A DNA stretch of 63,985 bases, filler included, from Octopus bimaculoides (GCF_001194135.2; 9 parts of 8 records of this genome joined end to end with filler, not necessarily neighbours in it); one strand, 5' to 3'; shown: positions 1-63,985, counted from the whole stretch's first letter. A program made the numbers and translations. The notes: a model not told the origin generated them from the letters alone.

Positions 1-47
<47 letters not shown>

Positions 48-769
48 TTACATACACTCATATATACGTGCTTCTCTCTGTATGTATATCTACTATAGAT
101 ACATACGCATACATATATATGTATGCATACTTTCGTGCATCGATCTGCACATTATGAAATTATGGTAATGCAGTATTGTGTCTGCAACGTCTTTAGTTAC
201 AAATAGACTTTGAAGTAATAAAAAGATACTGCTATGGTTGGTAAGCAATGCAGAAGTGCCCAAGCATGAAATATAACGAGGAATTAATTGAGAGCATATT
301 AAAAATGCAGACAAAATCATTTATAAATCTATGAATTTGAGGCACTTCATAAAGGAATCTGCCGCTAATATTTAGTGAACGCAGGCCAATTACGGTAGTT
401 ACATCTATAGTTCAATCTTCCGCGTTCAAATTCCTTTGAACCCTATCGTTTTTTTTTTCGTTATTTGTTATTTGAGCAGCTATGTACAAGGCTTATAACA
501 ACCAAAGACGACGACAAAGAAGAAGTCGATCAAGGAGGAGGAGGAGAACAAAGAGAAAGAGAAGACGTAGAAGGATAGAAAACAAGATGGAGATGATGAT
601 GCATCTCTGATCATGAACAGAAGTAGTGTGGGAGCATCATAGCCATGCGTTGAGAGAGTTTCTTTAAGGTTTAGATGATTCGCCTCTGGAAACATGGCTG
701 TTTCTTTCAACATCTTCAAACAACCCTTATTCAGAGACCTAAAAATTGATTTTAAGATAACATTGGTTT

Positions 770-972
770 CGAGTTTTGGAGCAAGACCAGCAATTTCTCC
801 GGAGGGGTAAGTCGATTAAATCGATACCACTGCTTACCAGGTATTTATTTTGTCGACTCTAAAAGGGATGAAAGGCAAAATCGACCTCATGGAATTTGAA
901 CTCAAAACGTAAGAATGGATTTAATGCTCCTAAGCATCTTGCGCAGTGCACTCAAGTTTCTGTCACCTCACC
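770..972 (-). mobile_element. tRNA-derived SINE, family A (abundant), diverged copy
   Basis: Reverse complement of the family core seen many times in this window (gttcaaattcc...gtcgactttgcctttcatcctttc...gtcgat...taccag). Head-to-head with the copy at 1009. Confidence 0.8.
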
Positions 973-1008
973 ACATTTGATCTGAAAATAATATTAGGAA
1001 ATATTCCA

Positions 1009-1222
1009 AGGCGGCGAACTGACAGAATCGTTAGCACGTCGGTCAAAATGCTTAGCGGCATTTCGTTTGTCTTTACGTACTGAGTTCAAATTCCACCAAG
1101 ATCGACTTTGTCTTTCATCCTTTCAGGGTCGATAAATTAAGTACCAGTTGCGTACTGGAGTCGATCTAACCAACTGACCCCCTCCCTCCAAATTTTGGGC
1201 CTTGTGCCTAGAGTAGAAAAGG
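1009..1222 (+). mobile_element. tRNA-derived SINE, family A
   Basis: ggcggcgaactgacagaatcgttagc head, B-box-like gagttcaaattcc, then the family core and the tail ccttgtgcctagagtagaaa shared with other copies. Confidence 0.85.
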
Positions 1223-1988
1223 ATATAATTACAAGTTCAGCACTGGGGGTGATGTAATCGACTTACTTATTCCCTCCGAAACTTCAATTCCCACCATCCG
1301 TATAGTGTAAAGTGAGGGATTGCTCAGTGCCTAAAACATCGAGCAAACATTATAAGTAGTGATCCTGGTAAACACCACGAAGAAATGAGCAAGCTAGGTA
1401 ACAATCTATTAAGCAACAACTACCCCAAAAGCATACTATCCATTCCAAGTATGAAGAGAAAAGAGGATGAAGCCCGTAAACTGACGACAGTCTGTCTACT
1501 CTATGTGAAAGGCCTCTCCGAAAAGATACAAAAGATATGCGGCCTATATGACATCAGGAGAGTATTCACGAGTAATACAACACTTCGCAAATATCTCCTT
1601 CGAGTAAAACCACCAGTGGAAGAGAATATGATCAAAGATTGTGTGTACTCCATCCCATGCAGATGTGACAGGTCATAAAAAGGCAAAACATGTCGCCCCC
1701 TCAAAATAAGGGTAGACGAACGTCGCAAAGTTGATATTGATAAATCGGGTATAGCTGATCATGCATGGAAAAACAGAGACCACCTCACTCTGTAGGATGA
1801 AGTTAAGATAATAGGCAGAGAACACCACTGGAAAATACGAAAACTAAAGAAGCAGCACATATGCTAGGACATAATAGCCTCCTAAGCAGACTGAGTGTAG
1901 ATATGAGTAACAAATGGGAACCGATATTAAAGAAAGATAGGAAGATATTAGATTTATAAGCCCTGAAATTCATTCCATAATTGCCCAC

Positions 1989-2061
1989 GGGCATATGGCG
2001 TAGTGGTTAAGAACGCGAGCTACTAACCCCAAGATTCCGAGTTCAATTCCAGGCAGTGACC
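1989..2061 (+). other. tRNA-like segment with Pol III A and B boxes inside the PLE tail
   Basis: A box TGGCGTAGTGG (1996-2006) and B box GTTCAATTC (2041-2049). No clean acceptor stem, so not called a tRNA gene. Confidence 0.65.
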
Positions 2062-2136
2062 ATAATAATAATAATAATGATAATAATATCGCAAAAATAA
2101 CTTAGAAAGGAGAACCCGGGTCCGAAATTTCCCTAG

Positions 2137-2182
2137 AACACCGGATGAAGGCTGGAGTGTATATCAGCCGAAACGTTGTGTT
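2137..2182 (+). ncRNA. Minimal type-I hammerhead ribozyme fold (core U4>G variant)
   Basis: Stem I AACAC/GTGTT; core CGGATGA (canonical CTGATGA) plus extra A; stem II GGCTG/CAGCC; GAA; palindromic stem III ACGT; T17. Confidence 0.75.
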
Positions 2183-2519
2183 AACAAAGATGATTACAAA
2201 TATCTGTGAAACGTCAATAATGTAAATACTATATATATATATATATATATATATGATGAATGAGAAGCAACAATAAAAATGTTTTTGCACATGTATACCT
2301 ACACATGTATGTATACCTACACATACACTATTTACATATGTGTGTGTTACAGAGAAAAAGTGTATGTGTGAGAGAGAGAGAGAGGTGCAGGATTTAGAGC
2401 ACCTAGTCACTGTAATTAGTAATGTACATATGAACGAGGTAGGATACTTTGTAACGGAGGGAAAAGGGTCCATAGTAACTATTATCGGTTATATTCATTG
2501 GTTTTTATCCATTTTTCTT

Positions 2520-2830
2520 TACCTATGGACCCTTTGTTTACTATTTTATTTTGGTAGAGACCTCCACACCGCATAACCATTTGATGTTCAAAAACTAGTT
2601 TTATTGATACTTCTTTCCAATTTCCTATTTTGTTATTCACACATTATCTTGTGGAGGTTGAACTATGTTAAATTTTAGAGAAAGAAAGTTCATTGTTTCT
2701 TGCAAAATATACATCATAACCAAAACATTTTATGGCCCTTAAAATACCATTGTGGATCTCCAAGTTACTATTTTGCTAGTGTGGACCCCGGGTGTCACAT
2801 TGACCCTGACTGAAAACCACTAATCTAGGG
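2520..2830. mobile_element. Possible hAT-type non-autonomous DNA transposon relic
   Basis: Ends in gaaaaccactaatcta, resembling hAT MITE termini, with repeated ggaccc/ggatct motifs. No second terminus found. Confidence 0.3.
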
Positions 2831-3536
2831 ACTGTGTTTACAAAAATTTACTATTTAGAAATACAGTGAACTGGGCCAACGAAGGAACAATTATCGACAA
2901 GACTTAGGTCGATAAATGGCCATTTCGTCAAATCAGTCGATGATAAACAATACTGACACTCAATTCTTTACAATACGAGATAGATCTCATCCTATCACTT
3001 ACCTCACCCAACTACTATACAAAGATAAACTATATAAGGCTGACGTTCATTTATTGGCGCTGAAAGAAATTTTCATTGCTTGTTTGCCGTTAGAAGATAC
3101 TTGCAGATAAGAAGGTAAAAAAAAAAAATCTTGAATTGACAATCGGGTAGGTAACTGAATATATAAAAGGGTCTCATACATAAGGTGGTTGTTTTGTTCA
3201 ATGGGTGATTGTGTGCAGACATGGATAGACTTGTAGATAATTTGGTGGGTAACAGAGTAAATGAGACAAACAGTTGTGCGTAGGTGTGCGTATATTGTGA
3301 ATAATATAGCCTGTAAATAAATTGAAAAGTGTGAAAAGATGAAGGAATGAAGAGGTGACAAGGAATAAAAAAGTTGATGAGGAGAAAAAGGGGTGAAGGG
3401 CTTGATGGGATAAAAGAAAAAGAGAAGTTGAAATAAAGACATTTGATATTTGACTGCTGGAACAAATCTCACATGCACTTACATATTTATCATTTGCTTT
3501 CCCTCTATTACGAGCCTAAATACATATATTTACCTG

Positions 3537-3740
3537 CTCTAGGCACAAGGCCCAAAAGGTTTGGGGAGGGGGCCAGTTGATTAGATCTACCCCATTACGC
3601 AACTGGTGCTTAATTTATCGACCCCGAAAGGATGAAAGGCAAAGTCGACCTCGGCGGAATTAAAACTCAGAACGTAAAGACAGACGAAATACCAATTTCT
3701 TTATTGCCCACCGGGGGCTAAACACAGAAATGGACAGAAC
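3537..3740 (-). mobile_element. SINE family A copy plus an adjoining second SINE tail
   Basis: atttatcgaccccgaaaggatgaaaggcaaagtcgacctcggcggaatt...ctcagaacgtaaagacagacgaaatacc core. Confidence 0.85.
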
Positions 3741-3849
3741 AACTGATGGGATCAATAATGCAGTATGATTTTACATAAAATGTGACTTTTAAAAATTAAA
3801 TAAAATATTAAAAAATCAATGAAATTAACAATACAGGGACAATACAAAT

Positions 3850-4195
3850 GAAGCGATGATCAGACCACACTCCGACCCCACAAGTCTCGATCTATCACTG
3901 GTACCTTTCTATTGTTCTTTGTTTCCGTCCATTCACACGGTTCCTTGTACGCACAACGCTCGTGCAACATGCTTCCATTTCTTTTGGAACGTACACTCCG
4001 ACAGACATCTCTTCTCCAGCCACACCTTCCTTTTCAAATGAAAAGTAAAAAATGATCGTAAATTGTAGCCAGAGATAAAGTTGCCTGTCTTAATTCCTTT
4101 TATCCTAGTCTTCCATACTGCCTCTTTCGCTATTGCTACAACCGTGAGAAAACAATTCTTACCTTCGTTTGTTAAAACTCCTGGTGGGTCCATTT
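3850..4195 (-). mobile_element. L1/Tx1-type LINE 3' end (C-terminus of ORF2)
   Basis: Second half of ORF 3933-4511 (PPGVLTNEGKNCFLTVVAIAKEAVWKTRIKG...FFTFHLKRKVWLEKRCLS...KKWKHVAR) resembles Tx1 ORF2 C-termini. Recognised from memory only. Confidence 0.6.
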
Positions 4196-4199
4196 TTAT

Positions 4200-4680
4200 A
4201 TAGCTAAGTCTACCGCGGTGCTTTCTATAGGGTTTGTAAATATTCTTATTTAAATCTGAAGACACGTCTAGGAAATTGACAACCGTCAGGTTGGTGTCCA
4301 TTGTTATGCTTAGATCAAATGTTTTCATTATTTGAATATTGTCCTTCCTGAACCGATCTTGCACTGGTCCATTATTGTTTGTGGTTAAATCTAGAGCATC
4401 ATCTTTGTAAATGGTGAAATATATACCAGGAAAAGTTTTACTCAACGTATCGAGTCGGAATAATCCAATGAGATCGCATATGCCTGCTCCATCATATGAT
4501 CCCATGCTCACATCGAAGGCACCCTCTGTATCGGTTGTCTTAACCTACTCTAGGTTCTCACCGAAAAGTAAAGTCTTTCTAGCATGTAAGATGTCCTTAT
4601 CTTGTGTACTAATTTCTATTACTTCGCTTGTGAACGTGAGGGTTTTATCGAGCAGTTCCTTAGAGATAGAAGCATAGTTT
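4200..4680 (-). mobile_element. Penelope-like (Naiad/Chlamys-type) reverse transcriptase fragment
   Basis: YASISKELL...HARKTLLF...FDVSMGSYDGAGICDLIGL...IYKDDAL...VNFLDVSSDL...YKPYRK. These are diagnostic motifs of this PLE RT type. Confidence 0.85.
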
Positions 4681-4932
4681 TTCGGGTATATATGCGTGTG
4701 TAAGTGCGTATAGGCGTAGACATATATATGTATATATGTGTGTTTGTATGTATATGTACACGCGTGCGTGAGTATGTAGATATATATACATACATGTGTG
4801 TGTGTGTGTGTGTGTATGTGTGTGTATATGTGTATGTGTGCATATGCGGATTCTATGAACGAATTATTACTTTCCTCATGCCTATTGGAGTAATTTCCCT
4901 TTAATATATGTATATATATATATAAATATATA

Positions 4933-5500
4933 TTATGGTAGTTTGACCTTAGAGTCCCTCATAGCGTGAGGCATTATTGTATAGTAATGCCCTTATATAA
5001 ATATAAATATATATTTCGGGAATAAATGATGAATTTTTTCCCTTATGAGGTTTTTTCACGCTAGCTACTTGATAAATTCTTGTAAAAGATTTCGTCCTAT
5101 TATTGAATTTAAGTATATTACAAGAATATATTCAGTACTGAATTTATTCTGAGAAAAAAGTATATTTACCGAGATGCAATTCGAAATTCCCGCCACTTAC
5201 ATAGGGGAATAGCGATGAACAGTCTTCTATATACTATATTGGATACACGATGTTCGAGTGGTATGTTGATTTTCTGTTTACTTCTATTTCTCTTGACCAT
5301 ATTATACTGATGAGTAGAGGTTGTATAATACTACAATAACTACCAAATCATGATCTATAATTTAGTCTGTTTTTAAGGGGTTGGCTTTGAGAGTTGCATT
5401 TCCTCGCGTTCGGTAAAAATGTGCTTTTTATGGTAGTTTGACCTTAGAGTCCCTCATAGCGTGAGGCATTATTGTATAGTAATGCCCTTATATAAATATA
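4933..5500 (+). repeat. 72-bp direct repeats (4933-5004 and 5428-5500) bounding a ~495-bp unit
   Basis: ttatggtagtttgaccttagagtccctcatagcgtgaggcattattgtatagtaatgcccttatataaatata occurs twice. It contains the hairpin ggcatta/taatgcc. Confidence 0.9.
5295..5367 (+). ncRNA. Type-I hammerhead ribozyme fold (core G12>C variant)
   Basis: Stem I gaccatattata/tataatttagtc (10 of 12 pairs); CTGATGA at 5307-5313; stem II gtag..ttgta/tacaa..ctac; CAA in place of GAA; palindromic stem III ATCATGAT; C17 at 5355. Confidence 0.75.
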
Positions 5501-5825
5501 TATATATATATATACTCATACATACGTACATACATACATATGACGGGTTTCCGCACAGTTTCCGTCAACCAATTAGTTCACATCTTTTTATCATATATCA
5601 AACAAGTTGCATTAAATATATGCTGCATATCGGATGCGATGTCTTATTAAAACTTTTGTATTTTGCAGTTAGTTCTTTGTAGATTCATTAATACGTAGAT
5701 GATTCAAGAGATTCTTGGTCTTAAACAAATGAACGAAATGATACGATTTTTGTGCAATTTAATGTAGGTCGAAAAAGATCATGAGAAAAGATAATATAAC
5801 TGATATAAATTCATCTATTATGACC

Positions 5826-5887
5826 TTGGATCGACCAAATCCTTGTGAGTGGATTTGGTAAATGGAAACTGAAAGAAGCCCGTCGTG

Positions 5888-5975
<88 letters not shown>

Positions 5976-6185
5976 AACACATATAAGTTTGTGCATGTGT
6001 CTGTTCTTCCACTATCACCTGACAACCGATGTAGGTGCGCTTACGTCCCCGTAACCTAGCGATTCGGCAAAAGTGAACAATTGAATAAGTTTCGGGCTTA
6101 CAGATAATAAGTCCTGAGGCGATTTGTTAGGCTAAAGGCAGCGCTCCAGTATGTCCGCAGTAAAATGACTGAAACAAGTAAAAGG
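5826..6185 (+). mobile_element. SINE family B (5'-truncated, with internal TA/TG microsatellite)
   Basis: ccttgtgagtggatttggta..ggaaactgaaagaagcccgtcg...aaatgactgaaacaagtaaaa matches the full copy at 59965. Confidence 0.8.
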
Positions 6186-6929
6186 AAATGAGTAATTCCT
6201 GTCGGATGATGTTAAAAGTGTTATTATACTTAAATAAAGAACAGGAAACGCATTCAAGAAAAAAGCGTAAAAGCGGAAATGCCAAGGAGCGTTAATGTAT
6301 CCTCCTCTTATGTTCATGAAAAAGTTGCTTGACCAAGATAGATCGATCAAACGAAACGAGGAAAAACTTGCAAAACATGAAAACAGTGACTCTAATGAAT
6401 TGCTTACGTCTTAACCTGAGGTTAATCTCGATTTTTCGGATTTCCCAATCAATGAAATCGAATAGTTTGTGACGATAATTGTAACTCATAGAAAATTAAC
6501 AAATACTGACGTAGCATTGGTGTTGTTTTAGTTAGTCGTCTGCAGCGAGAATAGAAAGAAGAAACCGCGATAAAAGACTACAGCAACATAAGGAAAAGAT
6601 GGCTTCTTCCTCCAACATATAGCTTGTATTACAAAGTAAAGCGGGGAATAAAATGTATACCTCTAGCAATGAATGAATTCTAATACATCAGTTCAGACAG
6701 CAGGTGCTTGTTATATCACCAGGATGTTTGATCTTGCTTAGCCCTCTCCCTTGATTACCTTGGGAAAATATGGGGTATAAGAGAAACCGAGTATATTCAA
6801 CATATCGGCACACTAAACCCACCATCGACATTAAGTGACAAGGTATAGTTTTGCTCAGGGAGAGTGAAAAAATAAGCACGATGTGGGAGCGTAAACAAAA
6901 GGAAGTTGAAATCCAAACGCCAGCAGGTA

Positions 6930-7235
6930 TTAATCTTGTCGGTTACGGCGACGTGGGTTCAAGATGATTCGATCAACGGAACAGCTTGCTGGTGAAATTC
7001 ACGTGCAAGTGGTTGAGCACTCCACAAACATGCATACGCTTAATGTAGTTCTGAAGGAGATTCAGCATGACACACTGTCATAACGGTGGACCTTTGACAT
7101 ACAAGTACAACTCATTTCTACCAACTGAGTGAACTGGAGAAATGTGAAATAAAAACGACAACGCGCCGGTAGGAAACAAACTCACGACCTTACGATTTTG
7201 AACCGAATACCCTAAGACGTAAGTCACCGCTGCCC
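6930..7235 (-). mobile_element. SINE family C, diverged partial copy
   Basis: gatcaacggaacagcttgct.gtgaaatt.acgtgcaagtgg.tgagcactccaca, shared with copies at 41895 and 59301. Confidence 0.7.
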
Positions 7236-7775
7236 TGCATGGTGCTAATAGCAAGAAGACATAATTCACTAACAAATGGTATGTTAATATTTGAAATGAA
7301 ACTCACCTGGGAAACAGTATGAAACAGGTACGAAAAAAGGAAGGGTCGAAGGTAACAAAACCTTTGCAAATAATGTGAGATTGGCTGTGTATATACGATG
7401 TTTCTGGTTGTCAGAAATTTGCTGGTTTGTAGAAATATATTTATGTCCTATTTGGCTGGTATTGGATTTAGAATATTCGTGCAGTAATTCGTGGGGTAGA
7501 AGCAGGAAAATGGCAGAACGATACTTGTAAGTATAGACCAAAGATGAGTTTGAAAAACAAATCTTCAGCGTGTTGCTACGTAGTTACATAATTGGAGTGA
7601 CACAACTGCAACATATTTTCGCGAGAGCTATGTGTATAACAGGGAAAAACATGTTGGTGTATTTTCTCATCCCCATGCAAATATGTTCTAATGTACACAA
7701 TCAGAGAAATGAAACATACCGATATAGAAACTAATGTATTCACGGACATATTAATACCCGACACACGCAAGCACT

Positions 7776-7777
<2 letters not shown>

Positions 7778-7841
<64 letters not shown>

Positions 7842-8200
7842 TGTGTCTGTGTGTGTATGTGTAAATATGAATATACATTATATATATATATACATACATA
7901 CATATACATAAACATATATATATATATATATACATATATATATAAACACACAGACATATATATATATATACATACATATATATACATAAACATATATATA
8001 TATACACATATATATATATATATGTATATATGTATATATATATATATATACATACATACATATATATACATATTCATATATATATATATACATATATACA
8101 TAGATATACATATATGCATGTATAGACAAATATACACGATTATACATATGCTGTTCGCACACACATTCAACTGTGCAAAACTCTACCCACATTAATATAC
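7778..8200. repeat. Compound (TG)n/(TA)n microsatellite
   Basis: Direct inspection. It generates the spurious CVCV/YIYI ORFs. Confidence 0.95.
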
Positions 8201-10334
8201 AAGCACAAAGAAGTGAATGTGAATGCATACGCACCCATATGCAAGCGTATGTACAAGCTCATTTATACACAAAAATCTTGAAATATACGTTTTTGTGTAC
8301 ACTCACCCACTGCAACTAATGTATTCAAGCAGATAAACACACACATATATATACACAAATACATACACACAGATGCAGAGAACCACACACAGATACATAA
8401 AACCACACACAGACAAATATTCACAAAAACGTATACACAACCATTAAAGACAATTTTAAAGAATCTCACAGCAAAAAAAAAAAAAAAAACAGGCAAAAAA
8501 TGAAGAGAAGAGTAATAAGAAAAAGAATAGCTTAAGCTCTTAATCCAAGATTCTTAACAATTGGACAATGTGGCACCTTGATTCACATCCGGCCCACACC
8601 GGGTCTATGTATTTATTAAGCAATTTTAGACAGCTAATCACGCCCCGTGTGACATGTCGTTCATTGACAACGCGCTCTGAGACCCGCACTTAGTTAAAAC
8701 GGAAAGGAAAAAATAGATAATAAAGTAAAGCCAAGAGAAAAGAAACACTTTCAGGTATAACAGCACTCTACTTGCTCAACTGAAAGAAAAGGTGGGGGTC
8801 TCTTCGTTCCGAATAGGAAGCAAAAAAGCAACACTAACAATAATAGTTACAACAACAGCAATTATACTACAAAATACCACAAAGAGATGGGGAGAGAAAA
8901 AAAAGACATAATAAAAGAAAAAAAAGAATCTATATACATAGATGAGTGAGTGTTTTTAAGGTTCAATGCCTATTTCTACAAAAAGTGTCGGTCTTTTTAG
9001 ATTGTACTCTTGAAACCGAATGTAAATGTTCAAATGCAGTAGTTGTAAGTTGAAGGTTCAAAATATAAAGAAAATTGTATGAATGAGTAAATGAATAAAG
9101 AGATAAATAAAAAGAAGTAGAGAAAGAGAGAGAGAGAGAGAGAGATGAGAATATAAAGACAAAGTTGAAAACTAGCAAAAGCGAGGATATGTAATGAATA
9201 AATAAAGAAATAGATAAATTGAATCTGAATAGAACACTGAACGGAAAGTAACTGGAATAACTAAAAGTAAGATGAAATAAAATAAAATGAGAACAGACGA
9301 AAGGAAATGAGAATATAATTTGAACAATGAAATGAAAAGAAAAGGATACTGCATAAGAAAGAGATAAGAGCGGCAACTCACTTAGAATGAAGTGTAAGAG
9401 AGCTAAAGTTGTATTGTTATTTCGACACTCACAAAGCTCTATGTAACATCATTTCTGTAATAAATATATGTAGAGATTATTTCTTTTTTAAATGGAAAAC
9501 GCTGGAGTCGTTTACTTATTATTCGCTCTCTTTTACATACCAATGTCAGTCGGCAGTTAAAAGTAATTGGTAAATTAAATGATTGCAACTATATAACAAA
9601 AGCAACAAAAAAAAACTAATAACACTAGTAAAATCTTTTTGTCACACATTTTCTTTCATCTCTCTCTTTTTTATTCTTTTACCAAATTTTCTCTTTATTG
9701 AATGAAATACTGAATCACAGATTTAATGATTAGTGTAGTGACGTCAAACAATTTAATTTTTTTTTCACGTGAACATCAATGAAGGAACATGTCCTGTTGG
9801 CATTATGATGCTGGGTCCACTAAAACACTTTTCGACGTAGTGTACCTGTGGCGAGTTTTTCTCCATGCAGTTTATTGGCTACAGTTCGGAACTGTATTCA
9901 TGAGTAGTAATATATAGAAAAATGCATTTAACTGCCATAACTTACCATTCTATAAGCACCAAATCATTGCAATGTTACGACGGCTTAATCGGTAGATGGA
10001 ACATTTTAATTCGATACCCTTTAACTTTGCCGACAAGTTGATAAATCTTTGAATATAAATTGATTGCCCATTTAATATGCTACCTTTAATATAGAAAATA
10101 TTCAGTATAATTTCAAAGTAATCTTTGAAAGAATAAAAAGTTACAACTTTACTTATATTTTCATTTTCAGGAAAGCAGATATTGTTTGACACATTTTATA
10201 GGCAACTTGTCAAGTTTGAATTATCTCGGAGAAGGCTGAATGAAAAATATTTCAATGTTTAACTAAAACCTTTATGTTGAACATATCTTATTTTATGTTA
10301 TTCAAACTTACTATAATAATTCGATTCAAAATTT

Positions 10335-10535
10335 GGCACAAGGCCAGCGAGTTCAGGAGAAGTGGAGGTCGTTTATATCAACCTCAGTGCTCAACTGGTA
10401 CTTGTTTTGTCGACGCCTAAAGGATGAAAGGCAAAGTCGGCCTCGGCGGAATTTGAACTCAGAACGTAAAAACGGACGAAATGCTGCTGAGAATTTTGCT
10501 TGACGTGCTAATGATTCTGTCAGATCGCTACCCTA
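10335..10535 (-). mobile_element. SINE family A
   Basis: ggatgaaaggcaaagtcggcctcggcggaatttgaactcagaacg core. Confidence 0.85.
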
Positions 10536-11069
10536 ACTCACTGTGTGTATTGCATAGTATTTACATTTATGTAGAATGTCTTTCATAAACAACGTTGCAA
10601 GTCCAGATTCTAGATTCATTATTATGACTTGTTTCTCTAGATGATTTGAAGGAGACTTCTCTTTCGAAGTTATATAAAAACTCTCAAGTATGCGAAAATG
10701 CGTCTGTTTATGTGTAATATTTGTGGCAGACAACGAATGGTAAATGAATTGGTTTAATAATTATTTTGTTAACTGAAATGTTAATATTTCAGTGAAATAT
10801 CTTAGCTAAAATTTCGCCGTACACAAATTAATTATTTTTACTCACAATTAGCAATGATTTTAAGATTTGTTAGAGTTTCACTATTCTTGTATATCAAGTG
10901 GCAAATTATATATTTATCTTACAAACTGCAAAAGTAACTGTTTTACTTACTGGTATAGTCATGTCAAAAATTAGTATTTTCAACAGGTATAAAGAAATAG
11001 AATTAAATAGAATTACAATAGAAATATCTTACAAAAGATTTTGGTAAATCTGTCACTAATTTTAATCTT

Positions 11070-11182
11070 TCACTTCCTCTTTCCAGTCACCCAGACGTTA
11101 TCCTTTTTCATTTCAACATACACTTCTACTGTTGTATTTGAAAGTGAATTTTTGTCGGTAGTGTCATAGGAAGAATAAACTT
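11070..11182 (-). CDS. Candidate phase-1 terminal coding exon (EVYSSYDTTDKNSLSNTTVEVYVEMKKDNVWVTGKRK*), possibly the last exon of CEP20
   Basis: Acceptor gtgttttatactttggtag, 113 nt open to TGA, and ATTAAA just downstream. No recognisable homology. Confidence 0.3.
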
Positions 11183-11446
11183 CTACCAAAGTATAAAACA
11201 CATATCTTATTAGTTCTAAACGTTGTCGATGCGAATTCAAAGAACGAATTGAATAAAGTCATTCCTTTTTTATTTTGTTTCTCTAAATGAATTACTTCAA
11301 CATATCGAGCGTGTTATTTATAACGGAAGCTACTTAAATTATGACGTCATAATATAACTATTTCGAAATTTTTAAACGAGATAAAGTGTGAAGAGAGAAT
11401 ACACCAAGCATATTGTCTATCGTGAAACATTTTATTGAAATGACAA

Positions 11447-11600
11447 GGGTGACCATGTGTCCCGGTCTGATCGATATTTTCCGGTTTGATAAATTTGTCT
11501 TGACGTCCACTCAATTTGAAATTCTGATATCGGAAACTTTCCTCTTTTATGACTTTAATCCTGATCGGACAACAGAGGTTGAAGACAATGTTAATATTAT
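11447..11600 (+). mobile_element. hAT (Blackjack-like) terminal fragment
   Basis: Starts agggtgaccatgtgtcccg, resembling Blackjack termini. No partner TIR seen. Confidence 0.4.
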
Positions 11601-13328
11601 TTAGGATTTAAGTAGCCCATTATAAAAGAAACGTTTTGAATGTGGGAAAAAAGTGAATACATTATAGACTTTTCTACCTTTTCTAATTCTAAAGTCACAT
11701 CGTATACATGCGGTAGCTATTGACAATTCAATGAATATTGCGATTTGCTAATTTCCGACCATTTACGAAAACAACGGTAGAAAGACTACCCTTTTCTAAA
11801 CAGGTTTTCTTTGAAGAGGATACAATGTAATCATTGACTTGAGAAGGTCTTTGTAGTATAAATGAGATATTAAAGACCATTTACAATCGCAAACGCACAA
11901 TGCAAAGGTTTTCTACGAGTTCGTCTAGATTACAATGCGAGTCAGATATAAGCGAATTGAATGTTTTCTTTGTCACTAAGAAAAGATCTTTGCTTTTCAT
12001 TCAGTTTCTCATGAATTACTCGGGATTCAAGATACTTAACTGTTTGTCTAAGGTGGTCCGGAAACATTTTGTGTGAATGTTTTCGTCTATCGCAGACCAA
12101 ATATGAGCCGTAATTTTTTAATGTAATTGCATCATTGACAAAATCTTAGCTTGCTAAATACCTAGCAGAGGAAAATATTGTAATTATTTGATTTGGTGCT
12201 TCATACCAAAACTATGTGAAAATGATAGCTTGCATTATTCAGGATTATAATTCCAGTTAAGAGGTACAATTGAATTGATATAAATATTCTTTATATAAAT
12301 TCAGTCTTTATAAATTCATTCTATTCTTCTTTTACTGGTACAGTCATTAGAGCAGCCATATTGACCTAGGGGTTGCAAGAGTTTAGTCTATCGTATCTCT
12401 GTCAAAACTTATTTTCACAAACTGATACTTATCTAAATGCTTTTGTCGAAATCCTAAGATACGAGACAATGTATTGGTGGTGGTCTACATTTCATTTACA
12501 TATATGTCCTGGCTCTCTGACTGCTGTCCCTGCCACTTGATTCCAAAGCACTTAAATGGATGACATTTGAATCTTTTTAAATACACACAATCTATATAAC
12601 ACAGCCAAAGGAATTTTGTGAAACTGGAAATTACATTATTTTATGTTTGCTCGAAATGTTAACGTTATTTCTAAAAGACGATGATGAATTGATGAGACAA
12701 CAGTTCTCAAAATGGTTTTTCAAAAATATTTTTTGTTTGCATACGAGCAAGTCAACCTTGCCTTTGCAAATATGTGATTCTAGTCATGTAGAAGAACAAT
12801 ATCAAAATTGCAAAACGTGGCTGTAAATGAAGAACAAAGAAAGCCTTACAAATTTCTACCTGAATATGTATAAGCCTTACTGAGAATATTTAAAGTGGCG
12901 ATGATAGTATTGAAAAGGTGAAAAATGTGAAAGGTTTCCTTAAAACAGTAAACATAGATACACACACACATACGCACACAAACAAACATACATCTCTTTT
13001 TACTTATCTATGTTTCAATAATATGCATGCGTTTACGTACACGCACGCACACAGACACACACACATAATATTTGCATGTAGACTTGCACATACATACATA
13101 TGTGAGAGAGACAGAGAATGGAAGAGAGAGCTAAGGGAAGAGATTGAGAAAGAGATTAAAAGGAAAGATATGAGCTGCAAAAGGAAATCCTCGGAGAGTG
13201 AAAGTATGTAATTATATTAATATATTTAATATCAGGAAACAGAAATATAATGATAAACGCTAGAGAAATTAAGCTCAAAATAAACTTCAAACTTAGTTAC
13301 TGGAAATATATGACGCATCGCCTGTCAC

Positions 13329-13389
<61 letters not shown>

Positions 13390-13609
13390 TGTATGTATTC
13401 ATTTCTTTTCCTTCATCTATTACGCAAGAAAGCATTGGAATACATCATTGAATTACACATTATTTTCGTCTATGCATACCGATATGCAGATGTATACTTT
13501 TATGTGGTTATATGTGTGTGCAGACATACGCTGCACACACGAAGACACCCTCACATACATATATACATGAACACACACACATGCACACATACACACACAA
13601 ACATATATA

Positions 13610-13644
<35 letters not shown>

Positions 13645-13743
13645 NNNNNNNNNNNNNNNNNNNNNNNNNNNNNNNNNNNNNNNNNNNNTTAATTAATTAA
13701 NNNNNNNNNNNNNNNNNNNNNNNNNNNNNNNNNNNNNNNNNNN
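13645..13743. other. Assembly gap with artificial TTAATTAATTAA linker (also near 22656, 40790, 49745, 55095, 58063, 60971, 62592)
   Basis: Identical palindromic 12-mer between N runs each time; it gives stops in all six frames. Confidence 0.9.
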
Positions 13744-14799
13744 NAGAGATCAACACTTAAAAGCCATAATTTTAAGGAGCGATAAGAATTTTTGAATAAA
13801 GGAAAATGGGTAGGGGTGGGTAGGTACCGTCAGCGAGTAGATAGGGCTCTTAATTGTAGATTTTAAATATTTGAGAGACAACAATGCATAAATCGTAATT
13901 TTTAAAAGAGCAATGAATTCTAGGTGAATAGAATATAACGTAGCATGAATTTAGGAAGCTTAGAAAATGAATAAGTATGAATTTAAGACAACAACTGAAT
14001 TTCATGGAGAGAAACAAGATAAATAATAGAGGGCAGACTAAAGCGCGAAGGTATGAGATGTTTGAGTCCGTAAATAAATAAAAATCTCTATCTTATCTGC
14101 ATCTTGGAGACTTCGTCGTAGTATGTCATATATCAGCATATATCTATACATACACGTATGTATGTGTATGCATGGGTACACACAGGTGTACATTTATGTA
14201 TCCACGTGTGTGTGTGTGTATAGGTCTGTATAAAAAAAAAACCCTTTATTTTATAAAGAAGTTTTTTTTTTTGTAGGAATATGTTATTCAAGCTCTATTA
14301 TTGATTGATTGTAGGGATATGTTATCAAGCGCTACTAATGTTCTTGGTTGGTTTGTTTTACCATTTTAGTATTTTTCACTTCTGAAAGTCCAGTTGTCTC
14401 TATGGAGACTTCATTCTTTTCAATATAGGAGAAATATTTAATAGTTTATAGAAAACATAGAATAATCATTTTTTAATCATAGGTGCAGTCAATTAATAAG
14501 TTCTTACATTTTTTTCGCCTATGTTACATTTCAGCCAATTGTTATTGTCCATATTTGCACCTTTAAAGTGCATTATGATATTATAAAACAATGGTCTCTT
14601 CTGGGCATATCTAACTGCTATTTTTTTCACTTCTCTTGAATGGAGAATTTATTCTGACTGAATGATAAGCCTTTAGTTCTTTTGTTTAACTGTGTGTTGG
14701 ATGTTTTTCTAAAAATAGTTCAAAACTGACTTTTTAACCCTACTGGTCAAGGGAAGAATCTGCTGCCTAGAAACTAGGTCATGTTACTATTCCACGTTC

Positions 14800-16260
14800 A
14801 TTAGTTTATTTGATGAACACTTTAATCATTGTTTTCACCAAGGGCAGTCAAGGTCTTCAATTGGTGAAAACAATGACTGAAGTGTTCATTGCTTTTCTTT
14901 TACAACTTTTCAAACACATGCACTCTAGGCTGATGCATCAGGAGAAAGTTGATTTTTTGTAATGGTGCAGCTATTTCTAGTTTAGTTTCAGATTTAGAAT
15001 TTTTATAAAGTATTCTTTTGCCTTTTGTGGTTGATAATTTTCATCTTTCATTTTGTAAAAGAATATTTTCAATCTTCCATTTGTACAAATGTCTGAATGT
15101 TTACTACATGGAACATTTCTTATGCACATTTACAAGACTGGTTAGTTTTGTCCCTGTTTCTCCAATGTAATCTTCATCACACTACAGGGGGCATGTAATG
15201 CAGTAGATGAGGTTTTTTGTTTTGCAATTCATGTTTGCATCCACTTTCAATTCCTTCCCATTCTTGAGTCTTTTGGTTGTTCCTTACTCAATTATTTCAC
15301 ATGTCCCACAACAAGGGCTTCTAGAGTTTGTTACTTGTATAATTTCTTTCTCCAGCATAAACCTTGCCTTTCTTAGAAGTTATTTGATTTGGTATATGTC
15401 TTTGGATGTTGATGACTTGTGATTTTTTAAAATTATGTGTCAGAGATTTGATGATTGACGTAGAATTGGGAGGTATTATTTGGCAGAATGTAGGACATTG
15501 TGGTTCCTAAGATTATGGGTGACTACAATAGAATATTTATATTAGTATTTTCATTTTCACCTTTAGCATGAGTGTTCTCCATAAGGTATAAATCAGGAAT
15601 TCTTTTGCTTTGGTTATGATATGATTTATTAACTTTTTGAGATGTTTCTGTTTTCAAAGGAACATATTTAGTTCTACCAGTTGTTTCTCCCATCTACTGG
15701 TATCTGTAACTATGGAGCATATACGTCTTGCCATATTGGATGGTATGTTAAGGCAGCAAACTGACAGAATCATAAGCACTCCAGGCAGAATGCTTAGCAG
15801 TATTTTGTCTGTCTTCACACACTGAGTTCAAATTCTGCTGAGGTTGACTTTGCCTTTCATTCTTTCAGGATCAATTAAATGAATACCAGTTACACACTGG
15901 GGTCAATGTAATTGATTAACCCCCCCCTCCCCTCAAATTTCAGGCCTTGTACTTATAGTAGAAAGGATATTGAACGGCATGTTCCTTTTTGGATGGGAAG
16001 GGTGACAGGATCTAAAATCTAAATGTTGGTGCATGTCTGTGTCCCTGCAATAGAAACTGGTTGCAAAAATCTCATCTTTTATAGTTATTAGAATGTCCAG
16101 AAAAGGAAATTCCTTTCCATGGTGAACTGAATCAATTCATGAATGCTTTTTATTAATTTAAGGAATCTTGAAAGGTCCTCCTTACTTTTGTTATAAAATA
16201 TGAAGCAGTCATTCAAGAATCTTTTCCAGTTCTCAATTCAATAGGTTTGGAAAATATGAT
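14800..16260 (-). mobile_element. Penelope-like retroelement (RT, Cys-rich linker, GIY-YIG), degenerate and split by a SINE
   Basis: WKRFLNDCFI...FPFLDILI (about 16080-16230), then CGTC...MNCKTKNLIYCITC...CDEDYIGETG (about 15130-15320), ending KEYFIKILNLKLN* (about 14980). Confidence 0.85.
15748..15968 (+). mobile_element. SINE family A inserted into the PLE
   Basis: Family head and core. It interrupts the PLE between the RT and GIY-YIG segments. Confidence 0.8.
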
Positions 16261-16557
16261 CACACACACACACAGATATAAAGTATTTTTTGGGAAATCT
16301 CTTACTTAACTCATTAACCCAAGAATTAGCAACAAGGCTATAATCAGACCACACACCACCAGTAGATCCCCTCTATGTATGTATGTATGTATGTATGTAT
16401 GTATCTATCTATCTATCTACCTCTCAAAAAACTGTGAGACATTCTGAACTTTTGAAAAAAAAAAACTTTCTGGGATTTTCAAAAGAGGATTTTCAAAGGC
16501 CTCTTCAGCGTTCATTGTTCATGTAATATATATATATATATATATATTAATATATAA

Positions 16558-16785
16558 GGGTGGCAAGCTGGCAGAGTCGTTAGCACGGTGGGTGAAATGC
16601 TTAGCAGTATTTCGTCTGCCGTTACGTTCTGAGTTCAACTTCCACTGAGGTCAACTTTGCTTTCCATCCTTTTGGGGTTGATTAAAAAAGTACCAATTAC
16701 GCACTGGGGGGATTCGATGTAATCGACTTAATCTTTCTGTCTGTCCCCTCTATGTTTAGCCCCTTGTGGGCAATAAAGAAATAAA
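16558..16785 (+). mobile_element. SINE family A variant
   Basis: ggcaagctggcagagtcgttagc head, core, and tail gccccttgtgggcaataaagaaa. Confidence 0.85.
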
Positions 16786-17065
16786 TATATCAAAACCTTT
16801 CACACGACCTCTGCTTCTCATCATCTGTTCGTTTTCAATTTTTCATTTTGTCATTTTTCTACATTTTCCATCATTTTTCTCTTCATTGTTCAAGTCTGTC
16901 ATCTTTCATTCTTAGCTTTTGGTTCCCCCATCGCTAATTGCTAACTTCTCAAGTATCACTTCCTTCTACCTGTTCATTCCTCCTAACTTAGCTTTATTTC
17001 TCTTAGCATAGCACCCCCTCTCACCATCCTACTATAGTGTTACCTTGTTACCTCTCTGTACTAGA

Positions 17066-17101
<36 letters not shown>

Positions 17102-17121
17102 TATATATATATATATATATA

Positions 17122-17320
17122 TCATCATCATCGTTTAACGTCCGCTTTCCATGCTAGCATGGGTTGGACAATTTGACTGAGGACTGGTGAACCAGATGGC
17201 TACACCAGGTTCCAATCTGATTTGGCAGAGTTTCTACAGCTGTATGCCCTTCCTAACGCCAACCACTCCGAGAGTGTAGTAGGTGCTTTTACGTGCCATC
17301 AGCACGAAGGCCAGTCTCAC
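17122..17320 (-). mobile_element. Retroposon 3' end with (CAT)n tail (family D); second copy at 19864-20015
   Basis: catcatcatcgtttaacgtccgctttccatgctagcatgggttggac...gcccttcctaacgccaacc is near-identical in both copies. Confidence 0.75.
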
Positions 17321-17857
17321 ACACACACACACAAACAAAACAAAGTTTATTACAAGAGATATGTACATGTGTGAGTTTGTGTCTTCTCACTGTCTTGATG
17401 TTTGTGTACTGCATAAAAACAATAGCACCATATATATAACAGTGAAAATATGTCAAGCCATAATGTTGTTTGTTGTTCAAAGGACTAAGGGAAACAGTAC
17501 CTTACTTGGAAACAAGTAAGGGTTAACAACAGGAAAAGCATCTGGCTATAAAACACTCTCTCCATGTAAGCATGGAAAAGCAAATGTTAAAAGGATGAAG
17601 ATGAGGATTAAATATATATTTGGAAGGTCATTCTCCAAAAAATAAAACAAAAAAAAACCCTCAATAGATGCAGTTGAATACATTTTTATTGTTAATTCAC
17701 TTTTGACAAGAGAGAATAATGTTGTCATAGCCATAATGACCCCCACTAAAGTACAATATTGCCAAAGCACCATTTAACTAATGCCAGTATGGAAGAAATG
17801 TATGTGATGATAATGATATATGTTCATAATATTTTTTAACATTCAAAGACTAGGAAA

Positions 17858-18225
17858 CATGTTAGCCCTACCACCCTAAACCCAGGTGGTGTGTTAGCTT
17901 CATTACCCAAGGGACCAAGTAGCACATCATTCTTACGACTTAAAGTCCAGATGGTGTGTTAACCTGACTACTCAAGGACCAGCTGGTATGTTAGTTCTGC
18001 CACCCAAGTATCATGATGCTGTAAGTTTTCTACTATCCAAGGACTAATTAGTACTGTGTAAACCCCACCTTCCAAAGACCAGGAGGCATGTTAGCCCAAC
18101 CACCCAAGGACTAGATGATGAGTCAACAATACAGTCAAAGGATCAGATATGTTAGCCTTTCCATGAAGGGATCAGGCAGTATATAAGCCCTACTACAAAA
18201 GGACCAGAAGATATCTTAGCCCTAT
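17858..18225. repeat. Old degenerate ~32-bp minisatellite
   Basis: Recurring gttagccc.accacccaaggaccag motif at 17861, 17893, 17958, 17990, 18090, 18151 and 18216. Confidence 0.7.
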
Positions 18226-18310
18226 CACCTTAAGACTAGGAGGTTTGTTAACCTCCACACAAATATAATGATCATGAAAAACAAACAAATAGAAATGAAT
18301 GCACATTCAC

Positions 18311-18508
18311 CTGCCATAAGAACTGAAGAAGTGTGTTTGTATTTGTTATACTGGAGATATTCTAAGATCAATTCATTGATAATGAGGTTTTCATTACATA
18401 TTGGAGGTTTTCCTTCTGAATGTTCATCTAGTACATGGAACATCTCAGCACGTATCTGAGCTTTCACCTTGTTCAGGACACCTTTTCTCTCCAAACTTTC
18501 AGAAATAG
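18311..18508 (-). CDS. CEP20: Centrosomal protein 20 (FOPNL/FOR20), LisH-domain exon
   Basis: Translation ISESLERKGVLNKVKAQIRAEMFHVLDE...NENLIINELILEYLQYNKYKHTSSVLMA aligns with the FOR20 N-terminal TOF/LisH region. Bounded by ttttactag| and G|gtgaat; 198 nt, phase 1-1. Confidence 0.9.
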
Positions 18509-19089
18509 CTAGTAAAATCAACAGAAATAATAAACAATGATAAAGTTTCAAATTTAACTTGGTATATTATATACTTATTACTTAATAATAAACATAGAAA
18601 GGAAGATATTATTCTAAATACAAAACAATGTTTCTTATTTTACTCTATGTTCATTTTTCTATTGCTTTGTGAAAAGTGGGGGAGAAGTGCACTCACAACT
18701 CTTTTCTATGGTGTCTTAAGAATGGTGAGAAGAGAAATGAAAATTGTCCTCTGACTAAGAATATAGACCAAGTATAGTGGGCTCTGCTAAACTAGATGAC
18801 ACATCAAGTCTAATACCCATTCTTGCATTGCTAATTATTTTTTTTTTTTAATTTGCCTTTCCATTATGCTAACTCTTGTTCACTGTCAATTAAGTTAACA
18901 GAAGAATTATATAAATACATACATAGAGAGAAATAGAAAGAGAGAGGGCAAAAGATGAAGGAAAGGACAATAGATATATGAGGAGGTAACCAAAAGTAAC
19001 AGGAAATGTTCTCTGTGGGACAAACCAGTTGTAGTTCAGGCTTTCACTACTAGAAATCATTTGATGCAACCCTCAAGCATCAGTCTGCT

Positions 19090-19864
19090 GACCAGCTTCA
19101 TCATGTGGAGTCATACTGCCATGTGGTGCGTCTCCCTTGTTTGTTGATTTTTGTGATGGCTGAGATGAAGAAACAGCATGCTTCCATGAAATTCTGTTTT
19201 CTGCTGGGGAAAATGGCAGTTGTCATGCTTCAAACAGTTTACAAGGACGCTACCATGAGCAAAATGCAAGTTTATGAATAGTTTTCACGTTTTAGGAATG
19301 GTCATTTGTCCCTTCAAGACCAACCTTGTTCAGGGCAACTGTCAACTCTCTCTATGAACGAAAACATCATGGAAATATATCAACTGACCTTAGAGGACCG
19401 TTGCCAAACAACTGACAAACTTATTGATGTGACTGGTGTGTTCAGGAGCTCCTGCCAACGAATTTTGAGTGAGGAATTAGGAATGGAAAGAGTTGCAGTA
19501 AAATTTGTGCCTTGCTTATTCATGGAAGATCAAAAGCAGCCACGACTGAAGCGTAACCCCACTTACCCACTCTCCCTATTCACTTGATCTTGCTCCCTAC
19601 AATTTTTTTTGTTCCCGCAAATGAAAAAAGTTCTGAATAGAAAACGTTTTGCAGATGTGGATAAGGTGAACAAAAAAATAATGGAGGCATTAAAAGGCAT
19701 CACTTTGCAGAGTTCCAGGACTGCTTCAAACAGTGGAAAACAGATCTAGACCAAAATATTGCTTCAAATGGCAAATACTTTGAAGGCGATAAAAGCGTAA
19801 ACATACAAAAATAAGTGAATAAAATAATAATGCAAAATTCTGGTTTCTTTTGGGTACCCCCTTC
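19090..19864 (+). mobile_element. Mariner transposon relic, internally deleted
   Basis: KFCFLLGK...SLQDQPCSGQLST...ERVAVKFVPCL..EDQK jumps to DLAP..FFLFP.MKK..KRFADV...NG.YFEGD. Right TIR-like end tggtttcttttgggtacccc. Confidence 0.85.
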
Positions 19865-20424
19865 ATCATCATCATCATCGTTTAACGTCCGCTTTCCATG
19901 CTAGCATGGGTTGGACGATTTGACTGAGGACTGGTGAAACCGGATGGCAACACCAGGCTCCAATCTAAATTTGGCAGAGTTTCTACAGCTGGATGCCCTT
20001 CCTAACGCCAACCAGGAAGGGCATCATATGTAATTAATTAGTGTGTATATGTATGGGTTTCCAAGCTTTCATGTGAAACCAATGGCAATAGTATTTACAA
20101 TGCCATGATATTCAGGACTGTAAGTAAATGAGTTGAATAAGGATTAAAAAGCAGCCATTAAGTTTTCATGATCACTACAATTTATTCAAATCAATTTTAG
20201 ACATGGAGACCTAAGTGCTTAGAAACTGGCTACAGCTTACCAAATGCTGCAATTATGCCAACATTAATGAACCAGCTTTATGAATTACATTGAAGACCAT
20301 CAGAACAGAATAAATAAATTCAGTGCAAAATTTTTGAGTACATAGAAGAATGTGAGAATTTTAACCATCATCTAGCATGGTGCCACTTTTGTCAGGTGAC
20401 TGATCAGAGGTTAGTGGCTGTTAT

Positions 20425-20765
20425 GTTTAATAAAGACTCCCTTCAGTCATGAATGATCACAGGATTGCACGTAGAAAGTTTCCCTCTGAGGCACAAGTCT
20501 GGGCAAGATTATTTATGAAAGACCAGCAGTCACCCATGCATACCAGCCTTCCCTCTCCATGTCACCAACGTTATCCAAGGGAAAGGCAAAGCCAATATAG
20601 CTTGGCACCAGTGACATCACAACTCATTTCTACAGCTGAGTGAACTGGAGCAATGTGAAATAAAGTGTCTTGCTCAAGAACACAACACACAACCCAGTCC
20701 AGGAATCAAACTCACTACTCATGATAGTGAGTTCAACACTCTAACCACTGAGCCATGTGCCTTCA
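20425..20765 (-). mobile_element. SINE/retroposon family E; second copy at 26925-27252
   Basis: gtcatgaatga.ca..ggattgcac.tagaaagtt...catttctacagctgag.gaactggag..atgtgaaataaagtgtcttgctca is shared by both copies. Confidence 0.8.
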
Positions 20766-20869
20766 TATCTGTTATGTTTGAAAGTTAAAAGAAAAGACAT
20801 ATGAAGATTCAGGAATGGAGTCAGGAACTTGTACCATTTAGCTTCAGAATGAAGTATTGTCCTGGTTAG

Positions 20870-21760
20870 ATGAACATGATCCTAGACACAATTACTCATT
20901 AATTCAGTTTTATTTCCTCCACATTTGCTGACATCCACAATGGTCTATGTCACCTAGGAGTAACTCGGCAACTGCATTTTATTAGGAATCTTTCCGTTTC
21001 TACACATGAGAAAAGCTTGTGGTTCTCATATGGTTTGTACTGAACTAAAATCTCAGTTCTATCACCCACAAGAAGGAACTCTTACCAAAGCAATAAAGCC
21101 TATGGAACAGCTTAATATGGCCTTCAAGGAAATTTTGCCAACTGTTTTGTGTAATTCATATTTACTCATAATAGTTCTTGAATATTCATGTTTTCATTTT
21201 GCATTTTTATGTCCCAGTTTGTATGCACCAACAGCGATCAGATGTCTGGATTTCCTGCTCAGCTAATGCAAAATTATACTATTATATTATATACACTGAC
21301 TTGCTTCATGTCTAAGGAAGTGAAGGAATATCTCTCCCACTACTTCATATCACCTCTACAATGAATGGACATGTAGAAAGGTTGACCATATGGAAGGTAG
21401 TCTGTTCTGCTTTTGAATAATGTAATGTCAGAGATACACTGAAAACAGGTGCCTTTTGAGGTGCTACATTTCCATACATCACTGTTCTGTACAACAAATA
21501 CAACTCATAAACGTTTCTTTGCATTCCAATGCTGGTCTTCCCATGGAAATTCACAAGAGGATAGTGAATTTTATGGGGAGAGTGACAGTGGAACAACTAA
21601 TGACTCCCAGACCAGCACTAAGGAAGTTCACAAGAAGCAACAAAATAAACCACTTGTAGTTCATGTTGTAGACCAAGAACTCCTAAACAGCAATCCAACA
21701 TATGCAAACATCAGGTATCCAGATGAGCAAGAGTCTATAGTTTCATTACTGACTCGATGC
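20870..21760 (+). mobile_element. Ty3/Gypsy integrase remnant (H2C2 zinc finger, core, C-terminal domain)
   Basis: HNGLCHLGVTRQLHFI...VCTELKSQFYHPQEGTLTKAIKPMEQLNMAFK...LEYS.F.FAF.CP...TNTTHKRFF.FQ...NPTYANIRYPD.QESIVSL. Many stops and frameshifts. Confidence 0.8.
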
Positions 21761-22732
21761 CTTGTTTCAAAGTCCATGAAAACCTTCACATCTCTTGTAG
21801 AACAAAATAAAAGAATCCCAATAGTACTTGGACCATTTTATTAAGATATACCACAGTGTGAAGAATCATGAAATAGCAACTTCCCATGAACTTTGGAGAC
21901 GCAAATATGTATCAAAGCTATTTGATACTTTTGGAATTTTTCTCTTCAAAGAAGGAAAAACACAATGTTACTGTTGGTGTGTATAGTATGGGTTTCTGTA
22001 CTTTCAACTGCAAGTAGTCTGGGCCACTATATTATAAAAGTAATTGCATATAAAACGCCATGATATTTATATAATGGTAATCTTCCAGTTTCGAGAGGTA
22101 AAAGAAATAAATAAAAATATTCAAGGGAAATAACTGAACGACTTACCAGTATTATCCGTACTACTTTTTCTCTAAAACAGCATGCGATGGAATTTTTTTT
22201 TTGGATCTAGTTCAAAACGGGGGCACCAGTTTTGATATATGTTTTATGTAGTGTTTTTGGTACCGAAAGACTTTCAAACTTCGTATACTTATCTATTTTG
22301 TGTTATAGAACAGAAAAAAATTTTTGTATTCAAAGTTATTTCATGTAAAAAATTGTCTTATTTCAATAATTTCAACCAATCACTGACAAGTATTCAGCTG
22401 TTTACAGTTACTCCTTTGGCAGTTTAAGTGGTGTAAAGCGTATTTAATCTCCATTACTTCTGACATTTTGCAGAGAGACAACACATGTCTTTTTCTTGTG
22501 CTAAGGAGGATATATTAATTTTTCCATCGAGATTTTGTTTGCTGTTGCGGTGTGAGTTCGTGTCTGTCTAACTCTTTGTATTGAATAACTGTTTAAATAA
22601 CTGTTGGTATANNNNNNNNNNNNNNNNNNNNNNNNNNNNNNNNNNNNNNNNNNNNTTAATTAATTAANNNNNNNNNNNNNNNNNNNNNNNNNNNNNNNNN
22701 NNNNNNNNNNNTGTATATATGGATATATATGC

Positions 22733-22773
<41 letters not shown>

Positions 22774-22829
22774 GTGAAACTCATATATGCATACATATAT
22801 AAACATGCTCGAATACTCACACAAACACA

Positions 22830-22872
<43 letters not shown>

Positions 22873-23100
22873 ATATGCACGGATACACAGAGAAACAGAG
22901 ACACAGAAAAATGTATATAGAATGGTAAATGAGTAGAAAAATCGAAGAAAAGCGAAAATAAATTTCCAGAAAGATTGACTGGAATTTAAATGTAGTTTTA
23001 TCTGCTATGTCCTGCAGCATCGCAATGTATTCGCAAACATCTTTCACATACGAACACATTTCTAAGAGTATGTATATATATACACATATACATACATACC

Positions 23101-23140
<40 letters not shown>

Positions 23141-23624
23141 CGCATGAACACACACACACACACACATACGTAGTTTAAAACATGGCATTTAAGCACTAAA
23201 TCGATGTAGAAAAAGAACAAGCTCTTTGAACCACGTATCCGCATTCCGGGCGTCTGCGTTATCGATTGCATCTCAGAGTACCTAACGTCTTCCGCAGTCA
23301 AAATATGCTATAAATGTTTTCTTAGGTATAAACTAAAACATCTGCCCAGACATATATCACATTTGTTTCTCATAGTTCGCCAGTCACTAACCCGCAGCAG
23401 AAAGTAATTCCACTGTCTAGCATAGTAAACTATCACACTGATAACATTTGAAAATTGCAATAGCGACCATCTTGTTATCTGCTAGCTTTTTTATTGCGAC
23501 GATATATATATAAGTTACATATTTATATATACATATATANNNNNNNNNNTATATATATATATGTATATATAAATATGTAACTTATGTGCATATATATATA
23601 TAAATTCTATCAAAGTTTATTTAG

Positions 23625-24300
23625 TAAATGCCCATATCAATAATCAAGCACATAAGCTGGCTTTCTTCCAGTGAAGTAACTTTCCATAAAACCAGGCTTA
23701 AGTACAACCAGGCACTCACTTGTAGACTATTCAAAAATGCAACACACAACTCACCGGATATAAATAACAACTCTCACATACCAAAGAAAATGACCTGGTT
23801 CAATACACCGTTTACCAAAAATGTCATAATTTGCACTGAACCAATTCCCTCTTTAATCAGTAAACACTTTTATAAAGACGACGCAGTTTACAAATTATTC
23901 ACCAGGAAAAATGACAAAAGCTAATTTTCTGCAACCCATTCTATAAGGAAAACAAAAATAATTTCGTTGCATAACAGGAGAATCCTCGAACACAACACAA
24001 ATAAAACAAACCAAAGAAATGATTGTTATTTCTAAAAAACAGAGTCGTATTCCATAGATAACCAAGCCATAAGTAACTGCATTGTGTACCGGGTCGCTAC
24101 AACTGGTAATATTGTGTACTGTGTCGGTCTTAAAGTCATTTAATGGCAAACTATATCAGCATACGGGCACTTTCAAACGCTTACAAAGAAAATATAACAC
24201 TGGTCTCGAAGTATATATGGCAAAATGAAAGACAAGGGGGAATTTGCAGACGGTAAAACTTGTCAGCTATGGAAACCAGATCAGTAACTCACAGCCTGAT
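23625..24300 (+). mobile_element. Penelope-like (Naiad-type) RT thumb/linker fragment
   Basis: MPISIIKHISWLSSSE..F...YNQAL...TWFNTPFTKNV...LISKHF...LYKLF, the WFNPP(F/Y) linker typical of Naiad/Chlamys PLEs. Confidence 0.75.
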
Positions 24301-24412
24301 AAGATTAAATTATTCTTATTAAAACTGCATACGGTAAGTTTGGGAATATGCGTAAAGCTCGGTCGAGCTAGAACTAAATAAAGACGCACGAAGCGATGTT
24401 GAATGAAATAGC

Positions 24413-24571
24413 GTCATATTCAAACATTCGAGTGCATTCGGACGTGATTAGTCCTTCTGCTGCGGATTATAATGTTTTCATAATGTTTAAACGGAGAATG
24501 TTCTCCCGAGAATATCACCGCAGGGGACGATCTAATAACACCCGAATGCACTCGAACATGTTAAATATGAC
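24413..24571. mobile_element. Palindromic MITE-like element
   Basis: Perfect 15-bp inverted pair ttcgagtgcattcgg/ccgaatgcactcgaa plus outer gtcatatt/aatatgac and inner ctgcgg/ccgcag. Confidence 0.6.
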
Positions 24572-37489: not shown

Positions 37490-39975
37490 TCACAAACACA
37501 CACGTATATATTTTTTATTAATATTTAGCGGAAGTAACAGAGCGGCTGAAGGTCCGAGAGTTTCATGCGTTGGCACTTGATAAGTACAAAACCATCCTCC
37601 CAGGTTTCTTTACCGTTTTTGTGAATTTTAAAATGCACTTTATCTTCGAAAGGTTTTGTTGCTTTTCTGTATTTCCTTCAAATATATTTTTTCCTTGCAA
37701 GATCGATTTTATTTTTCGCGCGAACAATTAACTCTGCCGGAGACTTTCCTGAACTGGTATTCGGATTGGGGGTTACTCTATATACCGTCAAGAATTTCGT
37801 TAGCGCTTCGTCATTACCTACGTCATTCCCTGCTCTTTTTTTAATGCTCACTTGAAAGTATCAACGAATCTTTCTTCCTGTCCGTTTGACCTCGGGTAGT
37901 AGGGCGGGGTAAAAATATGCTTTATCGCGTGTATTTTGCCAAAAATTTTGAATTCACTCCCCGTAAATTTGTGTTCCATTATCTGATACCAACGTGTCTG
38001 GAACAGCGTATCGGGAAAATAATTCATATAGGAACTTTATCGTTGTCTTTGCGGTTGGTTTATTGGACCTGCGTACCTCTGGCCACTTTGTACCACTATC
38101 AACAACGATTAGATAGTATACGCCATTCACCGGTCTACCGTTGTCGATATGTACCCTGGACCACGGCTGTCTATCTCAGACCACGATTGGTATTTCACCG
38201 GTGGTACTTTGGCTGCTAGCGCACAATCTCTACATGATTTTACACAATATTCAATGTCCTGGTCCATTGTCAGCCAATATACATATCTCTTCATTAGGGC
38301 TTTCATTCTCGACATTCTTGGGTGTCCACTGTGGAATTTCCTGCAATCTTCGTTTCTGTAATGCAGTTGGTACTACTGCTCTTTGCCCGTACATTAAAAC
38401 ATTGTCGCATAGCGAAAAATTATTCGAATTTGTATTTTTATTTTGCTTATTTTCTAACATTTCTTTCATTCTTGTAATGTGATTATCGTCTGCGGATACC
38501 ATTCTTATATCGTGCGCTGTCACTGGCAGTTCGTGAATAACATTACACATAACGTTTGTGATTAATTTTTTCTTCAATTCAGCTGCTGAGTACTTTTCAC
38601 TGGTGGGGCAGCCATTTAATTTTTCAAAGTACCGACTTAATAGGAGATTCCATAAATCACATAACTCCAACCAGTCGGTACCAAACAGATTGGTTGCGTT
38701 GTTTACGACGAAAACTTTCGCCTTGCAAGTTTTTCCTCGGAATGTGACATCATTCCACATTTCGCCGACAAAGTGTAGTTTGTCACCCGTCATGCCACGT
38801 GCAGTTTTCGCTGTTTTTCTTAACATAGGTTTCCCTATTTTCGTCCACATTTCGGTGTTAATGACTGAAATGTCACAATCAGTATCCAGTTGTAATTTTA
38901 TGTTTACTCCGTTTACTTTTACGTGTACAAATTTCCTTATTTGGGAATCGATTTTACTTTCTGCTGAGAGCACTTGAGAATTTTTTACATTTGTCCTACC
39001 GATGCATCGCGCGTACGCGGCGCCCCGTGTCGCGAGCGGTCGGGGGTTACAGTTTGACAACTGTAACATTTTTAGTTTTTAAAAGGATCATCTTTACTGA
39101 AATGTAGGCCGCCACATCCGTAACATGGATTAGCCTAGCAAGCTTCTTTGGTTATACTTTTTCGGTCGACATATTTGTACTTTAGTGAAATCCTTTTCTT
39201 GAATTTTTCTATCATCGTGTTTCAGGTTTACCATCCTTTCACACTCTTCTGCAACAGTCTCTAGGGTTAAATCTTGGTTCGCTTGTTCAAGTTTTGAAAG
39301 AACTCTTGCCCGTATTTCTGTATTTTCATTTGCTGTAAGGCCTTGTACAAAAACGACGCATTTAAACATCTCAGGAGTATGTTCTTTAAGTTTAAAACTT
39401 TCACAAATTCTGTTGACTGTTCCAGCATAAGTAATAAAGTTATCATCCTCTTTTTTAGTTAGATTCCAACACTCCATTTGAGTGTTAAATGGAGAAGTTT
39501 TATCATCGAACATATTAGACAGTAATTTGATTGTTTCCTGAAAACAAATTTCACTAGACTTTTTGGGCAACACAAAATTACAGCATCGTTCATGCTCAGA
39601 CGGCGCTAATTTGCGTAATAATAACCTTACGTTTTCTTCGTACGACCATGTTTTGCAATCTTCCTTAAAAATCCCCTCGTGCCTTCTGTAGTATGCTGCC
39701 AAAGGTATACTCTCCTCTGGGTTATAACTGAATTCTGTTATGGAGTTCGATACGCCGTCTGGCGAAAACGAACTTACTGCATTTTCGTACTTCTTTGTGT
39801 ATAGCTCCAATAATTGTTGTTGTTGTAGTTGTTGCTGTACTAGTTGCTTCTGCAACTCCTGTTGCTGTTCTTGTTGTTACTTTAGCAGTTGTATTATAGG
39901 AGCTAATGGGTCTTCCATCATTTAACAAGTTGTATCACGAACAAATTGTTAAATAACCTATGTGAGCTTCGAAAC

Positions 39976-39986
39976 CCTCATCGCCA
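39976..39986 (-). promoter_or_regulatory. Primer-binding site TGGCGATGAGG, tRNA-Ser(GCU)-like
   Basis: Starts 2 nt after the LTR end. One mismatch to TGGCGACGAGG, the complement of the usual metazoan tRNA-Ser(GCU) 3' end. Confidence 0.7.
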
Positions 39987-39988
39987 GA

Positions 39989-40274
39989 TGTTGTATCCTC
40001 CATCTCTAAATATCGTGGTATCGCCATGATATTGTGACGGATGGTTTAAATACACTGTACCAGTGTTGTAACAGTAAACAAGATAACGATGCAGTTGTAA
40101 TAACAATGTAACGATCCAACAATCTCTTCACGAACCAACAGCCAATATTCCAAACGAACCGACACCTTCCGACACCTTCCGACTCAACCTAAACTTTGCT
40201 CCGACCGCTACTATTTATAATCGCTCGGTCTAGTCTATTTCTGGTAAGGGGGCGTCGTGACTCTCATCACAACA
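39989..40274 (-). repeat. 286-bp LTR with TGTTGT...ACAACA termini
   Basis: Inverted terminal hexamers, adjacent to the PBS and the start of gag. Confidence 0.8.
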
Positions 40275-41429
40275 ATTATAAATGTTATTGCTTGTGTTAC
40301 CTCATTTAGGCCGGATTTGTGTATCTAGACCTGAGATTATTTTTTATTTATATATGAAGTACCACTTAGGTGAAAATATTGACCATGTAAAGTCAACCGT
40401 TCGTAGCTCTTCACCATGGATGACACGCTGTTTGTTCTCTTTGTTTCTGCTTTAGGCTCAGGCTAAAAGTGCATGAAATATAAATCAGTTTGCTCCAAAT
40501 ACATATCAGAGTCAATCAGGGCAGAACTTTTCGTCAGATGGAAAGCTTTCGGGCAACATAAATGACCGATTTCTTACATTTCTCCCTGACCTTCAATAAT
40601 AGCCTCCCGTCGACCCCTCTTTTAGCCTTTTAGTCATTGGTTGTCAGACTTAATGGCGGGAAAATACGTTGTGTCGTTTTTTTCTCAAATTTCTCGTATT
40701 ACAGCTTGCAGAGCCGCTGCCACCACTACCACCACCACCACCACCNNNNNNNNNNNNNNNNNNNNNNNNNNNNNNNNNNNNNNNNNNNNTTAATTAATTA
40801 ANNNNNNNNNNNNNNNNNNNNNNNNNNNNNNNNNNNNNNNNNNNNCCACCATCATCCACCGAATTCATGTCTCTCCACCACCACCCTCGTCTCACACCAC
40901 TACACACCACATAGCTTCATACTGTCCTATTAATAATGGGACTGGTGGAGTCGGGTGGCGGCGTCGGGTCGCGGAAGAGATGACAGTGGGATGCAGTGTT
41001 AAGTGAATTGAAAAATGTCACTGTTTCCTCTGTCACCGAATAATCAACCGCGTGGCCCGTTCGACGCGTTAGAAATAAAATGTAAGTCTCTCTGAAATTA
41101 CTCCCTACCGCATTGGAAACGGAAGGACACATTGGATAAAGTGCTTTTGGATATTGCCTTTGAATACGATACGAGATGGTCAGATAGAAGCACGTTGAGT
41201 TCCGTAGCATAGTCTAAAATACAGAAATGAATTTACACCCACCTAAAAAGCACCCAGCAAATGTTTCGTTTGCAAATGTTATGTTATTTTCGACAGTTGG
41301 CTACGTTACCTTCACCCCATCCACGCCACATCCTCACCGCATCTTCATCACATTCTCACCCCCATTAGTTGAGTGTAAGATTGCATTGAGTGAACATCTC
41401 TGGCCTTTTCTGAAAAATGACGTACGCAA

Positions 41430-41870
41430 TAACGGAAAAGAGTGGCGGTTGTGGAAGCGTGAGAAAGGGATTTGTTAAGATGTGAGATGTGAGAACGGGG
41501 TTTTTAAGAAAACGCGTGAAATGTTTGAAGTCAAGTTTCTAGGTAAAGGCTTATTGGTAAAGAGAACAATACAAACGTTGGTTAAGAAGTGGAGCGCTTA
41601 GGGGATCAGTGCAAAACTCCCCCAAAACAAAGTGACACAACAGTTCGAACGCTGGACATTACTCAGGACGTTCGCCAAACGATTGTTCGAAATCCAAAGA
41701 AGCCAGGACATGAATTGGCGCAGCAGTCTCACATAAGCAGGAGATCATTGCAACGAATGTTGGAAAGTGTAAAATTGAAGCCATATCGTTTCACATGTAA
41801 ACAGCAATTAAAAGTGGGCGACACGAGCAAACGAGTAAACTATTACACATATCTTCTGAATAGCAGCTAC
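41430..41870 (+). mobile_element. Tc1/mariner-superfamily transposase N-terminal (HTH) relic
   Basis: DVRQTIVRNPKKP.HELAQQSHISRRSLQRMLESVKLKPYRF..KQQL..GD..KRV.Y. Confidence 0.55.
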
Positions 41871-41894
41871 ACGCAGTCATATTGACACATGTTG

Positions 41895-42275
41895 TTGGCA
41901 CTCCGTCGCTTACGACGTCGAGGGTTCCAGTTGATCCAATCAACGGAACAGCCTGCTCGTGAAATTAACGTGCAAGTGGCTGAGCACTCCACAGACACTT
42001 GTACCCTTAACGTAGTTCTCGGGGAGATTCAGCGTGACACAGTGTGACAAGGCTGGCCCTTTGAATTACAGGTGTAACAGAAACAGGATGAAAGAGTGAG
42101 AGAAAGTTGTGGTGAAAGAGAACAGCAGGGTTCGCCACCATCCCCTGCCGGAGCCTCGTGGAGCTTTAGATGTTTTCGCTCAATAAACACTCACAACACC
42201 CGGTCTGGGAATTGAAACAGCGATCCTATGACCGTGAGTCTGCTGCCCTAACCACTAGGCCATTGCGCCTCCACC
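41895..42275 (-). mobile_element. Full-length SINE family C (tRNA head tggaggcgcaatggcctagtggttagggcagc)
   Basis: About 380 bp, nearly colinear with 59301-59678, with A and B boxes on the minus strand. Confidence 0.85.
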
Positions 42276-44583
42276 ATATTAACACAAAGACACTTGAAAA
42301 GGAAAGGCTGGTGGATTGTTTTGTTTTTTTTGCGTGTATAAGTTTATTTCTGTATTTATAAGATGCTACAGAACCTGGGCTACTTTTTCGTGCGCCACTC
42401 CTTATTAACCTGTTTTTCAGCTTGGTGAAGACTAACCCGAGGCTAAACAACAACACTATAAGCATATGCAGTAACAGTAACATCAATAATAACTATAATA
42501 TTAATCCTCAGCAGCAACATTGTTAGCGTAACAACATCATTGGCAACATTAGTAACAACAACAACAACAACAATAACAATAGCAACAACACCCACAGCAA
42601 TAACAACTGCACCAGCAGCGGCAAAAGCTAATTAAAGATCCAACGAGAGACCGTCGACAGGATCGCAAAAAACCGCAAAAATTAGTAACCAAATTTATTT
42701 CGAATCACACTTTATGTCGGACGTTTTGTGCAATACGATCAGAGGTTGGGGTTTGTCACGTGCAGCAACTTAAAGAAATTTGAGAGTTTGAAGAAAGAGA
42801 GTAGTAATTAACCAAATATGTTAATTAATTACTACTTCTTTCAGGATTACTAAAGTGTCGTGTAACATAACGCACCAAACTTTTTGGGATTTTTGTCTTT
42901 CATCAGTGCGTGAGAATCAGAAAAATAAAAAAATAAGTGATATCATGTCTTTCTCTGTATCTCATTATATACCAGAGAGCATCTATTTTTTCTTTTTTTT
43001 TTTTTTTTTNNNNNNNNNNNNNNNNNNNNNNNNNNNNNNNNNNNNNNNNNNNNNNNNNNNNNNNNNNNNNNNNNNNNNNNNNNNNNNNNNNNNNNNNNNN
43101 NNNNNNNNNNNNNNNNNNNNNNNNNNNNNNNNNNNNNNNNNNNNNNNNNNNNNNNNNNNNNNNNNNNNNNNNNNNNNNNNNNNNNNNNNNNNNNNNNNNN
43201 NNNNNNNNNNNNNNNNNNNNNNNNNNNNNNNNNNNNNNNNNNNNNNNNNNNNNNNNNNNNNNNNNNNNNNNNNNNNNNNNNNNNNNNNNNNNNNNNNNNN
43301 NNNNNNNNNNNNNNNNNNNNNNNNNNNNNNNNNNNNNNNNNNNNNNNNNNNNNNNNNNNNNNNNNNNNNNNNNNNNNNNNNNNNNNNNNNNNNNNNNNNN
43401 NNNNNNNNNNNNNNNNNNNNNNNNNNNNNNNNNNNNNNNNNNNNNNNNNNNNNNNNNNNNNNNNNNNNNNNNNNNNNNNNNNNNNNNNNNNNNNNNNNNN
43501 NNNNNNNNNNNNNNNNNNNNNNNNNNNNNNNNNNNNNNNNNNNNNNNNNNNNNNNNNNNNNNNNNNNNNNNNNNNNNNNNNNNNNNNNNNNNNNNNNNNN
43601 NNNNNNNNNNNNNNNNNNNNNNNNNNNNNNNNNNNNNNNNNNNNNNNNNNNNNNNNNNNNNNNNNNNNNNNNNNNNNNNNNNNNNNNNNNNNNNNNNNNN
43701 NNNNNNNNNNNNNNNNNNNNNNNNNNNNNNNNNNNNNNNNNNNNNNNNNNNNNNNNNNNNNNNNNNNNNNNNNNNNNNNNNNNNNNNNNNNNNNNNNNNN
43801 NNNNNNNNNNNNNNNNNNNNNNNNNNNNNNNNNNNNNNNNNNNNNNNNNNNNNNNNNNNNNNNNNNNNNNNNNNNNNNNNNNNNNNNNNNNNNNNNNNNN
43901 NNNNNNNNNNNNNNNNNNNNNNNNNNNNNNNNNNNNNNNNNNNNNNNNNNNNNNNNNNNNNNNNNNNNNNNNNNNNNNNNNNNNNNNNNTATATATGAAT
44001 TAATTAGAGAGATACAAATGACAATCCAATAATTTATTTATATTATAACATAATATACTATGAATATAATATAATATAACATAAATAATAATTGCTTATG
44101 CTATATTATATTCATAGAGGCGCAATGGACCAGTGGTTAGGCCGTAGAAAAAAATCGAGTTGGTGTTTATGAATGTATTCCATAACAGAGGGATTTTCTG
44201 AGTTTATTTCAGGACAGACTTCTTTGTATGTAAGCATGTATGTATGTATGTATGTTATCAACCAGTTTCATTTCTGTATTTCTTGCCAATAGAGAAAGAG
44301 CCGGACTCTAACATAGATTCAAGGCTCCTTCATTGGAACTTTTATCAACATCATCTAGGTATTTGTGCATATGTGTGTGTGTGTGTGTGTGTGTGCAGTA
44401 TTTGGTGTTAGTGTATGCGCAGATGTGTATGTTTTGTTTTATGGATGCGTTTTTATGTATATATTTTCATGTCTAGGCGTATGCATATGTATTTATGCAT
44501 GCATGCAGGTATATACATTTACAGACACACTTTTGATGTAAATTCATAGATTTAATTGGCGAAAAAATATATATATAATTATG

Positions 44584-45646
44584 TCAATATGTTTTGGAAC
44601 CAAAATACCTGACACTTCTTGGAAGCCTCCTCCTCGGATGATCACTCGCGTCATCAGTTGGTGGCGGCTGGGATTCCTCTGCATCATAGAATTTCGTCAT
44701 TTCTCTATCGTAAGGTGGTGGTGGGATGACGGCCCATTCGTAGTTCTGTGTGCAGTGCTGGCCCAATACCATTCCTTTCACGCCACAGTGTGGATCATAG
44801 CTGCGCCAATCGTCAGAGTGGTCGCGTTGATAGCTAGGGTATCTGTTTCGTCGGTTGCTCCGACGATAGCAAATGCTACCTCCATCATGATAACCGCCAT
44901 GATGGCAGCCTCCATTGTGGTGACCGCCATGATGGCCTCCATTGTCGCCCTCCCCATGACGGTGACCTCCATGGTGACCTCCTCTATGGTGACCTTCTCC
45001 ATGGTGACCTCCTCCATGATGATCTCCTCCATGGTGACCTCCTCCATAGGGACCACCTCTATGGTGACCTCCTCCATGGTTGCCCTCCCCATGAAGGCTT
45101 CCCCTATTATGCCCTTCTCCACGGTGACCTCCATAAGGTCGCTCCTCACGATGGTGACCGCCATGATGTCTCCCTCCATGGTGACCTCGTCCATGATGCA
45201 TTCCTCCATGGTGGCCACCTCCATGATGGCGGCCTCCATGATGGCCACCTCGATTGTGCCCGTCTCCATCGTAAGGCCCTTCCTCATAACCATCATAGTT
45301 AACTCGCTCATAATCTCCACGCTCACCTCCGTACTGACGTTCATCGTAATCTCGTCTAGAATTATACTCATGCCGACGTCCACCTTCGTATCTAAGGCTA
45401 TCTCGTCCAAAATCGCGTCGGATGCTGAAAGGCCGCCGAAGAGAGCTTTGCTGGCGTCGCTGATCGGAATTTCCATTCTGTTGGCCAGAATCTTGTCCAC
45501 CGTTTTGAGCTCTATTTCGCTGGTTCAAATGCTGACCTCTGACGCGGTCGGGAAGCCGTCCAGAACGTCGCCAATTTCGTTGAACGCTTGGATTATCGTA
45601 TACTTCTGCAGAGTTCTGATCAGGATTGTTTTCCGATTTCTTAAAA
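44584..45646 (-). CDS. Terminal coding exon of an uncharacterised Gly/His-repeat, Arg/Tyr/Asp-rich protein (353 codons plus stop)
   Basis: Frame is open from a strong acceptor (ttttctctttctctctatttttgattggttaaaatag|) to TGA. GC-rich against its flanks. Repeat variation is mostly third-position (GGA/GGT/GGC, CAT/CAC) in this frame. ATTAAA lies about 30 nt after the stop. Confidence 0.8.
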
Positions 45647-45824
45647 CTATTTTAACCAATCAAAAATAGAGAGAAAGAGAAAATTACGAGTCATGACAAT
45701 CAACGACACGAATAGACATAAATCTTCAGCAAATGCTGATGACTCTGATGAAGGAGCGTCTGGGTGGTCATTCAATATGCTAGAAATAACAGCTAAATCT
45801 CCATCCAACCATACACACACATAC

Positions 45825-45965
45825 AGGCTGCCCCCACAAATTTAGTCGACAAAATTCACTCACAAGGCCCGGGGCTATAGTAGAAGACATTTGCCCAAGG
45901 TGCCACGCAGTGGGACTGAACTCGAAACTACATAGTTGCGAAACGAGCTTCTTAACGACACAGGC
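45825..45965 (-). mobile_element. SINE family B head
   Basis: gaagacatttgcccaaggtgccacgcagtgggactgaac. Confidence 0.75.
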
Positions 45966-46227
45966 GTGTCCGTATGTTTGCATTTGCAGCCGGCAGGGGG
46001 CTTCCTTAGTAACAGTTGGTGAGAGAGGAAAAGGCAGAATCTATAACCGTTTATTGATTTTTTTCCTTTTTTTTTGTGGGGGTGCATTATGAGAGGAAGT
46101 TAAGTTTATGCTGATGCTTGTCCTGAATGTTAGAAACGAATTGAAGCTTGCAAAGGGTTCCAAATTCTTGCAACGGAATGTTTGCAAAGGGTTGTATTCC
46201 GATAAAGTAGTCAAATTTCTTGCAACC

Positions 46228-46556
46228 GGAAGGCGGCGAGCTGACAGAAACTATTGCTTAGCGGTATTTCGTCTGTCTTTACGTTCTGAGTTCAAATTTC
46301 GCCGAGGTCAACTTTGCCTTTCATCCTTTCGGGGTCGATAAATTAAGTACCAGTTACGTACTGAGGTCGATCTAATTGACTGGCCGCCCCTCCCCCAAAA
46401 TTTCGGGTTTGTGCCTAGAGTAGAAAATATTATTAGTTATCCTTCCAATATGTATTTCAGTGGTGGAGGTCATACAATATTTTTATTGTTTTAAGGCCGC
46501 GTGCTGGCAGAACCGTTAGCACGCCGGGCAAAATGCTTAGCGGTATTTCGTCTGTC
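46228..46556 (+). mobile_element. Two tandem SINE family A copies (second runs into a gap)
   Basis: Family head and core at 46228-46432 and again at 46495-46556. Confidence 0.85.
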
Positions 46557-46953
46557 NNNNNNNNNNNNNNNNNNNNNNNNNNNNNNNNNNNNNNNNNNNN
46601 NNNNNNNNNNNNNNNNNNNNNNNNNNNNNNNNNNNNNNNNNNNNNNNNNNNNNNNNNNNNNNNNNNNNNNNNNNNNNNNNNNNNNNNNNNNNNNNNNNNN
46701 NNNNNNNNNNNNNNNNNNNNNNNNNNNNNNNNNNNNNNNNNNNNNNNNNNNNNNNNNNNNNNNNNNNNNNNNNNNNNNNNNNNNNNNNNNNNNNNNNNNN
46801 NNNNNNNNNNNNNNNNNNNNNNNNNNNNNNNNNNNNNNNNNNNNNNNNNNNNNNNNNNNNNNNNNNNNNNNNNNNNNNNNNNNNNNNNNNNNNNNNNNNN
46901 NNNNNNNNNNNNNNNNNNNNNNNNNNNNNNNNNNNNNNNNNNNNNNNNNNNNN

Positions 46954-46987
<34 letters not shown>

Positions 46988-47344
46988 GTCTGTATGTATA
47001 TATATGCAAATGAGCGCACTTACACACACACACACCACACGCATACACACACACATACATGCACATACACATGCATACACACGCATACCGACAAACAGAA
47101 ACACACTGACAATATTGAATTAACCAAATATTAAGAGTTCATTTTTCATAAAAACAACGGAATCAAACAGCTATGTATACCTTTTTCTATTTAAAGTCAC
47201 TAACAGTATGATCCTACTTGGATTTGGTTGCTATTTCTAGCATATAGAATGACCAAGTAGAGGCTCCCTCTTTGGCTCGTTGCTGCAGCATGTTGCAGAG
47301 ATAATAATAATAATAATGATAATGATAATAATGATAATCCTTTT

Positions 47345-47532
47345 TACTATAGGCGTAAGATCTGAAATTTTGGAGGAAGGAGGTAAGTCGATTACATCGA
47401 CCTCAGTGTATCACTGGTGCTTAATTTATCCAACCCGAAAGGATGAAATGCAAAGTGAACAACGGCGGAATTTGAACTCAGAACGTAATGACAGACGAAA
47501 TACTGCTAAGCATTTCGCCCGGCGTGCTAACG
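47345..47532 (-). mobile_element. SINE family A
   Basis: Reverse-complement core and head. Confidence 0.85.
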
Positions 47533-47559
47533 TTTCTGCCAGCTCGCCGCCAACAAACT

Positions 47560-47741
47560 ATCAATTATTACAATTATTATTATCATTGTTGTTGTTGTTG
47601 TTGGTGGTGGAGGTGTTGGTGGTGGTGGTGGCGGTGATTTGGTTACTGCTGTTGCTGTTGTTTTGGAGGTTGTTATTCTTGTTAGCACCTTCATCATCAT
47701 CATCATCATCATCATTACCATCATCATTATTGTTATTATTA

Positions 47742-47775
<34 letters not shown>

Positions 47776-47942
47776 AAAATTTGATAAATAGTGCTTATAT
47801 CAAAAATTAGGAACATTTTAGAAAACATGCAGAAAACTAATCAAGGTTAATAGAAACGCTCAAAAATTTAACGGTTATTGGTGTTGTTATAACTGCCGTT
47901 ATTATTATTATTATTGATGTTATTATCATAACTATTATTATT

Positions 47943-47973
<31 letters not shown>

Positions 47974-48010
47974 TTATTATTGTTGTTGTTGTTGTTATTA
48001 TGATTATTAC
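47560..48010. repeat. (ATT)n/(CAT)n/(GTT)n trinucleotide mosaic; a pure (ATT)n tract also lies at 49585-49700
   Basis: Direct inspection. Confidence 0.9.
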
Positions 48011-48190
48011 ATAATGCGTTGGACTGACAAAATCGGTAAAACATCAGAAAAAAAATGTTTCGAACAATTGGTTCCGATCCAAACGTTCTGAGCTCAAGTA
48101 TCACCGAGGTCAATATTGTAGTTTTATTTCTCCGAGGTCAATAAAATAAACTAGAAACCAGCTACTGGGGGAACCAAAGTAATCACTCAC

Positions 48191-48300
48191 AGCCGATCCG
48201 AGCGCTTCCAGACGGCTGCGAAACGTGATATCGACCCCGCGCACGGGGTGCTACCGGCAGCTGAAGCAAGGCTGGCACCAGTTTTTCTTCTGTCTAGCAG
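48191..48300 (-). CDS. Candidate internal exon of the Gly/His gene (LLDRRKTGASLASAAGSTPCAGSISRFAAVWKRSDR-L)
   Basis: ttttgccccag| acceptor and CT|gtgagt donor; 110 nt. The phase-2 end fits the phase of the 45646 acceptor. GC-rich. Confidence 0.45.
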
Positions 48301-48816
48301 CTGGGGCAAAATGTTGAATGTTGGGACGAAGCGAAAACGATTGAAGCCAAAACGCTTTTCTCTTTCGATCAAGTATTGTCATAACAGTATCGTCCAGGCT
48401 ATCGGATGTTATTACACCTCGCTGGTCACAATGCGCTTCACGTTATTTCAGCCTTCGAATGATGCGATCCCTCTGGTTAGGCGGACAGGCCAAACATTCC
48501 TCCCTGATCCGTCAAAGGCCAACTCATTTGTAACTGAATGAGCTGAAACAACGTGAAGTGATGTGCTTTGTTGAAGAACACAACGCGCCGCACGGTGGTC
48601 CGGGAATCGAACCCAATGATCTTGCGATCGCAAGTTTCAATGTCTTAACCACAAGGCCACGCGCTTTTACGTGTACTCAATACAAAAATAAATTCTTCTA
48701 AGTAAATACAAATTATGATCAGAAACTGGTTTAGTATTTCATGTAGGAAAGCAGCCAATCATTAGATCAATAATCCTAGCATTCTACATATATATATATA
48801 ATATATATCTATACAC

Positions 48817-48850
<34 letters not shown>

Positions 48851-49393
48851 NNNNNNNNNNNNNNNNNNNNNNNNNNNNNNNNNNNNNNNNNNNNNNNNNN
48901 NNNNNNNNNNNNNNNNNNNNNNNNNNNNNNNNNNNNNNNNNNNNNNNNNNNNNNNNNNNNNNNNNNNNNNNNNNNNNNNNNNNNNNNNNNNNNNNNNNNN
49001 NNNNNNNNNNNNNNNNNNNNNNNNNNNNNNNNNNNNNNNNNNNNNNNNNNNNNNNNNNNNNNNNNNNNNNNNNNNNNNNNNNNNNNNNNNNNNNNNNNNN
49101 NNNNNNNNNNNNNNNNNNNNNNNNNNNNNNNNNNNNNNNNNNNNNNNNNNNNNNNNNNNNNNNNNNNNNNNNNNNNNNNNNNNNNNNNNNNNNNNNNNNN
49201 NNNNNNNNNNNNTTTTTTTTTTTTTTTTTTTTTTTTTTGCAAGATAGAATGTTCCAAAGATATTTGCGCAAGTCAAGGTTAGAAGACACTGGTACAGCAC
49301 AGAGGCCTTCTTCGATACAAATACATCCCAAAAATATTGGCCAATCAGAACTAGAAGAATTATGTGACACCTGTTCTTTACTAAGCCACGTAC

Positions 49394-49450
49394 CAAAGAC
49401 CTTATTCTTGCTTTTTTTGAGTGAGAGCCTAGCCTGCATTCAAAGTGACA
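49394..49450 (-). CDS. Candidate upstream exon of the Gly/His gene (CHFECRLGSHSKKARIRSL)
   Basis: ccccag| and TTG|gtacgt; 57 nt, phase 0-0. The frame is also open upstream to an ATG at 49522. Confidence 0.3.
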
Positions 49451-49582
49451 CTGGGGTACAAATATACGAAGGCTGATATATCCGCCATAACTACCCGTCT
49501 GATAAAGGTACACGATGCGCATGCGTCACAACGATACCGTGATGTCATAACAAGACAAACTGTACATAACCTTGCATAATTA

Positions 49583-49700
<118 letters not shown>

Positions 49701-49903
49701 NNNNNNNNNNNNNNNNNNNNNNNNNNNNNNNNNNNNNNNNNNNNTTAATTAATTAANNNNNNNNNNNNNNNNNNNNNNNNNNNNNNNNNNNNNNNNNNNN
49801 ATATATATATATATATAAACATATATATATATATATATATAAACATATACGACATTAAAGTGGCTATGGGCACTAGACGGCATCACTATTGCCAGAAATA
49901 AGA

Positions 49904-50045
49904 GTCAAAACAATCCATAGTCATGAAAAAGCACTTATGTTAATGACTGATGATGGAATTAAACCCCTTCAGAATCCACCCATGGCTTGCCTCCATTGTC
50001 AGTCATTAAAATAAATGCTTTCTCGTTCCTATGAGGGGTTTTGAC
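49904..50045. mobile_element. Palindromic MITE-like element
   Basis: aagcacttatgttaatgactga / tcagtcattaaaataaatgctt (20 of 22), plus outer gtcaaaac/gttttgac. Confidence 0.6.
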
Positions 50046-51227
50046 TGCTATATCTAACAATACTGGTGCTGATTAGCGTCCTTAATCACCTTAGTGACGT
50101 ATATATTTCTACCTTTCAGTTGTAAAGCTGCGAATAAGCCATCCTTATTATTCGCGTGCACATACACACACGCTCACACACACACATACACACATATATA
50201 AGTATATGTATAAGCAAAACGTAAAAGAAGAAATGAAAGATGATAAAACAACAAACGTCAATTAAATGTACGCAGTGAATATATGAAATTGATGTTCGCT
50301 CACTGAGAGATTCATATGGGAACATAAGAATGATGTTTCGAGCATATGTCTTCGTCGGAAAGAGGAAAAAATCCAGATAGGACGAGAAGGAGGAAGAACA
50401 TAACCCAAGAAAAGCACGTGTGTCGTTAGATAACAACACACACACACGCACACACACACACACACATACCACTTTTTGCCTGTGCATATATTTATATTGG
50501 AAATATATAAAGAGATGCATGGCGTTGAATCATAGAGGCATTGACACACATTTTCATGAATCTATAGCTATCTGCTGTAGTATCAGGGCATTTTATATTT
50601 GAGTTAATTACCTGGTATTGATATATGGAGACAAAACAAACTTTCTAGATTTCCTATAATACCAGGAGATCTATGTTTCTTTAGAAATACACCTTCAGGA
50701 TAAATGTTATTTCATTTATAATAAAAAAGATTCTTTCTCAAAATTTTCATTTTCAAAATTATTTTTTAGCATAAAAATACAAACACATATATTTCTATGG
50801 AATGTTGTTGGAATCATTAACAGACTTGTAGCTCTCTGATAGATAATTAATAAAGTATACGTAAATTTACCTGTTATGATGACGTCTATAATATTCGTTT
50901 TCCATATATTTTGCCTGTGTGGGTTGGGTTGGGTTGTGGTGGAGTTAGTAAAGACATACTGCTTCCTATCCTTGAAAGAATCGACTTCAACACACGCCGA
51001 TAAGAACGAACTGGCAGAAATACTCAAGCTGTTCATTTCTGAATGATACAGACCTGAGATCGTCTACGCCACAGTGAATGTGTGTAAAGCGCTCTCATTT
51101 GCTCCAGCGCTATCGAACCCTTGTACTGACATTTAGATTTTATCAGCACAGTTTATTGTAGCACAAGTATCAGAACCATGCTTCCGCACCTATATACGCT
51201 CGTTTTTTTTTTTCTTTTCTACTCAGA

Positions 51228-51432
51228 CACAAGGCCCGAAAATTTGGGGGAGAGTGGGGTTAATCGATTAGATTGACACCCTCCCTAGGATGCAATTGGT
51301 ACTTAATTTATCGACCCTGAAAGGATGAAAGGCAAAGTCGACCTCGATGAAATTTGAACTCAGAACGTAAAGGCAGACGAAGTAACACTTAACATTTCGC
51401 CCGCGTGCTAACGTTTCTGCCAGCTCACCGCC
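51228..51432 (-). mobile_element. SINE family A
   Basis: Reverse-complement core and head. Confidence 0.85.
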
Positions 51433-52204
51433 TTTATAATTATTTTTTTGTACTCAAGGCACCTCAACTCAAATATTCCCAAAACGTCTTGAAAGATATT
51501 GTAGATATAGATGCGTTGAAAGATATTTTTCTCAAAGATAACAAATGAACCATCATCGGGTCAAGAATCACAGACAAGAGCAACAATGTACAAATCGCGG
51601 TTTTACCCAAGAAAGTTCTGGAGAGACTGTGAGGCTGTTAGTGTGAAATAAAACCCAATCTGTCTAGAGATGGTGCTCCAACATCCGGGGCTCAAATCAT
51701 TAAGTCTCAAAGTAAAAGTACAGTATAGTTGCATATATGCATATACATACACACACACACACACACACACACATACACACACACACACACACACATATNN
51801 NNNNNNNNTGAGCATATTCATGTATGTTGCCACCCCCCCCATAGACCGTCACTCCCACGACTAAAACCCCATAAATTCATTAATCATAAGCATAAAATGC
51901 TATAAACTTTGTAACCCATTAGCTTCATCCAAGCACATAAGTAACTCGGTAACTCTCTAGCAACACATAAATATCCTGTCTATTCCCCACTTTTTGAACT
52001 CTACAGAAAATAAAATTTAAACAAATTTCGCAACTTTATTTTATGCAGGTATTCGCACATACATTGATGGTAACGCTGCCCACTAATCCATTAATATAGA
52101 GAAAGGATGTTATGCATCTATGAAGATTTAGTGATACAGTTTGATTATCTAATTTGCATTATATATACAGAGTAATTACATTAACAAATTGATATTATAC
52201 GAAT

Positions 52205-52434
52205 AGGGACAACTCACTACCACCAACTTAACACTGCCAATTCATCGCCAGGACAACTCAACACTAAGACAACCGAACATTAAGACAACTGAACACCAGG
52301 AAAATTGATTAATAAATAATTTATTCGTTTTAGAACATTATGAGAAATTTATAAAAATATTAATCTTAATATATGGATTAAATAAAAAAAAAACTTTAAA
52401 AATTCGAATAAAAGTAATTTATAAAGAATACAAT

Positions 52435-52488
<54 letters not shown>

Positions 52489-53245
52489 TGTGTGTGTGTG
52501 CGTGTGTATGCGCGCGTTCCGGAACAATGGTTTGTTTGCTTCACGATCGGCGCAAGCTTCATCAATTTAGCAGTTTGCTTCAGTAGTTTATAGGTCATAA
52601 CGGCCTATTTAGCCTGTGTCGAAGGTATTTTAGATTTCTCTAAAACATTCAAAGAAGGAATACCAAGAATTCATATTTTCTACCGATGTTGGCACTCACA
52701 GCTCTTGAGATCGGCATTAAGATGTAGAAATCTTGAAAGACAGATTCATGAATATATATTTAGACATTTCCTTGTCACCCAAAATGGAAATTCTAAGGCA
52801 AACAGAGCTGTGAATGGAGTATACCACAATATGGAGATTCATAAATGGACTACATAAGCTGCAAAGAAACGGCGATGCATTTTTTTAGCAACTGATTGGC
52901 GGTCATCCCCCTCCTGCTAAGCTGAAGAAGTATGTGAAGACAGAGGATAGAATTCTGCATATTGTTTCATCTTTTTCAGAACGATCGCCTACAGAATATT
53001 TGAGGGGAACTGCATACAACTTTCAGTAAATTTCTAATTTAAATTTTAGCCTTTTATTAAAAATGAACAGTATATCAATTACATTAATTCGAATTTTAAA
53101 ATTTATGCCATGTATTAAATTAATCTTTTATAAATGCCTGATAATATTATAAAACGAACGAAATAATTCATTAACTAATTTTCCTGGTGTTGAGTTATCC
53201 TGGCGTTGAGTCGACAGTGCTGAGTAGCCGGTGTTAAGTTGCCCT
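52205..53245 (+). mobile_element. MULE (Mutator-like) deletion derivative with ~200-bp TIRs
   Basis: TIRs carry caactcaacacc subrepeats and caccaggaaaatt / aattttcctggtg. The interior encodes TIWRFINGLHKLQ...GHPPPAKLKKY...ILHIV...EYLRG.AYNF*, a MULE transposase C-terminus. Confidence 0.8.
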
Positions 53246-54552
53246 GCACCTGAAAATATATATCCAGTTATCCCACTTTGTTAATGAAAACTGTGTAAGA
53301 TAGTTTAACTGAACAATCCACTCTGTCAATTATATTCTCTAAACACTCATTTGTTTAGAAAGCTTTCCCGATTCTAACCAAATATTGCGCGTACCATAAT
53401 GAGTATCATTTTCAAGGCTGATTCATCTCTCTTCATTTATACAGCTATAGATAGGAAAAATTAAATAATGGATATTCACCGTACAATTTAAATTTTACAA
53501 TACAGTATAAGAATATCCATACATACGTGAGAGTGAATTTATGCATATATATATATATATATATATAGTCGTTTATTTTTCCGTGATAGAAAATTCAACA
53601 AATAATACTCCATCTTTTGAGAGATAAATATTCGNNNNNNNNNNNNNNNNNNNNNNNNNNNNNNNNNNNNNNNNNNNNNNNNNNNNNNNNNNNNNNNNNN
53701 NNNNNNNNNNNNNNNNNNNNNNNNNNNNNNNNNNNNNNNNNNNNNNNNNNNNNNNNNNNNNNNNNNNNNNNNNNNNNNNNNNNNNNNNNNNNNNNNNNNN
53801 NNNNNNNNNNNNNNNNNNNNNNNNNNNNNNNNNNNNNNNNNNNNNNNNNNNNNNNNNNNNNNNNNNNNNNNNNNNNNNNNNNNNNNNNNNNNNNNNNNNN
53901 NNNNNNNNNNNNNNNNNNNNNNNNNNNNNNNNNNNNNNNNNNNNNNNNNNNNNNNNNNNNNNNNNNNNNNNNNNNNNNNNNNNNNNNNNNNNNNNNNNNN
54001 NNNNNNNNNNNNNNNNNNNNNNNNNNNNNNNNNNNNNNNNNNNNNNNNNNNNNNNNNNNNNNNNNNNNNNNNNNNNNNNNNNNNNNNNNNNNNNNNNNNN
54101 NNNNNNNNNNNNNNNNNNNNNNNNNNNNNNNNNNNNNNNNNNNNNNNNNNNNNNNNNNNNNNNNNNNNNNNNNNNNNNNNNNNNNNNNNNNNNNNNNNNN
54201 NNNNNNNNNNNNNNNNNNNNNNNNNNNNNNNNNNNNNNNNNNNNNNNNNNNNNNNNNNNNNNNNNNNNNNNNNNNNNNNNNNNNNNNNNNNNNNNNNNNN
54301 NNNNNNNNNNNNNNNNNNNNNNNNNNNNNNNNNNNNNNNNNNNNNNNNNNNNNNNNNNNNNNNNNNNNNNNNNNNNNNNNNNNNNNNNNNNNNNNNNNNN
54401 NNNNNNNNNNNNNNNNNNNNNNNNNNNNNNNNNNNNNNNNNNNNNNNNNNNNNNNNNNNNNNNNNNNNNNNNNNNNNNNNNNNNNNNNNATATGTATGTA
54501 TATATATATATATATATATATATTCATACATATATATGTATTTATATATGTA

Positions 54553-54586
<34 letters not shown>

Positions 54587-55150
54587 CGTATATTGTTTCT
54601 CATGTTCGGAATTCTACCTGCTTAATATATCCATCCGTGGTGAGTTAATTTATTGCATACTATCTTATATTAATTTATTATATAGTACGTTTGTCTTGTA
54701 TCAAAGCAAATATGACAGCGGATGCCTTCTCCTCTGTTCAATGCTTGTGGCTATATCATTGCTTATTATTTATGAGATGCGGGCGAAGTAAAAGACAGCT
54801 TAACAGCCAAACTCAATAACGAACCAAAGATATATCTATTTGTAAGGAACTAGCATTCAACATCAATGGCTGGAAACTGTACTTTTTTCCTTTCCATCGA
54901 TAAATCTTTTTATTCATTATGTAACAGCAGTAAGTCATATATCAATAAATCACACGCAAACGAAAACATTATTTCCTATTGTATATGCGTGTGTCGCGAT
55001 TTAAATATATATTTGTGTGAGCGTTAGGCAGCGTGTCTGTGTACTATATANNNNNNNNNNNNNNNNNNNNNNNNNNNNNNNNNNNNNNNNNNNNTTAATT
55101 AATTAANNNNNNNNNNNNNNNNNNNNNNNNNNNNNNNNNNNNNNNNNNNN

Positions 55151-55842
55151 GAAGGAACGAGCGAGCGAAAGATTGAAAGAACGAACGTACGTACGTAAAA
55201 AAATACGAACGAACAAACGAACGAACAAACTAACGAACGAACTAACAAACGAACGTACGCACGAACGTACGTGCGAACGAACGATCGAACGATCGAACGT
55301 ACGTAAGTTCGAACGAATGAACGAAAGAACGTACGAAAGAACGTACGAGAGAACGAGCGAACGAACGAACAAATTAATGAAAGTGCGCACGTACGTACGA
55401 ACGAACGAACGTACGAAAGAATGAACGAACGATTGAACGAAAAAATGTACGTGCGTACGAAAGAACGAACAAACGTACGTACGTACGTGCAAAGGAAAGA
55501 ATCAACAAACGAACGAACGAACGAATTATTGTACGTACGTACGGAAGAACGAAACAAACAAACAAACGAACGAACGAACGAACGTACTATGTTCCTACGT
55601 ACATATATATGAACGAACGAACGAACGAACGAACGTACGTTCGAACGAACGTATGTCAGAAGGAACGATTGTACGGATGGACGAACGAACGAATGAAACG
55701 AACGAACGAACGAACGTACGAACGACTTAATGAACGAACTTACGTACGTACGTACGAAAGAACTAACGAACGAGGCTACGAACGAACGTCCGTAGGTATT
55801 TACGGATTTATGTACGTAAGTACGTATGTAAGGACGAACGAA
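55151..55842. repeat. Degenerate (AACG)n/(TACG)n tetranucleotide satellite
   Basis: Direct inspection; unusually CpG-rich for this window. Confidence 0.95.
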
Positions 55843-55942
55843 NNNNNNNNNNNNNNNNNNNNNNNNNNNNNNNNNNNNNNNNNNNNNNNNNNNNNNNNNN
55901 NNNNNNNNNNNNNNNNNNNNNNNNNNNNNNNNNNNNNNNNNN

Positions 55943-58018
55943 CGTTCCCGAAGACGCAAATACGTTCCCAAAGTCGCAAAAACGTTCCCGAAAATGCAAG
56001 AACGTTCCTGAAGAGGCACGAACGTTCCCGAAGACGGAAAAAGGTTCCAGAAGACGCAAGAACGTTCCCGAAGACGCAAAAACTTTCCCAAAGTCGCAAA
56101 AACGTTCCCAAATAACCAAAAACTTTCCCGAAGATGCAAAGACGTCCCCGACGGCGCAAAAACGTTCCCAAAGGCGCAAAAACATTCCCGAAGACGGAAA
56201 AACGTTCCCTAAGACGCAAAAACGTCCCCGAAGACGCAAATACGTTCCCGAAGACGCAAATACGTTCCCTAAGATTCAAGAACGTTCCCGAAGACGCAAA
56301 AACGGTCCCGAAGACGCAAAAACCTTCCCAAACAGGCAAAAACCTTCCCGAAGTCGCAAAAACGTTCCCGAAGGTGCAAGAACGTTCCCGAAGACGCACA
56401 AACGTTCCCGAAGACGCAAAATCGTCCCCAAAGACGCAAAAACGTTCCCGATTACGCAAAAACGTTCCCAAAGGTGCAAGAACTTTCCCGAAGACGGACG
56501 AACGTTCCCAAAGACGCAAAAACGTTCCCGATTACGCAAAAACGTTCCCAAAGGTGTAAGAACTTTCCCGAAGACGCACGAACGTTCCCAAAGTCGCAAA
56601 AACGTTCCCGAAGACGCAAAAACATTCCCGAAGACGCAAATACGTTCCCGTAGACGGAAAAACGTCTCCGACAACATAAAAACGTTCCCAAACGCGCAAA
56701 AACATTCCCGAAGACAGAAAAACGTTCCCTAAGGCGCAAAAACTTTCCCTAAGTAGCAAAAACGTTCCCGAATACGTAAAAACGTCCCCGAAGACGCAAA
56801 AACATTCCCGAAGACGTATTAACCTTCCCTAAAACGTCTCCGAAGACGCAAAAACGTCCCCGAAGACCCAAATACGTTCCCGAAGACGCAAATACGTTCC
56901 CAAAGTCGCAAAAACGTTCCCGAATATGCAAGAACTTTCCCTAAAAAGCAAAAACGTTCCCGAATACGTAAAACCGTATCCGAAGATGCAAAAACGTTCC
57001 CGAAGTCTCAAAAATGTTTCCAAAGACGCCAAAACATTCCCAAAGGGGCAAAAACCTTCCGAAAAGCGCAAACACATTCCCGAAGACAGAAAAACGTTCC
57101 CGAAGTCTCAAAAATTTTCCCGAAGACCCAAATACGTTCCCTAAGACGCAAAAACGTTCACAAAGGCGCAAAAACATTCCCGAAGACGGAAAAACCTTCC
57201 CTAAAACGCAAAAACGTCCCCGTTGACCCAAATACGTTCCCGAAGACGCAAATACGTTCCCTAAGAGGCAAACACGTTCACAAAGGCGCAAATACATTCC
57301 CGAAGACGGAAAAACGTTCCCTAAAACGCAAAAACGTCCTCGTTGACCCAAATACGTTCACGAAGACGCAAATACGTTCCCAAACACGCAAAAACCTTCC
57401 CGAAGACACAAATACGTTCCCGATTACGCAAAAACTTTCCCGAAGGTGCAAGAACGTTCCTGAAGACGCACGAACGTTCCCGAAGACGGAAAAAGGTTCC
57501 AGAAGACGCAAGAACGTTCCCGAAGTCGGAAGAAGATTCCAGAATAGGCAAGAACGTTCCAGAAGACGCAAAAACTTTCCCAAAGTCGAAAAACGTTCCC
57601 AAATAAGCATAAACGTTCCCGAAGACGGAAAAACGTCCCCGACGACGCAAATATGTTCCCAAAGGCGCAAAAACATTCCCGAAGGCGGGAAAACGTTCCC
57701 TAAGACGCAAAAACGTCCCCAAAGATGCAAATACGTTCCCGAAGTCGAGAAAACTTTCCCTAAGAAGCAAAAACGTTCCCGAATACGTAAAAACGTTCTC
57801 GAAGATGCAAAAACGATCCGGAAGTCTCAAAAACGTTCCCAAAGACGCACAAATGTTCCCGAAGACGCAAAGACCTTCCCAAACACCCAAAAACGTTCTC
57901 GATTACGCAAAAACGTTCCCGAAGTTGCAAGAACGTTCCCGAAGACGCAAGAACGTTCCTGAAGACGTACGAACGTTCCCGAAGTCGGGAAAATGTTCCA
58001 GAAGACGCAAGAACGTTC
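55943..58018. repeat. 20-bp minisatellite (consensus CGTTCCCGAAGACGCAAAAA), about 100 copies, with higher-order blocks
   Basis: 20-nt register visible throughout; 80-bp tandem duplication at 56441-56600; similar variant order near 56000-56110 and 57450-57600. Confidence 0.95.
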
Positions 58019-59300
58019 NNNNNNNNNNNNNNNNNNNNNNNNNNNNNNNNNNNNNNNNNNNNTTAATTAATTAANNNNNNNNNNNNNNNNNNNNNNNNNN
58101 NNNNNNNNNNNNNNNNNNTATATATATATATTTATTTATCAAACTGTTGTTTTGATCCATACATGTAACTCCCAATAAATATGCTGAATGGCCTTCTTTC
58201 ATTTGTCCGCTCAGTAGTGTGTGTGTGTGTGAGTGTGCGCGCGCGTGTAACAAAGAAAGAACCGGTCATCTTGTTGCTCACGCGACTGTTTAATGATGCA
58301 GGAAAAAATGTAATGAATAGGCTTTGTTACTTGTTGTTGTTAAGATCAGGGAAGCATGAAATATAAATTAGTTGTTTGATCACTTTACAAGTGGAAGAAA
58401 GTAAAGGAAAAATATACAGAATGCTATTCCCAGCCGATACTACTTCCGTCGCTAATAATGAATTTTTACCCAGCACGCCAGTTATTTGCGACACCAGTAA
58501 TTTCTTAATCACCATTTTTCTATGTATCAGTAGAGGTTAAATTTGTCTAGGCATGCAACTGTGAGTAGATACTTGTTACTGATGACACGCAAAGACACAG
58601 AAATCCGGATTTAGTTAACTCCACAACCGCTGTTGGACACATTTCGTCTGCCATATATACGCTTCTATGCACTTCAGTACTATACGTCTATACAAGAAGC
58701 TTTCACGCAGTTTTGTGGTTTTCTTTATTATATCCACGTCTAGTAAAGTATAGAGAATGCTATTTATTCATAGTTTTGTTTATTGATTTTCCGTTTTGAA
58801 TGTCGGAGATTCCGATTGTGCAAAAAGTTTTTTTTTTCAAGGGTGCTATTTTGGCGTGTGATCTACAACTTAAAGGGCGACTACTTTAGGTTACTTTTTA
58901 GTTTACTTCTCAATTTCTAAAAAGTCTTAAACATGTTGGCTACAGATTTTTAACAATAAATTCTTTTGTACATACTGAGCATTGTAAATGTCTTTTTTCA
59001 AAATTCTCACTATTTTAATAATAAAACCATGTCTAATTTATCGAGTTGCATCCATCCATCCATCTTTAGTAAATAATGATAAGAAACCAAGAATAAACAA
59101 TATAATTATTAGAATAAGCGCATAGATCACTCAAGTTTGGCAGCCCCGAGTTTTGCAACGCAAAGAAACAAAAAAGTAATTTAAAGTAATCGCCCTTGAA
59201 GTTGTAGACCACACGCCAAAATAGCACCAAAAAAAGAATGAAAATGAAAAAATCAAACGTGCAATCGTGTTCTCCGCTATTCTAAACGTTGTTGTTGTTG

Positions 59301-59678
59301 TTGGCACTCCGTCGCTTACGACGTCGAGGGTTCCAGTTGATCCGATCAATGGAACAGCCTGCTCGTGAAATTAACGTGCAAGTAGCTGAGCACTCCACAG
59401 ACACGTGTACCCTTAACGTAGTTCTCGGGGATATTCAGCGTGACACAGTGTGACAAGGCTGACCCTTTGAATTACAGGTACAACAGAAACAAGAAGTAAG
59501 AGTGAGAGAAAGTTGTGGTGGAAGAGTACAGCAGGGTTCGCCACCATCCCCTGCCGGAGCCTTGTGGAGCTTTAGGTGTTTTCGCTCAATAAACATTCAC
59601 AATGCTCGGTCTGGGAATCGAAACCACGATCCTATGGCCGCGAGTCCGCTGCCCTAACCACTGGGCCATTGCGCCTCC
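59301..59678 (-). mobile_element. Full-length SINE family C
   Basis: Colinear with 41895-42275. Confidence 0.85.
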
Positions 59679-59964
59679 TATTCTAAACATAGGAACCCAA
59701 AAATTGTTTTAAAAACAACATCAAAAATAGAGGTGGGGTGCACGATTTACTTATTTTGAAGCATTTACTTATTCGTTTTGATGATTAAAAAGAGCCAAGG
59801 TAGATCTTTTACATTCCCCATTTAGCACTAATCTGAATTACGCCGCTCTTACTCTCCTTTAACGTCAATTGTCTTCAATAATCTTCTGTGATTGTATTTT
59901 ACCTTATAAAAGTTTTTACGTTTTTTGATGAATAAAAATTATGGAAACTGAATTTGCTTGATAT

Positions 59965-60238
59965 AAGCGTAGGAGTGGCTGTGTGGTAAGTAGCTTGCTT
60001 ACCAACCACATGGTTCCGGGTTCAGTCCCACTGCGTGGCACCTTGGGCAAGTGTCTTCTACTATAGCCTCGGGCCGACAAAAGCCTTGTGAGTGGATTTG
60101 GTAGACGGAAACGGAAAGAAGCCCGTCGTATATATGTATATATATATATATNNNNNNNNNNACTATAGCCTCGGGCCGACAAAAGCCTTGTGAGTGGATT
60201 TGGTAGACGGAAACGGAAAGAAGCCCGTCGTATATATG

Positions 60239-60269
<31 letters not shown>

Positions 60270-60470
60270 ATGTTTGTGTGTCTGTGTTTGTCCCCCCAAC
60301 ATCGCTTGACAACCGATACTGGTGTGTTTATGTTCCCGTAACTTAGCGGTTCGGCACAAGACAACGATAGAATAAGTACTAGGCTTCCAAAGAATAAGTC
60401 CTGAGGTCGATTTGCTCGACTAAAGGCGGTGCTCCAGCATGGCCGCAGTCAAATGACTGAAACAAGTAAA
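59965..60470 (+). mobile_element. Full-length SINE family B
   Basis: gcgtaggagtggctgtgtggtaag head, ggttcagtccc B-box-like motif, internal (TA)n, tail aaatgactgaaacaagtaaaa. Confidence 0.85.
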
Positions 60471-61113
60471 ATAGTATACATTACTTATATCTTCATAGCT
60501 TGTCGGGTAATGAAATTATCGAGAGCACCAGTGTTGAGCATTGCTTAGGGCATCAGTTAGCCTTAATCTGTCCCTTGTCTGTATATAGGAATATGACTAT
60601 CTATCTATCTAGCTAGCTATATGTACATAACGCACGTGTGTGTGTGAGGGGGGGGCGTGTGTATATTCGTGTGTTATGTCAGTCTTAGTTCGTAATTTTG
60701 TTTTCTTTTAATTTTGTGACATGAACCGTGCAGTGCATCTTAGCTTATTCCGCCGACACCCAGTCTCAAAACTTGAATACCTGTTACACCTCACAGCCAC
60801 CACAGCCGCCGCCGCCGCTACCACCACCACAACCACCACTACCACCACCACTACCACCACCACCACCTCTCCTCCTCCTCCTACTACTACTCCGTTACGT
60901 CGCATCACACCATGTCTCTTCACAGTNNNNNNNNNNNNNNNNNNNNNNNNNNNNNNNNNNNNNNNNNNNNTTAATTAATTAANNNNNNNNNNNNNNNNNN
61001 NNNNNNNNNNNNNNNNNNNNNNNNNNGACAAAGTGATTGCAAGACAAACTTCTTAACCATACAACCATATCGAGTACAAAAAAAGAGAAGAAAGTATGTA
61101 AATAAAAGATTAA

Positions 61114-61185
61114 AGGTCTTACCGAGATTTGAACTCAGATCGCTGGATTCAAAGTCCAGAGTGCTAACCATTACACCATAAGACC
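61114..61185 (-). tRNA. tRNA-Gln(TTG)
   Basis: GGTCTTATGGTGTAATGGTTAGCACTCTGGACTTTGAATCCAGCGATCTGAGTTCAAATCTCGGTAAGACCT: 72 nt, all stems pair, anticodon TTG, T-run downstream. Confidence 0.85.
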
Positions 61186-61212
61186 CGTTCTTATGGTGTA
61201 CCACTGTGTATG

Positions 61213-61277
<65 letters not shown>

Positions 61278-61555
61278 GTGTGTGTGTGTGTGTGTATATA
61301 TTGTAAAAACTTTATTGTAATAAACTTTATTATGACCTTTTAGCTCTTATTTAAATTGATATGCATACAAAATTTTACGATTAACAACCTTATATGTGAG
61401 AACTTTGGTACGTTGATAACAGATACAATATTTGTACCAAATTTTGGTATAGGTCTATAAATACAAATATATATATATATACATATACACATATATATAT
61501 ATATATGTATGTATATTTATACATATACATATACAGTGGTTCCTGTACAAGAACG

Positions 61556-61627
61556 GGTCTTATGGTGTAATGGTTAGCATTCTGAACTTTGAATCCAGCG
61601 ATATGAGTTCAAATCTCTGTAAGACTT
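61556..61627 (+). pseudogene. tRNA-Gln(TTG) pseudogene (inverted duplicate)
   Basis: Same sequence with mispairs in the anticodon stem (CTGAA/TCCAG) and T stem (ATGAG/CTCTG). Confidence 0.75.
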
Positions 61628-63985
61628 TTAATCTTTTATTTACTTTCTTTTTTTATTTTTGTACCAGATATGGTTGTATGGTTAAGAAGTTTGTCTTGCA
61701 ATCACTTTGTCTCGAGTTCTTTACGTTCTGGGTTCAAAATCTCCCTTTCCCTCCCTCTGTCTCTCTCACTCTCTCCCTCTCTTTCTCTCTCCCTTTCTCG
61801 CCCTCTATGTCTCTCTCTCCCTTTCTCACGCTCTGTCTCTCTCTCCCTCCTCCCTCTCTCTCTCCCTTTCTCACCCTCCGACTCTCTCCCTTTCTTGCTC
61901 TCTGTCTCTCTCTCTCCCTTCCTCCCTCTCTCTTCTCTCTCTTTCCTTTGAATAGACTCTGTTCTTCCAAGTGGTTGGTCTCACGTCACCTCCACTCGTG
62001 TTTCCCCGACCCAGCCAGTTGCCTCTGCTCTCCTCTATAGTGGAGCTAGAGTGTGTGCCACCGGGGCAGCACTTCAGATTGTCATGCCCACCTTCGTAAA
62101 CCCAAACCTATACAGGCTTATACACTAAACCCACAAGTGCCGCACCCATAAAAGCATCACTTCCCCACCCCACCCCCGCCAAGCTACGCTGTAATATCGC
62201 CGTGAGCCAACACGGTCACGGAACACGCTAGAAATAGCAGCTAAATCTCTTAAATATAACCCTTATCACTGTACCGTCTATCCTATCACAATCATCACCA
62301 CCAAACACTACCACCATCACCACTATTTCCACCCTCACTCGAGTCTGGACCCACTCCACACCCTTATGACCTTCGGTACACACAAGGTACGTGACACACG
62401 TGAGCTGACCCTGTATTATATGTGTTTGTTTGACATGTGAGCAGATTATGAGGGGTGGCGTGTGAGGTACTACATGATAAGGTGGTGGTGGTGGTGTTGA
62501 TGGTGGCGGCGGTGGTGGCAGCGGTGGTGGTGGCGGTGGTGGTGGCGNNNNNNNNNNNNNNNNNNNNNNNNNNNNNNNNNNNNNNNNNNNNTTAATTAAT
62601 TAANNNNNNNNNNNNNNNNNNNNNNNNNNNNNNNNNNNNNNNNNNNNTTAAGATTTTCATGTTTAGGTTTTTATGTCAGTAGGCATGTGTTACATTTTTC
62701 ATGTGTTTGCTTTGATGTCATTGTATATCGTCAGGTATATAGCTTCTATAGTTAATCTTCCGTTTTTGTAACAAATTTATAACGTAAGTTGGTCGTTTCT
62801 AGCAGTTACCTATTTAATATTATTTTGTGTTGTGTACAATAATATTTTGGAAAAGCTCCATGTTGTAAGTGCATGGAGAGCACTCAAGAGACCTAATACT
62901 AGTATATTTAATGCATCAGTTAGAGTCCTGAATTTTGCAACTTTCTGTTTAACAATCACATTTATATATTTAATTAAATTACGTAGTTTGTTTTGGGGTT
63001 TCCGTTATTGTGGCATGTTATTAATAAAGGAAGGAAAGTTTTGAATGTTTATGTAGCATAACACACCGCAGGTATGTATATTCGCGACACATATATACAT
63101 ACATACCAATTAATCCGACCTTCAAAATTTGTTTCAGTAGTAGACAATCGCAATATAGTTGTATGTAGGTTTCTCACAGATGGTACCGATGTAGGGTCAT
63201 CATAGTCGTAGTTATAGTGGATCTGTACAACTCACAAAAATAGAAAAATTTATTTGTACACCCGGGGCTTTCTTTCCATGCGACTTATATTAGAAACAAT
63301 TTAAAAACACTATAGTTTAAAATTAACAATCATTCTTTTATGTTTAATTTAGAATATAATTTTTATTTCCCCGAAGATGTATTTATTTCGAAACATTATT
63401 TATTTAATGACAATTTCATATGACATTAATACAAACCTACAGGCAGATCTCTCTATATTTACGTACACATACACATAGAATTACATGTAATATAAACATG
63501 CAACTCAATATATATGTATACGTCTATATGTATATGTATGTGTATATATGTATATGTGTCTCCGTGTATGTGTATGTATTTAAATTATATATAGTATATA
63601 GGTGTGTGTTTTCAGATGTAGCTTCAAAAGGCTTCTATACCATACTATTATTGACAGTTGTAGTATATTTGAATTGTTGCATGTAATATGACCCGCGCCC
63701 ATAGAAACTTCGAAGCCTTTGACAATAAGATTATTAATATATATGTATGCACCCCCGTGCATATGTATGCATACGTCCTTTATATATATATATANNNNNN
63801 NNNNNNNNNNNNNNNNNNNNNNNNNNNNNNATATATATATATGAACAGAAATAAGGTAATATATGAACGGCCAGAAGCACATATAAAGACAGATATACAA
63901 ATATATGCAAAAGCATGCATACATGCACACAAGCACAAACACACAAAGACACAAATACATCCACGCATGCATACACACCTATATG

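What the first reader, a model, noticed from the sequence alone, without database searches (positions are those of the whole stretch)
44584..49522. Uncharacterised Gly/His-repeat protein: candidate metal-binding biomaterial or condensate protein
Seen: a 353-codon terminal exon with an R/N/Q-rich start, an R/D/Y/G-rich block (RRDYDERQYGGERGDYERVNYDGYEEGPY), about 130 aa of 5-residue GGxHH-type repeats with about 16 HH doublets (44875-45270), and a tail with Cys residues and a PPPPY motif. Variation between repeats is mainly synonymous in this frame, which argues for selection on the protein. Two upstream exons (48191-48300, 49394-49450, or extended to the ATG at 49522) splice in phase, giving up to 433 aa with no obvious signal peptide. 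Established: Gly/His-rich proteins harden squid beak and polychaete jaws through coacervation or Zn binding, and Gly/His-rich peptides can be antifungal. The GGHH period here differs from the GHGxY squid-beak motif. Function is inference only.
Basis: partly seen in the sequence, partly recalled or inferred. Interest (0 to 1): 0.8.

Follow-up and report, generated by a model that had tools for sequence, protein, structure and literature searches.

The report
His-rich exon in octopus TGFBI-like gene
The Gly/His-repeat reading frame is a real, conserved, fast-evolving coding exon, but it lies inside the first intron of the octopus TGFBI/periostin-like matrix-protein gene and probably adds a secreted, pH- and metal-sensitive histidine-rich arm to that protein, rather than being a separate signal-less gene.

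Summary
The gene structure is not as described.

- **Exon limits:** the exon is 44609-45646 (minus strand, 1038 nt). It has a conserved donor AG|GT at 44608/44607, so it is internal, not terminal.
- **Existing annotation:** it is already in RefSeq as XP_014784788.1, "filaggrin-like", from Octopus bimaculoides. That model starts with a signal-peptide exon and continues into the exon encoding ..ECCPGYSRKIGDFGCP.
- **Host gene:** an Octopus transcript for a 700-aa EMI + FAS1 protein, homologous to TGFBIp/periostin, uses both of those flanking exons.
- **Position:** in O. vulgaris the orthologous exon sits in the 22-kb intron 1 of that gene.
one of the two, tested in O. vulgaris, carries a frameshift and has lost its donor there; neither is in the RefSeq model.
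- **Coding evidence:** this is the only stop-free frame in three species. All 9 exon indels are multiples of three, against 7 of 42 in the introns. Splice phase and an IPPPPYDR core persist in a distant species whose introns no longer align.
- **Evolution:** the exon diverges faster than its own introns.

No transcript was seen and function is inferred. The RefSeq C-terminus looks like an exon-skipping artefact.

The parts
44609..45646 (-). Coding exon of 1038 nt (a multiple of 3). It begins with the third base of a Ser codon and ends with the first two bases (AG) of an Arg codon. It encodes 345 full codons.
   Evidence: Translation. 99% identical to residues 45-390 of RefSeq XP_014784788.1. 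It is the only frame without stops in O. bimaculoides, O. vulgaris and the L002 species. No stop-free frame in 1000 shuffles.
45647..45685 (-). 3' splice site: pyrimidine-rich tract ttctctttctctctatttttgattggttaaaatAG, with an in-frame TAA just upstream.
   Evidence: Sequence. Same context (FLIG*NSF) in O. vulgaris and same phase in L002 (ttaaAG|G). Joining exon 1 (..TTC AG) to this site reproduces ..YPFSFKKSE of the RefSeq protein.
44607..44608 (-). 5' splice site GT (CAG|GTATTT).
   Evidence: Identical donor in O. vulgaris and CAG|GTATCT in L002. The RefSeq model continues ..RSVR|IIEDAEK...
45358..45645 (-). Arg/Asn/Gln-rich, low-complexity N-terminal segment of the exon. It is the fastest-evolving part.
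   Evidence: Between the two octopuses: 63% amino-acid identity, dN/dS 0.85, non-CpG divergence 18% against 8.3% in introns, and 4 of 4 indels are multiples of 3.
45271..45357 (-). Arg/Asp/Tyr/Gly block RRDYDERQYGGERGDYERVNYDGYEEGPY. L002 has an acidic/Tyr-rich block in the equivalent position.
44878..45270 (-). 131-aa Gly/His repeat block. The unit is GGxHH with DNA consensus GGAGGAGGTCACCAT. It holds 16 HH doublets, 40 His and 55 Gly.
   Evidence: A His-rich block is retained in O. vulgaris (15 HH) and L002 (12 HH), although the repeat unit itself is not. Calculated charge is +1.4 at pH 8.1 and +32.6 at pH 5.5.
44701..44784 (-). Most conserved core of the tail: GVKGMVLGQHCTQNYEWAVIPPPPYDRE.
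   Evidence: Invariant G..GM..G.HC...Y....IPPPPYDR across three species. dN/dS is 0.37 for the wider tail core CYRR..PPPPYDRE. It is the only non-FAS1-gene stretch still detectable between L002 and O. vulgaris.
44609..44634 (-). Polybasic end of the exon, RRRLPRSV(R), ending exactly at the splice junction. It is a candidate proprotein-convertase site.
   Evidence: O. vulgaris has RRRIPRSVR| and L002 has RRGKKRSR|. Cleavage is inference only.

Best explanation
The finding is a genuine protein-coding exon at 44609-45646 on the minus strand. It lies in the long first intron of the octopus homologue of TGFBIp/periostin, which is built from a signal peptide, an EMI/CROPT domain and FAS1 domains.

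The exon is spliced to that gene's signal-peptide exon. Because its phase is symmetric, it can join either exon 2 (predicted 1046 aa) or exon 4 (predicted 988 aa) in frame. The product is a secreted matrix or mucus protein carrying a roughly 345-residue disordered, cationic arm rich in Arg, Gly and His.

Inferred mechanism: about 16 HH doublets separated by flexible Gly act as a pH- and Zn/Cu/Ni-dependent switch. The block is nearly neutral in seawater and strongly cationic below pH 6 or when metal-loaded. It would then bind or cross-link polyanions such as sulfated glycans, mucins or microbial surfaces. The conserved polybasic end may allow the arm to be cut off.

Shown: the exon, its position, its phases and its conservation. 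Inferred: actual splicing, secretion of this isoform, and all biochemistry.
For: - The RefSeq protein P0001 contains the exon between MATRQPLTLVLAVVCSIVCYCGVSVIAG.. and IIEDAEKMEELEIMECCPGYSRKIGDFGCPI.
- Both flanking peptides are identical in P0003. P0003 is a 700-aa protein from an RNA-derived contig, L001. It scores Pfam Fasciclin E=3e-81 and matches the TGFBIp structure 5nv6 at E=3e-73.
- In O. vulgaris (L003) the gene order is exon 1 at 10001-10131, the His exon at 21474-22820, exon 2 at 32352, exon 3 at 32949 and exon 4 at 33758.
- The whole piece is collinear with L003 16567-28412, which is intron 1.
- The phases fit. Exon 1 and the His exon both end in AG, and both possible joins give a single terminal stop.
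- Coding signal: this is the only frame stop-free in three species. 9 of 9 indels are multiples of 3, against 7 of 42 in introns (p=4e-6). dN/dS is 0.58 overall and 0.37 in the tail core.
- A third, distant species (L002) keeps a His-rich exon with the same splice phases and the IPPPPYDR core. It lies upstream of exon-2-like and exon-3 sequences, while the introns no longer align.
- The leader is hydrophobic and is predicted helical at residues 6-26. The rest of the protein is predicted disordered.
- TGFBI-like protein is found in O. vulgaris skin mucus (PMC11431876).
- HH-containing pentapeptide repeats (GHHPH) of histidine-rich glycoprotein bind Zn and Cu (PMC5372734).
Against: - No transcript or peptide containing the exon was found. 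Two word-index searches and one exhaustive search returned only the RefSeq model. The one assembled transcript fetched (L001) has exons 1-2-3-4-5 without it.
- The RefSeq model may be partly ab initio. Its last 10 residues are exon 6 read out of frame after skipping the 188-nt exon 5, so it is weak evidence for splicing.
- Constraint on amino acids between the two octopuses is weak. N-terminal dN/dS is 0.85, and the exon diverges faster than its introns.
- Metal binding, pH switching and cleavage are untested.
Confidence: 0.55

Rival explanations
1. The exon makes a stand-alone short secreted His-rich protein. This would be either the 432-aa RefSeq form (exon 1 + His exon + exon 4 + a frameshifted end) or a form where the exon is terminal, reading through the donor to the TGA at 44584 with a nearby ATTAAA. 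It would share only the promoter and leader with the FAS1 gene.
For: The RefSeq model exists. ATTAAA lies about 35 nt after the read-through stop. The first 130 nt after the donor are 95% identical between the octopuses, above the intron average. The polybasic exon end would suit a pro-peptide or peptide product.
Against: The RefSeq end is exon 6 out of frame after skipping exon 5, which is typical of a model forced across missing sequence. From the O. vulgaris translation, the ATTAAA appears to be ATTAAT there (read by eye, not checked directly). The donor and its phase are conserved even in the distant L002 species, where the read-through peptide is unrelated.
Confidence: 0.2
2. It is a structural biomaterial or coacervate protein of the squid-beak HBP or worm-jaw type. 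His-rich repeats would drive phase separation and metal or covalent cross-linking in beak, radula or sucker lining.
For: It has a secretory leader, a Gly/His-rich pentapeptide repeat and Tyr-rich flanks. His-rich proteins are known in cephalopod hard tissues (PMC11931252).
Against: HBPs are hydrophobic, with Gly+Ala+His above 50% and pI near 6. This exon has Ala 1.4%, Gly+His 34%, Arg 13% and pI 9.1. The repeat unit is not conserved between species. The exon sits in a matricellular gene whose product is found in skin mucus.
Confidence: 0.12
3. It is not a functional exon. On this view it is an intronic low-complexity repeat whose purine-rich composition keeps a frame open by chance, picked up ab initio by the annotation pipeline.
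For: No transcript evidence was found. The exon diverges faster than its introns. In O. bimaculoides an antisense frame is also open.
Against: 0 of 1000 shuffles give any open frame in each of three species. The antisense frame is broken in the other two species. All 9 indels are multiples of 3, against 17% in introns. Splice sites, phases and the IPPPPYDR core survive in a species whose introns are unalignable.
Confidence: 0.08

Closest known systems
TGFBIp (beta-ig-h3) / periostin family (signal peptide, EMI/CROPT domain, four FAS1 domains)
   Same: The exon lies in intron 1 of the octopus homologue and shares its leader exon and the CCPGY..GC exon in the RefSeq model. The host protein P0003 aligns to human TGFBIp at E=3e-73 and to periostin at E=1.6e-55.
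   Different: To my knowledge, no vertebrate member has a His-rich N-terminal insert; periostin's known alternative splicing is C-terminal. That point rests on my own knowledge and was not checked here. The exon itself has no FAS1 or EMI similarity.
Histidine-rich glycoprotein, His-rich region (GHHPH pentapeptide repeats)
   Same: Secreted protein with tandem 5-residue repeats, each carrying an HH doublet. In HRG these bind Zn2+ and Cu2+ and drive ligand binding (PMC5372734).
   Different: The unit here is GGxHH with no proline. There are no cystatin domains and no sequence homology. This is an analogy of mechanism only.
Squid histidine-rich beak proteins (HBP1-3)
   Same: Cephalopod, secreted, Gly/His-rich, repetitive and disordered.
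   Different: This exon is Arg-rich and Ala-poor, with pI 9.1 and GGxHH repeats.
Sea urchin Transformer (Sp185/333) immune proteins
   Same: Leader plus Gly-rich and His-rich regions. They are disordered, highly variable secreted immune effectors (PMC8268236). The rapid divergence here is reminiscent of them.
   Different: No homology was tested or expected. Trf proteins form a multigene family, not an exon within a FAS1 gene.
Filaggrin (the RefSeq name for this model)
   Same: His/Arg/Gly/Ser-rich low-complexity composition.
   Different: No S100 EF-hand domain and no filaggrin repeats; Pfam finds nothing. The name reflects composition only.

Membership tests
TGFBIp/periostin family (host gene) | Multiple FAS1 (fasciclin) domains | tested here: met
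   P0003, which shares exon 1 and exon 4 with the model containing the window exon, scores Pfam Fasciclin E=3e-81 over 5 stretches. It also matches PDB 5nv6 TGFBIp at E=3e-73.
TGFBIp/periostin family (host gene) | N-terminal Cys-rich EMI/CROPT domain ending in CCPGY..GC | tested here: inconclusive
   Pfam EMI scores 20.6 bits against a cut-off of 25 on P0003 residues 61-124. ECCPGYSRKIGDFGCP aligns to the TGFBIp/periostin motif at E=1.3 only.
TGFBIp/periostin family (host gene) | The window exon is part of this gene's mature transcript | tested here: inconclusive
   Position in intron 1, strand and phases all fit, and the RefSeq model joins it to exons 1 and 4. No assembled transcript or peptide with the exon was found.
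EMI domain (as an identity for the exon's Cys-containing tail) | Sequence similarity to the EMI N-terminal half with its conserved Cys | tested here: not met
   No Pfam hit at E<=10. BLASTP against exons 2-3 of P0003 gives no alignment. Two of the three tail Cys are absent in the L002 species.
Squid histidine-rich beak proteins | GHGxY-type repeats; Gly+Ala+His above 50%; hydrophobic; pI about 6 | tested here: not met
   The repeat is GGxHH. Gly+His is 34%, Ala 1.4%, Arg 13% and pI 9.1, against the description in PMC11931252.
Histidine-rich glycoprotein | GHHPH repeats flanked by Pro-rich regions; N-terminal cystatin-like domains | tested here: not met
   There is no Pro in the repeat unit and no Pfam domain of any kind. 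Only the HH-pentapeptide principle is shared.
Filaggrin / S100 fused-type proteins | N-terminal S100 EF-hand pair and long filaggrin repeats | tested here: not met
   Pfam scan of the full RefSeq protein finds 0 families. The N-terminus is a cleavable-type hydrophobic leader.
Metal-binding His-rich domain (functional class) | Measured binding of Zn/Cu/Ni and a pH-dependent change of interaction | not testable with these tools
   Only calculated charge is available: the repeat block is +1.4 at pH 8.1 and +32.6 at pH 5.5.

The most novel reading that the evidence does not exclude
Cephalopods evolved a lineage-specific cassette exon rich in His, Gly and Arg, possibly under positive selection. It converts the conserved TGFBIp/periostin-like matrix protein into a pH- and zinc-switchable adhesive or antimicrobial mucus/ECM protein. 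The His-rich arm would be released at the conserved polybasic site that coincides with the exon junction. This would be a new way of building a histidine-rich effector by alternative splicing of a matricellular gene.
Probability: 0.2. Interest if true: 0.65.

Novelty: new variant of a known kind. Interest (0 to 1): 0.45.

Why it matters
If the exon is spliced as inferred, octopuses make two very different secreted products from one ancient adhesion gene. One is the ordinary EMI + FAS1 protein. The other carries a long histidine-rich, charge-switching arm.

That would give cephalopod biomaterials and mucosal-defence research a new His-rich sequence class, GGxHH, distinct from beak HBPs and suckerins. 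It would also be a clear case of a fast-evolving disordered exon kept in frame for a long time.

It also corrects the public annotation. The 'filaggrin-like' name is compositional, and the model's C-terminus appears to be an exon-skipping frameshift.

Tried and rejected
Neither is in the RefSeq model. In O. vulgaris, 48191-48300 has a frameshift and has lost its donor; 49394-49522 was not compared.
2. **Other exons of the gene inside the piece.** tblastn of P0001 and P0003 finds none.
3. **Known family for the tail or the whole protein.** Pfam finds nothing. PDB gives only E=1.3 hits, and those fall on the next exon's CCPGY motif.
4. **Tail as a substitute N-terminal half of the EMI domain.** The Cys spacing looked similar, but BLASTP finds nothing and two of the Cys are missing in L002.
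5. **More relatives or transcripts.** The word-index search with the tail gave none. The search with the O. vulgaris exon gave only the RefSeq model. The exact look-up of P0001 found no contig.
6. **Metagenome scan.** It returned one locus, L004. This holds an IIPPPPYDRE motif in an unrelated GC-rich ORF with no His block, no FAS1 exon and no Pfam family. I treat it as a pattern-seeded chance match.
7. **Structure.** AlphaFold on the single sequence gave mean pLDDT 39, with only the leader helix predicted. No fold search was worthwhile.
8. **RNA genes.** No tRNA or Rfam family is present in the piece.
9. **Literature.** There is no paper on the accession or on 'filaggrin-like' in octopus.
10. 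**Antisense ORF 44581-45669.** It is broken in both other species.


Full report
**1. What is in the sequence**

On the minus strand one frame is open from the AG at 45647-45648 to a TGA at 44584-44586. It encodes, in order:

- an Arg/Asn/Gln-rich stretch;
- the block RRDYDERQYGGERGDYERVNYDGYEEGPY (45271-45357);
- a 131-residue Gly/His block (44878-45270) with 55 Gly, 40 His and 16 HH doublets;
- a tail with Cys residues and IPPPPYDRE.

Tandem Repeats Finder reports a 15-nt period with 20.5 copies. The unit consensus is GGAGGAGGTCACCAT, which encodes GGGHH. Among 16 in-register units, 18 codon differences from the consensus are synonymous and 12 are not. 25 of 41 base differences fall at third positions.

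**2. The assembly gaps**

The piece is collinear, on the same strand and in the same order, with O. vulgaris locus L003 16567-28412.

- The flanks of gap 46557-46953 map to L003 19681 and 20332.
- The flanks of gap 48851-49212 map to L003 16991 and 17283.
- The third gap, 43010-43989, also lies between collinear blocks.

All three are intronic, and no supported reading frame crosses them. Each gap abuts a microsatellite.

**3. The exon is already in a public model, and that model changes the gene structure**

A search of the protein database gives a 99% match to XP_014784788.1, 'PREDICTED: filaggrin-like [Octopus bimaculoides]', 432 aa.

- The model starts with MATRQPLTLVLAVVCSIVCYCGVSVIAGPVTFEDAFNSSRYP. 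This is a hydrophobic leader, with a Kyte-Doolittle peak of 2.85 and a predicted helix at residues 6-26.
- It leaves the exon at a donor CAG|GTATTT (44609|44608) and continues IIEDAEKMEELEIMECCPGYSRKIGDFGCPI.

The exon is therefore 44609-45646 (1038 nt) and internal. Neither flanking exon is in the piece.

In O. vulgaris, 48191-48300 carries a 1-nt deletion and its donor has become GCGGGG.

**4. The host gene**

An exhaustive phmmer search with the last 132 residues of the model found P0003.

- P0003 is a 700-aa protein from an RNA-derived 2429-nt contig, L001.
- It belongs to the same 90% cluster as O. vulgaris CAI9739244.1, 'FAS1 domain-containing protein'.
- It has the identical leader exon and the identical IIEDAEK..GCPI exon.
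- Between them it carries RVSFGNGNGRAWWKG and PNVCKNK..CKTT, the N-terminal half of an EMI domain. After them come the fasciclin domains.
- Scores: Pfam Fasciclin E=3e-81; EMI 20.6 bits, below the cut-off of 25; human TGFBIp structure E=3e-73; periostin E=1.6e-55.

On the O. vulgaris chromosome the exon order is as follows:

| Exon | L003 position |
|---|---|
| Exon 1 | 10001-10131 |
| His exon | 21474-22820 |
| Exon 2 | starts 32352 |
| Exon 3 | starts 32949 |
| Exon 4 | 33758-33853 |
| Exon 5 | 188 nt, from about 34927 |
| Exon 6 | starts 36161 |

The finding is therefore an exon in the 22-kb first intron of the octopus TGFBIp/periostin-like gene.

**5. Splice logic**

- Exon 1 ends ..TTC AG and the His exon ends ..GTC AG. 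Both carry two bases of a codon.
- Exon 2 starts with C and exon 4 starts with A.
- Joining exon 1 + His exon + exon 2 onward gives 1046 aa with one terminal stop.
- Joining exon 1 + His exon + exon 4 onward gives 988 aa with one terminal stop.

Both a simple cassette and a swap for exons 2-3 are possible, and the data here cannot choose between them.

The RefSeq model's last residues, GDVVEERHNLF*, are exon 6 read out of frame after skipping the 188-nt exon 5. In so gap-rich an assembly this looks like a modelling artefact. The model is therefore weak evidence for how the exon is really spliced.

**6. Is it really coding?**

Four independent lines say yes.

- **Open frame.** Only this frame is free of stops in O. 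bimaculoides, O. vulgaris and a third species. The full-length antisense ORF of O. bimaculoides has 2 stops in O. vulgaris and 6 in the third species. In each species, 0 of 1000 dinucleotide shuffles give any stop-free frame.
- **Indels.** Between the two octopuses, all 9 exon indels are multiples of three, including 4 of 4 in the non-repetitive part. In flanking introns the figure is 7 of 42 (Fisher p=3.8e-6 and p=0.002).
- **Substitutions.** dN/dS is 0.58 overall, 0.44 in the repeats, 0.45 in the tail and 0.37 in the tail core.
- **Deep conservation.** In genomic contig L002 (ENA ERZ21867824, species unknown) the introns no longer align with Octopus. A 585-nt exon there (9778-10362) has the same acceptor and donor phases. 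It shows the same layout:
  - an acidic/Tyr block;
  - a His-rich block with 12 HH;
  - the core G.[KR]GM..G.HC...Y....IPPPPYDR;
  - an acidic stretch;
  - a polybasic end.

  It lies upstream of an exon-2-like sequence (14953-15006) and of exon 3 (17149-17274).

**7. Unusual evolution**

The exon changes faster than its own introns. Divergence is 14.6% against 9.9% overall. At non-CpG sites it is 13.2% against 8.3% (p=3e-5). The N-terminal part reaches 18%.

Amino-acid identity is 74% in the exon, against 95% for the FAS1 isoform. O. vulgaris also has an extra in-frame run of about 13 GRRTDDDN units before the polybasic end. The repeat unit differs in L002 while the richness in HH persists.

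Selection therefore seems to act on frame, composition and the short tail core, not on most individual residues. This pattern fits disordered secreted proteins, including host-defence and material proteins. It could reflect positive selection, but alignment noise in low-complexity sequence cannot be excluded.

**8. Likely function (inference)**

The exon product is predicted disordered (mean pLDDT 39) and basic (pI 9.1). The calculated charge of the repeat block rises from +1.4 at pH 8.1 to +32.6 at pH 5.5.

The closest working analogy is the His-rich region of histidine-rich glycoprotein, with its GHHPH pentapeptides. That region binds Zn and Cu and governs ligand binding (PMC5372734).

Squid beak HBPs differ in composition: they are hydrophobic and Ala-rich, with pI about 6 (PMC11931252). 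TGFBI-like protein occurs in O. vulgaris skin mucus (PMC11431876).

I therefore favour a switchable polycationic binding or cross-linking arm on a secreted matrix or mucus protein. It may be released at the conserved polybasic junction (RRRLPRSVR| in O. bimaculoides, RRRIPRSVR| in O. vulgaris, RRGKKRSR| in L002).

**9. Limits**

No transcript or peptide with the exon was found in the databases available. The assembled transcript that was fetched (L001) lacks the exon. Tissue, splice partner, secretion of this isoform and all biochemistry are untested. The species of L002 is unknown.

**10. Verdict**

The interpretation as a metal-binding His-rich protein is plausible but unproven. The thing is best described as a conserved, rapidly evolving His/Gly/Arg-rich alternative exon of the octopus TGFBIp/periostin-like gene. 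It is of moderate interest, as a new variant of known kinds.

Noticed in passing
window 44581-45669 (+): A 362-aa antisense ORF spans the whole exon in O. bimaculoides. It has 2 stops in O. vulgaris and 6 in the L002 species, so it is a by-product of the sense codon composition.
   Followed up: yes
P0001 residues 422-432; L001 724-753: The RefSeq model's C-terminus GDVVEERHNLF* is exon 6 of the FAS1 gene read out of frame after skipping the 188-nt exon 5. This is probably an annotation artefact of the gapped assembly.
   Followed up: partly
L003 about 22460-22790 (O. vulgaris): The orthologous exon has about 13 extra in-frame tandem copies of GRRTDDDN that are absent from O. bimaculoides. This is rapid repeat turnover inside the exon.
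   Followed up: partly
window 44609-45646 against flanking introns: The exon diverges faster than the surrounding introns between the two octopuses: 13.2% against 8.3% at non-CpG sites, p=3e-5. Yet every indel is in frame.
   Followed up: partly
window 46255-46556 and 47334-47564: Inverted copies, 79-87% complementary, of an interspersed SINE-like element flank the 46557-46953 gap. Further copies lie in O. vulgaris L003 at 15104-15262 and 26353-26520.
   Followed up: no
window about 48580-48650 (-): A tRNA-like stretch (..GTGGTTAAGAC..GGTTCGATTCCCGG..) was not called by ARAGORN or Rfam. It is probably the head of a tRNA-derived SINE.
   Followed up: partly
window 46954-47000, 48815-48850, 49213-49240, 49576-49700: Each of the two upstream assembly gaps (46557-46953, 48851-49212) abuts a simple repeat: (TA)n, (GT)n and poly-A. 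A long (TAA)n run ends the piece. These repeats probably caused the gaps.
   Followed up: no
P0002 (marine eukaryote transcript, ERR1711892): An unrelated 268-aa protein carries a run of GGGHH pentapeptides in its middle. The same repeat unit has therefore arisen elsewhere.
   Followed up: no
L004 5998-6120 (SDBT01005927.1): The motif IIPPPPYDRE occurs in an unrelated GC-rich ORF with no His block and no Pfam family. It is probably a pattern-seeded chance match.
   Followed up: partly
window 41589-41885 (+): A 98-aa ORF shows only weak helix-turn-helix similarity (Pfam E about 0.1). It may be a decayed transposase remnant in the intron.
   Followed up: partly
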